Positions 1 through 25,430 of a DNA stretch of 25,430 bases are shown here, in pieces. The stretch covers positions 1 to 25,430 of IMG/VR virus record IMGVR_UViG_3300005263_000012; one strand, given 5' to 3'. The position numbers were made by a program, and so were the translations under genes. This DNA is from a virus. Within the stretch, counting starts at the first letter, position 1. Every line of letters starts with the position of its first letter. The notes beneath the pieces are model-generated. The model ran no database searches. It saw only the letters and a program-made list of their open reading frames with translations, and was not told the origin of the DNA.

Positions 1-539
1 TAAAAGATTATTTAGATGTTGCAGTCGGAGCTAGTTCTTTTACAGCAGACCAAGTCTTTGAATTCAAATCGACAGGGCATGATATATACTCATACGGAAA
101 TCCACAGACCGCGCCTGAATATGCGTTAACATTTAGACGGAATTATGGTTTATTTTTATGGCAGCGTGGGTATAAAGGGGCTTTTCCATATGCTTGGCAG
201 CATAGCTTTTGGGACATCTGGAACGATTTCGATGACAATTATTCAGGCCAGGAGATGTATAGAGATCACTGTTTCACGTATCCCACGGCAGACAAACCCC
301 TGGATACTGTGCAGTATGAAGGATTTGCAGCCGGTATAATTGACAGAAGATATCTTGCAACTCTCCAGGATGCCGTAGCAACGGCAAAAACAGCACATAT
401 CAACACTACAACAATTGACGATTGGCTCAATGCTTTGTTACTTACAGACCTCTCAACAGTGGATCTTGATGACGTGAGAGGGCAGATGATTGATTATATA
501 ATATTACTAAAAAGTCTTTTAATAACGCTCCCGGTGTGA
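1..539 (+). CDS. 5'-truncated protein with a GH123/DUF4091-like glycoside hydrolase C-terminus, possibly virion-associated
   Basis: Frame 3 is open from base 3 (KDYLDVAVG...YSYGNPQ...RRNYGLFLWQRGYKGAFPYAWQH...) into track ORF 255..539. 'FTYPTADKPLDTVQYEGFAAGIIDRRYLATL' resembles the DUF4091 pattern YP..P..S.R.E..R.G..D..YL..L. Confidence 0.6.
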   Translation, partial: KDYLDVAVGASSFTADQVFEFKSTGHDIYSYGNPQTAPEYALTFRRNYGLFLWQRGYKGAFPYAWQHSFWDIWNDFDDNYSGQEMYRDHCFTYPTADKPLDTVQYEGFAAGIIDRRYLATLQDAVATAKTAHINTTTIDDWLNALLLTDLSTVDLDDVRGQMIDYIILLKSLLITLPV

Positions 540-543
540 TAAC

Positions 544-2040
544 ATGGTAACTTACTATGATGGAAGTGTCCCAGATGGACCAACGATGGACGCTTATTTT
601 GATACGCTACGAAATCTTACCAACACGATTTATACACCTATAGGAATAAGGATCGATACACAATCATCCAGTCAAGCAGTCCAAATCGTGGATGTTAACG
701 GAAATTCGTATACACCACCGACGGGTTTTTTTAACTCTCATCCTTTGTGGGCGGGGATGTGGGCAGCCTTCTATAACAGATCAACAGGCACGTTTTCAAC
801 TGGAAATACTAATACAGGTAGTCCTTTAGTATTCACAGGAGAAAATGGGGATGTTTTCTCAAGGGTGATGGGTGCAAACTATAGATACCGGTTTGTTGAC
901 AATAGATACCATGAGCACGTTGTAGCACCTCTTTCTCTCCAATTCCCTGGAAGTGGACCACACCCTTTCACAGTTATGAGAGGCGGAAATGTCCGGCCTT
1001 TTGTGTACCACAGTGCTTTCGAAGCCGGTTTGTTAATTGACGATACCGGAAACTATAAGCTTCAGTCAGTTTCAGGCGTTCAGCCAATGACCGGGGGAGC
1101 AATTTCAAAATTACAGTTTTCCAGCGGTGGAACTACTCAAGTACAGATAGGCGAAGTGATGACCGGTGCTACAAGCGGCGCTTATGGTACAGTAATAGGT
1201 ATTCAGAAAAGTTCTGGAACTTGGGCAGGTGGTGATGCAGCAGGCTATCTTTTCCTAAAACAGAAATCTGGAACTTTCGAGGCTGAAAATCTTAATGGAT
1301 CTGTTGCAGGCACTAACTGTGCAACGGCTGCCGGTGCGTCATCTGCCTTATCATTCACGGTTACGAATGCCGAAACTTATGCCCAAAATAAAGGATCGAA
1401 GTTTGGAGTTATAGACATCCATCTCAATGCTTACCTTAACCTTCTTCAGACCATAGAAGCTGGAACGCTTAATGTTCCATCCGTTTTCGGTATGGGTATT
1501 GTAGACCTGCCTGTCGGCACAGGCTTTGCTGGGAAGCTTACAGGATCAGATAATATTGATAGCCTTCTTGATTCTCAAGGAACTGGATATGGAGACGGTG
1601 TAGACGGACAGGTTGCAATCTCATGGAGAAACATAAGAAATCGTTATGGGCATATATATAAACACCTATTGGGTCTTAACGTGTTTACAGATAAGCCTTT
1701 CCGAGTGACTAAAAGGGATGGCACTGGCACTCTTGCTGAAATTATGGCAGATGGATCATATGAAGTAGGCGAGGGAATTGTACCTACTACCGATGGATAT
1801 ACAAAAACAGTCTGGCCCGGCGAGATAGGGGGGCCTCTTTTTATCACGAAAACAGATAATGGTTCGAGTACTGAAACGTTTGGAGATAAATGGTACGGGC
1901 CTTCAAGCGCGAATAATGCCATATTTTACGGTGGTGGGTGGCGTTCGGTGTTAGAGGCAGGTCCTTTCATGATGTCGGCTTCGAGTGCGGCAGGGGCTTC
2001 GAATTCGGCGTTAGGCACTCATTTTGTTTATTATCCATGA
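544..2040 (+). CDS. Putative tail / receptor-binding protein with a C-type-lectin (FGE-sulfatase-like) C-terminus
   Basis: 498 aa, rich in G/T/S. Ends in 'GGGWRSVLEAGPF...ASNSALGTHF', similar to the GGxW...AG.F...S..IGFR end of viral CLec-fold proteins. GTGTGA RBS overlaps the upstream stop. Confidence 0.6.
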   Translation: MVTYYDGSVPDGPTMDAYFDTLRNLTNTIYTPIGIRIDTQSSSQAVQIVDVNGNSYTPPTGFFNSHPLWAGMWAAFYNRSTGTFSTGNTNTGSPLVFTGENGDVFSRVMGANYRYRFVDNRYHEHVVAPLSLQFPGSGPHPFTVMRGGNVRPFVYHSAFEAGLLIDDTGNYKLQSVSGVQPMTGGAISKLQFSSGGTTQVQIGEVMTGATSGAYGTVIGIQKSSGTWAGGDAAGYLFLKQKSGTFEAENLNGSVAGTNCATAAGASSALSFTVTNAETYAQNKGSKFGVIDIHLNAYLNLLQTIEAGTLNVPSVFGMGIVDLPVGTGFAGKLTGSDNIDSLLDSQGTGYGDGVDGQVAISWRNIRNRYGHIYKHLLGLNVFTDKPFRVTKRDGTGTLAEIMADGSYEVGEGIVPTTDGYTKTVWPGEIGGPLFITKTDNGSSTETFGDKWYGPSSANNAIFYGGGWRSVLEAGPFMMSASSAAGASNSALGTHFVYYP

Positions 2041-2126
2041 GAAAAACAGGAGGTGAAAAACTTGGTATGTGGTGGAAAAGCTGACATACTCCCCAACGCT
2101 AAAGCAGTGGGGGTTCTAAGGTTTGG

Positions 2127-3161
2127 TTAAGACAGTGATATTGAACCATCGGCTGAACCAAGAGCCTCTTTAGGGATATCAGTGTTCCCTTCTATCGAAT
2201 CTCTTTCTCCGATAGATTGAACTATGTTGACATCTTTATTTGCTATGTTAAAAGCGGCATTGATATCAGCATGATCAACGTGTCCGCATGTCGGACACTT
2301 AAACTTTTTTCCATTCCTGTTGCCTATAAGTCCACACCTGCTACAGCTTTTGCTTGTATAACGTGGATCAATATAGACAACTCCAACCCCTTGTATTTTG
2401 GCTTTGTATTCTATAAACATTTGAAGTTGATAGAATGACCAACTATTCAAAGAGTATCTGAATGATCTTGCATGTTTGTTATTATTCCTTATTCCGGTTA
2501 AATCTTCAAGTTTAATTCCACTGTTATTCTGTACTGCAATTTCCACAATTTTTCTACTGATCTTATGGTTAAGATCTTTTACAATCCGACTTTCCCTGTC
2601 TTTTATTTGTTTTACCTTTCGGTATTTACCTTTCTTTTGTAGGGATTTCCTGATATTTTTATACTTTGTGTGGATATGCAATCCTTTCTTACCGAGTTTC
2701 CAGACTTTGCCGGTTTCAGGATTAGCAACCGTAGCTATATGCCCTGTCGTATTCCTGTCTACTCCGACATAGTTTGTAGGCTTCTGTACTTCGGTTTCAG
2801 GAATAGTTACAGAAACATAAGCAAACGTTTTCCCTAATTCTATTTGGTTAATCTTTTCAAATTCTGGAAATTGATATTCAAGAGCCAGTTTTACACATGG
2901 AATTTTGATTATGTGCTTATCAACATCTACTTTTATACCCTGATTAGGGACAGTTAATTTGATGTTCTTGACAGATTTAACCTTTTTATTCCTTGCATAT
3001 TTTCTCAAAATCTGATTAGATATCATGGATTTCAAGCCAATATGAGCAACATCTTTTGATGATAATGTCCTATATTTGATGCCAAACTCCGCTACCTTTC
3101 TTGCTTTTTGTAGTTCCTCTGAGAAATCTCTATCATGTTTAATTTTATAAGTTAGAATCAT
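2127..3161 (-). CDS. tnpB: TnpB RNA-guided nuclease (compact, 344 aa)
   Basis: RuvC motifs VGVDRN / IKLEDL / HADINAA, Zn ribbon CSRC...CPTC, and YTSKSC. Confidence 0.93.
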   Translation of the reverse strand: MILTYKIKHDRDFSEELQKARKVAEFGIKYRTLSSKDVAHIGLKSMISNQILRKYARNKKVKSVKNIKLTVPNQGIKVDVDKHIIKIPCVKLALEYQFPEFEKINQIELGKTFAYVSVTIPETEVQKPTNYVGVDRNTTGHIATVANPETGKVWKLGKKGLHIHTKYKNIRKSLQKKGKYRKVKQIKDRESRIVKDLNHKISRKIVEIAVQNNSGIKLEDLTGIRNNNKHARSFRYSLNSWSFYQLQMFIEYKAKIQGVGVVYIDPRYTSKSCSRCGLIGNRNGKKFKCPTCGHVDHADINAAFNIANKDVNIVQSIGERDSIEGNTDIPKEALGSADGSISLS

Positions 3162-3571
3162 TTGTTTTTCTGCTCCTCGATATATTTCTTCACAACATCA
3201 AGAGTTACAGAACCTACTGAGGATATGAATTTTGAAAGTGTCCATAATGTAGGAAGCTTCTTTTTTAGTTCAGGAAATTCCTCTCTTAATTGTTTTGAAG
3301 TATATCCTTTGATTTTTGATACAACTGAATAGACCCCAATTTTAGGGTCTACATCAATTAACAGGTGTACGTGATCCGGCATTACCTCCATATCAAGAAT
3401 CTCATACTGGAATTCTTCTTGCTTTTCAAGAATAAGCTCCTTTAATCTTTCAGCTATCCTACCTGTCAATACTTTTCTTCTATACTTTGGACAAAAGATT
3501 ACATGGTACTGACAGCTAAACACTAGATGTTTACTGCTTTTGTATTTTTTACTTTTATTTTGTATTTCCAT
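3158..3571 (-). CDS. tnpA: IS200-type Y1 HUH transposase
   Basis: YHVIFCPKYRR, HUH motif DHVH, KGYTS, catalytic Tyr in KKYIEEQ. ATGA overlap with tnpB. Confidence 0.96.
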   Translation of the reverse strand: MEIQNKSKKYKSSKHLVFSCQYHVIFCPKYRRKVLTGRIAERLKELILEKQEEFQYEILDMEVMPDHVHLLIDVDPKIGVYSVVSKIKGYTSKQLREEFPELKKKLPTLWTLSKFISSVGSVTLDVVKKYIEEQKNK

Positions 3572-3794
3572 TTAACCATAATAGTATATGCGTTTAACCT
3601 ATATATTAATTATGGTATATGCAAAACTAGCAGTTATTTAAAAAGGGATGGTTTGAAAAGTTGACGGCATTCATCCCAATGCTAAAGCCTTTGGGCTTTC
3701 TGCCTTCGTACCGTAAAAAACCGAAGAAATAATTAAAATGTGAAATATTTATCTTTTAAAAGTTTCATTTTTTCCTCTTTCTTTATATCAATAT

Positions 3795-4004
3795 TTAAGA
3801 CAACTCAATACTTTCAACATAATCTTTCCATGCCAAAACAACCGCGTTGTATGTCCTTTGATCTTCGACTTTTAACAAATTCTCGGGTATTTCACATTTA
3901 AAATTCATTTCTTTTTCATAGTATTTAGGGAGTAAACTGAATTCCCCGTTTACTATTTTTTTATAAAATTCTATAAAAGACCATGCTTTATCATATGCAA
4001 TCAT
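3795..4004 (-). CDS. Hypothetical protein
   Basis: 69 aa, ATGA-coupled to the upstream ORF. Confidence 0.6.
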   Translation of the reverse strand: MIAYDKAWSFIEFYKKIVNGEFSLLPKYYEKEMNFKCEIPENLLKVEDQRTYNAVVLAWKDYVESIELS

Positions 4005-4279
4005 TTGTTTCCTCGTTTCTTATTATATTTCATCAGCTTCCTATTAACCTTATTAACCCGCCTGGTAACTTTATTCACTACCGGAGCAAGTACTTTATCA
4101 GCCATCGTTAATTCTCGTTTCTTAGAGGCTGCCTGAGCTTCTAAACTAAGATCAGCTTCCTTGAGCATTTGGTTATAAACTTCAAGCTCTTTAAGATAGT
4201 CTTCATCTGTTTTTGCAGCCTCAAGTTTTTCAAGTTGACTGTTTAGAGCTTCAGTTTGTTGTTTAATTTCATTAGTCAT
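4001..4279 (-). CDS. Hypothetical coiled-coil protein
   Basis: 92 aa, helical and E/K/L-rich with a basic tail. Overlaps the methyltransferase stop. Confidence 0.65.
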   Translation of the reverse strand: MTNEIKQQTEALNSQLEKLEAAKTDEDYLKELEVYNQMLKEADLSLEAQAASKKRELTMADKVLAPVVNKVTRRVNKVNRKLMKYNKKRGNK

Positions 4280-5072
4280 AACTAATTTCCTTTTGTTTGA
4301 TTATATATATCTGCTGAAACCAATCACTCTTTGACTTAATAACCTCAAAATCTCCCTCTATAACCTCTTCGAGCTTCTTATGATTAAAACCCATATGTGT
4401 ATAATATGGCCTCCATAAATGTTCAATATCCTTAGTATCATTCAAAAAAATACACTTAAGCAAACTTGCAACAGGCAAACTAAGAATCTCTTTTTTATTC
4501 CCTAAATTAAATAAAACCTGCCCGACTGCCTGAAAAAGAAAGCTAAAACCTGTCATTTTTGGCACAGAAATAACAATGATACCGTCATCAATAAGCGCGG
4601 AAGCCTCCTTCAGAAATGTACGTTTGTCCTCATACATGGTTGTCCAATGTTTACCCACGTGTTCTAAAACTTCCATCAAGAATATAATTGAATATTTGCT
4701 TTCTCCTAACTCTTGTTTGATCTCCTTGAATGATTTATCATGATTGCAGATTATGGAAACGTTCTCAAGATGTTGATTGTACACGGCTTTCCGTGCTTGT
4801 TCTACGAATCTAGGATCATATTCTACCCCTACGACTTTATTAAAGTATTTAGATAATGACGGGATAAAGGGACCATCTGCGCAGCCAATATCTATTACAT
4901 TGGCTTTATGGAAGTATTTTGATGTCAATTTTAGGGCAATTTCAAAATGTCTGCGTTTGATTTTTGAGGTGACTCCTGGTTGCAGATAGTTGAAATGTGA
5001 GTAAGATTTCGCGCCATTGTATCCTTTTTCGGTGAATTTTATTATCGGGGGTGGGACATATAACTCATTCAG
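4272..5072 (-). CDS. Class I SAM-dependent methyltransferase, probable CTG start at 5072
   Basis: Motif I VIDIGCADG, VVGVEYD, EVLEHV, IVISVP. The frame stays open 48 codons upstream of the track start, to GGTGA-taat-CTG. Confidence 0.85.
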   Translation of the reverse strand: MNELYVPPPIIKFTEKGYNGAKSYSHFNYLQPGVTSKIKRRHFEIALKLTSKYFHKANVIDIGCADGPFIPSLSKYFNKVVGVEYDPRFVEQARKAVYNQHLENVSIICNHDKSFKEIKQELGESKYSIIFLMEVLEHVGKHWTTMYEDKRTFLKEASALIDDGIIVISVPKMTGFSFLFQAVGQVLFNLGNKKEILSLPVASLLKCIFLNDTKDIEHLWRPYYTHMGFNHKKLEEVIEGDFEVIKSKSDWFQQIYIIKQKEISYD

Positions 5073-5082
5073 ATTATCACCT

Positions 5083-5361
5083 TCATTTTATGCTTATCAA
5101 TTGTAGATACAGAATTAATAACCCTATCGACACGCCGATACAAAAGAAAGAACAAATCTTAAGAATCAATACCTCACGCTTTAACCTGTCAACCGGAGAA
5201 TGAGGAAATAGCTTACCTCTCCAAGATTCATCATATCTAATGCGTTCTTCCATCATCGGAAGTATCATATACTGATAATATGGATCATCCTGTACTTTTG
5301 CAAGTACTTCTTTTAGAGCGTTTCCTGCTTCTTCTGTGGTTATGCCTCCAAAGTTATCCAT
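5083..5361 (-). CDS. Small membrane protein with a C-terminal TM helix
   Basis: Hydrophobic C-terminus (ICSFFCIGVSIGLLILYL). GGAGG RBS. Confidence 0.65.
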   Translation of the reverse strand: MDNFGGITTEEAGNALKEVLAKVQDDPYYQYMILPMMEERIRYDESWRGKLFPHSPVDRLKREVLILKICSFFCIGVSIGLLILYLQLISIK

Positions 5362-5495
5362 TATCTTAAAATCCTCCGTATCGACGACCAGAGCTTACTG
5401 TGTACATATCCACGTGCTATCCCTTTTGCAGTTACCTTTCTTCCAAGAACTAATTTTTTAAATATGTGAATTGGTAAAAACTGTGTAAATTTCAT
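5361..5495 (-). CDS. 44-aa basic microprotein (not in track)
   Basis: MKFTQFLPIHIFKKLVLGRKVTAKGIARGYVHSKLWSSIRRILR. GAGG RBS and TAATG coupling to the next gene. Confidence 0.5.
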   Translation of the reverse strand: MKFTQFLPIHIFKKLVLGRKVTAKGIARGYVHSKLWSSIRRILR

Positions 5496-5592
5496 TGTGA
5501 AACCTCTTATCTAACTCAATCTCTTATTCCATACGCAATCACTTATTAATATATTAAATTAAATATATTACACTTCGTAAGAATTATAAGGC

Positions 5593-6474
5593 ATGAATAA
5601 CTACCAAAATCGAAATAAATCCTTTCTACATACTGTTTTTACAAATCATTCAACTGTTAAATTGTTACAAAGTTCCATCATGATTTCCCTGTCTGGAACA
5701 TTCCGAATTTATCTTGCTTCACTCTTATTAGGTTCATCGGTTTCTCTGTGTCTATGTCTTGCAGGTGGACTTATAATTTACAGTGTCTACACACTTGATA
5801 GAGCTCTCGGCTGCAAAGAAGATATTGTGAATCGTGCTGAACTTTCAAATTCCTGCAAGGATGTAGGGATTGTTGCTTCTCTGGTCACCTTCCTGATAGG
5901 TAGTTTCATTTTTTCACGATATAACATCTTATGGCTTGCGTTTTTTCCATTTATCACAGGATATCTATACAGTAAGGGGTTGCAGCTATTCGGATTTAAT
6001 CTAAGGCTCAAGGCTGGCATCGGAGTGAAGAACCTAGTAGTTGGCCTTACATGGGGTATATTTCTCGCGTTGGTGAGCCTCTCAGACATTCGATATTTAA
6101 GCTCGCCCGTTGCTGTATTTATCCTGTACGGTACAAAGACCTTCATAAATTCAATAATTGATGATTTCAAGGATATCAAAGGAGATACTCTTGCAGGAAT
6201 CAAGACCATTCCAATAAGCTTAGGAAAACAAAAAACTCGAAATGTACTTCTCGTATTACACATTATAGCTCACCTTATTATTTTCAGTATGTTTCTAAAT
6301 GGAATAATCTTATGTCCTGCAATCATCTTATTTAGTTTTCTTTTTGGGTTGGTTTGTATTCTGAGATACACAAATGAACAAAATTATATTAATAGAAAAT
6401 ATGAAATGTGTATTTTTAAGGATGGTGAATCTTTCTTTACATTGTTGTTTATATACTGTTTTAATTTTATTTAA
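5593..6474 (+). CDS. UbiA-superfamily membrane prenyltransferase
   Basis: Many TM helices. Motif 1 YTLDRALGCKEDIVNR and motif 2 DDFKDIKGDTLAGIKTIPISLG (DxxDxxGD). Confidence 0.9.
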   Translation: MNNYQNRNKSFLHTVFTNHSTVKLLQSSIMISLSGTFRIYLASLLLGSSVSLCLCLAGGLIIYSVYTLDRALGCKEDIVNRAELSNSCKDVGIVASLVTFLIGSFIFSRYNILWLAFFPFITGYLYSKGLQLFGFNLRLKAGIGVKNLVVGLTWGIFLALVSLSDIRYLSSPVAVFILYGTKTFINSIIDDFKDIKGDTLAGIKTIPISLGKQKTRNVLLVLHIIAHLIIFSMFLNGIILCPAIILFSFLFGLVCILRYTNEQNYINRKYEMCIFKDGESFFTLLFIYCFNFI

Positions 6475-7318
6475 TTTTCACTATTTCTTTTTCCATTTTA
6501 TAGTCTACGTGTTCCGTTTCCATCTCGATTTTTACAGAGATATCTTTATAATATTCAAATAGTTGATCCCCCCAAGACATAGATTCAAAATCATGCCCTT
6601 CAAGATCGTTCAGGTTATCGTAACATTGTGTATTTTTATTATATAACCCAATTGACAAGAACGGCCCGTTATCTCCACACATCGAGGAAAATGCAATTTT
6701 TATGTCATCGTCACATACATATATATGAGAATTTTTATTTTTTAGAAGTTGCTCCAATTTATCAGGATATTTATTTATGATTTCATCATATACGTCAAGT
6801 GTAACTATAATTTCAAGTTGTACCGGCTTACTTGAAATCTCAATAAACACATCAATCCAAAAGGGATTAATTACAGATGTTACACCTTTTATTCTGGATG
6901 CGCTTTTAGCAATTTTAATAAAGTCCGGGTGGGGCTCCCCTATTGTATAATTCTTTGTAACTGCGACATGGCATGATTTTAATTTCCTGATATCTAGTAA
7001 CAGCTTTTGTGGGATTACTGATAGGTCGTGGTTGTCCCAAAATTCTTTATTTGAATCTATTGCGGCAGTCGTTTCATAGAATATCTCAAGATAATGGGCT
7101 GCAATATTTCCAAGCTGAGTAAGTGTATACAGATCTCCAGCTTTCTCAATAATACCATTTAACTCTAATTTTTTAAGATGTGGTTGAATTTCAGGGGTTT
7201 TTAATCCCAAATGGTCTTTGATTTCATCTAGTTTTTTTGGGCCATTGATGAGATATAATAGTGCATCCCTCCTGATACCTGAAAATGTTAGTAAATCTAT
7301 GGTTCCATTTATTTCCAT
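6467..7318 (-). CDS. wHTH + DUF1724 (FilR1 middle-domain-like) transcriptional regulator
   Basis: N-terminal ArsR-like wHTH (SGIRRDALLYLINGPK..PHLKKL..YTLTQLG), FWDNHDLSVIP and WGDQLFEYYK, typical of Methanosarcinales DUF1724 proteins. Confidence 0.85.
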   Translation of the reverse strand: MEINGTIDLLTFSGIRRDALLYLINGPKKLDEIKDHLGLKTPEIQPHLKKLELNGIIEKAGDLYTLTQLGNIAAHYLEIFYETTAAIDSNKEFWDNHDLSVIPQKLLLDIRKLKSCHVAVTKNYTIGEPHPDFIKIAKSASRIKGVTSVINPFWIDVFIEISSKPVQLEIIVTLDVYDEIINKYPDKLEQLLKNKNSHIYVCDDDIKIAFSSMCGDNGPFLSIGLYNKNTQCYDNLNDLEGHDFESMSWGDQLFEYYKDISVKIEMETEHVDYKMEKEIVKIK

Positions 7319-7319
7319 A

Positions 7320-7454
7320 TTAAATCCCTCTCTTTTTAATCAAAATCCTTTTATTTCTCAAATACGTTATACGTTTAGGGTCCCTTTCCTCACGAAGAGC
7401 CCTATCATTTTCCAAAAGTTTAGTACGCTGGCGTTCCTGTCCGAATGTCAGCAT
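7320..7454 (-). CDS. 44-aa basic microprotein
   Basis: MLTFGQERQRTKLLENDRALREERDPKRITYLRNKRILIKKRGI. Ends 1 nt before the regulator ATG. Confidence 0.4.
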   Translation of the reverse strand: MLTFGQERQRTKLLENDRALREERDPKRITYLRNKRILIKKRGI

Positions 7455-7567
7455 TTTACTCTACCTTCTTCTTGTTGTCTTGCTTCACGTTTTGCATCAA
7501 GAATATCAAAGATCTCTCCGTTTGAGACTGTTTCTAGCAGGTGGTTGTATTCTACTTCGAGATCCAT
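7448..7567 (-). CDS. 39-aa microprotein
   Basis: MDLEVEYNHLLETVSNGEIFDILDAKREARQQEEGRVKC. ATG directly follows the upstream TAA. Confidence 0.5.
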   Translation of the reverse strand: MDLEVEYNHLLETVSNGEIFDILDAKREARQQEEGRVKC

Positions 7568-7693
7568 TTAACATTCCTTCCTGCCTCTCTTCTTCATCTC
7601 TCTTACTCTCATTGCCCTAGGCTTCTTCTTATCATACCTAATAGCAATTGCCGGATTTCCATCCACTACAACTTTGAAAGTTTTTACATCCAT
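7568..7693 (-). CDS. 41-aa basic microprotein
   Basis: MDVKTFKVVVDGNPAIAIRYDKKKPRAMRVREMKKRGRKEC. GGAG RBS. Confidence 0.5.
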   Translation of the reverse strand: MDVKTFKVVVDGNPAIAIRYDKKKPRAMRVREMKKRGRKEC

Positions 7694-7695
7694 AC

Positions 7696-7821
7696 TCAAC
7701 GCTCCATAGTTTGAAGCACTTCTTCCATTACTGGAAACACGCTAACAACATTACATGCAAAGCGCATTTCATCTTTGAGATCTCGGAGCTTTTCAGGAGT
7801 CAGATCTAGTGTTAATATCAT
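7696..7821 (-). CDS. 41-aa microprotein
   Basis: MILTLDLTPEKLRDLKDEMRFACNVVSVFPVMEEVLQTMER. ATGA overlap with 7818..8264. Confidence 0.55.
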   Translation of the reverse strand: MILTLDLTPEKLRDLKDEMRFACNVVSVFPVMEEVLQTMER

Positions 7822-8264
7822 GATTCAAGACCCCTTGAAATATGTCCGTTTATGCCATCAACACACACATTGAACAAACAATCCCGATTAGACGGTATAG
7901 AACATTCTATTTGATCCCAGTTAACAGGGGTTATTTCCTCGATTGAAATATGGCTGTAGTTTCCTTTTTTGAATACGTTCTGGAGATCTCTGTAAGAATC
8001 TTGCCGCCATGCTGAATCGTGATAACACAAGAATGAGAAACCTTCTTTTTCAGAGAAGAAGAGTTTTTGATTCAGCATACCGAGAACTAACTTATAGTTT
8101 GATCTTGCGTAATACACCAGATGGTAAAAATAATCTATTTCGTTTACATTTTTATTGTTGAGACGGAGCGTGATTGCACAGCCGTTGTATTCATTTGTTT
8201 TATAGATAAATGCCTCAGCTATGGCGTTACATGAATTTGTAATATTATAAGCATCTATTAACAT
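7818..8264 (-). CDS. Hypothetical protein
   Basis: 148 aa, GGAGG RBS, part of the coupled operon. Confidence 0.7.
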   Translation of the reverse strand: MLIDAYNITNSCNAIAEAFIYKTNEYNGCAITLRLNNKNVNEIDYFYHLVYYARSNYKLVLGMLNQKLFFSEKEGFSFLCYHDSAWRQDSYRDLQNVFKKGNYSHISIEEITPVNWDQIECSIPSNRDCLFNVCVDGINGHISRGLES

Positions 8265-8267
8265 TAT

Positions 8268-8396
8268 TCAAGCCTCCAGACTTTTCCTTTTCCCGGGATA
8301 CCAACACTTTTCAGGATATTTCACACCTATACAGCCTGTACAATCTGTGCTTGAAGCACATTCTGAAAGTGTTTCATAGATTGTTACTGTAATCAT
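8268..8396 (-). CDS. 42-aa Cys-rich microprotein
   Basis: MITVTIYETLSECASSTDCTGCIGVKYPEKCWYPGKRKSLEA, 4 Cys. ATGA overlap. Confidence 0.5.
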   Translation of the reverse strand: MITVTIYETLSECASSTDCTGCIGVKYPEKCWYPGKRKSLEA

Positions 8397-8515
8397 GCTT
8401 TCACAACCCTCAAAAAATATGCAAGATCTCTAGTATCCATAATTTCAAGCAACCTTGAAGCAGGAATACTATATTTCCTAAGTGAAGCCCGACAAAACCG
8501 TCTAATGTTAGTCAT
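8393..8515 (-). CDS. 40-aa microprotein
   Basis: MTNIRRFCRASLRKYSIPASRLLEIMDTRDLAYFLRVVKA. GGAGG RBS within the end of the HNH gene. Confidence 0.5.
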   Translation of the reverse strand: MTNIRRFCRASLRKYSIPASRLLEIMDTRDLAYFLRVVKA

Positions 8516-8517
8516 GT

Positions 8518-8973
8518 TTAAGCCTCCGCACACATTCTTACATACATCCCGAATTTTTCTATTGCGCCTTCTATACCTTCAAGATATCGAATAATATCCA
8601 GGTCAATATTTCCCCTGTCAACGCTCATATGAATTGAACAGTGACACGTCGGACACAGCATAACTATCTTGCCATATTTCCCGCCCTTGCTTTGTGGAAT
8701 TACATGGTGTTTTGTTAGCACGCTCGTGACTGGATATCCACAGATTTCGCATGATTTTGGTTTTGATATTTTGAAATGTTTGAACTGGTCTGCCGGGAGA
8801 GTCTTTTCTAATTTTGCGTGTACGCCGTGGTATTGAGAATATACTCTTTGAGCACGTAAGGTATGTAGTGTACAATTTTCATAATGGTTATAGAGTGCAT
8901 TTACAAGGCAATCGTTTTGCACTATTTGATTCCTTACTTTTTCAGATAGTAGGATAGATGCCATATTGCACAC
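8518..8973 (-). CDS. HNH endonuclease
   Basis: CEICG...LTKHHVIPQSKGG...IVMLCPTCHCSIH. Confidence 0.85.
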   Translation of the reverse strand: MCNMASILLSEKVRNQIVQNDCLVNALYNHYENCTLHTLRAQRVYSQYHGVHAKLEKTLPADQFKHFKISKPKSCEICGYPVTSVLTKHHVIPQSKGGKYGKIVMLCPTCHCSIHMSVDRGNIDLDIIRYLEGIEGAIEKFGMYVRMCAEA

Positions 8974-8976
8974 TCC

Positions 8977-9108
8977 TTAATATGTCACCATCTCGTATGT
9001 TATTCCGAGCCGCTCAAGCTTTGAACAGTATCCAGCCGCTTTATCTGCATCTCGGAAGGTTAGAACGTTCATGCCTCCACGAGTTGAAACTAGGATGAAA
9101 GGAAGCAT
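8977..9108 (-). CDS. 43-aa microprotein
   Basis: MLPFILVSTRGGMNVLTFRDADKAAGYCSKLERLGITYEMVTY. Abuts the upstream TAA. Confidence 0.55.
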   Translation of the reverse strand: MLPFILVSTRGGMNVLTFRDADKAAGYCSKLERLGITYEMVTY

Positions 9109-9441
9109 TTAATTCCGCTCCTGAATCCTATTCATTTCATCAACGATTTTTAATGCATTATTATATGATTCCATGAATTCTTTTGCATGTTCAGGTCTAA
9201 CATTCATACTTGCAGAATTTATTATCACATCACCTATTCTGATATAGTCATCTCCGACTCTTTCAACCGTGTTATAATAACTGATGCTTATTTTACTGTG
9301 GTTGTTTTGGAAGGAGGCTGTTTCACCATAATTTCCACAAATGTAACTTTCATCATAGCCGAGAGATTCAGCGAATTTTTGAACTTCTTTGAGTTGTTGG
9401 AGGGTCAGTGGATTCATTTCAATCATCATCTCTTTTCTCAC
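9109..9441 (-). CDS. Hypothetical protein (true start may be ATG 9417)
   Basis: ORF track. Member of the leftward operon. Confidence 0.65.
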   Translation of the reverse strand: MRKEMMIEMNPLTLQQLKEVQKFAESLGYDESYICGNYGETASFQNNHSKISISYYNTVERVGDDYIRIGDVIINSASMNVRPEHAKEFMESYNNALKIVDEMNRIQERN

Positions 9442-9555
9442 TCTTTCGGCTGTTCTTTATCCTTGCATTTCTGGCATTTACTGCCCTGGTTGGTTGGTTT
9501 GATTTTATCATTATTTTCATCTCCGATTATTTTATTAGCGCAACATTAAAAAATT

Positions 9556-9858
9556 TTAAAGATAATAATTAACTCTGTACTCTCCCCACTCTTTATGAAA
9601 ATCATCCCAGGTTCTAAGATATGATTTTCCATCTTTCAGTTTGATTCTCATAAGACCAGGTGCAACTGTCTCAAATTCGGTTCCATACTTTTCATAGTAA
9701 TAGTTCATTCCTTTCAGGAGCCACGCTTCAAACTCTAATGGTTTGTCGAAAATGCTTTTTTGTCCTGATGGGTTTCTGATTTTCCATGAGTTGTGCTGAA
9801 CTCCAGCTATTCTGCCTAGTTCTTGATTTGTTGCTGAGATTGCATTTTTGTAGGCCAT
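9556..9858 (-). CDS. Hypothetical protein
   Basis: 100 aa, GGAG RBS, directly downstream of repeated promoter A1. Confidence 0.7.
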   Translation of the reverse strand: MAYKNAISATNQELGRIAGVQHNSWKIRNPSGQKSIFDKPLEFEAWLLKGMNYYYEKYGTEFETVAPGLMRIKLKDGKSYLRTWDDFHKEWGEYRVNYYL

Positions 9859-9890
9859 TTGTTGCGCTCCGTTGTGTTTCGTGTAAATAG

Positions 9891-9944
9891 TAATAGGCTT
9901 TCAAAGTATTTATAGTTTACTATGTGTCTGACACAAAGTAAATG
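9891..9944 (-). promoter_or_regulatory. Repeated promoter A, copy 1
   Basis: 51/54 identical to 10492..10545. Minus-strand TATA-like CTATAAATA is preceded by the palindrome TGTGTCAGACACA. Confidence 0.75.
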
Positions 9945-9953
9945 CAAAAAAAA

Positions 9954-10181
9954 TTAGTCTGGTATTTTCTTAATTTCCTCTTTCAATACTTGTACATATC
10001 CACATTTACAAAAGTAGTTAGGCGTTATTGATTCTCTTTTACCTTCGTCATTCATTACTTTTGATTGAGATTTATACATCGATTTCCCACATTTTGGGCA
10101 CTTTGGGCGGGGGTTTTTACCTTCTCCTGTGCCTGGGTTTGGATATGCCTTTGGTGTGTTTCTTTTTCGTTTTACTGTCAT
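9954..10181 (-). CDS. Basic zinc-ribbon protein
   Basis: CPKCGK...YFCKCG. Confidence 0.7.
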   Translation of the reverse strand: MTVKRKRNTPKAYPNPGTGEGKNPRPKCPKCGKSMYKSQSKVMNDEGKRESITPNYFCKCGYVQVLKEEIKKIPD

Positions 10182-10182
10182 G

Positions 10183-10464
10183 TTACACTTTTACTCCATA
10201 TTTTTCTGCATACCATTTAGTAGTGCGCTCGCTCATCTGTCTAAAATCATCTTCCATCTTTTTCATTCTTCCAAAGACTGCTTCCCTGTTAGCTGCAACA
10301 TAATTCAACTTTTCAACATCTTTATCAAGACCATATTTCTTCACGATTACAGGCCATTCATGCTTTTGAGCTTTATAAAGTTCATCCCAGAAATCTAAAT
10401 GAATCGTTGGGACATTATTATTCTGTTTAAACATTGGTTTTGATTTTGACCTGTATCTGAACAT
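10183..10464 (-). CDS. Hypothetical protein
   Basis: 93 aa, AGGAGG RBS, downstream of repeated promoter A2. Confidence 0.7.
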   Translation of the reverse strand: MFRYRSKSKPMFKQNNNVPTIHLDFWDELYKAQKHEWPVIVKKYGLDKDVEKLNYVAANREAVFGRMKKMEDDFRQMSERTTKWYAEKYGVKV

Positions 10465-10491
10465 TTGTCTTTTCCTCCTTATTGCAATATA

Positions 10492-10545
10492 TAATAGGCT
10501 TTAAAAGTATTTATAGTTTACTATGTGTCTGACAGAACGTAAATG
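10492..10545 (-). promoter_or_regulatory. Repeated promoter A, copy 2
   Basis: Near-identical copy of 9891..9944, about 28 nt upstream of ATG 10464. Confidence 0.75.
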
Positions 10546-10665
10546 TGTTACATCTTTTAGGGTTCAACGGATATTAACAAAACGGCAACATCTACAAAAT
10601 AATATATAATATAACATATATAATAAACATATAATATCAATCATAGTGGCGAGTAGGACACACCT

Positions 10666-12021
10666 ATGACAAAATCAATAACGGTAAACTCGTCAATAGA
10701 CGACACGGTAAAACTACAAAAACTAATCGACGCAAACGGCAACACTCCCGCGAAATTTGATTTTCAAGGAGATGAACTAGAAATCAACTCCTTGCTACGC
10801 TTTTTTAATTTCGCTGAAGTTGCGGGTAATGGAATTACATTTAGACTCATGGAAAATGCGCCTGTCAATCCATTTGGTGAGCAAGTCCCACTGACAGGAA
10901 CAAAATACCCGAAAGGAGCTGAGGGGCTATGTTTCCATGACATTATATTTGAAGGCAACAGGGACATTCAAAACAAGGTTCCTAAGAAGAACGGTAAAAA
11001 TTGGGGTCTAGGCTATCATAATTTTATCGGTCTTGGAACAATCTCAAGCATTGAATTTTCAAATGCTGTTAACTGTATATTTTACAATCTGGAATTTAAC
11101 AATTCGTTAGGAGACGGCATTAGACCAGAAGGCGCGACTAATATTATAGTACATGACATCAAGGGTAAACGTACCGGCCACGACACCATAAACTACTCAG
11201 CCGTAAAAGGTGGAGAAGTCTATAATGTGGACCTTATGTTGGGTGTTGGCTCTGGTGTCCGTATGAGATCCTGCCAGAACATCAAGATACATGACTGTAA
11301 GCTTGATAATTCAATGGGATTGACGTATGGCCCAGGTATCCAGATACAGAGTACCGCCGTCAACTGGACCGGCTCAAACATTGAGATCTATGATAATACT
11401 ATCCTAGATACATATGGCCCAGGAATCCAGGTTGCCGGCAGCGTCAAGAATAACGGTCTAATCGGCATCCATAATAACCTCTTTTTAAGATGTGGAGCAA
11501 TGCCGGAAAGTGTGAACCGCCCAATTCTGGGGGGAGTTGCTTTCATGGGATTCCCGGTTCAAATCTGGAATAATACTATTGTGGATTCTTACGGGTTTGG
11601 CCTTGTTGCTGGTGCTTATGATGTTGGTTCTAACTATTCTTATGATGCGACGATTGAACGAAATATTATAACAGGAACTCGAAAAGCGAAGAAGGTGGGT
11701 ACTGCCTCTGGCACTGCAATCGCAAATCTGGTAGGATCAAAATATAATGTTACGTGTTCTGAAAACTGCCTATATGGGAACCTTGCAGAAGTGTATGGAG
11801 TCAAGAATGTTAATGGCGTCTTAAAAGATCCGCTTTTTACAGGAGACTACCGCCTCAAGGAAAATAGCCCTTGTAGGCTCCCAGGCTATCAGCTAGGATG
11901 TTATACTGACAGTACAAACCCAGATGAAGAAACCAGTCTTATGATTTCATCAGATGCAGACTCGATTAATAAAATAATCAATTCACTTTCTAAGGAGTAT
12001 ACCATTTACAGGAGTAAGTAA
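10666..12021 (+). CDS. Right-handed beta-helix protein, disaggregatase-related; no signal peptide
   Basis: PbH1-type repeats (GDGIR, NIKIHDC, NIEIYDNTILDTYGPGI, IHNNLF, RNIITGT, ENCLYGN, DPLF), resembling the Methanosarcina disaggregatase-related domain. Confidence 0.75.
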   Translation: MTKSITVNSSIDDTVKLQKLIDANGNTPAKFDFQGDELEINSLLRFFNFAEVAGNGITFRLMENAPVNPFGEQVPLTGTKYPKGAEGLCFHDIIFEGNRDIQNKVPKKNGKNWGLGYHNFIGLGTISSIEFSNAVNCIFYNLEFNNSLGDGIRPEGATNIIVHDIKGKRTGHDTINYSAVKGGEVYNVDLMLGVGSGVRMRSCQNIKIHDCKLDNSMGLTYGPGIQIQSTAVNWTGSNIEIYDNTILDTYGPGIQVAGSVKNNGLIGIHNNLFLRCGAMPESVNRPILGGVAFMGFPVQIWNNTIVDSYGFGLVAGAYDVGSNYSYDATIERNIITGTRKAKKVGTASGTAIANLVGSKYNVTCSENCLYGNLAEVYGVKNVNGVLKDPLFTGDYRLKENSPCRLPGYQLGCYTDSTNPDEETSLMISSDADSINKIINSLSKEYTIYRSK

Positions 12022-12023
12022 AC

Positions 12024-12527
12024 ATGCCAACTATTACAGATCCTTTAGTATATGAAACCGCAGATAACAAAGTAGTTAAGACCGTCACACTTCCAGGGCA
12101 ACCGGGTAAAAAAATAAAAATTGAACTGTGGACAGCAAAGATAGCTAACAAAACAAAAGGAGTTAGGACAACCCTAACAACCTACATGAAATATCCTGGT
12201 AAAAAGTTCGCCGTTGCGGGATGGGGCGCGTCTACTACAGAATATACTCCTGAGAGTTACAGCACGTATCAGTATGAAGGAGATGTCGGGGTAGATGTAA
12301 TCCTGCAATGGGAACTAAAAACGGATAAAGCGAATAGTACGGCCTACATGAAAGACGCTGCTTACACGTATTCATATATCGATTCTGGGGTAACTCCTGT
12401 GCCCGTTGAAAAAGAGGAGTTTATTGTCATTAAGTGTAAGGAATCTGAAACAAAAGACTTGATAGCTAAAATAAAAGGTATTGCACCAGCTGTCGAGATT
12501 AGCACACTTTCCCAGGTGGGAACGTGA
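12024..12527 (+). CDS. Beta-rich hypothetical protein, possibly a binding partner
   Basis: 167 aa, starts 2 nt after the beta-helix gene. Rich in T/Y/W beta strands, with a PVPVE linker and a short C-terminal module. Confidence 0.7.
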   Translation: MPTITDPLVYETADNKVVKTVTLPGQPGKKIKIELWTAKIANKTKGVRTTLTTYMKYPGKKFAVAGWGASTTEYTPESYSTYQYEGDVGVDVILQWELKTDKANSTAYMKDAAYTYSYIDSGVTPVPVEKEEFIVIKCKESETKDLIAKIKGIAPAVEISTLSQVGT

Positions 12528-12537
12528 CGGAATATTA

Positions 12538-12572
12538 TTCAGGACAACCTCCTGATTTTCATTTTTCTTTTT
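12538..12572 (+). terminator. Hairpin + T-tract terminator
   Basis: TCAGGA-CAACC-TCCTGA followed by TTTTCATTTTTCTTTTT. Confidence 0.45.
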
Positions 12573-12687
12573 CGTCAGAAACCAAAACTGAATATGAATT
12601 ACAATCTTCAGATACCCAATCGACTATTTTTATAAGATCCAAAAATATATAAATGTGTAATTACATACCTTATTAAAAATAAAAAAG

Positions 12688-13047
12688 GTGACATACATTA
12701 CAGACGTAACACTTTTTTCCGAAATCCTTAATGTGATTGTTATACCGACTATCGCTTTTCTTGCCTACAAAGCAAAGCAATACAAACCGCAAATCCAGGA
12801 AGCCGAAGCTAACGCGAAAGAAGCTATTGGAATTGCAGAATCCATCTACTCAAAAGCGAGTTCCGTGCTTCCCTTATTTGAAAATCTTCAGAAGTTATCT
12901 TATGATTACACAAACGCGGCCGCCTCTGGAGACATCTCCAACGAAGAAGCTCAGACACTCTTGGCAGATATTAAGGTGATCGCTGAAGATCCTGCCGTAA
13001 AGGATCTTAGGAAAATGTTAGAGGGGTATACATGTTCGAATCAGTAA
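12688..13047 (+). CDS. Holin-like membrane protein (one N-terminal TM + helical domain)
   Basis: Hydrophobic LFSEILNVIVIPTIAFLAY, then basic KAKQYK and amphipathic helices. Adjacent to a putative wall hydrolase. Confidence 0.5.
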   Translation: MTYITDVTLFSEILNVIVIPTIAFLAYKAKQYKPQIQEAEANAKEAIGIAESIYSKASSVLPLFENLQKLSYDYTNAAASGDISNEEAQTLLADIKVIAEDPAVKDLRKMLEGYTCSNQ

Positions 13048-13116
13048 TAGCCTCTCTCAAAAAAACGTATGCGACAATAATTACAACAATTTAACTAATT
13101 CTAGACTGAGGTATTC

Positions 13117-13479
13117 ATGATTAATAACACGGGATCAATTTCAGACGTGGAGGCATTGGCAGTTCTGGGGGCATGTGGGGCAGCGATAAAAAAATACGGA
13201 CCTACTATTTTGAGAGTGCTTTCTAAACTGCTTGTTTCCTCTTCTGTGGTTGATCACGTTAAGGAGCAGGGGACAGAAACGGCTTTAGCAAAGCTTAAAA
13301 CACCTGATGATATTTTTTGTGTGTTAGAGTCGTTCGAACTGGATAAGGACGGGCGTGTAGTCTTGAGAAATAACGGGAGGGTTAGCAAGCTTCTCAATGA
13401 TAATAGGCCGTTAACTTCGTTTGAAAAGGACGAGGTTATTAAGGTTATGCGGAAGATATTCCAGGTAAAAAAAGAGTAA
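13117..13479 (+). CDS. Hypothetical protein
   Basis: 120 aa, GAGGT RBS. Confidence 0.7.
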   Translation: MINNTGSISDVEALAVLGACGAAIKKYGPTILRVLSKLLVSSSVVDHVKEQGTETALAKLKTPDDIFCVLESFELDKDGRVVLRNNGRVSKLLNDNRPLTSFEKDEVIKVMRKIFQVKKE

Positions 13480-13514
13480 AAATATTAGAAAAGGAGTAAG
13501 TTTTTTTTCTGTAA

Positions 13515-13892
13515 TTACTCCAATTCATCAATCATTTTTTGAAGTTCCTCAACTGATTTGTTCTGTAAATCGGCATCCTGCTTTGAAGCTACGATTTCCA
13601 TTATCTTCTGTTTCTTTTCCTTCCGTTCTCTTGCCTGTAATCTAGCTGCTTCCTCTTCAAGTTTTACCTTGACTATGTATTTCACGATCTCTATTTTAGT
13701 ATTAAGAATTTCATCTTCCTGACTCTTTGTAGCCAGTAAACTTTCTTCGTTTGCTTCTTTGGCTTCAGCATTCAATGTTTTGAAAATTGAATCTAGATAC
13801 CTGACATCTAAATCCCATAGATCCTCAACCGATACTAGACCCCGGAAGGGGAACCTGAACTTACATCTTGTAGCTGTTTCAAACATGTTCAT
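13515..13892 (-). CDS. Phage-type conserved coiled-coil protein
   Basis: FETATRCKFRFPFRGLVSVEDLWDL motif recognised from tailed-phage hypotheticals. AGGAG RBS. Confidence 0.75.
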   Translation of the reverse strand: MNMFETATRCKFRFPFRGLVSVEDLWDLDVRYLDSIFKTLNAEAKEANEESLLATKSQEDEILNTKIEIVKYIVKVKLEEEAARLQARERKEKKQKIMEIVASKQDADLQNKSVEELQKMIDELE

Positions 13893-13905
13893 ATTAATAT
13901 CTCCT

Positions 13906-15954
13906 TTAAAATTTAATTTTAATAATTCTTTCTGTCTGCCCCTTGACTTTTACAATCAATTCGTTTCTTTTTGTGGAACTGAAACCAACTCCTGATAACT
14001 GATCATCGGTATGTTGTACGCGCATCTTACCGCCTAAAGCCTCGAAAACCCTCTTATACTGTTCAAGCTCTCTCTTGAGGAATTCGTTATAGAAACCGTT
14101 AGGTGACTCTGGGTTAATACAGTCCTTCAGCATGAAGAAGTAATGCCGGTGTCCTATGCCGTCTTGGGAATCCCAATAGTTAGGGGAGTACATGACAACC
14201 GAAACAGGAATAAACTGATTTGTTTTGAGGTTCCATACTTCTCTTGTGGATACGTTAGAGGGTAGTTTCTCTACTATTGAGAATCCTGTATTATGATTAA
14301 ATGTTACTTCGGCAACTTGAATACTTTCTTTATACTTCAATTCTTTATTGTACTCAAATGAGTGTATCTGCCCGTCAAATTCAATTTCAGCCCTGAATCC
14401 ACTTCTACCGCCATTATTTGAGTAACAGTGAACAAAGAATTTATAGGTTCCTGCTGTCATGTGATTAGTGGTACTCCACGTTATGTTCTCTACGGCTGGA
14501 GCTCCATTGTTTGGATTGATAATATCTACGTCAAGGACTCCACCGGTGGGGCTTAACTGTCTTTTATTAGGATAATATATTTCATATCCTCTCGGTTCGA
14601 TGCAGTGTGCGTCGAGGTCATTCTTATCTGTTTCAATATCGTTCCACTGAATAGAGAACCTTAATACACCTTCGACGTTTCCACCTGCCGACTTTACGTT
14701 TTCTTTCAGGCTACTGTCTGTCATGTTTCCAGAATAAGCCCAACTGAAAGCATTATTCCATTTGAACATAGTAAGGCAGTCATTGTTTACATGGCCTATC
14801 AGGGATACCATACTTTTAGTGTGTTTGTTATCAAAAAGTATTTCAAGCTCTTTAGCTGTTGGTAAGATATTTTCAACAAAGTTATCTATTGAAACCTCTT
14901 CAATTTTTGAGAACTTCTTAGGATTGACTGCTATATCCTTTGACATCTCACCGAATACACCATCTATCCGCTTTGCAGAATCCTTATTTGAGAATAATAT
15001 ATTATTTACTGTGATGTCATCGAGGTTTGCATATCTTCGAGGAAGGGAGTTAGTATAACCGAGCTCTTCGATAGTTGCTCTTGCTTCATCTAACATTTTC
15101 TGAGTAAAGATAGCTTTTGGTCTCTTATAGTTTGTAGGCGCTACGATTTTTTCATATCTCTTGACGGCCTCGTCGAGACCCATACCTGCGCTGATGTCTA
15201 CAAGAAGTACACCTATGCTATGATTCCGTATTCTCCCGACTACCGCACCGGCTTTTATTGACTTTTCCCAAGCAAAGTTATTTTTTTCTTCTTCTGATTC
15301 CAGCTTAACATATTCCCTCTTATATTGAAGGAAGTTAGTTAGTACGTTTCCCCATTCTTCACCTTTATATAGTGTGTTTGAGGCGATCAGTTCAAGCACT
15401 GTAAGCAGGCTATCTTCTGTGAGTTCTTCAAGGGATCTTTTGAATACATCCTTTGTAGCTCTGAAATCTCCTTTTATATCGCCTTCAGACTTACCCGACG
15501 AGTTAACAAACCTTGAAGGTAGTTCGAGATAGAAGTGTTCATATTCAATTACTTTATTATCGCACTTGTCGGCAAGTTCGTAGTTTTTATCAATCCCGAT
15601 TTTTGAGAATTTGGTAACCCATATGTCTGAAACCAACTTCGATTTTACAAACTCTGATAAAGCATTTAGTACCGGTTGATATTCAGAACTTCCACATTCG
15701 AAGTCCCATACTGTTTTTACTTCGTTGTCTTTAATGATTACAGCATTGCCAATTTTCTTAATGAATTGACGGCAAGCACTACAGTCGTGCTCCCTTCGAA
15801 CTCGATGTATCTCATTTGTTCCGGAGGGGAAACTGTCAAGATATATATTCCATAGCTCATCTTTATTTAACTCAACTTCAAACAGGTGAGCTGAGTCTTT
15901 TGACATTTCTATAAAATTGTCCTGTAATGCTTTCTTAACGTGTTTAATAGTCAT
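13906..15954 (-). CDS. Large phage-type protein with an HxCxxC motif and a YfaP/DUF2135-like domain
   Basis: 682 aa. REHDCSACRQF; LRFSIQWND..NDLDAHCIEP.G.EIYY.NK...GGVLDVD...AVENITW. Confidence 0.75.
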   Translation of the reverse strand: MTIKHVKKALQDNFIEMSKDSAHLFEVELNKDELWNIYLDSFPSGTNEIHRVRREHDCSACRQFIKKIGNAVIIKDNEVKTVWDFECGSSEYQPVLNALSEFVKSKLVSDIWVTKFSKIGIDKNYELADKCDNKVIEYEHFYLELPSRFVNSSGKSEGDIKGDFRATKDVFKRSLEELTEDSLLTVLELIASNTLYKGEEWGNVLTNFLQYKREYVKLESEEEKNNFAWEKSIKAGAVVGRIRNHSIGVLLVDISAGMGLDEAVKRYEKIVAPTNYKRPKAIFTQKMLDEARATIEELGYTNSLPRRYANLDDITVNNILFSNKDSAKRIDGVFGEMSKDIAVNPKKFSKIEEVSIDNFVENILPTAKELEILFDNKHTKSMVSLIGHVNNDCLTMFKWNNAFSWAYSGNMTDSSLKENVKSAGGNVEGVLRFSIQWNDIETDKNDLDAHCIEPRGYEIYYPNKRQLSPTGGVLDVDIINPNNGAPAVENITWSTTNHMTAGTYKFFVHCYSNNGGRSGFRAEIEFDGQIHSFEYNKELKYKESIQVAEVTFNHNTGFSIVEKLPSNVSTREVWNLKTNQFIPVSVVMYSPNYWDSQDGIGHRHYFFMLKDCINPESPNGFYNEFLKRELEQYKRVFEALGGKMRVQHTDDQLSGVGFSSTKRNELIVKVKGQTERIIKIKF

Positions 15955-16112
15955 TGCTGTTCCTCTAGTTCTTTTAATCTTCTCCTAATCGTTCTAGCAC
16001 TTACACCGTAATATTTAGCCATTTGTTCTTGATTCCACCCTTTCTTAATGAGTGTTTTTAATCCTAAGATTTTTACATCTTTAAAGGGTATTTCTTTCCT
16101 CTTCGGTGGCAC
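15951..16112 (-). CDS. 53-aa HTH DNA-binding protein (not in track)
   Basis: GTG start. ...KGWNQEQMAKYYGVSARTIRRRLKE is a classic HTH. ATGA overlap with the 682-aa gene. Confidence 0.75.
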   Translation of the reverse strand: MPPKRKEIPFKDVKILGLKTLIKKGWNQEQMAKYYGVSARTIRRRLKELEEQQ

Positions 16113-16413
16113 AAATCACACCTTTAGAATACTTTTCGACGAATCGTTTGTGGCCTTTGATAGCTTCTTCCTCGGTTGAATATTTTTCATAATCGTTATC
16201 ATATTCTTCATTATCAGAAAAGATCATGGTTTCAAAGATAAGGGGTGTGTGTGGCTCATTCATAACAAAGGAATGATCGATACCTAACCAGACGGTGCTT
16301 ACTACATCGCCGTTTGATAATTTATCCTTCTTCAGAATCTTATATTCTGCATTTTCAAAGAGTTTACAGAACTCCATTGTGGAAATTTCGTTTCCTTGTT
16401 TATCATAGTACAT
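16081..16413 (-). CDS. Phage-type conserved hypothetical protein
   Basis: VSTVWLGIDH..PLIFETMIF..YSTEEEAIKGH. AAGGAG RBS and its own TATA upstream. Confidence 0.75.
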   Translation of the reverse strand: MYYDKQGNEISTMEFCKLFENAEYKILKKDKLSNGDVVSTVWLGIDHSFVMNEPHTPLIFETMIFSDNEEYDNDYEKYSTEEEAIKGHKRFVEKYSKGVICATEEERNTL

Positions 16414-16507
16414 TGTTTTAACTCCTTTACATGGTACAAGGTGGACATATTATATATAGTTATGCCGGTTAGTGTGAATAAAAAAATAAGTTTATAGTTA
16501 GTGATTA

Positions 16508-16909
16508 TCACTTCCATACCCTTGAGATTTCCCTCACACATTCAGGCCCCATCTCATCCTCTATAATTTCCCATTTTACATCGTCGGGAACTTCAACTAT
16601 TTTGAGGTCAAGATGTTCAGAGTCTTTGAGTTCGGTGACTACTTGAATTAGAGCTGGATCAGTTCTGTCGATATCGTATATTGAAAAAAACTTTTCTCTA
16701 TATGAATCGGTTGAAATTGTGGATTCGTCGAGAGTTTCATAATACGCAGTAAGTTTATCTGGATCTGGATTTATACACATCTCGTATAATCCATATCCTT
16801 GATTCCATTGATATGGTGTCAATTTTAATCCTTTGAGTTCCGCATATCTCATTATAGCGTTGTGTGACAGATCGAAACCTGCGCCTGTGTTTATTACTAT
16901 TTTTTGCAT
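16508..16909 (-). CDS. Phage-type conserved hypothetical protein
   Basis: KIVIN..GFDLS..RTDPALIQVVTEL..LKIVEVPDDVKWEI. Confidence 0.75.
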   Translation of the reverse strand: MQKIVINTGAGFDLSHNAIMRYAELKGLKLTPYQWNQGYGLYEMCINPDPDKLTAYYETLDESTISTDSYREKFFSIYDIDRTDPALIQVVTELKDSEHLDLKIVEVPDDVKWEIIEDEMGPECVREISRVWK

Positions 16910-17109
16910 TTTAACTGACTCCTAATATCAAAATAGATAGCTTCCGCGATTTTATCTTTAATATGGTCATTATTGGGATCTAGCTCATGTGCTCTGGTAA
17001 ACCAAGATAAAGCTTGTTTGTATCTTTTTCGCTTAAGATGGATACAGCCCCAATATGTTAGTTCATTTGCTTTTGTAGGTAATCCTAGAAGCTTTCTAAT
17101 ATTAATCAT
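16897..17109 (-). CDS. Small TPR-like protein
   Basis: WGCIHLKRKRYKQALSWFTRAHELDPNN fits the TPR consensus. Confidence 0.65.
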   Translation of the reverse strand: MINIRKLLGLPTKANELTYWGCIHLKRKRYKQALSWFTRAHELDPNNDHIKDKIAEAIYFDIRSQLKCKK

Positions 17110-17119
17110 GGTTTATACC

Positions 17120-17392
17120 TCATTTTACAAATATCAAAATCAATATTAATCCAATGATAAAAACAACTGATAACCTTTGAAACTCTTCCAAATCACATAA
17201 CTTAAAAATATAATAATACAACTGTTGCCATGCATATTTTGTAGTGTTAGAATACTCTTTTATGAATTCGTATTCGGGTACTCCAACCCCTTGACAAGAC
17301 TTTATGATTGATTGTCTGTTGAGTTCGGAGATCTCGTAAAATAACTTAATTTCATTGTTGTTAGTATCTGGAATCATCGTAACCTCTCTCAA
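17120..17392 (-). CDS. Small membrane protein with a C-terminal TM helix
   Basis: C-terminus LSVVFIIGLILILIFVK. The real start may be the internal ATG. Confidence 0.55.
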   Translation of the reverse strand: MREVTMIPDTNNNEIKLFYEISELNRQSIIKSCQGVGVPEYEFIKEYSNTTKYAWQQLYYYIFKLCDLEEFQRLSVVFIIGLILILIFVK

Positions 17393-17406
17393 ATTAACCG
17401 TCCAGT

Positions 17407-17638
17407 TTTTACGTACATTACAAAACTTCTCTTTATTCTTTTTCTTTTTTATTAGTTTTTATTTATTTACTTTTATATATTCTACAATAGTCGTATTCAA
17501 TATATTAATATTATTAAAGAAGTACTATCTATCTATAATATAGATTTCTTCTTTTTACCACAACTTGTCTTTTTATGGAAGAGAATACATGATTTCTCTA
17601 TTATCTCTATATATGTTCTCGAAAGACTGTACGTAAAA
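17407..17638. repeat. AT-rich intergenic segment bounded by an 11-bp inverted repeat (candidate origin)
   Basis: TTTTACGTACA (17407-17417) and TGTACGTAAAA (17628-17638). The interior is very AT-rich and strand-biased. Confidence 0.4.
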
Positions 17639-17641
17639 CCT

Positions 17642-18253
17642 TTACGATCTTAGTACCAATCTCCATTCATGTCTACCATACCCTTTCTTATCAGGCATTA
17701 CTTTAGAACATAGTTTCTTAGCCGTGTTTATCGCGTCAATAATGTCCCTTCGTGGATTACTAGAATCATCAGTTATTCTTGCATCTCCAAGTTCTTCGTC
17801 TTTCTCGTCTGATAGGGTATCCCTAATCTGAGAACGTGTTAGGTGACCTTTCTTAGAAGCCATTAGAGCTTTTATTAGGGCCATTGCCCGTCTTCCAGTC
17901 TTAGACTTTAGTTTTATCTCAACAGATGACTTCTCAGCGGTTCCAGCCTTTATGTTATCGAGTTTATCTTCAAGCGTGTGAATTCTACTCAAGACAGTAG
18001 GTTCTTTATCCTCGTCTTCCTCATCAGAGCTTTTAAAATTATTAAGTCCGGTAATAGTTTCAAGTTCGAAAACTCTCTGGATTGGATGAAAATCAGAATT
18101 AGCAAGCTTCTGATCAAAAGATTCATTTAATACAGTTTCAATTATCTTGGTAACCTTCGCTTCAAAAGCTGGGATTAGTACATTTAAGAAGTCTTCACGG
18201 TCTGATTCTGAAGCGTTTTTAAATGCTTGTGTAAGGTCTGAGAGGGTAATCAT
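17642..18253 (-). CDS. Hypothetical protein, coiled region + probable C-terminal winged helix
   Basis: RAMALIKAL..GHLTRSQIRDTL..RRDIIDAINTAKK..GYGRHEWRLV has a wHTH-like layout. Confidence 0.65.
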   Translation of the reverse strand: MITLSDLTQAFKNASESDREDFLNVLIPAFEAKVTKIIETVLNESFDQKLANSDFHPIQRVFELETITGLNNFKSSDEEDEDKEPTVLSRIHTLEDKLDNIKAGTAEKSSVEIKLKSKTGRRAMALIKALMASKKGHLTRSQIRDTLSDEKDEELGDARITDDSSNPRRDIIDAINTAKKLCSKVMPDKKGYGRHEWRLVLRS

Positions 18254-18459
18254 ATATATCCCCCATCGATCCTCTTTAAAATTTCAAATTCCGCGGGAGA
18301 GAACAGATAATACCCATACATTAGAGAAAACGTTTTCATAACCGCCTTGTTTTTAATTAACGCGCTTACGAAAGTTTGATTCTGTGCTAAAGATGCAATT
18401 ACATCTTTGTATTTTAACAGATCTAAGGAAATTTGATCCATATCTAAGGAGGTAATCAT
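18250..18459 (-). CDS. Hypothetical protein
   Basis: 69 aa, ATGA-coupled to the 203-aa gene. Confidence 0.6.
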   Translation of the reverse strand: MITSLDMDQISLDLLKYKDVIASLAQNQTFVSALIKNKAVMKTFSLMYGYYLFSPAEFEILKRIDGGYI

Positions 18460-18584
18460 AAAGATCCAGCCCCCATCAAAACATAGTCGTTCAAAAACAG
18501 TACATACATTTCAAATATGCATTCAGTTTTTAACATGGTTCTTTACCTTCTGTGATTTTTTTACGAAAATCAAGAAGCAAGCCA

Positions 18585-18785
18585 GCCAAAAACACAACAT
18601 TTTATAATTTTTTTATTATACGTCGCAAGTTTAATATACTTTCCATATGATCTTTCATGTAGCATATGTTAAAGCATATGCCGTAGAAAGATTGAGAATT
18701 GATAGAAAATTGTTTTGAAATGGAAAGTATATTTTTGTGTGTTGTGTTTTCGGGCTTTGAAGGAGGTCTAGACCTTCAAGGCTCT
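18585..18785. other. Nested inverted repeats (structured leader or antisense RNA candidate)
   Basis: AAAACACAACA/TGTTGTGTTTT, AATATACTTTCCAT (18633-46)/ATGGAAAGTATATT (18720-33), ATCTTTC/GAAAGAT and GCATATG/CATATGC are nested. A second hairpin is at 18752-18784. Confidence 0.55.
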
Positions 18786-18821
18786 ACTTCTTAATTTTAA
18801 GATTGTTGTTTCTTGTTCTGT

Positions 18822-18983
18822 TCAGCATCCAATTTTACGAAAGTATTCTGGGAATTTCTCCCTCAGCACTTCGTCTATTATTTCATAGATAAACTTGTCT
18901 TGTTCAGCAGCTAGCAATTTTAATACTCTATTGCTCTTTGGGGTTACATTAGTTTTTATATATTTACTATCCAAATTTCTCAT
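18822..18983 (-). CDS. 53-aa ribbon-helix-helix (CopG-like) protein (not in track)
   Basis: MRNLDSKYIKTNVTPKSNRVLKLLAAEQDKFIYEIIDEVLREKFPEYFRKIGC. GGTGA RBS. Confidence 0.7.
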   Translation of the reverse strand: MRNLDSKYIKTNVTPKSNRVLKLLAAEQDKFIYEIIDEVLREKFPEYFRKIGC

Positions 18984-18989
18984 CAAATC

Positions 18990-19007
18990 ACCATATAAAT
19001 ATATGGT
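18990..19007. promoter_or_regulatory. Palindromic operator candidate of the RHH gene
   Basis: ACCATATA-AA-TATATGGT lies between the minus-strand TTTATATA box (about 19024-19031) and the RBS. Confidence 0.45.
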
Positions 19008-19232
19008 ATATCTGTATCAAACGTATATAAATCTTCCTTGCTTCTGACAAAATATGAATGATTATTTAAACTTGTGAGGAAGTTTACTATGATACTGAAA
19101 AAAGAAAAAATATTAAATACCCTTAAAACATTTTATCATATGCAGCTCAATCAAACCCAAAATAAGATTTGTGGAATTATCTTATTTTGGGACTTAATCC
19201 TTCTCCTCTTTCGTTCCCAAAGGCTGAGAACC

Positions 19233-19418
19233 TCATTTCAACTCCGTATCAAAGATTGGATATTTCTTATTTATAAAATCCCAATTAATCTCTCCTGATT
19301 TTTGATCCATCCTCCCACATTTATACCCGATGCGTAATATAATTATTACCATTTCTAGGATCTTCGGGTCTTTGATATCTTTGCAGTAATCTTCTATTGC
19401 TATATCGATTGCACTCAT
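19233..19418 (-). CDS. Hypothetical protein
   Basis: 61 aa, GGTGA RBS, ATGA overlap. Confidence 0.6.
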   Translation of the reverse strand: MSAIDIAIEDYCKDIKDPKILEMVIIILRIGYKCGRMDQKSGEINWDFINKKYPIFDTELK

Positions 19419-19639
19419 ACTGCCATCACCTGTTCAGGAGCATAAGCACCTTTTCCGTGTATCGAAAGCATTTTCTGCATGGTTTTCCAATCATTGATAT
19501 ATTTTTCTTCTTCTGAGCTTGTAAGATTAAATCTGCCTTCATCTAGAATCCTGTACACATCATCGATTGAGTGAGCTTTCATAAGCGCATTTCTTATTTT
19601 TGTTGGATTTGCTGGTTTTCCGTATCTTCTTTGTGGCAT
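19415..19639 (-). CDS. Hypothetical protein
   Basis: 74 aa, GGAGTGA RBS. Confidence 0.65.
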   Translation of the reverse strand: MPQRRYGKPANPTKIRNALMKAHSIDDVYRILDEGRFNLTSSEEEKYINDWKTMQKMLSIHGKGAYAPEQVMAV

Positions 19640-19646
19640 TTAAAAG

Positions 19647-19835
19647 TCACTCCATTACAACTTTAAACAATTCTCTAATTAATATATAATGCTCATGAAA
19701 TGTTTGAGTATGCGCCATCTTATTTAATATTTCAATGACCATTGGATCACTACCCTTTTTAGAGTTTTTAATTTGTATACAGAACTCTTTATACTGTGCA
19801 GCAGATTTCCCTTTATCGCTTTCACTCCAGTCCAT
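19647..19835 (-). CDS. Hypothetical protein
   Basis: 62 aa, overlaps the upstream ORF. Confidence 0.6.
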   Translation of the reverse strand: MDWSESDKGKSAAQYKEFCIQIKNSKKGSDPMVIEILNKMAHTQTFHEHYILIRELFKVVME

Positions 19836-20154
19836 ATTTCAACCCTCTGATAATAATAAAAGATCGGAGAGGATAACGCTCTCTGTTTTCCTCGTAAGTT
19901 CTATTAATTCCTTCTGCGTAGCTCCCAGATATCTCTCTGAAATTTGATTCACTCTGAGATACTTTCTCAATGAACTGTTCGTGAGTGATTATTCCCATGT
20001 ATCCAAGCTGTTCAGAGTCTATTATCTTTCTCTTTGAAGGGAAAAGATTTCCACCCTCATGGGTATCAAACAAATCAATGTGCGATTCTATTTTATCAGC
20101 GTGTATGTTAAAAATTGTTCTATAAAAGTTGCTTGTCAGTTCAAATGTTCTCAT
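19822..20154 (-). CDS. Hypothetical protein
   Basis: 110 aa, AGGTGG RBS, downstream of repeated promoter B1. Confidence 0.7.
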   Translation of the reverse strand: MRTFELTSNFYRTIFNIHADKIESHIDLFDTHEGGNLFPSKRKIIDSEQLGYMGIITHEQFIEKVSQSESNFREISGSYAEGINRTYEENRERYPLRSFIIIRGLKYGLE

Positions 20155-20182
20155 TTAGATCCACCTATCTTATGTTACTACA

Positions 20183-20225
20183 TTACTATATACAACGTAA
20201 TAGTATATATAAGTAACTGATAACT
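20183..20225 (-). promoter_or_regulatory. Repeated promoter B, copy 1
   Basis: 43 bp identical to 21257..21299. Minus-strand TATA box CTTATATATA. Confidence 0.75.
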
Positions 20226-20240
20226 ATTAAACGAAAAAAC

Positions 20241-20537
20241 TTAATCCATTACTGCTACAACATAAAATGTACAACCCTCTAAAGATCTAGCCTCTTTCGC
20301 GGTAACAAACACCCTGTTATCAGTTGTTCCATGTGTGAGCTTGCCCTGAAGAACATCTACAATTTCTAGATTTGGAAGTTTCTCTATGAAGTTGTTTACC
20401 CGCGTATCCCGATTGTCTTCTTTTTTCAGTATTCGCCCTAATGCCGAACACTCTATAGAGCAGTATATTTGTTTTGGCCTGGTCGTGGGAACTTTGAAAG
20501 ATTCCCCACATATAGGACATATCTTTTCTTCTGACAT
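20241..20537 (-). CDS. Zinc-finger protein
   Basis: CPICGESF...QIYCSIEC. AGGAG RBS. Confidence 0.7.
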   Translation of the reverse strand: MSEEKICPICGESFKVPTTRPKQIYCSIECSALGRILKKEDNRDTRVNNFIEKLPNLEIVDVLQGKLTHGTTDNRVFVTAKEARSLEGCTFYVVAVMD

Positions 20538-20562
20538 CTAATAAGCTCCTTAAAAAGAGGAA

Positions 20563-21216
20563 TTATTCTTCCTCGTTTGCTTCTTGAAGTTCTTCCTGAA
20601 TCCACTCTAGTTCTTTTTTGTAGTCGCTGGAATCCATATTAAGGATCACAACATCACCGGACTCAATTGATTCAATTATTTTTTAAAGTGTTTTTTTGTC
20701 ATCCAGATCCGCGGTCAACAGGTCAATTCCATCATTTTCAAGATACTCTGATAGATGCTGCTTTCCTTCAAAAGCTCCGAGGACATCAAATGAATATAGA
20801 TAATCATGTGTTGGTGCTTCACGTAGCTTTTCAAAGTCTAGATTCCACAACAGTTCCTCGGATTCGGTGGTAAAATTGCCTTTCCAGTTTGAGCCGTCCC
20901 ATTCTGCCTCGAATCCTTCTCCGGCTTTTTGGATAATTGGCTTTATCTCATCGTCATAAAACTCTTTAAATCTGGTGAAGTCTGTGTCTTCTGGAAGGTT
21001 ATACCGGCTTGCTAGTCCATGCCATATCTTACTAGGGGTAGAATTTGTATCCATTACGGTTTCAATTTTAACTTCCTTGGATTCCCAATCGACGTATAGG
21101 CAAATTCTGCAAAGAGAGTGCCCGTTATTGTTCATTGGGTCGGCTTCCCAGAATTGGGTAGCGGTCCAGTCATCAACATTCTTGTTAATCAATCCAAATT
21201 CATTGTTCTCACTCAT
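20563..21216 (-). pseudogene. Highly acidic protein with an in-frame TAA at 20683-20685
   Basis: The 177-aa ORF continues in frame after the TAA for 39 codons (KIIESIESGDVVILNMDSSDYKKELEWIQEELQEANEEE) of the same acidic composition. Confidence 0.6.
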
Positions 21217-21256
21217 CTTTTTATCACACCTTGTTAAGCATTTATGTTTTGTGTAT

Positions 21257-21299
21257 TTACTATATACAACGTAATAGTATATATAAGTAACTGATAACT
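21257..21299 (-). promoter_or_regulatory. Repeated promoter B, copy 2
   Basis: Exact copy of 20183..20225, upstream of ATG 21216. Confidence 0.75.
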
Positions 21300-21333
21300 T
21301 AACTGTGAAATATATAATTCAATGATATAATAT

Positions 21334-21472
21334 AAAAAAAGAAGATTCACCAGAAACCCTGTCAATTCCCTTCCACAAGACTTAAACAAGACCTCTAACT
21401 ACAAAATAGAGGATCTATTAACGTGAGATCCAAACGGGCGAGTTATATTTAGTTCCCACCGCTGAGGGAGAT
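21334..21472 (-). ncRNA. Candidate ~135-nt multi-hairpin ncRNA
   Basis: Own TATA motif (21486-21502), hairpins TCCC/GGGA, GGATCT/AGATCC and CCTCTA/TAGAGG, a T7 tract at the end, and no credible ORF. Confidence 0.45.
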
Positions 21473-21508
21473 GTAATAATTGATTTTAAAATATATAAAA
21501 GTAATTAA

Positions 21509-21624
21509 ACTGGCAGGTGGAATCGAACCACCGTTACGCGCGAATCAACGAGGCCAACACATCTATACTCAATCTGTGATTCAGCGTCCTGAATCTTGTA
21601 TGAGGGTTAATGCTCGTCGCCAGC
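21509..21624 (-). ncRNA. tRNA-like RNA (acceptor stem + perfect T-arm, non-canonical interior)
   Basis: 5' GCTGGCG pairs with 3' TGCCAGT. T-arm is GGTGG-TTCGATT-CCACC. The 85-nt interior has the GATTCAG-GACG-CTGAATC hairpin and no assignable anticodon. Confidence 0.65.
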
Positions 21625-21647
21625 ATATAGAGATAGTGGATTAAAAT

Positions 21648-23020
21648 GTGAACTACCCCTAAGCTAAAGACTTAGGGGCTTCCTGGTTCATTCCTTGAAC
21701 TTTTGTTCACAAGTCCCCAGGCTCTTCCTCGCGTTCCGCAAGTGTTGAATAGGTTTCAAACACCTATTAGGTTTTGATCTATGAGAGCGAATTTCTTAAT
21801 GTTAATAGCGGCATTAATATCTCTATCTAACACGGTTTTACAGTCTGGGCAAGTCCATTCTCTGTCCTTTAATGTCAAATCAGAGTTATGATATCCACAG
21901 ACGTTACAAAGTTTAGAAGAAGGCTCAAACCTACCTATTCTTAGTATGGTTTTTCCTACCCAATCGGCTTTATATTCTAGTTTTGTTACAAAGCTACTCC
22001 AAGCAGAATCACTAATAGCCTGTGCAAGACAATGGTTTTTCTGCATACCTTTAACATTCAGAGTTTCCAGAGCTATTGCTTGGTTTTCGCTGATAAGTTT
22101 AGAAGAGAGTTTGTTCTGGAAATCAGTTCTCTGATTAGTTATTTTGTCGTGGAGTACAGCAAGTCTTTGTTTAGCTTTTGCCCTGTTTTTAGAACCTTTT
22201 TGTTTCTTCGAAACTCTTTTCTGTAATACTTTGAGTCTCTGAAGAGAATTTTTCAGATATTTAGGATTCTCTATTTTGTCACCTGTAGAGAGGACAGCAA
22301 AGTCTTTGATACCAACATCTATTCCTACAGTAGTAGTTTCTGAGAAAGACTGCTTTGCTGGAAGTTCTTTTCCGTCTTCAACAAGAATACTAATATAGTA
22401 ATGCCCTTTACATGTCCTTGAAACTGTAGCTGTTTTAAGCTCTCCATCAAATACTCTGTGAAGAACTGCTTTAATGGGTTCTATTTTAGGAAGCTTTACA
22501 GTGTTGTTTTCAAAGTCTACTACATAATGCTGTGGAATAGGAAAAGATTGTATAGGATTCTTTTTTGATTTGAACTTTGGAAATCCTGTTTTCTCTCTAA
22601 AGAATCTAGTGAAAGCAGATTCGACCTGTTTAGTCATTCCCTGTAATGATTGTGAATTTACTTCTCCTAACCATTCATTAGAAGCCTTCAAAACTGGAAT
22701 TAATTTGTTTAAGTCAAATCTCGAAATTGATTTTCCTGTTTGTTCGTATGTTTTAATTTTTTGATCAAGTGCCCAATTATAGACAAACCTACAGCTACCA
22801 ATGTGTTGATTCAATTTAACGGCTTGTTTTGTTGTAGGATAGAGTCTAAATTTGAACGCTTTCATCATACAAGGTATTATATGGTTTAACAGCATATATA
22901 GTTTTTGGTAAAATTGGAAATGTTAGTAAAGAATCTGCCGAATATTATATACGGAAGCAAGGTTAAGTTGACGCTTATATCCCGCGAAGCTGAAGACTTC
23001 GGGGTTTTACGCTTCGACCT
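21648..23020 (-). mobile_element. tnpB-only IS200/IS605-family (IS1341-type) element, inserted 3' of TTAT
   Basis: Left end TTAT|AGGTCGAAGCGT-AAAA-hairpin CCCCGAAG..CTTCGCGGG. Right end GAAG-CCCCTAAG..CTTAGGGG-TAGT-TCAC|. Guide/cleavage pairs AAAA/TTAT and GAAG/TCAC are consistent. Confidence 0.9.
21756..22895 (-). CDS. tnpB: TnpB RNA-guided nuclease
   Basis: KAFKFRLYPT N-terminal HTH, RuvC motifs VGIDVG / IALETL / DRDINAA, Zn ribbon CNVC...CPDC. The start is probably at MMKAF. Confidence 0.95.
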   Translation of the reverse strand: MLLNHIIPCMMKAFKFRLYPTTKQAVKLNQHIGSCRFVYNWALDQKIKTYEQTGKSISRFDLNKLIPVLKASNEWLGEVNSQSLQGMTKQVESAFTRFFREKTGFPKFKSKKNPIQSFPIPQHYVVDFENNTVKLPKIEPIKAVLHRVFDGELKTATVSRTCKGHYYISILVEDGKELPAKQSFSETTTVGIDVGIKDFAVLSTGDKIENPKYLKNSLQRLKVLQKRVSKKQKGSKNRAKAKQRLAVLHDKITNQRTDFQNKLSSKLISENQAIALETLNVKGMQKNHCLAQAISDSAWSSFVTKLEYKADWVGKTILRIGRFEPSSKLCNVCGYHNSDLTLKDREWTCPDCKTVLDRDINAAINIKKFALIDQNLIGV

Positions 23021-23024
23021 ATAA

Positions 23025-23076
23025 AAAAGTTAGTGAGGGATGTTAGGGCAGGAATTAAGAGCCTAACAGTGAGCTA
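23025..23076 (-). ncRNA. Candidate ~50-nt hairpin RNA
   Basis: Minus-strand TTTATATAA box at about 23094-23102, hairpin TGTTAGG...CCTAACA, then a T-tract. It could instead be the par operon terminator. Confidence 0.3.
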
Positions 23077-23107
23077 TATTTAATACACTAATTTTATATA
23101 AATATAT

Positions 23108-23515
23108 TTATTGCTGCGCTCTGATCTTCCTAATCTTCTTAGCTGTCTTTTCAATGTCTACCCCGTAAATCTCCCATGCCTTTAGAATAAACCATCTAAT
23201 GGCCTCTGAATCGGTGGAATATCCAAACGCATCTTTCACGCATTCGAGTTGATCAGCTTCTTCTTGAGATAATTTTGCAGTTTTGTTATACTTGAATTTC
23301 TTAATTTCATCTTTGTTTTTTGATCCTTTTGTGACCTTTTGTCTCATAGCCTGCTTAATTTCAATGTCTTCTACCATGGGCTCATCGATTTCTTCTACAT
23401 AGTTTTCCTGGATATCATCATCAACCTTTTCCGGTTGATTTGACATTGGTATCCCCCATTGGAACATCCCTCCAACATCATCTTTTTTATCAAAATCCAT
23501 TAAATCAACCCCCAT
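23108..23515 (-). CDS. ParG-like partition protein with a C-terminal ribbon-helix-helix
   Basis: Acidic, likely disordered N-terminus. C-terminal NKTAKLSQEEADQLECVKDAFGYSTDSEAIRWFI is an RHH pattern. Overlaps the parA stop. Confidence 0.7.
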   Translation of the reverse strand: MGVDLMDFDKKDDVGGMFQWGIPMSNQPEKVDDDIQENYVEEIDEPMVEDIEIKQAMRQKVTKGSKNKDEIKKFKYNKTAKLSQEEADQLECVKDAFGYSTDSEAIRWFILKAWEIYGVDIEKTAKKIRKIRAQQ

Positions 23516-24372
23516 TTGATCATTAACTCTTTAGTAAATCTTTCATATGCTTCAGCGCCCTTAGATTCACATTTGTGTTCAGAAACATATTCAAAGATAG
23601 ATTTGTGTTCTTTTGCACAGTACAAAAGTTTTACATCTTGCCAGATGATGGTTTCATATACTTTAGACCCATATCGTTCTATTATGGTGTCTCGCACATC
23701 TTTTGAAGAGTTTGTACGTTTGTCATACTTAGTTGAAAGAATTCCGTCGATGGGTAGCTCCCTATCTAATTGTTGTTCAAGCTGATATATGGTCCCAAGT
23801 ATTTGGTTTACAGCACCAACTGAAAATTGTTCATATACAGGAACAATTACTTTGTTTGCCGCATAGAGAGTGTTATATGGTAGCCACCCCAACGATGGTT
23901 TAGTATCTGTCATGATAAAATCGCATTCTTTTTTTAACGGTTGTATGGCCTTATTTAAAGCAGTGGCCCCCATTGGTTTCATACTTAGTTCATGTTCGGT
24001 TAGTGATAATGCTTTACACGATGGGATTATCTTGAGATTTGGCTCCGTTGAATCATACAGTACATCCGTGATTGGAGCACCGTTTATAAGATCCCGGACG
24101 GTTTTATCAACCTGGTTTCCATGCACATCAAATAGGGTGTCAGATGAGAATATAGGGCACCCATCTTTATATTCCTCATGTTTTTCACCCTCTTTAGTAT
24201 TTAGTAAGCTAGTCGAAGCATTACAGGTAGAATCAAAATCTATCAATACGCCTCTTAGTCCAGCTCTTGTTAACCCTGCTGCTGTGTTTACGGCGGTGGT
24301 TGTTTTCCCTATTCCACCTTTGTCAGCGAAGGGAGTAATTACAATTGTTTCATCTACTATCTTTTTTCTCAT
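23500..24372 (-). CDS. parA: ParA/Soj partition ATPase
   Basis: Deviant Walker A KGGIGKTTT, LIDFDSTCNAS, Walker B DFIMTDTKPSLG. No N-terminal HTH (type Ib-like). Confidence 0.93.
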   Translation of the reverse strand: MRKKIVDETIVITPFADKGGIGKTTTAVNTAAGLTRAGLRGVLIDFDSTCNASTSLLNTKEGEKHEEYKDGCPIFSSDTLFDVHGNQVDKTVRDLINGAPITDVLYDSTEPNLKIIPSCKALSLTEHELSMKPMGATALNKAIQPLKKECDFIMTDTKPSLGWLPYNTLYAANKVIVPVYEQFSVGAVNQILGTIYQLEQQLDRELPIDGILSTKYDKRTNSSKDVRDTIIERYGSKVYETIIWQDVKLLYCAKEHKSIFEYVSEHKCESKGAEAYERFTKELMIKWGLI

Positions 24373-24391
24373 TTTTACACATCCATCCGGT

Positions 24392-24635
24392 AATCATGTA
24401 TACAGGTAATTTAGTATACGTTGAGATAAAAATACATGTAGTAGAGTATACTAAATTACTTGTAATCTCGTAGTCATGTATATGGGTATACATGTATAAA
24501 AGTATAATTAAATACAAATATTTTTATATACATGTATATAATTTTACAAGTATACAAGTAGATGAGGATACATTATTACCTTAATATAAGTAAACATGTA
24601 AATAAAAATATATGTAAATATGTATACATGTATTC
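24392..24635. repeat. CATGTA/TACATGTA repeat cluster + 19-bp inverted repeat upstream of parA (centromere-like)
   Basis: At least 7 CATGTA copies, including TATATACATGTATATA. Inverted repeat at 24401-24419 / 24446-24464 with 1 mismatch. Confidence 0.65.
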
Positions 24636-24668
24636 AAAAAAGAAGTAACGATAAAATGAAAAACGATA

Positions 24669-24866
24669 TTAATCTAACTTCTTAATCACACATCTACACC
24701 GTAACGGCAATGGAAGTTTAACTTCTTCTTCTAAATCCTCACAAACATTAACATCAATTCCATAAGGAGTCGTAGACCATTTGACAAGTTTATCAGGATA
24801 GAGAAGTTTAATAGTTGCGAGTTTTGCGTTAAGATCTTCATTATGTTCTGATTCTTCATCTTTCAT
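24669..24866 (-). CDS. Hypothetical protein
   Basis: 65 aa, GAGGA RBS. Confidence 0.6.
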   Translation of the reverse strand: MKDEESEHNEDLNAKLATIKLLYPDKLVKWSTTPYGIDVNVCEDLEEEVKLPLPLRCRCVIKKLD

Positions 24867-24881
24867 GTTTTTTCCTCATTA

Positions 24882-25022
24882 TCAACCCTCTTTAAACATC
24901 AACAACCACATTGTGTTTAGTCGATAATCAATACATTCACCTAGAGACTTCTCAAATGTACAATTTTTGCATAATCTATGATTTTTAAAATCGTGGGAGT
25001 CGTGACATCCTATTATTGCCAT
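24882..25022 (-). CDS. 46-aa Cys/His microprotein (not in track)
   Basis: MAIIGCHDSHDFKNHRLCKNCTFEKSLGECIDYRLNTMWLLMFKEG. AGGAGG RBS. Confidence 0.5.
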   Translation of the reverse strand: MAIIGCHDSHDFKNHRLCKNCTFEKSLGECIDYRLNTMWLLMFKEG

Positions 25023-25264
25023 TGTTGTTTCCTCCTAAATATCCCACAATAACACTCCCCATCCTGTTCAATCTCTTCGGGAGCTTCTTCACATGGGCAG
25101 AAAGTTCCAATCTTACACAAACATCTAGGCTTGCCTTCTGTGCCTTCTTGATTCATGGCTTCAATCTCGGGTTGTTTTTTGTCGAAGCAGGGATTACATT
25201 TGAGATCCAGGGCTTTACTTCTAAAATAGCTATATAGATCTGTCAATTTATCGAATGCTGCCAT
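25013..25264 (-). CDS. Ferredoxin:thioredoxin reductase catalytic-subunit-like Fe-S protein
   Basis: CLC...CPC...CYCGIF matches the FTR CPC/CPC/CHC triad. Confidence 0.75.
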   Translation of the reverse strand: MAAFDKLTDLYSYFRSKALDLKCNPCFDKKQPEIEAMNQEGTEGKPRCLCKIGTFCPCEEAPEEIEQDGECYCGIFRRKQQWQ

Positions 25265-25430
25265 TATCTAGCCTCTGTGTATACTTTAGATTTGTCTAAT
25301 TCCATCTTCTCAAGGTAAGCAGCTTCTAGGTCTATTCCTTCCATCTCAGATACTCTAAAAATCATTTGAAGCATATCACCTAACTCATGGCTAACCTTTC
25401 CCACTTTTGCACCTTCATGAACTTTTATTA
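25264..25430 (-). CDS. MazG-like NTP pyrophosphohydrolase, C-terminal part (start outside window)
   Basis: ...HELGDMLQMIFRVSEMEGIDLEAAYLEKMELDKSKVY. TAATG coupling to the FTR-like gene. Confidence 0.7.
   Translation of the reverse strand, partial: IKVHEGAKVGKVSHELGDMLQMIFRVSEMEGIDLEAAYLEKMELDKSKVYTEAR

Follow-up and report, generated by a model that had tools for sequence, protein, structure and literature searches.

The convergent gene pair at 5593-7318 of the window (the whole stretch of DNA analysed, 25,430 nucleotides, positions 1 to 25,430 of IMG/VR virus record IMGVR_UViG_3300005263_000012) is probably a module of two genes derived from the host, belonging to the moron or auxiliary-metabolic-gene (AMG) type and consisting of a PRK13591 UbiA and its dedicated wHTH-DUF1724 regulator. 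Loci and trees, compared at the level of sequence, indicate a core gene pair that is vertically inherited in the chromosomes of Methanosarcinaceae and Methanoperedens and was captured once by a lineage of tailed Methanosarcina viruses, both genes jointly and together with the ubiA promoter core. The same comparisons indicate that the viruses keep both genes under purifying selection while relocating the cassette within their genomes. An earlier note on this DNA had instead proposed a candidate viral signalling system, in which the pair may make and sense a small-molecule signal. Feature coordinates are collected in Table 1.

Table 1 Features of the convergent pair and its surroundings (positions in the window)
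Feature	Position	Strand	Details
ubiA promoter region	5496-5592	+	conserved box TATATTAA at 5550-5557, 43 nt before ATG; AT-rich TATA-like box downstream
Direct repeat pair ACTCAATCTCTTATT / ACGCAATCACTTATT	5514-5547	+	19-nt spacing; candidate regulator binding site
24-nt AT-rich palindrome, over conserved promoter box	5547-5570		12-nt arms, 92% complementary, no spacer; candidate operator
UbiA-superfamily membrane prenyltransferase, PRK13591/NF010117 family	5593-6474	+	293 aa; stop TAA 6472-6474
Tail-to-tail overlap of both coding regions	6467-6474		8 bp; ORF calls, TAA stops
wHTH + DUF1724 (FilR1_middle) transcription regulator, UbiA-linked orthologue group	6467-7318	-	283 aa; stop TAA 6469-6467
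Tightly packed viral ORFs	7320-8264	-	directly upstream of regulator; 148 aa, then four of 39-44 aa

The prenyltransferase and the regulator

The source virus has a genome of 101.7 kb with a CheckV completeness of 100 and carries TerL, tape measure and head proteins as virus hallmarks, corresponding to a tailed Methanosarcina virus of about 100 kb. ParA was found, as were two IS200/IS605 elements within the window; no integrase gene was present among the scanned ORFs of the source virus, and phage and plasmid DNA collections searched with positions 4000-9000 of the window returned zero matches. The description of UbiA as a lone plus strand gene in a minus-strand block was borne out for 2127-10464, where every other ORF kept lies on the minus strand.

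UbiA was assigned to its superfamily by a PF01040 match (47.1 bits, E 2.4e-12; Pfam cut-off 34.2) and to its family by NCBIfam NF010117 (325.7 bits versus a cut-off of 238), with residues 9-281 aligned to profile positions 18-293 of 307. The NCBIfam models for DGGGPS, MenA and ChlG scored below their cut-offs (35.4 versus 296, 28.9 versus 277, and 37.4 versus 313 bits, respectively). The AF2 model was all-helical with the polytopic UbiA fold (pLDDT about 88, pTM 0.87), for which Foldseek gave TM values of 0.57-0.62 to 6m31 (DGGGPS), 7bpu, 4od4 (ApUbiA), 4tq3 (AfUbiA) and UBIAD1 8djk. Sequence identity to 6m31, 4od4 and 4tq3 was 13-15% at a TM of about 0.6, and a PDB sequence search returned nothing useful for UbiA or the regulator. 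Given 49-55% identity to the chromosomal Methanosarcina proteins, UbiA is, as judged from its sequence, the virus's version of a gene that is core in Methanosarcina. Grouping with housekeeping DGGGP or quinone synthases had been named beforehand as an outcome that would speak against a signalling role; the enzyme does group with a housekeeping host orthologue, but according to NCBIfam this is no DGGGP or quinone synthase.

All family-invariant residues are retained in the viral enzyme, including D69, E76, D77, D191, D194 and D198. The second Asp-rich motif is a canonical DxxDxxxD (D191, D194 and D198 in DDFKDIKGD), whereas the first is a family-specific LDRxLxxxEDxxNR in place of NDxxDxxxD, with D69, E76 and D77 invariant among 50 sequences. 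Unusual chemistry is therefore possible for this enzyme, given its non-canonical first motif.

The regulator matched FilR1_middle (PF08350; 93.9 bits versus 27, E 1e-26) and HTH_5 (24.8 versus 22, E 1.9e-5), and thus has the wHTH-then-PF08350 architecture of Msr-type DUF1724 regulators, the wHTH also being visible in its AF2 model (pLDDT 88.3, pTM 0.81). The protein begins directly with the wHTH, and no Pfam match to a REC domain, as expected of a FilR1-type response regulator, was found in it. Foldseek placed the model nearest to TrmBL2 (5bpi, E 1.3e-9), also matched it to TrmB 3qph (E range 1e-9 to 1e-5), and assigned a PLD-like fold to the C-terminal domain. An HKD catalytic motif in this domain was ruled out, as the His is conserved and the Lys is not. 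Residues 268-283 are disordered; this C-terminal extension occurs only in the viral regulators and is missing from all chromosomal copies.

One Methanosarcina genome encodes 18 full-length DUF1724 proteins, and the viral regulator was assigned among such paralogues by scores, tree, adjacency and convergence to the UbiA-linked orthologue group. Its top match within a Methanosarcina genome was the UbiA-adjacent paralogue (173.6 bits, runner-up 129), and the profile of the UbiA-linked group gave 433 bits, compared with at most 272 for the other DUF1724 paralogues. A word-based homologue search with the regulator found four proteins only, because the regulator evolves fast (36-37% identity to host copies; branch length of 1.72 for the regulator of the window), and the regulators for comparison were drawn from the UbiA loci instead of from the homologue search.

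Conservation and history of the cassette

A PRK13591-family UbiA scored above the cut-off in 38/41 Methanosarcina genomes and in 108 of the 251 genomes of the class. UbiA is followed directly downstream by a convergent regulator belonging to the same group at 70 of 75 chromosomal loci, which span six named genera (Methanosarcina, Methanolobus, Methanococcoides, Methanomethylovorans, Methanohalobium and Methanoperedens). Only purH is conserved as a further neighbour (57 loci), and in Methanosarcina UbiA usually lies beside it. The M. mazei pair, AAM30596/AAM30595, is flanked by a P-type ATPase and purH; judged from accession order, the two are probably MM_0900 and MM_0899, and a literature search with the locus tags gave nothing relevant.

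Eight of nine other distinct viral-clade loci likewise have a convergent regulator of the same group, as does every related viral contig long enough for checking. The viral-clade regulators are full length in five loci, split in one (L015) and cut by the contig end in another (L038), while at L010 the contig stops inside UbiA. In the split regulator the C-terminal part is divergent, and one chromosomal UbiA of the viral clade has no regulator at all, which shows that an intact partner is not required for UbiA to be kept. More distant UbiA-regulator pairs were also found on contigs labelled Methanoregula and Methanomicrobiaceae. The gene-neighbourhood survey suggested by the earlier note thus yielded conserved linkage, far above chance, and the linkage together with joint inheritance argues that UbiA and the regulator form a real functional unit. 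A complex prediction for the two proteins scored 0.00, which carries no weight for or against binding.

The overlapping convergent arrangement described earlier was confirmed, including both stop codons (Table 1). Overlaps of 8-47 bp are present in other viruses, of 44 bp in Methanoperedens and of 14 bp in some Methanococcoides, and in Methanosarcina chromosomes the two genes are separated by gaps of 102-747 bp; by this comparison, the overlap is ancestral in host genomes and no viral feature.

In both trees the viral sequences formed a single clade (SH-aLRT 98 for UbiA and 97 for the regulator). This clade falls within Methanosarcinaceae as the sister group of the chromosomal Methanosarcina sequences, the two being joined with a support of 98 for UbiA and 99 for the regulator, and points to one capture of the cassette as a unit. 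Tree placement together with the viral hallmarks identifies a host-derived viral accessory gene of the AMG or moron kind, and with the loci and the count of Methanosarcina genomes it argues against a viral origin of the pair. The viral relatives share TerL (54-67% identity), a disaggregatase-like protein (73-81%) and further genes with the source virus, and the neighbours of the cassette differ among them, being terminase, ParA, head genes or tail genes. Values of dN/dS were 0.09-0.28 for UbiA and 0.15-0.16 for the regulator, and the GC content of the viral cassette copies is in line with that of the viral genomes.

Within IMG/VR, single-protein scans gave one UbiA relative and no regulator relative, and a scan with the UbiA alignment gave two. 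Methanosarcina sp. T3 has a second UbiA copy, for which a surrounding provirus was considered and discarded: the neighbours are housekeeping genes, and no TerL was found with the query used.

That the cassette is a neutral passenger, host DNA recently acquired without a viral role, is the least probable explanation of all: viruses of such size carry many accessory genes and the two IS200/IS605 elements show a genome that tolerates insertions, but the viral copies are an old, diversified clade (50-55% identity) with dN/dS of about 0.1-0.28 and GC adjusted to the viral genomes, and at least eight distinct related viral contigs carry the cassette, at differing genomic positions.

Gene control and possible functions

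The box TATA[CT]T[GA]A was found 40-45 nt ahead of the ATG in 9/10 viral-clade loci (box positions being listed for viral loci only) and in 28 of 75 loci overall, against a chance expectation of 0.016 per search window. Chromosomal loci have degenerate versions of the box, then AATAATATT, and the ubiA promoter region was probably captured along with the genes. Host loci carry a palindrome, GTATAAT..TTATAC, at the place equivalent to that of the viral palindrome. Both the direct repeat, to which the regulator may bind, and the palindrome occur nowhere in the 101.7-kb virus genome other than at the ubiA promoter.

Upstream of the regulator, the ORF at 7818-8264 is followed by four small ORFs in 7320-7821, most of which overlap the next one by a few bases, and the regulator is probably on one transcript with them. 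Small ORFs abut the regulator start in related viruses too, whereas chromosomal regulators stand alone. The earlier note had placed the regulator last in an operon fed by a repeated promoter; the repeat is real (54 nt, promoter-like, 9891-9944 and 10492-10545, 94% identical), and the position as final gene is plausible from the tight minus-strand ORF chain. A sigma-70 promoter scan of the window was set aside, since the model is not applicable to archaea.

Under the host-derived module explanation, a dimeric TrmB-like regulator would act locally on the repeat or palindrome at the ubiA promoter, much as Msr-type regulators locally control neighbouring methyltransferase operons. Production of the regulator from a viral operon would couple UbiA synthesis to the viral expression programme, with possible further transcriptional interference from the convergent 3' ends. 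UbiA itself would transfer an isoprenoid chain onto a host-membrane acceptor, by which the virus could alter the membrane or the energy metabolism of its host while infecting it or being carried.

The best single guess for the role of UbiA, put forward tentatively, is the methanophenazine pathway. The biosynthetic route to methanophenazine is unsolved, and a part in it has been proposed for UbiA genes (PMC6315138). A UbiA-domain gene tagged MA4010 is down in an rnf mutant of M. acetivorans (bioRxiv 10.1101/2022.07.20.500911); because aceP is MA4008 (PMC2838876) and Methanosarcina genomes commonly have an AceP-like gene, a methyltransferase and UbiA in this order, MA4010 is probably the orthologue of the viral UbiA. 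Another membrane lipid or carrier is an equally open target. The methanophenazine guess is weakened by the pairs on Methanoregula and Methanomicrobiaceae contigs, groups that are not known to have methanophenazine.

The virus might instead need the regulator, either for control of viral genes or for interference with the host ubiA promoter, with UbiA having come along. Fast evolution of the viral regulators, their gain of a virus-only C-terminal tail and their embedding in viral operons would fit. UbiA, however, is kept in every viral locus under purifying selection with all invariant catalytic residues intact; in loci with a defective or absent partner the affected gene is the regulator rather than UbiA, and the candidate binding motifs are absent elsewhere in the virus genome. 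Such a history is unlikely.

We consider similarly doubtful a modification of the envelope or of a receptor, in which UbiA would act on a lipid carrier or envelope precursor and lead to superinfection exclusion or help release across the methanochondroitin layer. Enzymes working on lipid-phosphate carriers are known in the UbiA superfamily, which together with the atypical first Asp-rich motif favours this role, and a disaggregatase-like gene lies near the cassette in the source virus and in relatives. This nearness is not constant among viruses, though, and a core host orthologue with conserved purH synteny suggests a housekeeping product.

A synthase-receptor system, in which UbiA makes a prenylated signal that is bound by the DUF1724 regulator, forming a density or physiology sensor that steers lysis versus carriage, is very unlikely. 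It would accord with the strict linkage and co-inheritance of the two genes, with the regulator's place at the end of a viral operon, with ParA and IS elements suggesting long-term carriage, and with the PLD-like C-terminal fold shared with the TrmB family, whose member TrmB binds sugars as effectors. The cassette is, on the other hand, a core gene pair of host chromosomes and therefore did not evolve for virus communication, and UbiA products stay in the membrane and make poor diffusible signals. No LuxI, LuxR or AimR/AimP features, nor any family of an autoinducer or arbitrium communication system, were found among the Pfam and NCBIfam matches. The candidate operator motifs are confined to the ubiA promoter, which leaves the suggested lysis-versus-carriage switch without a link to the rest of the virus genome. 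The quorum-sensing argument drawn from FilR1 falls as well: FilR1 is a response regulator whose receiver domain is phosphorylated by FilI and which was not shown to bind a signal (PMC3991700), while the viral protein is REC-free and in the Msr regulator family. TrmBL2, the closest fold relative of the regulator, is called an archaeal chromatin protein and not a small-molecule sensor in PDB entry 5bpi. The SAM methyltransferase at 4272-4928, once suggested as tailoring enzyme, was rejected, being a generic class I enzyme (UbiG model 43 bits versus a cut-off of 103) with no homologue beside the cassette of any related virus.

There is likewise only a slight chance that the pair is a small-molecule circuit whose PLD-like domain senses the prenylated product or a precursor, captured by viruses to read or rewrite host membrane or redox state or cell density when choosing carriage versus lysis; were it true, archaeal viruses would have an equivalent of the systems by which phages communicate or sense their hosts.

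For the module of a host-derived UbiA and its own regulator, the finding would imply that these viruses interfere with the isoprenoid-linked chemistry of membranes in an important group of methane producers. Tracing the viral gene to the host also exposes a strictly conserved, uncharacterised PRK13591 UbiA and DUF1724 cassette in most Methanosarcina genomes, other Methanosarcinaceae and Methanoperedens. The enzyme is a concrete, testable candidate for the unsolved methanophenazine pathway in tractable Methanosarcina, and the cassette offers a simple one-regulator, one-target pair for learning what DUF1724 domains sense.

Comparison with known systems

With LuxI/LuxR, arbitrium and FilI/FilR1, the viral pair shares only the convergent enzyme-regulator layout and, with FilR1, the DUF1724 domain; it has no LuxI-type or peptide signal gene, no autoinducer-binding domain, no TPR receptor and no receiver domain. 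The fold of the regulator is that of TrmB and TrmBL2 (3qph, 5bpi), namely wHTH, long helix and PLD-like C-terminal domain, but by sequence it is not a TrmB member (Pfam 17.6 bits versus a cut-off of 25.6). The 283-aa protein is TrmBL2-sized and, judged by size, has no room for the additional sugar-binding subdomain that TrmB carries, and no sugar link is apparent. The Msr regulators of Methanosarcina acetivorans have the same HTH and DUF1724 architecture (PMC11784639) but are different paralogues.

Nearest is the chromosomal pair of Methanosarcina, a UbiA with an 'ArsR-family' regulator, which is like the viral one in families, convergence and promoter box and to which the viral pair is a sister clade. 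The two differ in that the chromosomal genes are set apart by their gap and have a lone regulator, whereas the viral genes overlap and the viral regulator has a C-terminal tail and stands at an operon end; the divergence in sequence is greater in the regulator than in UbiA (identities given above). No report of a UbiA or prenyltransferase gene in methanogen viruses was found in the literature searched. Phage AMGs and morons are likewise host-derived metabolic genes that are under selection and occupy variable positions; the present case differs from them in that a dedicated transcription factor and a promoter moved along with the gene, and in that the carrier is an archaeal virus.

The gene pair and its encoded proteins

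The window covers the opening 25.4 kb of one virus record of 101,744 bp (CheckV completeness 100%), the genome of a tailed virus of Methanosarcina-like methanogens. Its structural and replication genes include those for a large terminase, for head morphogenesis, for a tape measure of 1302 aa, for tail spike-like proteins and for a replicative helicase; it also has genes for ParA, an HNH endonuclease and a beta-helix protein related to disaggregatase, and two elements of the IS200/IS605 type. The presence of insertion sequences in it suggests that the virus resides in cells for long periods. A perfect 43-nt direct repeat, its copies 1074 bp apart, flanks a region with a further ORF.

Between 2127 and 10464, all retained ORFs except ubiA lie on the minus strand. 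Because the stop codons fall at 6472-6474 (ubiA) and 6469-6467 (regulator), the two coding regions share their last 8 bp, tail to tail, in agreement with an earlier note, which had described a lone plus-strand UbiA gene converging with a wHTH-DUF1724 gene. The regulator gene stands at the end of a packed minus-strand ORF chain and is therefore plausibly the final gene of a viral operon; a 54-nt promoter-like element is present twice. An HNH endonuclease gene lies about 1.2 kb upstream of the regulator, with a gap of 253 bp before the packed chain.

Features of the cassette region and of mobile or repeated elements in the window
Feature	Position	Strand	Remarks
TnpB/Cas12f-like gene	2127-3161		IS200/IS605 unit
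Y1 transposase gene	3158-3571		same IS200/IS605 unit
Direct repeat	5514-5547		upstream of ubiA; candidate regulator target
24-nt palindrome	5547-5570		upstream of ubiA; candidate regulator target
8-mer TATA[CT]T[GA]A	5550-5557		upstream of ubiA
UbiA ORF	5593-6474	+	293 aa; Pfam UbiA 2.4e-12
wHTH-DUF1724 regulator ORF	6467-7318	-	283 aa; Pfam FilR1_middle/DUF1724 1e-26; N-terminal ArsR-type wHTH
Packed ORF chain 5' of regulator	7818-8264, then four ORFs of 39-44 aa	-	most overlap the next ORF by a few bases
HNH endonuclease gene	8518-8973	-	
54-nt promoter-like element	9891-9944; 10492-10545		
43-nt direct repeat	20183-20225; 21257-21299		perfect
ORF between the 43-nt repeats	20683-21216		
Second TnpB-like gene	21756-22895		full-length

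The viral UbiA scored 325.7 bits on NCBIfam NF010117 (PRK13591; cut-off 238) and far under the NCBIfam cut-offs for DGGGP synthase, MenA and chlorophyll synthase. Its AlphaFold model (pLDDT 88) has the UbiA fold, with an identity to every solved member of only 13-15%. Of its two Asp-rich motifs, the second has the canonical form and the first the family-specific form LDRxLxxxEDxxNR, and all residues invariant in 50 family members are present; the nearest named relatives are chromosomal Methanosarcina proteins (49-55% identity). The regulator was modelled with a pLDDT of 88.3 as TrmBL2/TrmB-like along its full length, the C-terminal domain adopting a PLD-like fold. Among the 18 DUF1724 paralogues of a Methanosarcina genome, its best match is the UbiA-linked one. 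All viral regulators carry a C-terminal tail of 15-25 residues, predicted to be disordered and found in none of the chromosomal ones, and it is through this tail that the gene overlaps ubiA. The virus thus conserves both members of a pair: an enzyme of UbiA fold, from an uncharacterised family core to the hosts, and its dedicated regulator.

Linkage in host chromosomes and related viruses

In M. mazei, the next gene downstream of the UbiA orthologue (AAM30596) is a wHTH-DUF1724 gene convergent with it (AAM30595), and the pair stands among housekeeping genes, with a P-type ATPase on one side and purH on the other. A scan with one genome per species yielded 75 loci, the genera represented being Methanosarcina, Methanolobus, Methanococcoides, Methanomethylovorans, Methanohalobium and Ca. 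Methanoperedens; it also gave three distant ones, whose labels read Methanoregula, Methanomicrobiaceae and 'uncultured archaeon'. Using a profile built from seven regulators, a regulator was found directly downstream of UbiA on the opposite strand at 70 of the 75; loci without a match were a contig end, a disrupted UbiA, the MAG contig L065 and a second UbiA copy in Methanosarcina sp. T3 (L017). The only other widely conserved neighbour was purH (57 loci). Above cut-off, the UbiA family was present in 38/41 sampled Methanosarcina genomes and in 108/251 genomes of the class. Methanosarcina chromosomes have a gap of 102-747 bp between the two genes and no overlap; tail-to-tail overlaps occur in Methanoperedens (44 bp) and some Methanococcoides (14 bp), so that overlapping ends, which the earlier note had likened to those of luxI/luxR pairs, are no viral peculiarity.

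Apart from L017, most other contigs with the closest UbiA relatives are virus-like, by terminase, ParA/ParB, disaggregatase-like or tail-like genes or by IMG/VR source, and have many genes in common with the virus under study (e.g. TerL, 54-67%; disaggregatase-like protein, 73-81% identity). The regulator overlaps the UbiA 3' end by 8-47 bp on every long-enough viral contig except L015 and L016. The genomic surroundings differ from virus to virus, and the cassette therefore stays one unit while viral genomes rearrange.

Several relatives deserve separate mention. L015 (7198-8049) and L016 (3506-4357), representing one related virus, have the regulator split into an HTH ORF (86% identical to the nearest viral relative) and a separate divergent DUF1724 ORF (only 42%), with a 285-bp gap to ubiA instead of the overlap, which could reflect decay or recombinational domain replacement. 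L011, a 96.7-kb contig with the cassette and ParA in a MAG labelled Parabacteroides (GCA_028707405.1, JAQWBH010000001.1), has a disaggregatase-like gene 73% identical to that of the virus under study, and is almost certainly a mis-binned relative of it. On the contig L008, two small ORFs (11335-11996) are 99% identical to positions 50908-51569 of the virus under study, the remaining common genes reaching only 37-67%, which suggests recent small-module exchange between related viruses.

Origin of the viral cassette

In the UbiA tree, the viral sequences, together with a short MAG contig and the second copy of Methanosarcina sp. T3, formed one clade (SH-aLRT 98). This clade had chromosomal Methanosarcina as its sister group (joint support 98) and fell inside Methanosarcinaceae; the chromosomal portion agreed with taxonomy. 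The regulator tree agreed, with support of 97 for the viral clade and 99 for the joint one, both being quick trees with long viral branches and an unresolved branching order inside the viral clade. Where dS was unsaturated, dN/dS came to 0.09-0.28 in UbiA and to roughly 0.15 in the regulator, and the GC content of viral cassette copies matches that of the viral genomes. The simplest history is a single, old capture event in which an ancestor of these viruses took up the two genes together.

The T3 copy (L017:3959-4876; G002:C1:2319118-2320029) lies between Tsr3/SLOG genes and topoisomerase I and is followed not by a DUF1724 regulator but by two unassigned ORFs (90 and 94 aa); a search of the T3 genome with the TerL of the virus under study found none. 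It looks like the enzyme alone returned from virus to host.

Promoter, function and the signalling proposal

Upstream of chromosomal ubiA, a footprint common across genera consists of TAGTTyAAT, a palindrome of the form GTATAAT..TTATAC and, some 30 nt ahead of the start codon, a TATA-like AATAATATT. The 8-mer TATA[CT]T[GA]A was found 40-45 nt before the ATG at 9/10 viral-clade loci and at 28/75 loci overall (chance expectation about 0.016 per window), and the core promoter appears to have travelled with the genes. The direct repeat and the 24-nt palindrome, the putative target of the regulator, occur nowhere else across the 101.7-kb virus genome. Tandem arrays directly 5' of ubiA, with four copies of a ~19-nt unit (CATTAAACTACTATTA...) in the virus L013 (upstream of 6001) and four TAGTTTACTTAGCTAA-like units in the Methanosarcina MAG L033 (upstream of 3959), may represent amplified binding sites of the regulator.

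A reasonable candidate for the UbiA product is methanophenazine; against it count distant UbiA-regulator pairs on contigs labelled Methanomicrobiales, a group not known to have methanophenazine. The methanophenazine pathway has yet to be solved, and a part in it has been proposed for UbiA genes (PMC6315138). An M. acetivorans rnf mutant shows lowered expression of a UbiA-domain gene cited as MA4010 (bioRxiv 10.1101/2022.07.20.500911). As aceP is MA4008 (PMC2838876) and Methanosarcina commonly has an AceP-like gene, a methyltransferase gene and UbiA in this order, MA4010 is probably the M. acetivorans orthologue.

The earlier note had proposed a viral synthase-receptor signalling system, and the linkage and co-phylogeny it named as checks were found, the convergent arrangement and the agreeing trees supporting a functional pair. 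That this pair serves signalling is nevertheless improbable, nothing else pointing that way; the pair is a host core cassette. The methyltransferase at 4272-4928, suggested as a tailoring enzyme, was rejected as a cassette partner, being of a generic type and unlinked to the cassette in related viruses. The analogy with FilR1 breaks down as well: the receiver domain of FilR1 is phosphorylated by FilI, signal binding by FilR1 not having been demonstrated (PMC3991700), whereas Pfam detected no receiver domain in the viral regulator. Neither Pfam nor NCBIfam gave a match to known signal-synthase or receptor families, and the candidate operators are restricted to ubiA within the virus genome. By analogy, the regulator would instead control ubiA locally, like Msr-type DUF1724 regulators, which control neighbouring operons. 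The Msr regulators of Methanosarcina have an HTH + DUF1724 architecture (PMC11784639).

Follow-up and report, generated by a model that had tools for sequence, protein, structure and literature searches.

A disaggregatase-related beta-helix protein, its CBM-like partner and two small membrane proteins form a candidate egress module in a Methanosarcina virus

The virus analysed here infects Methanosarcina, a methane-producing archaeon. It is a tailed (head-tail) virus with a complete genome of 101.7 kb, and the window, that is, the whole stretch of DNA that was analysed, covers 25,430 nucleotides of that genome. Four genes, P1 to P4, all lie on the + strand and span positions 10666–13479. A preliminary description of the locus had recognised three of them (10666–12021, 12024–12527 and 12688–13047), and all three were confirmed with these coordinates and this strand; it had missed P4, the fusions of enzyme and partner found in relatives, and the C-terminal mini-domain common to P1 and P2. 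In this virus and its relatives, the block is located 3' of the tail module and 5' of partition, replication or integrase genes, and in the present genome it is separated from the last tail-module ORF by 8.6 kb, in which most genes lie on the opposite strand. The virus carries ParA-type partition genes, and two host-like genes, for UbiA and a FilR1 regulator, are found near the block. A transfer-like operon of the same genome encodes a membrane-anchored beta-helix protein.

The AT-rich region 5' of the P1 gene (10597–10665, + strand) lies between P1 and the divergently oriented minus-strand gene at 10183–10464, which share it. It contains TATA-like runs and the motif AGGA 7 nt before the ATG, and is the putative promoter of the P1 gene. 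At the other end, a T8 tract (13501–13508, with no strand assigned) between P4 and the convergent minus-strand gene at 13515–13892 likely marks the end of the unit.

Aggregated Methanosarcina cells have a rigid wall, methanochondroitin, and the first gene of the block is related to a family of host proteins that includes the enzyme acting on this wall. P1 (10666–12021, + strand; 451 residues) matches the Pfam family PF08480 (Disaggr_assoc) over residues 238–397 with 58.4 bits (cut-off 22.6; E = 1.2e-15), and a six-frame search of the genome confirmed the match at P1 with 61.3 bits; Pfam also gave a match to PF13229 (Beta_helix; E = 1.5e-9). The AF2 model (pLDDT 92.9) is a right-handed parallel beta-helix from residue ~3 onwards. 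The beta-helix and its cap helix begin at residues 3–24, no additional N-terminal domain is present in the model, and the C-terminus is a beta-alpha-beta mini-domain of ~35 residues (about residues 417–451). The first 60 residues contain no hydrophobic segment (best 15-residue Kyte-Doolittle mean, 0.83), whereas the five aligned Methanosarcina homologues have N-terminal leaders that score 1.9–3.05 on the same scale. Judged by hydropathy, P1 lacks a secretion signal, unlike its host homologues, in keeping with the beta-helix protein without signal peptide that was described at the outset, and no hydrophobic leader is seen in P2 or in the viral relatives either. The host enzyme disaggregatase dissolves methanochondroitin (PMC12369344).

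The identity of P1 to the host Methanosarcina proteins of the family is 27–29%. In P1 and five host proteins, G149, D150, H172, R199, Q226, N244, N271, N303, N333 and N367 are invariant, and R153 and D173 are kept in at least 90% of the same alignment; the conserved elements, host homologues included, comprise LGDG(I/L)R (G149-D150, R153), the GHD motif (G171-H172-D173), R199 and an Asn ladder (N303/N333/N367). The similarity to disaggregatase that had been proposed from the translation alone is thus borne out both by the family match and by these shared residues. PF06848 (Disaggr_repeat), which is present in the host proteins P0100 and P0108, gave no match in P1 at E ≤ 1. The PF08480 family was found in Methanosarcina only among 14 control genomes, and a tblastn search of the INPHARED phage collection with P1 gave no match. 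A scan of viral contigs with a single sequence also gave no match, and an alignment was needed as the query.

Foldseek matched P1 with a probability of 1.00 to AlgE4/6, GH28 and PL enzymes. The best structural match is 5lw3 (AlgE4/AlgE6 type; TMq 0.60, TMt 0.71), an epimerase and neither a hydrolase nor a lyase. The nearest folds, which are those of AlgE4/6, alginate epimerase/lyase, polygalacturonases (GH28), RbmB lyase and chondroitinase B, all belong to proteins that act on uronic-acid polymers, and the closest are compact monomeric enzymes, with tailspikes scoring lower (TM 0.28–0.39). AlgE-type epimerases work by a His/Asp/Tyr abstraction chemistry that is common to lyases. P1 is alike in fold to the AlgE4/AlgE6 A-modules, but its identity to AlgE-type enzymes, which are secreted bacterial proteins, is 14–17%, with no sequence-family match. 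Compared with the Methanosarcina disaggregatase family (PF08480, PF06848), P1 has the PF08480 and beta-helix matches and the conserved residues in common; it differs in having no signal peptide, Disaggr_repeat, PKD or other C-terminal domains, and in being virus-encoded, with a unique C-terminal mini-domain and a separate CBM-like subunit. P1 is predicted to be a soluble polysaccharide-degrading enzyme, drawn from the host's secreted disaggregatase-related family minus the signal peptide, a prediction that shares the evenly balanced prospects of the egress reading given below.

P2 (12024–12527, + strand; 167 residues) starts 2 nt 3' of the P1 stop codon, and in every lineage with a short mini-domain its start lies 2–5 nt past the P1 stop or overlaps it. 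In the AF2 model (pLDDT 88.4), an 8-strand beta-sandwich is followed by a linker and a short C-terminal helix, so the coupled beta-rich partner noticed earlier is indeed one. Its parts are a CBM-like beta-jelly-roll (residues 1–121), an acidic/Pro linker and, at the C-terminus, a mini-domain akin to the one in P1. VIA-align gave Z scores of 10.2–9.3 for CBM36, a porphyran-binding CBM and a cyanophage tail-fibre CBD, and the match to CBM36 (Z 10.2, rmsd 2.8, 106 aligned) is moderately above the stated background of 7–8. P2 also resembles tail-fibre tips, namely the cyanophage A-1(L) CBD, lambda gpJ, Klebsiella phage fibres and Kp32gp38. The search of sequence families with P2 returned only a sub-threshold match to Pfam Dit_C (E = 0.038; 14.1 bits, cut-off 27) and nothing in NCBIfam. 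P2 is CBM-like by its modelled fold, and its polysaccharide binding is putative.

By hhalign, the mini-domain of P1 is related to that of P2 (probability 88.7%, E = 2.6e-6). In this genome, an HMM of the mini-domain found no other carrier, and an HMM of the P2 beta-domain found no second copy. Enzyme and partner are fused in two relatives (P0049 and P0061), and these fusions are independent. Prediction of a P1–P2 complex from alignments A1 and A2 gave a score of 0.24 with the mark at 0.32, which counts neither way. P1 and P2 probably associate through their related C-terminal mini-domains. In PlyC of the streptococcal phage C1, the catalytic PlyCA and the wall-binding PlyCB are encoded by adjacent genes, and the two functions are found in one polypeptide in other phages. 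The P1–P2 pair, with its putative binding, is similar in having a separate binding subunit, and differs in folds and targets.

P3 (12688–13047, + strand; 116–119 residues) is separated from P2 by a gap of 160 nt. Oligo-T tracts lie 3' of P2 (12556–12572, + strand) and constitute a possible archaeal terminator or attenuator. Further on, a conserved element 5' of P3 (12641–12691, + strand) consists of a TATA-like box, AAAAATATATAAAT (12641–12654), and the SD sequence GGTGA (12687–12691); box and SD are invariant between the window and the relative L005, while their flanks diverge. The preliminary description had placed this single-TM gene in one unit with P1 and P2. The TM helix was found, but the coupling was not, and P3, to judge from the gap, is uncoupled from P1–P2 and has a promoter-like element and SD of its own. 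The true start of P3 is probably the ATT at 12697, because in L005 an in-frame TAA takes the place of codon 3 and interrupts the GTG frame; the GTG at 12688 was set aside as the start for this reason. P3 contains one hydrophobic helix at residues ~4–22 (Kyte-Doolittle 2.03), flanked by an acidic N side and by KAKQYK on the C side, and the ~90 residues of its tail are acidic and helical. The motifs of the protein are KYKPQ and, within the helical acidic C-domain, DGxISxEE. In some P3 relatives the N-terminus is extended by a Cys-rich stretch, which would point to the opposite topology.

P4 (13117–13479, + strand; 120 residues) lies outside the span first described and, as its family alignment indicates, belongs to the conserved block. 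It has a single N-terminal hydrophobic helix and a conserved C-domain of ~90 residues; the helix is weakly hydrophobic here (Kyte-Doolittle 1.41) and clear in relatives (1.5–2.2; family range 1.4–2.2). The P4 family is narrow, with 18 representatives, and P4 was not found in the chromosome of Methanosarcina sp. T3 with the query used. Both P3 and P4 carry EF-hand/TerB-like motifs. The possibility that either is a spurious ORF was set aside, as both are conserved families with in-frame indels.

P3 shows traits that are seen in holins: it is a small protein in which a TM helix precedes a hydrophilic, charged C-terminal domain, and it is encoded next to the gene of a signal-less enzyme. Neither P3 nor P4 nor the relatives of both matched a holin or another lysis family in Pfam, PHROGs or NCBIfam (E ≤ 0.1–1). 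Family scans with P3 returned chance-level matches only (DUF948, DUF533 and a CII-like PHROG), with none in NCBIfam, and an ESM Atlas feature search led from P3 to sub-0.9 unnamed viral clusters only and from P4 to nothing. P3 and P4 are candidate holin-like proteins by their size, single TM helix, charged tail and neighbourhood. The initial proposal was that a host disaggregatase domain had been repurposed as an endolysin-equivalent and is released by a holin. This proposal is supported in part, by the disaggregatase-related Pfam match, the loss of the signal peptide, the linkage to TM proteins and the separate Disaggr_assoc protein of the tail module; its holin part found no counterpart among the holin families.

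About a dozen related viral lineages, at 28–66% identity, have the four genes in the same order, and Methanosarcina MAGs and strains are among the carriers of relatives. Because the order is repeated at so many related loci, a chance arrangement of the block is rejected on comparison of their sequences. Some dozen separate viral lineages have P3 and/or P4 located 3' of P1; in the reverse direction, all three look-ups that started from P3 homologues found P1 and P2 directly upstream. Members of the P3 and P4 families are few and occur on these contigs only. P4 is joined to P1 even without P2 and P3 in L015 and L018, where a signal-less papain-like C1 peptidase joins the cluster; Peptidase_C1 and DUF1699, which are cluster members in relatives, are absent from the present genome. 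P1 is present without a recognisable P3 or P4 in L007 and L034, and in L039 the fused enzyme-partner form is followed by a non-membrane protein. The block adjoins an integrase gene in L037, and in Gram-positive temperate siphophages the lysis cassette classically lies next to the integrase. On Methanosarcina chromosomes, copies of P1 (56% identity) have no mini-domain and are found without P2, P3 and P4.

A second PF08480 protein is encoded inside the tail module of the same genome, which leaves P1 free for a non-virion role. In relatives, tail proteins of 519–1682 residues carry a P1-like domain, which is joined by a P2-like domain in the two largest (1351 and 1682 residues). The P1 gene of L012 is contiguous with the tail genes, 68 nt after them on the same strand, and in L033–L035 it lies 2.7–7 kb past the tail block. 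Another fibre-like beta-helix gene, g113, also sits far from the tail module, and the position of the block is therefore weak evidence. The g113 protein has an Mtd_N domain; P1, unlike it, has no N-terminal particle-binding or adaptor domain.

We propose that the block 10666–13479 may serve a temperate-type, plasmid-partitioned Methanosarcina virus as a non-virion module for egress, composed of a two-subunit methanochondroitin depolymerase and two holin-like proteins, and we hold this reading to be about evenly poised between right and wrong. P1 would build up in the cytoplasm because its signal peptide has been lost, and would work with the CBM-like P2, docked through the related C-terminal mini-domains. 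P3 and P4, as small bitopic proteins in N-out/C-in orientation, would open a breach in the cytoplasmic membrane or gate it, after the fashion of holin and antiholin and presumably late in infection, and P1 would then reach the methanochondroitin wall or matrix. The enzyme would dissolve the matrix, and the progeny would be freed from the cell and the aggregate. Entry would be handled by the different, tail-borne Disaggr_assoc protein.

Several observations count against the egress module. The promoter-like element of P3 and the T-tracts leave its co-expression with P1–P2 a presumption; a search for sequencing runs that contain this DNA listed one DNA run, with a small share of the words, and no RNA run. 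P4 is weakly hydrophobic here, and the Cys-rich extensions of some P3 relatives weigh in the same direction, as does the occurrence of the P2-type sandwich and the P1-type helix in tail proteins. The tail adjacency in L012, the absence of P3 and P4 from L007 and L034 and the non-membrane neighbour in L039 also belong here, together with the epimerase as top match of P1 and the lack of a holin-family match for P3 and P4. In its most far-reaching form, the egress reading would make P3 and P4 the first egress membrane proteins (holin-type, possibly pyramid/PVAP-like) of an archaeal head-tail virus, and P1 and P2 the first archaeal viral 'endolysin' against a non-pseudomurein wall, a two-subunit methanochondroitinase joined by a novel beta-alpha-beta docking mini-domain; we advance this form tentatively, as possible and somewhat doubtful.

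Holin–endolysin cassettes (lambda S/R; those of Gram-positive siphophages) resemble the block in having a signal-less enzyme beside small membrane proteins with charged tails, and in their place between tail and lysogeny/replication genes. As is general knowledge for phages, both for the place of the cassette and for virion-associated hydrolases as against endolysins, virion-borne and free copies of one catalytic module coexist there too. The block differs from these cassettes in that the target would be an acidic heteropolysaccharide, not murein, in its beta-helix enzyme, in its archaeal host and in having no holin-family match. The holins of archaeal viruses remain elusive (2024 review, PMC10791045). 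Among the wall-lytic enzymes of methanogen viruses, only PeiW, PeiP and PeiR of methanogen proviruses have been characterised; they are made intracellularly and cross the membrane by an unknown route (PMC10791045). They are cysteine peptidases that act on pseudomurein, which is absent in Methanosarcina, and P1 is unrelated to them in sequence and fold.

Phage depolymerases are mostly tailspikes. A serious rival to the egress module, though on the whole an unlikely one, is an accessory depolymerase bound to the virion (side spike), made up of P1 and P2 and used for entry through methanochondroitin, P2 and/or the mini-domains docking the enzyme to the tail and P3 and P4 being unrelated travellers (for example in superinfection exclusion or assembly). 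Tailspikes are usually laid out as a beta-helix with a beta-sandwich C-terminal to it, and the tailspikes and capsule depolymerases of Klebsiella KP34, Kp32gp38, K1 lyase and phi29 gp12 have the same two modules, with weak structural matches; the likeness of P2 to tail-fibre tips, the P2-like domains in tail proteins of relatives, the 68-nt distance in L012 and the location of g113 outside the tail module point the same way. However, the P1 beta-helix begins at residue ~3, without an N-terminal virion anchor, the two modules are in two genes, and the nearest folds are monomeric enzymes and not tailspikes. A Disaggr_assoc protein is already present in the tail module, from which the block is set apart by the 8.6 kb mentioned above, and to be accompanied so regularly by two small TM proteins is atypical of fibre modules.

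A role in host behaviour, or conversion, appears improbable. The block would be expressed in the carried plasmid or provirus state and loosen the matrix, leading to cell dispersal or DNA uptake, with P3 and P4 as membrane sensors or anchors. The ParA-type partition genes, the nearby UbiA and FilR1 regulator genes, the membrane-anchored beta-helix of the transfer-like operon and the EF-hand/TerB-like motifs, which could be sensory, are in line with such a role, as is the control of the aggregate-to-single-cell switch by the host disaggregatase (PMC12369344). But a signal-less cytoplasmic enzyme could not reach the matrix of an intact cell, the chromosomal copies possibly serve the host without P2–P4, and a place beside the tail module is one where late genes are more usual. 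Equally slim are the prospects that P1 is something other than a methanochondroitin depolymerase, whether a binding-only beta-helix or an enzyme of another kind (for instance an epimerase, an EPS lyase or a hydrolase of S-layer glycans); the lysis reading would then be wrong or incomplete. The C5-epimerases among its best structural matches, the absence of the Disaggr_repeat found in some host proteins and the low identity to host proteins speak for another activity, and disaggregatase activity has been demonstrated for one M. mazei enzyme only (PMC12369344). However, the invariant His-Asp, Asp/Arg and Asn ladder are common to members of the host family, and PF08480 is restricted to Methanosarcina among the control genomes. 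Moreover, these viruses have several such domains, tail-borne and free, which fits a host-specific matrix target.

By its sequence and conservation, the block is a good candidate for the means by which a Methanosarcina virus leaves its host. Our literature search found no paper tying disaggregatase-like proteins to the egress of Methanosarcina viruses, the 2023 methanogen-virus compendium apparently being outside the scope of that search. For the exit of tailed archaeal viruses, the block provides a concrete, conserved and tractable set of candidates, in a host for which genetic tools exist and whose methanochondroitin is chemically defined. A working methanochondroitinase, if the reading is true, would be a reagent to disperse Methanosarcina aggregates, both for genetics and for the control of biogas and digester communities. 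The enzyme-CBM pair, split or fused and carrying a docking mini-domain, would illustrate modular evolution between virion-borne and free enzymes.

The first gene of the four-gene block, P1 (10666-12021, + strand, 451 aa), matches the Pfam family Disaggr_assoc far above the cut-off (E = 1.2e-15; 58.4 bits against 22.6), and Beta_helix also matches. Its predicted fold is a right-handed beta-helix from about residue 3 (pLDDT 92.9). Among solved structures, the model comes closest to the A-modules of the mannuronan epimerases AlgE4/AlgE6 (TMt up to 0.71), with alginate epimerase/lyase, GH28 polygalacturonases, RbmB lyase and chondroitinase B as further neighbours. Uronic-acid polymers are the substrate of all these closest matches listed, and tailspikes gave lower structural scores. 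When the P1 family was aligned with five Methanosarcina chromosomal members, LGDGxR, GHD, R199 and an Asn ladder were invariant or near-invariant, whereas the hydrophobic N-terminal leader of the host family proteins was absent from the viral family in both alignment and hydropathy. Sequence, fold and conserved residues all place P1 in the disaggregatase-related beta-helix family, from whose host members it differs in having neither signal peptide nor Disaggr_repeat. The preliminary description, which took P1, P2 and P3 for a candidate lysis cassette directed against methanochondroitin, was right that all three genes are real and in their places, that P1 is a beta-helix protein without a signal peptide, and that it resembles disaggregatase, as its HMM match and the residues common to host proteins show.

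The partner gene P2 (12024-12527, + strand) starts 2 nt past the end of P1, and its model (pLDDT 88.4) comprises an eight-strand beta-sandwich from which a linker leads to a short element at the C-terminus, in agreement with the coupled beta-rich protein originally described. The top structural neighbours are CBM36 (Z 10.2), CBM16, 22, 61 and 6, a porphyran CBM and tail-fibre tip domains. In two independent database proteins, P0049 (562 aa) and P0061 (565 aa), the P1 helix is fused to the P2 sandwich. These fusions lack the mini-domain, a strand-helix-strand element of about 35 residues that terminates both P1 and P2 where they are unfused. The two mini-domains match each other in profile-to-profile comparison (88.7% probability, E = 2.6e-6), with weak cross-detection by HMMs, and we infer that P1 and P2 are probably held together through them. 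Giant tail proteins in relatives (1351 and 1682 aa) each contain a P1-like and a P2-like domain, and in a different relative two P2-like domains occur in one tail-block protein of 775 aa; the modules thus exist both virion-borne and fused, and free and split.

P3 (12688-13047, + strand) is the single-TM protein that had been reported. Its one strongly hydrophobic helix lies near the N-terminus, bordered by acidic residues on the N-terminal side and basic ones on the C-terminal side, and leads into a helical tail that is acidic. Translation of P3 is not coupled to that of P2: the gap of about 160 nt behind P2 contains T-tracts and a TATA-like box, then the SD GGTGA, all invariant between the window and the related locus L005 (P1 53% identical). 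GTG at 12688 was considered as the P3 start and is ruled against by L005 (10020-10060), where the frame opened by GTG has a TAA stop in place of its third codon. Because the amino-acid sequence downstream of this TAA is kept, the common start is most likely a rare ATT codon at 12697, 5 nt behind the conserved SD. P3 also contains a conserved helix-loop-helix motif, DGxI(S/T)xEE, at 12880-12960.

P4 (13117-13479, + strand), outside the span first described, belongs to the block. It is small, with one N-terminal hydrophobic helix (weak here, clear in relatives) and a conserved C-domain of about 90 aa. Its profile (13330-13400) weakly matches several stretches of EF-hand repeat proteins (E = 1e-4); the C-domains of P3 and P4 may be degenerate EF-hand/TerB-like elements, conceivably with a Ca2+ or ion-sensing role. 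The topologies of both proteins are predicted ones, and one P3 subfamily, with a Cys-rich N-terminal extension, fits poorly. Searches of Pfam, PHROGs and NCBIfam matched neither P3 nor P4 to any family of holins or other lysis proteins, and P3 is a holin-like candidate.

Metagenomic relatives of P1 form about 70 clusters (around 450 aa, 39-88% identity), many of them on viral contigs of 40-110 kb. Iterative profile searches across the ORFs of 38 related loci placed P2 directly 3' of P1 in every locus with a short P1 mini-domain and downstream sequence, and P3 and/or P4 next in about a dozen distinct lineages. L015 and L018 keep P4 with P1 though P2 and P3 are absent, and L028 has P1, P3 and P4 without P2. 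A reverse search agrees: for each of three P3 homologues from the database, the genes immediately 5' are P1 and P2. The P3 and P4 families are small and restricted to such viral contigs, and the extension of the block to four genes is confirmed.

Chromosomal copies of P1 in Methanosarcina are devoid of the mini-domain, and none is accompanied by P2, P3 or P4. Those 56% identical to P1, in M. spelaei (L029:538-1785), an M. barkeri MAG (L031:6001-7248) and Methanosarcina sp. T3 (L032:6001-7290), show neither a canonical start where the N-terminus is conserved nor a signal peptide, and adjoin further beta-helix genes; such a copy may be what is left of a virus, a gene domesticated by the host, or a member of the donor lineage. 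In viral relatives a DUF1699 protein is very often encoded just 5' of P1 (e.g. L015:2015-2485), and a signal-less papain-like C1 cysteine peptidase occurs in the same cluster at L015:6424-7257 and L018:5109-5894 (Pfam E = 6e-17 and 2e-19). Neither was found in the genome under study. Directly upstream of the cassette in L005, a 101-kb relative, lie genes matching Pfam Csf1, RAMPs and, weakly, Csf3 (4546-7076, minus strand); this Methanosarcina virus is predicted to encode a type IV-like set of CRISPR-Cas effectors.

IMG/VR rates the virus record, a single sequence of 101,744 nt, as 100% complete, and the window covers its first 25,430 nt. The head genes of this record encode a large terminase, a portal, a Mu F-like protein and an HK97-type capsid protein; behind them extends a long tail block on the + strand, in which one ORF (1302 aa) has tape-measure size. 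Joining the ends of the record gives an open frame, at most 895 codons long, that spans the junction and runs into position 539, and a 498-aa ORF follows (544-2040); the window therefore starts at the end of the tail module. A second Disaggr_assoc protein is encoded in this module (97523-99112). Directly behind its last ORF is an IS200/IS605 element (Y1 transposase and TnpB, 2127-3571), then come mostly minus-strand genes (methyltransferase, UbiA, FilR1-type regulator, HNH), and later ParA and many small ORFs. The UbiA-family prenyltransferase and FilR1-type, methanogenesis regulator-like wHTH genes (5593-7318) are host-like, and recur at L033:16167-17837, a locus whose P1 is 80% identical. 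Another TnpB gene lies at 21756-22895, and in L033, L036 and L007 the cassette, too, is bordered by TnpB genes. A 682-aa protein adjoining the cassette (13906-15954, minus strand) has no Pfam match and, from its position, may be a replication protein. Distant from the tail module, a 742-aa protein (G000:C1:55199-57427, minus strand; L002:10199-12427) combines an Mtd_N (major tropism determinant N-terminal) domain with a beta-helix. The host is Methanosarcina, since the closest non-viral relatives of P1 are Methanosarcina proteins, three genomes of the genus carry the 56% copies, and PF08480 was found in M. acetivorans only among 14 control genomes.

The best reading of the block, on which our own judgement is evenly poised, is an egress module. 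Neither the enzyme nor its partner carries an export signal, in contrast to the secreted host family, and two bitopic membrane proteins constantly accompany them. As the tail module already supplies the virion with a Disaggr_assoc protein, the free copy is available for a different function. Tail genes lie on one side of the block and partition, replication or integrase genes on the other, and this tail-to-lysogeny position is where temperate siphophages keep their lysis genes. The peptidase added to the cluster in two relatives, plausibly an S-layer-cutting enzyme, points the same way. The disaggregatase of the host dissolves methanochondroitin, the rigid outer wall of aggregated Methanosarcina (PMC12369344), and a virus multiplying in an aggregate would have to breach this wall to spread.

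Against an egress role, P3 and P4 fall outside the holin and lysis families searched, the Cys-rich P3 subfamily suits the predicted topology poorly, P3 has its own promoter-like element, and some relatives have P1 without recognisable P3 or P4. Owing to these weaknesses, a virion-bound accessory depolymerase, rather improbable in our estimate, remains a serious rival; in L012 the P1 gene directly adjoins the tail genes, and a fibre-like beta-helix protein is encoded distant from the tail module in the same virus. A role in carrier-state conversion and a different enzymatic activity of P1 are minor alternatives. The original lysis-cassette interpretation is partly supported: the disaggregatase similarity, the missing export signal and the linked TM genes stand, and P3 is a holin candidate that matches no holin family.

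PlyC-type endolysins are encoded by two genes, for separate catalytic and binding subunits, and P1 and P2 would be split in a similar way. PeiW and PeiP of other methanogen viruses differ from the block in enzyme class and target. In the literature collection searched, we found no paper linking disaggregatase-like proteins with release of Methanosarcina viruses, and a 2024 review called archaeal viral holins elusive (PMC10791045). The egress module would work like a holin-endolysin cassette, although it fits no holin family, and is a candidate variant of the lysis cassette.

Follow-up and report, generated by a model that had tools for sequence, protein, structure and literature searches.

A candidate stand-alone tRNA-like RNA beside a TnpB insertion sequence in a viral genome

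Can a virus encode an RNA that keeps the ends of a tRNA and none of its decoding parts? The question is raised by a 116-nt element on the minus strand of the window (the whole 25,430-nt stretch of DNA analysed here, which also encodes a disaggregatase-related protein and a FilR1-type regulator). The window belongs to a viral record of 101,744 bp with 37% GC, rated 100% complete by CheckV. The element (21509..21624, read from 21624 to 21509) consists of an acceptor/T-arm top half closed around 85 nt of other sequence. Its acceptor stem is formed by GCTGGCG (element positions 1-7; 21618..21624) and TGCCAGT (21509..21515), which make 7 bp including the wobbles G1-U72 and G7-U66. This stem directly abuts the T-arm GGTGG TTCGATT CCACC (21516..21532), recovered in a strict T-arm scan and fitting the motif GGTTCRANYCC, and the two are contiguous in a 12-bp stack with a canonical T loop, as in the top half of a tRNA. 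The original prediction, made from the sequence, had described a 7-bp acceptor stem with two G-U pairs stacked on a perfect T-arm, and this description holds on the minus strand.

The 85-nt interior (21533..21617) stands in place of the D arm, the anticodon arm and the variable region. Element position 8 is A, the element has no D loop, and a search of the interior for a 5-bp/7-nt anticodon arm found none. The 3' acceptor strand is followed by T (the discriminator) and TAATTACTTTTAT, i.e. the DNA continues as TTAATTAC (TTAATT) and CCA is not encoded. The lack of U8, of a D-loop GG, of a clean anticodon loop and of an encoded CCA, all of them remarked on before, is thus borne out. Furthermore, no ORF of at least 60 aa overlaps the element, and no C/D or H/ACA sRNA boxes were seen when the interior was searched by eye (an Rfam snoRNA match appeared only at E = 7).

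The calculated pair probabilities are 0.91 for the acceptor stem and 0.98 for the T-arm, and the top-half fold is stable both with and without flanking sequence. The minimum-energy fold of the whole element is a four-way junction (-35.5 kcal/mol), compared with -33.2 kcal/mol for a rod. The interior pairings that had been proposed for such a rod are all present, namely ACGAG/CTCGT (8-12/73-77), CTCA/TGAG (21-24/54-57) and GATTCAG/CTGAATC (30-36/41-47), the last one forming a 7-bp hairpin with a GACG loop (21578-21595, minus strand). Note that a further 7-bp pairing, of UGAAUCA (42-48; window 21577-21583, minus strand) with UGAUUCG (78-84; window 21541-21547), competes with the 30-36/41-47 hairpin and may represent a second conformation of the element.

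The element is not a tRNA. It was not called by ARAGORN with default settings (tRNA and tmRNA), and at a lowered threshold the program calls nonsense; it matches no Rfam family, neither at the gathering threshold nor at E ≤ 10; and RF00005, run against the whole genome at E ≤ 10, returned only tRNA-Gln and a weak match at 72183, without registering the element. The ARAGORN and Infernal/Rfam checks that the original prediction had named therefore yield no tRNA call for this locus, and a standard decoding tRNA can be rejected on these negative searches and on the absence of an anticodon arm.

The original prediction had also considered a highly diverged intron-containing tRNA, and archaeal tRNA genes indeed often bear introns. 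With introns allowed (-i), however, ARAGORN found only tRNA-Gln (71809-71881) and nothing in the element. None of the 1,442 variants from which a single segment had been removed gave a tRNA call. Removal of two segments gave tRNA calls in 13 of 92,700 variants, all of them poor, and 15 of the 25 shuffled-interior controls treated in the same way gave at least 13 calls. A bulge-helix-bulge scan of the element found only weak, G-U-rich matches, none of them convincing. As the deletions perform no better than those of shuffled interiors, no bulge-helix-bulge motif is credible and the RF00005 search is negative as well, we reject an intron-containing tRNA as far as the tools used allow; together with the suggestion that the element is a part of the neighbouring insertion sequence (see below), a decoding tRNA with one or more introns has next to no probability in our view.

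Among tRNA-like RNAs of other kinds, the tRNA-like domain of tmRNA is distinguished by its G3-U70 alanine identity, a tag-peptide ORF and pseudoknots. Like this domain and like bacterial YrlA, the viral element replaces a whole tRNA by an acceptor/T-arm module whose strands are joined by a long unrelated RNA. Unlike the tmRNA domain, it lacks G3-U70 (the pair 3-70 is U-A, i.e. U3-A70), a tag ORF and an encoded CCA, matches no Rfam family (tmRNA included) and is not called as tmRNA by ARAGORN, and this candidate was rejected. Archaea are not known to use tmRNA.

The surroundings of the element include a TnpB-only insertion sequence (IS) of the IS200/IS605 family (21648..23020, minus strand; the right end is at 21648 or 21646), the ends of which are defined by the points where conservation with two other copies, L001 and L002, stops. 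Its tnpB ORF (21756-22895, minus strand; 379 aa) carries the Pfam domains OrfB_IS605, Cas12f1-like_TNB and HTH_OrfB_IS605. An omega-RNA scaffold, conserved in an alignment of the three IS copies from the 3' end of tnpB to ...GGGGTAGTTCAC(AT), and a 5' target motif (in the window as in L001, the left end comes directly after TTTAT, which in the window lies at 23021) complete the features typical of this family. The tRNA-like element is outside the IS, separated from its right end by 21-23 nt, and is located downstream of tnpB and the omega-RNA on the same strand. The description of the element in the original prediction is thus sound as to its anatomy and incomplete as to its context, as it missed this IS and the promoter that the IS splits (see below).

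Its position just downstream of tnpB could suggest that the element belongs to the IS or to the omega-RNA. We rejected this possibility, which shares the very low probability given above, as similarity to L001 (88% amino acid identity) and L002 (70%) is lost at ...GTTCAC(AT), before the element, and the flanks beyond are unrelated. Moreover, no tRNA-like neighbour is found beside the other IS copies; the IS and the element therefore lie side by side by accident, the IS having inserted into a TATA box with the target TTTAT in it. The 23 nt of AT-rich DNA between the IS right end and G1 (21625..21647, minus strand) are IS-flanking DNA; they represent the proximal part of the split promoter and at the same time the expected guide segment of the TnpB omega-RNA.

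Several further traces of such elements were noted. A second, distant TnpB-like gene (2127-3161, minus strand; 344 aa; Cas12f1-like TNB domain with E = 2.5e-25) is 26% identical to the TnpB encoded at 21756-22895. Outside the window, at G000:C1:97307-97352, the hairpin that ends the omega-RNA of the IS (window 21647-21692) recurs with 82.6% identity. No TnpB match is adjacent to this copy, which could be a right end on its own or a miniature derivative. The L001 copy (88% identical) has ~337 extra bases between its left end and tnpB (L001:1140-1478). A weak, partial HEARO match on the plus strand (21648-21710; 20 bits, E = 0.043) reflects the near-palindromic terminal hairpins of the omega-RNA read on the wrong strand and does not point to an IscB RNA.

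If the IS is removed from the sequence, a promoter appears in front of the element. The rebuilt empty site consists of the BRE-like hexamer ACTAAC, the TATA box TTTTTTAT, the 23 nt ATTTTAATCCACTATCTCTATAT and then the acceptor strand GCTGGCG; the first two of these form the distal half of the split promoter (23021..23034, minus strand), which ends in the IS target TTTAT. The 8-bp TATA box is placed at -31 to -24 relative to G1; a BRE-like hexamer with a TATA box at this distance is the canonical geometry of archaeal promoters. A second promoter-like motif, ACTTTTATATATTTTAA, is situated just downstream of the element (21502-21486, minus strand) and is identical to the rebuilt promoter at 16 of 17 positions; its T-runs could also terminate the transcript of the element. 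Before the arrival of the IS the element thus looks like a monocistronic gene, the transcription of which would have started at G1 or within ~3 nt of it; termination would have taken place in the T-runs that lie 9-20 nt beyond the 3' acceptor strand.

In the present genome the IS has substituted GTAGTTCAC for the TATA box of the element. Because of this replacement, read-through from the tnpB/omega-RNA transcript would now be the only source of the RNA. Such a transcript would contain, in this order, the omega-RNA scaffold, the 21-23 nt flank (guide) and the tRNA-like element, and a cut by RNase P at G1 would at the same time leave the omega-RNA with a guide of 21-23 nt. In a lesser variant of the improbable role in trans that is discussed below, the element would now act as a natural tRNA-type cutting mark that fixes the guide length of the adjoining TnpB omega-RNA. 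The fact that an IS is tolerated in the promoter suggests that the RNA is dispensable or already silenced. On the other side of the IS, between ORF135 and the IS left end (window 23021-23107, minus strand), we noted a TATA-like TTTATATA, a hairpin of GTTAGGC with GCCCTAAC and a T6 run, which is also the TATA box of the tRNA-like gene; these features may belong to a small hairpin RNA or merely to the end of the ORF135 transcript.

Does the resemblance to a tRNA exceed chance? Four strict T-arms are present in the genome, all on the minus strand, compared with 0.26 expected from 300 block shuffles. The composite of a T-arm and a 7-bp acceptor stem occurs twice (in the real tRNA-Gln and in the tRNA-like element), compared with 0.027 expected from block shuffles. 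Furthermore, the GC content of the element (50.9%; 45.9% for the interior alone) contrasts with 22-29% in the flanking non-coding DNA. Locally, 116-nt windows with a GC fraction of at least 0.5 are confined to 21508-21627, i.e. to the element itself, and only 0.65% of all 116-nt windows of the genome are as GC-rich. The edges of this GC island are sharp and coincide with both acceptor ends; since they do so and since the promoter geometry points to G1, we regard the ends of the element as real.

The composition and the intactness of the top half also bear on the most serious alternative, a non-functional relic. In this case a captured or duplicated tRNA gene, or its 3' part, would have had its middle overwritten by recombination or insertion, the 5' acceptor strand would be a leftover or a chance complement, and the RNA would have no role. 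Indeed, for a given T-arm, chance alone provides an acceptor complement within 20-150 nt in ~10% of cases, and the two G-U pairs of the acceptor stem are exactly the number that chance pairing would yield according to our own calculation. The fold energy is unremarkable compared with shuffled sequences (z = -1.54), and controls with shuffled interiors retain the top half almost as well as the real element does. The position of the IS in the promoter, the failure to find a homologue and the absence of the element from the closest syntenic relatives (see below) are also in line with a relic. However, decay should affect every arm, yet all 31 of the 31 top-half positions are intact and the other 85 nt are unrecognisable; the GC island includes the interior and stops exactly at the acceptor ends; the restored promoter sets the start at G1; and other top-half mimics have been kept in the same genome. 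A relic is therefore a doubtful explanation, though one to be reckoned with, and the element would then be an ordinary scar left by the turnover of tRNA genes in the genome of a virus.

The other mimics are found at ~72 kb, where three strict T-arms lie beside the tRNA-Gln gene (71809-71881, with an A1-U72 pair) on the same strand as the element. The A1-U72 pair of this tRNA, like the disaggregatase-related protein and the FilR1-type regulator encoded in the window, agrees with a virus of Methanosarcina. One of them belongs to a 128-nt RNA (72303-72176) with an acceptor/T stack that closes 97 nt, i.e. with the same plan as the element; the interiors of the two RNAs show no similarity to each other. 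The ~72-kb mimics thus share strand and top-half-only design with the element and differ from it in forming an array beside a real tRNA, whereas the element stands alone at a separate locus, with no sequence similarity to them and no relatives found. The virus tends to carry top-half mimics, and their presence in the same genome raises the prior for the element being a gene rather than a scar.

The acceptor/T top half of tRNAs is the substrate determinant of RNase P, tRNase Z and the CCA-adding enzyme. The interpretation that we prefer, and put forward tentatively, is that the element is a tRNA-like RNA of the t-element kind that stands alone and does not decode, with these three enzymes as its predicted maturation machinery. 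The carrier of its gene would be a tailed virus of methanogens, and the tRNA-end enzymes of the host would recognise the top half. RNase P would cut before G1 where a leader is present, tRNase Z would cut after the discriminator U, and the CCA-adding enzyme would then add CCA. The expected product is a stable RNA of ~116 nt plus CCA, non-decoding and with no evident aminoacylation identity, given U3-A70 in place of G3-U70. Because the host tRNA-end enzymes should recognise the top half, the acceptor/T module could help the 85-nt RNA that it encloses to mature and to remain stable, and could also mark adjoining RNA for cutting.

The t-elements to which we compare it are tRNA-like processing signals of plant mitochondria, for which GGTTCRANYCC has been used as the search motif (Forner et al. 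2007, PMC1920247). Archaeal precedent comes from Haloferax: a tRNA-like element is present upstream of the 5S rRNA of Haloferax volcanii (Hoelzle et al. 2008 and 2012, as cited in PMC4326828), and where a guide RNA is flanked by t-elements, RNase P and tRNase Z process these in vivo (PMC4326828). Like them, the viral element has a T-arm fitting this motif (GGTTCGATTCC) in a fold with a 7-bp acceptor stem, no decoding function and no encoded CCA, and the same enzymes are expected to act on it. Known t-elements form part of longer transcripts, in which they set the ends of the RNAs next to them. The viral element, by contrast, apparently once had a promoter and a terminator of its own; an unrelated, structured RNA of 85 nt lies within it, it is borne by a virus, and its processing is a prediction.

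The junction with the IS has an engineered parallel in the icrRNA of Haloferax volcanii, in which a guide RNA is followed by a tRNA-like element and RNase P sets the 3' end of the guide (PMC4326828). In the viral locus the TnpB omega-RNA scaffold, the 21-23 nt flank and the tRNA-like element follow one another in the same order on one strand. Unlike the icrRNA, this arrangement arose by IS insertion and is lacking from the other IS copies, and any use of it would be putative. The junction is a natural counterpart of the guide RNA and t-element design that works in Haloferax (PMC4326828), and it also illustrates how the TATA box of an archaeal promoter can become the insertion site of a TnpB element whose target motif is TTTAT.

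The t-element interpretation is favoured by the rarity of the composite, the match to GGTTCRANYCC, the robust fold, the edges of the GC island, the rebuilt promoter, the lack of an overlapping ORF and the further T-arms in the genome; besides, the element is not a copy of the 3' half of a cellular tRNA, as judged from a 24-mer scan and from the lack of an integrase (see below). It is weakened by the ordinary fold energy, by the shuffled controls that keep the top half, by the ~10% chance of an acceptor complement with two G-U pairs and by the singleton status of the element, which is absent from the nearest ORF177-syntenic relatives (L016, L022). In addition, a cutting mark would be superfluous in a monocistronic gene, which leaves the gain for the virus unexplained.

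One conceivable benefit is a role in trans as a decoy or sponge, in which the top half, once it carries CCA, would draw off proteins of the host or of defence systems that recognise the acceptor end or the elbow of tRNAs (end-trimming or end-modifying toxins, processing enzymes or modification enzymes). The own promoter and the terminator-like T-runs make the RNA itself look like the product, and several unrelated top-half mimics at two loci of the genome would fit this role. Against it stand the tolerated IS insertion and the lack both of conservation and of an identified partner protein, and we consider a decoy improbable. The same low probability applies to its generalisation, i.e. that viruses of methanogens produce non-decoding top-half RNAs from scattered loci, each transcribed by itself, and that these RNAs work in trans as decoys or sponges. 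Anticodon nucleases, which are among the targets suggested in the original prediction, are hard to argue for, because the element offers no anticodon loop. From the tRNA-mimic interpretation of the original prediction, a mimic of the top half only is thus supported; the intron-containing tRNA is rejected, and the anticodon-nuclease decoy finds no support.

Att sites located in tRNA genes usually comprise a T-arm and a 3' acceptor strand, and the element could accordingly be a site of the attP type, copied from the 3' half of a host tRNA gene and serving integration. Exact matching of a 24-mer (with Y at the two wobble sites) to 185,579 species representatives, a set that may not include the true host, found it in only 4 genomes, all of Bryobacterales, and in no archaeon. 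Furthermore, PF00589 (tyrosine integrase) is absent from the viral record despite its completeness, and the 5' complement, the GC-rich interior and the promoter geometry would all be left unexplained by an attP site. We regard this possibility as very improbable.

The collection of homologues proposed in the original prediction was carried out and gave none in viral contigs, phage records, the own genome or related records and loci. In viral contigs, an exact 23-mer of the element is absent, and a degenerate acceptor...T-arm...acceptor pattern has 7 matches, all of them unrelated high-GC RNAs. Blastn against phage records returned only T-arm matches, to tRNA-Ile of Felixounavirus-type phages. 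A covariance model of the element found only the element itself in its own genome, nothing in five related viral records and nothing credible at 16 further loci. The 3' half of the viral tRNA-Gln, used as bait for relatives, gave 0 matches, and the proteins flanking the element locus or the 72-kb array, used in the same way, led to no relatives. The downstream gene, ORF177, has homologues at 44-78% identity; the regions upstream of those compared (L016, 75% amino acid identity; L022; L009; others, with the best homologues P0002-P0007, at 75-78% identity on short ENA/Logan contigs, left out) contain no T-arm and do not align to the window. As no relatives were found, the element is probably either lineage-specific or young. 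ORF177 itself (20683-21216, minus strand), the homologues of which carry the precomputed family PF26929, ends ~40 residues before the acidic C-terminus that is conserved in 13 of 13 aligned homologues, and it may be truncated or frameshifted.

A full-text literature search for "tRNA-like" together with "archaeal virus" found no paper. Should the RNA be produced and matured in the predicted way, archaeal viruses would be shown to encode free-standing RNAs of tRNA shape that make use of the tRNA-end machinery of the host outside decoding, and the element would be a second, unrelated locus of tRNA mimics besides the ~72-kb array. RNAs of 126-127 nt with a perfect acceptor stem and T-arm around long interiors were also noted in two unrelated phage contigs of higher GC (46-62%; L029:2196-2321, minus strand; L030:2407-2533, plus strand); they may be intron-containing or otherwise expanded tRNA-like genes.
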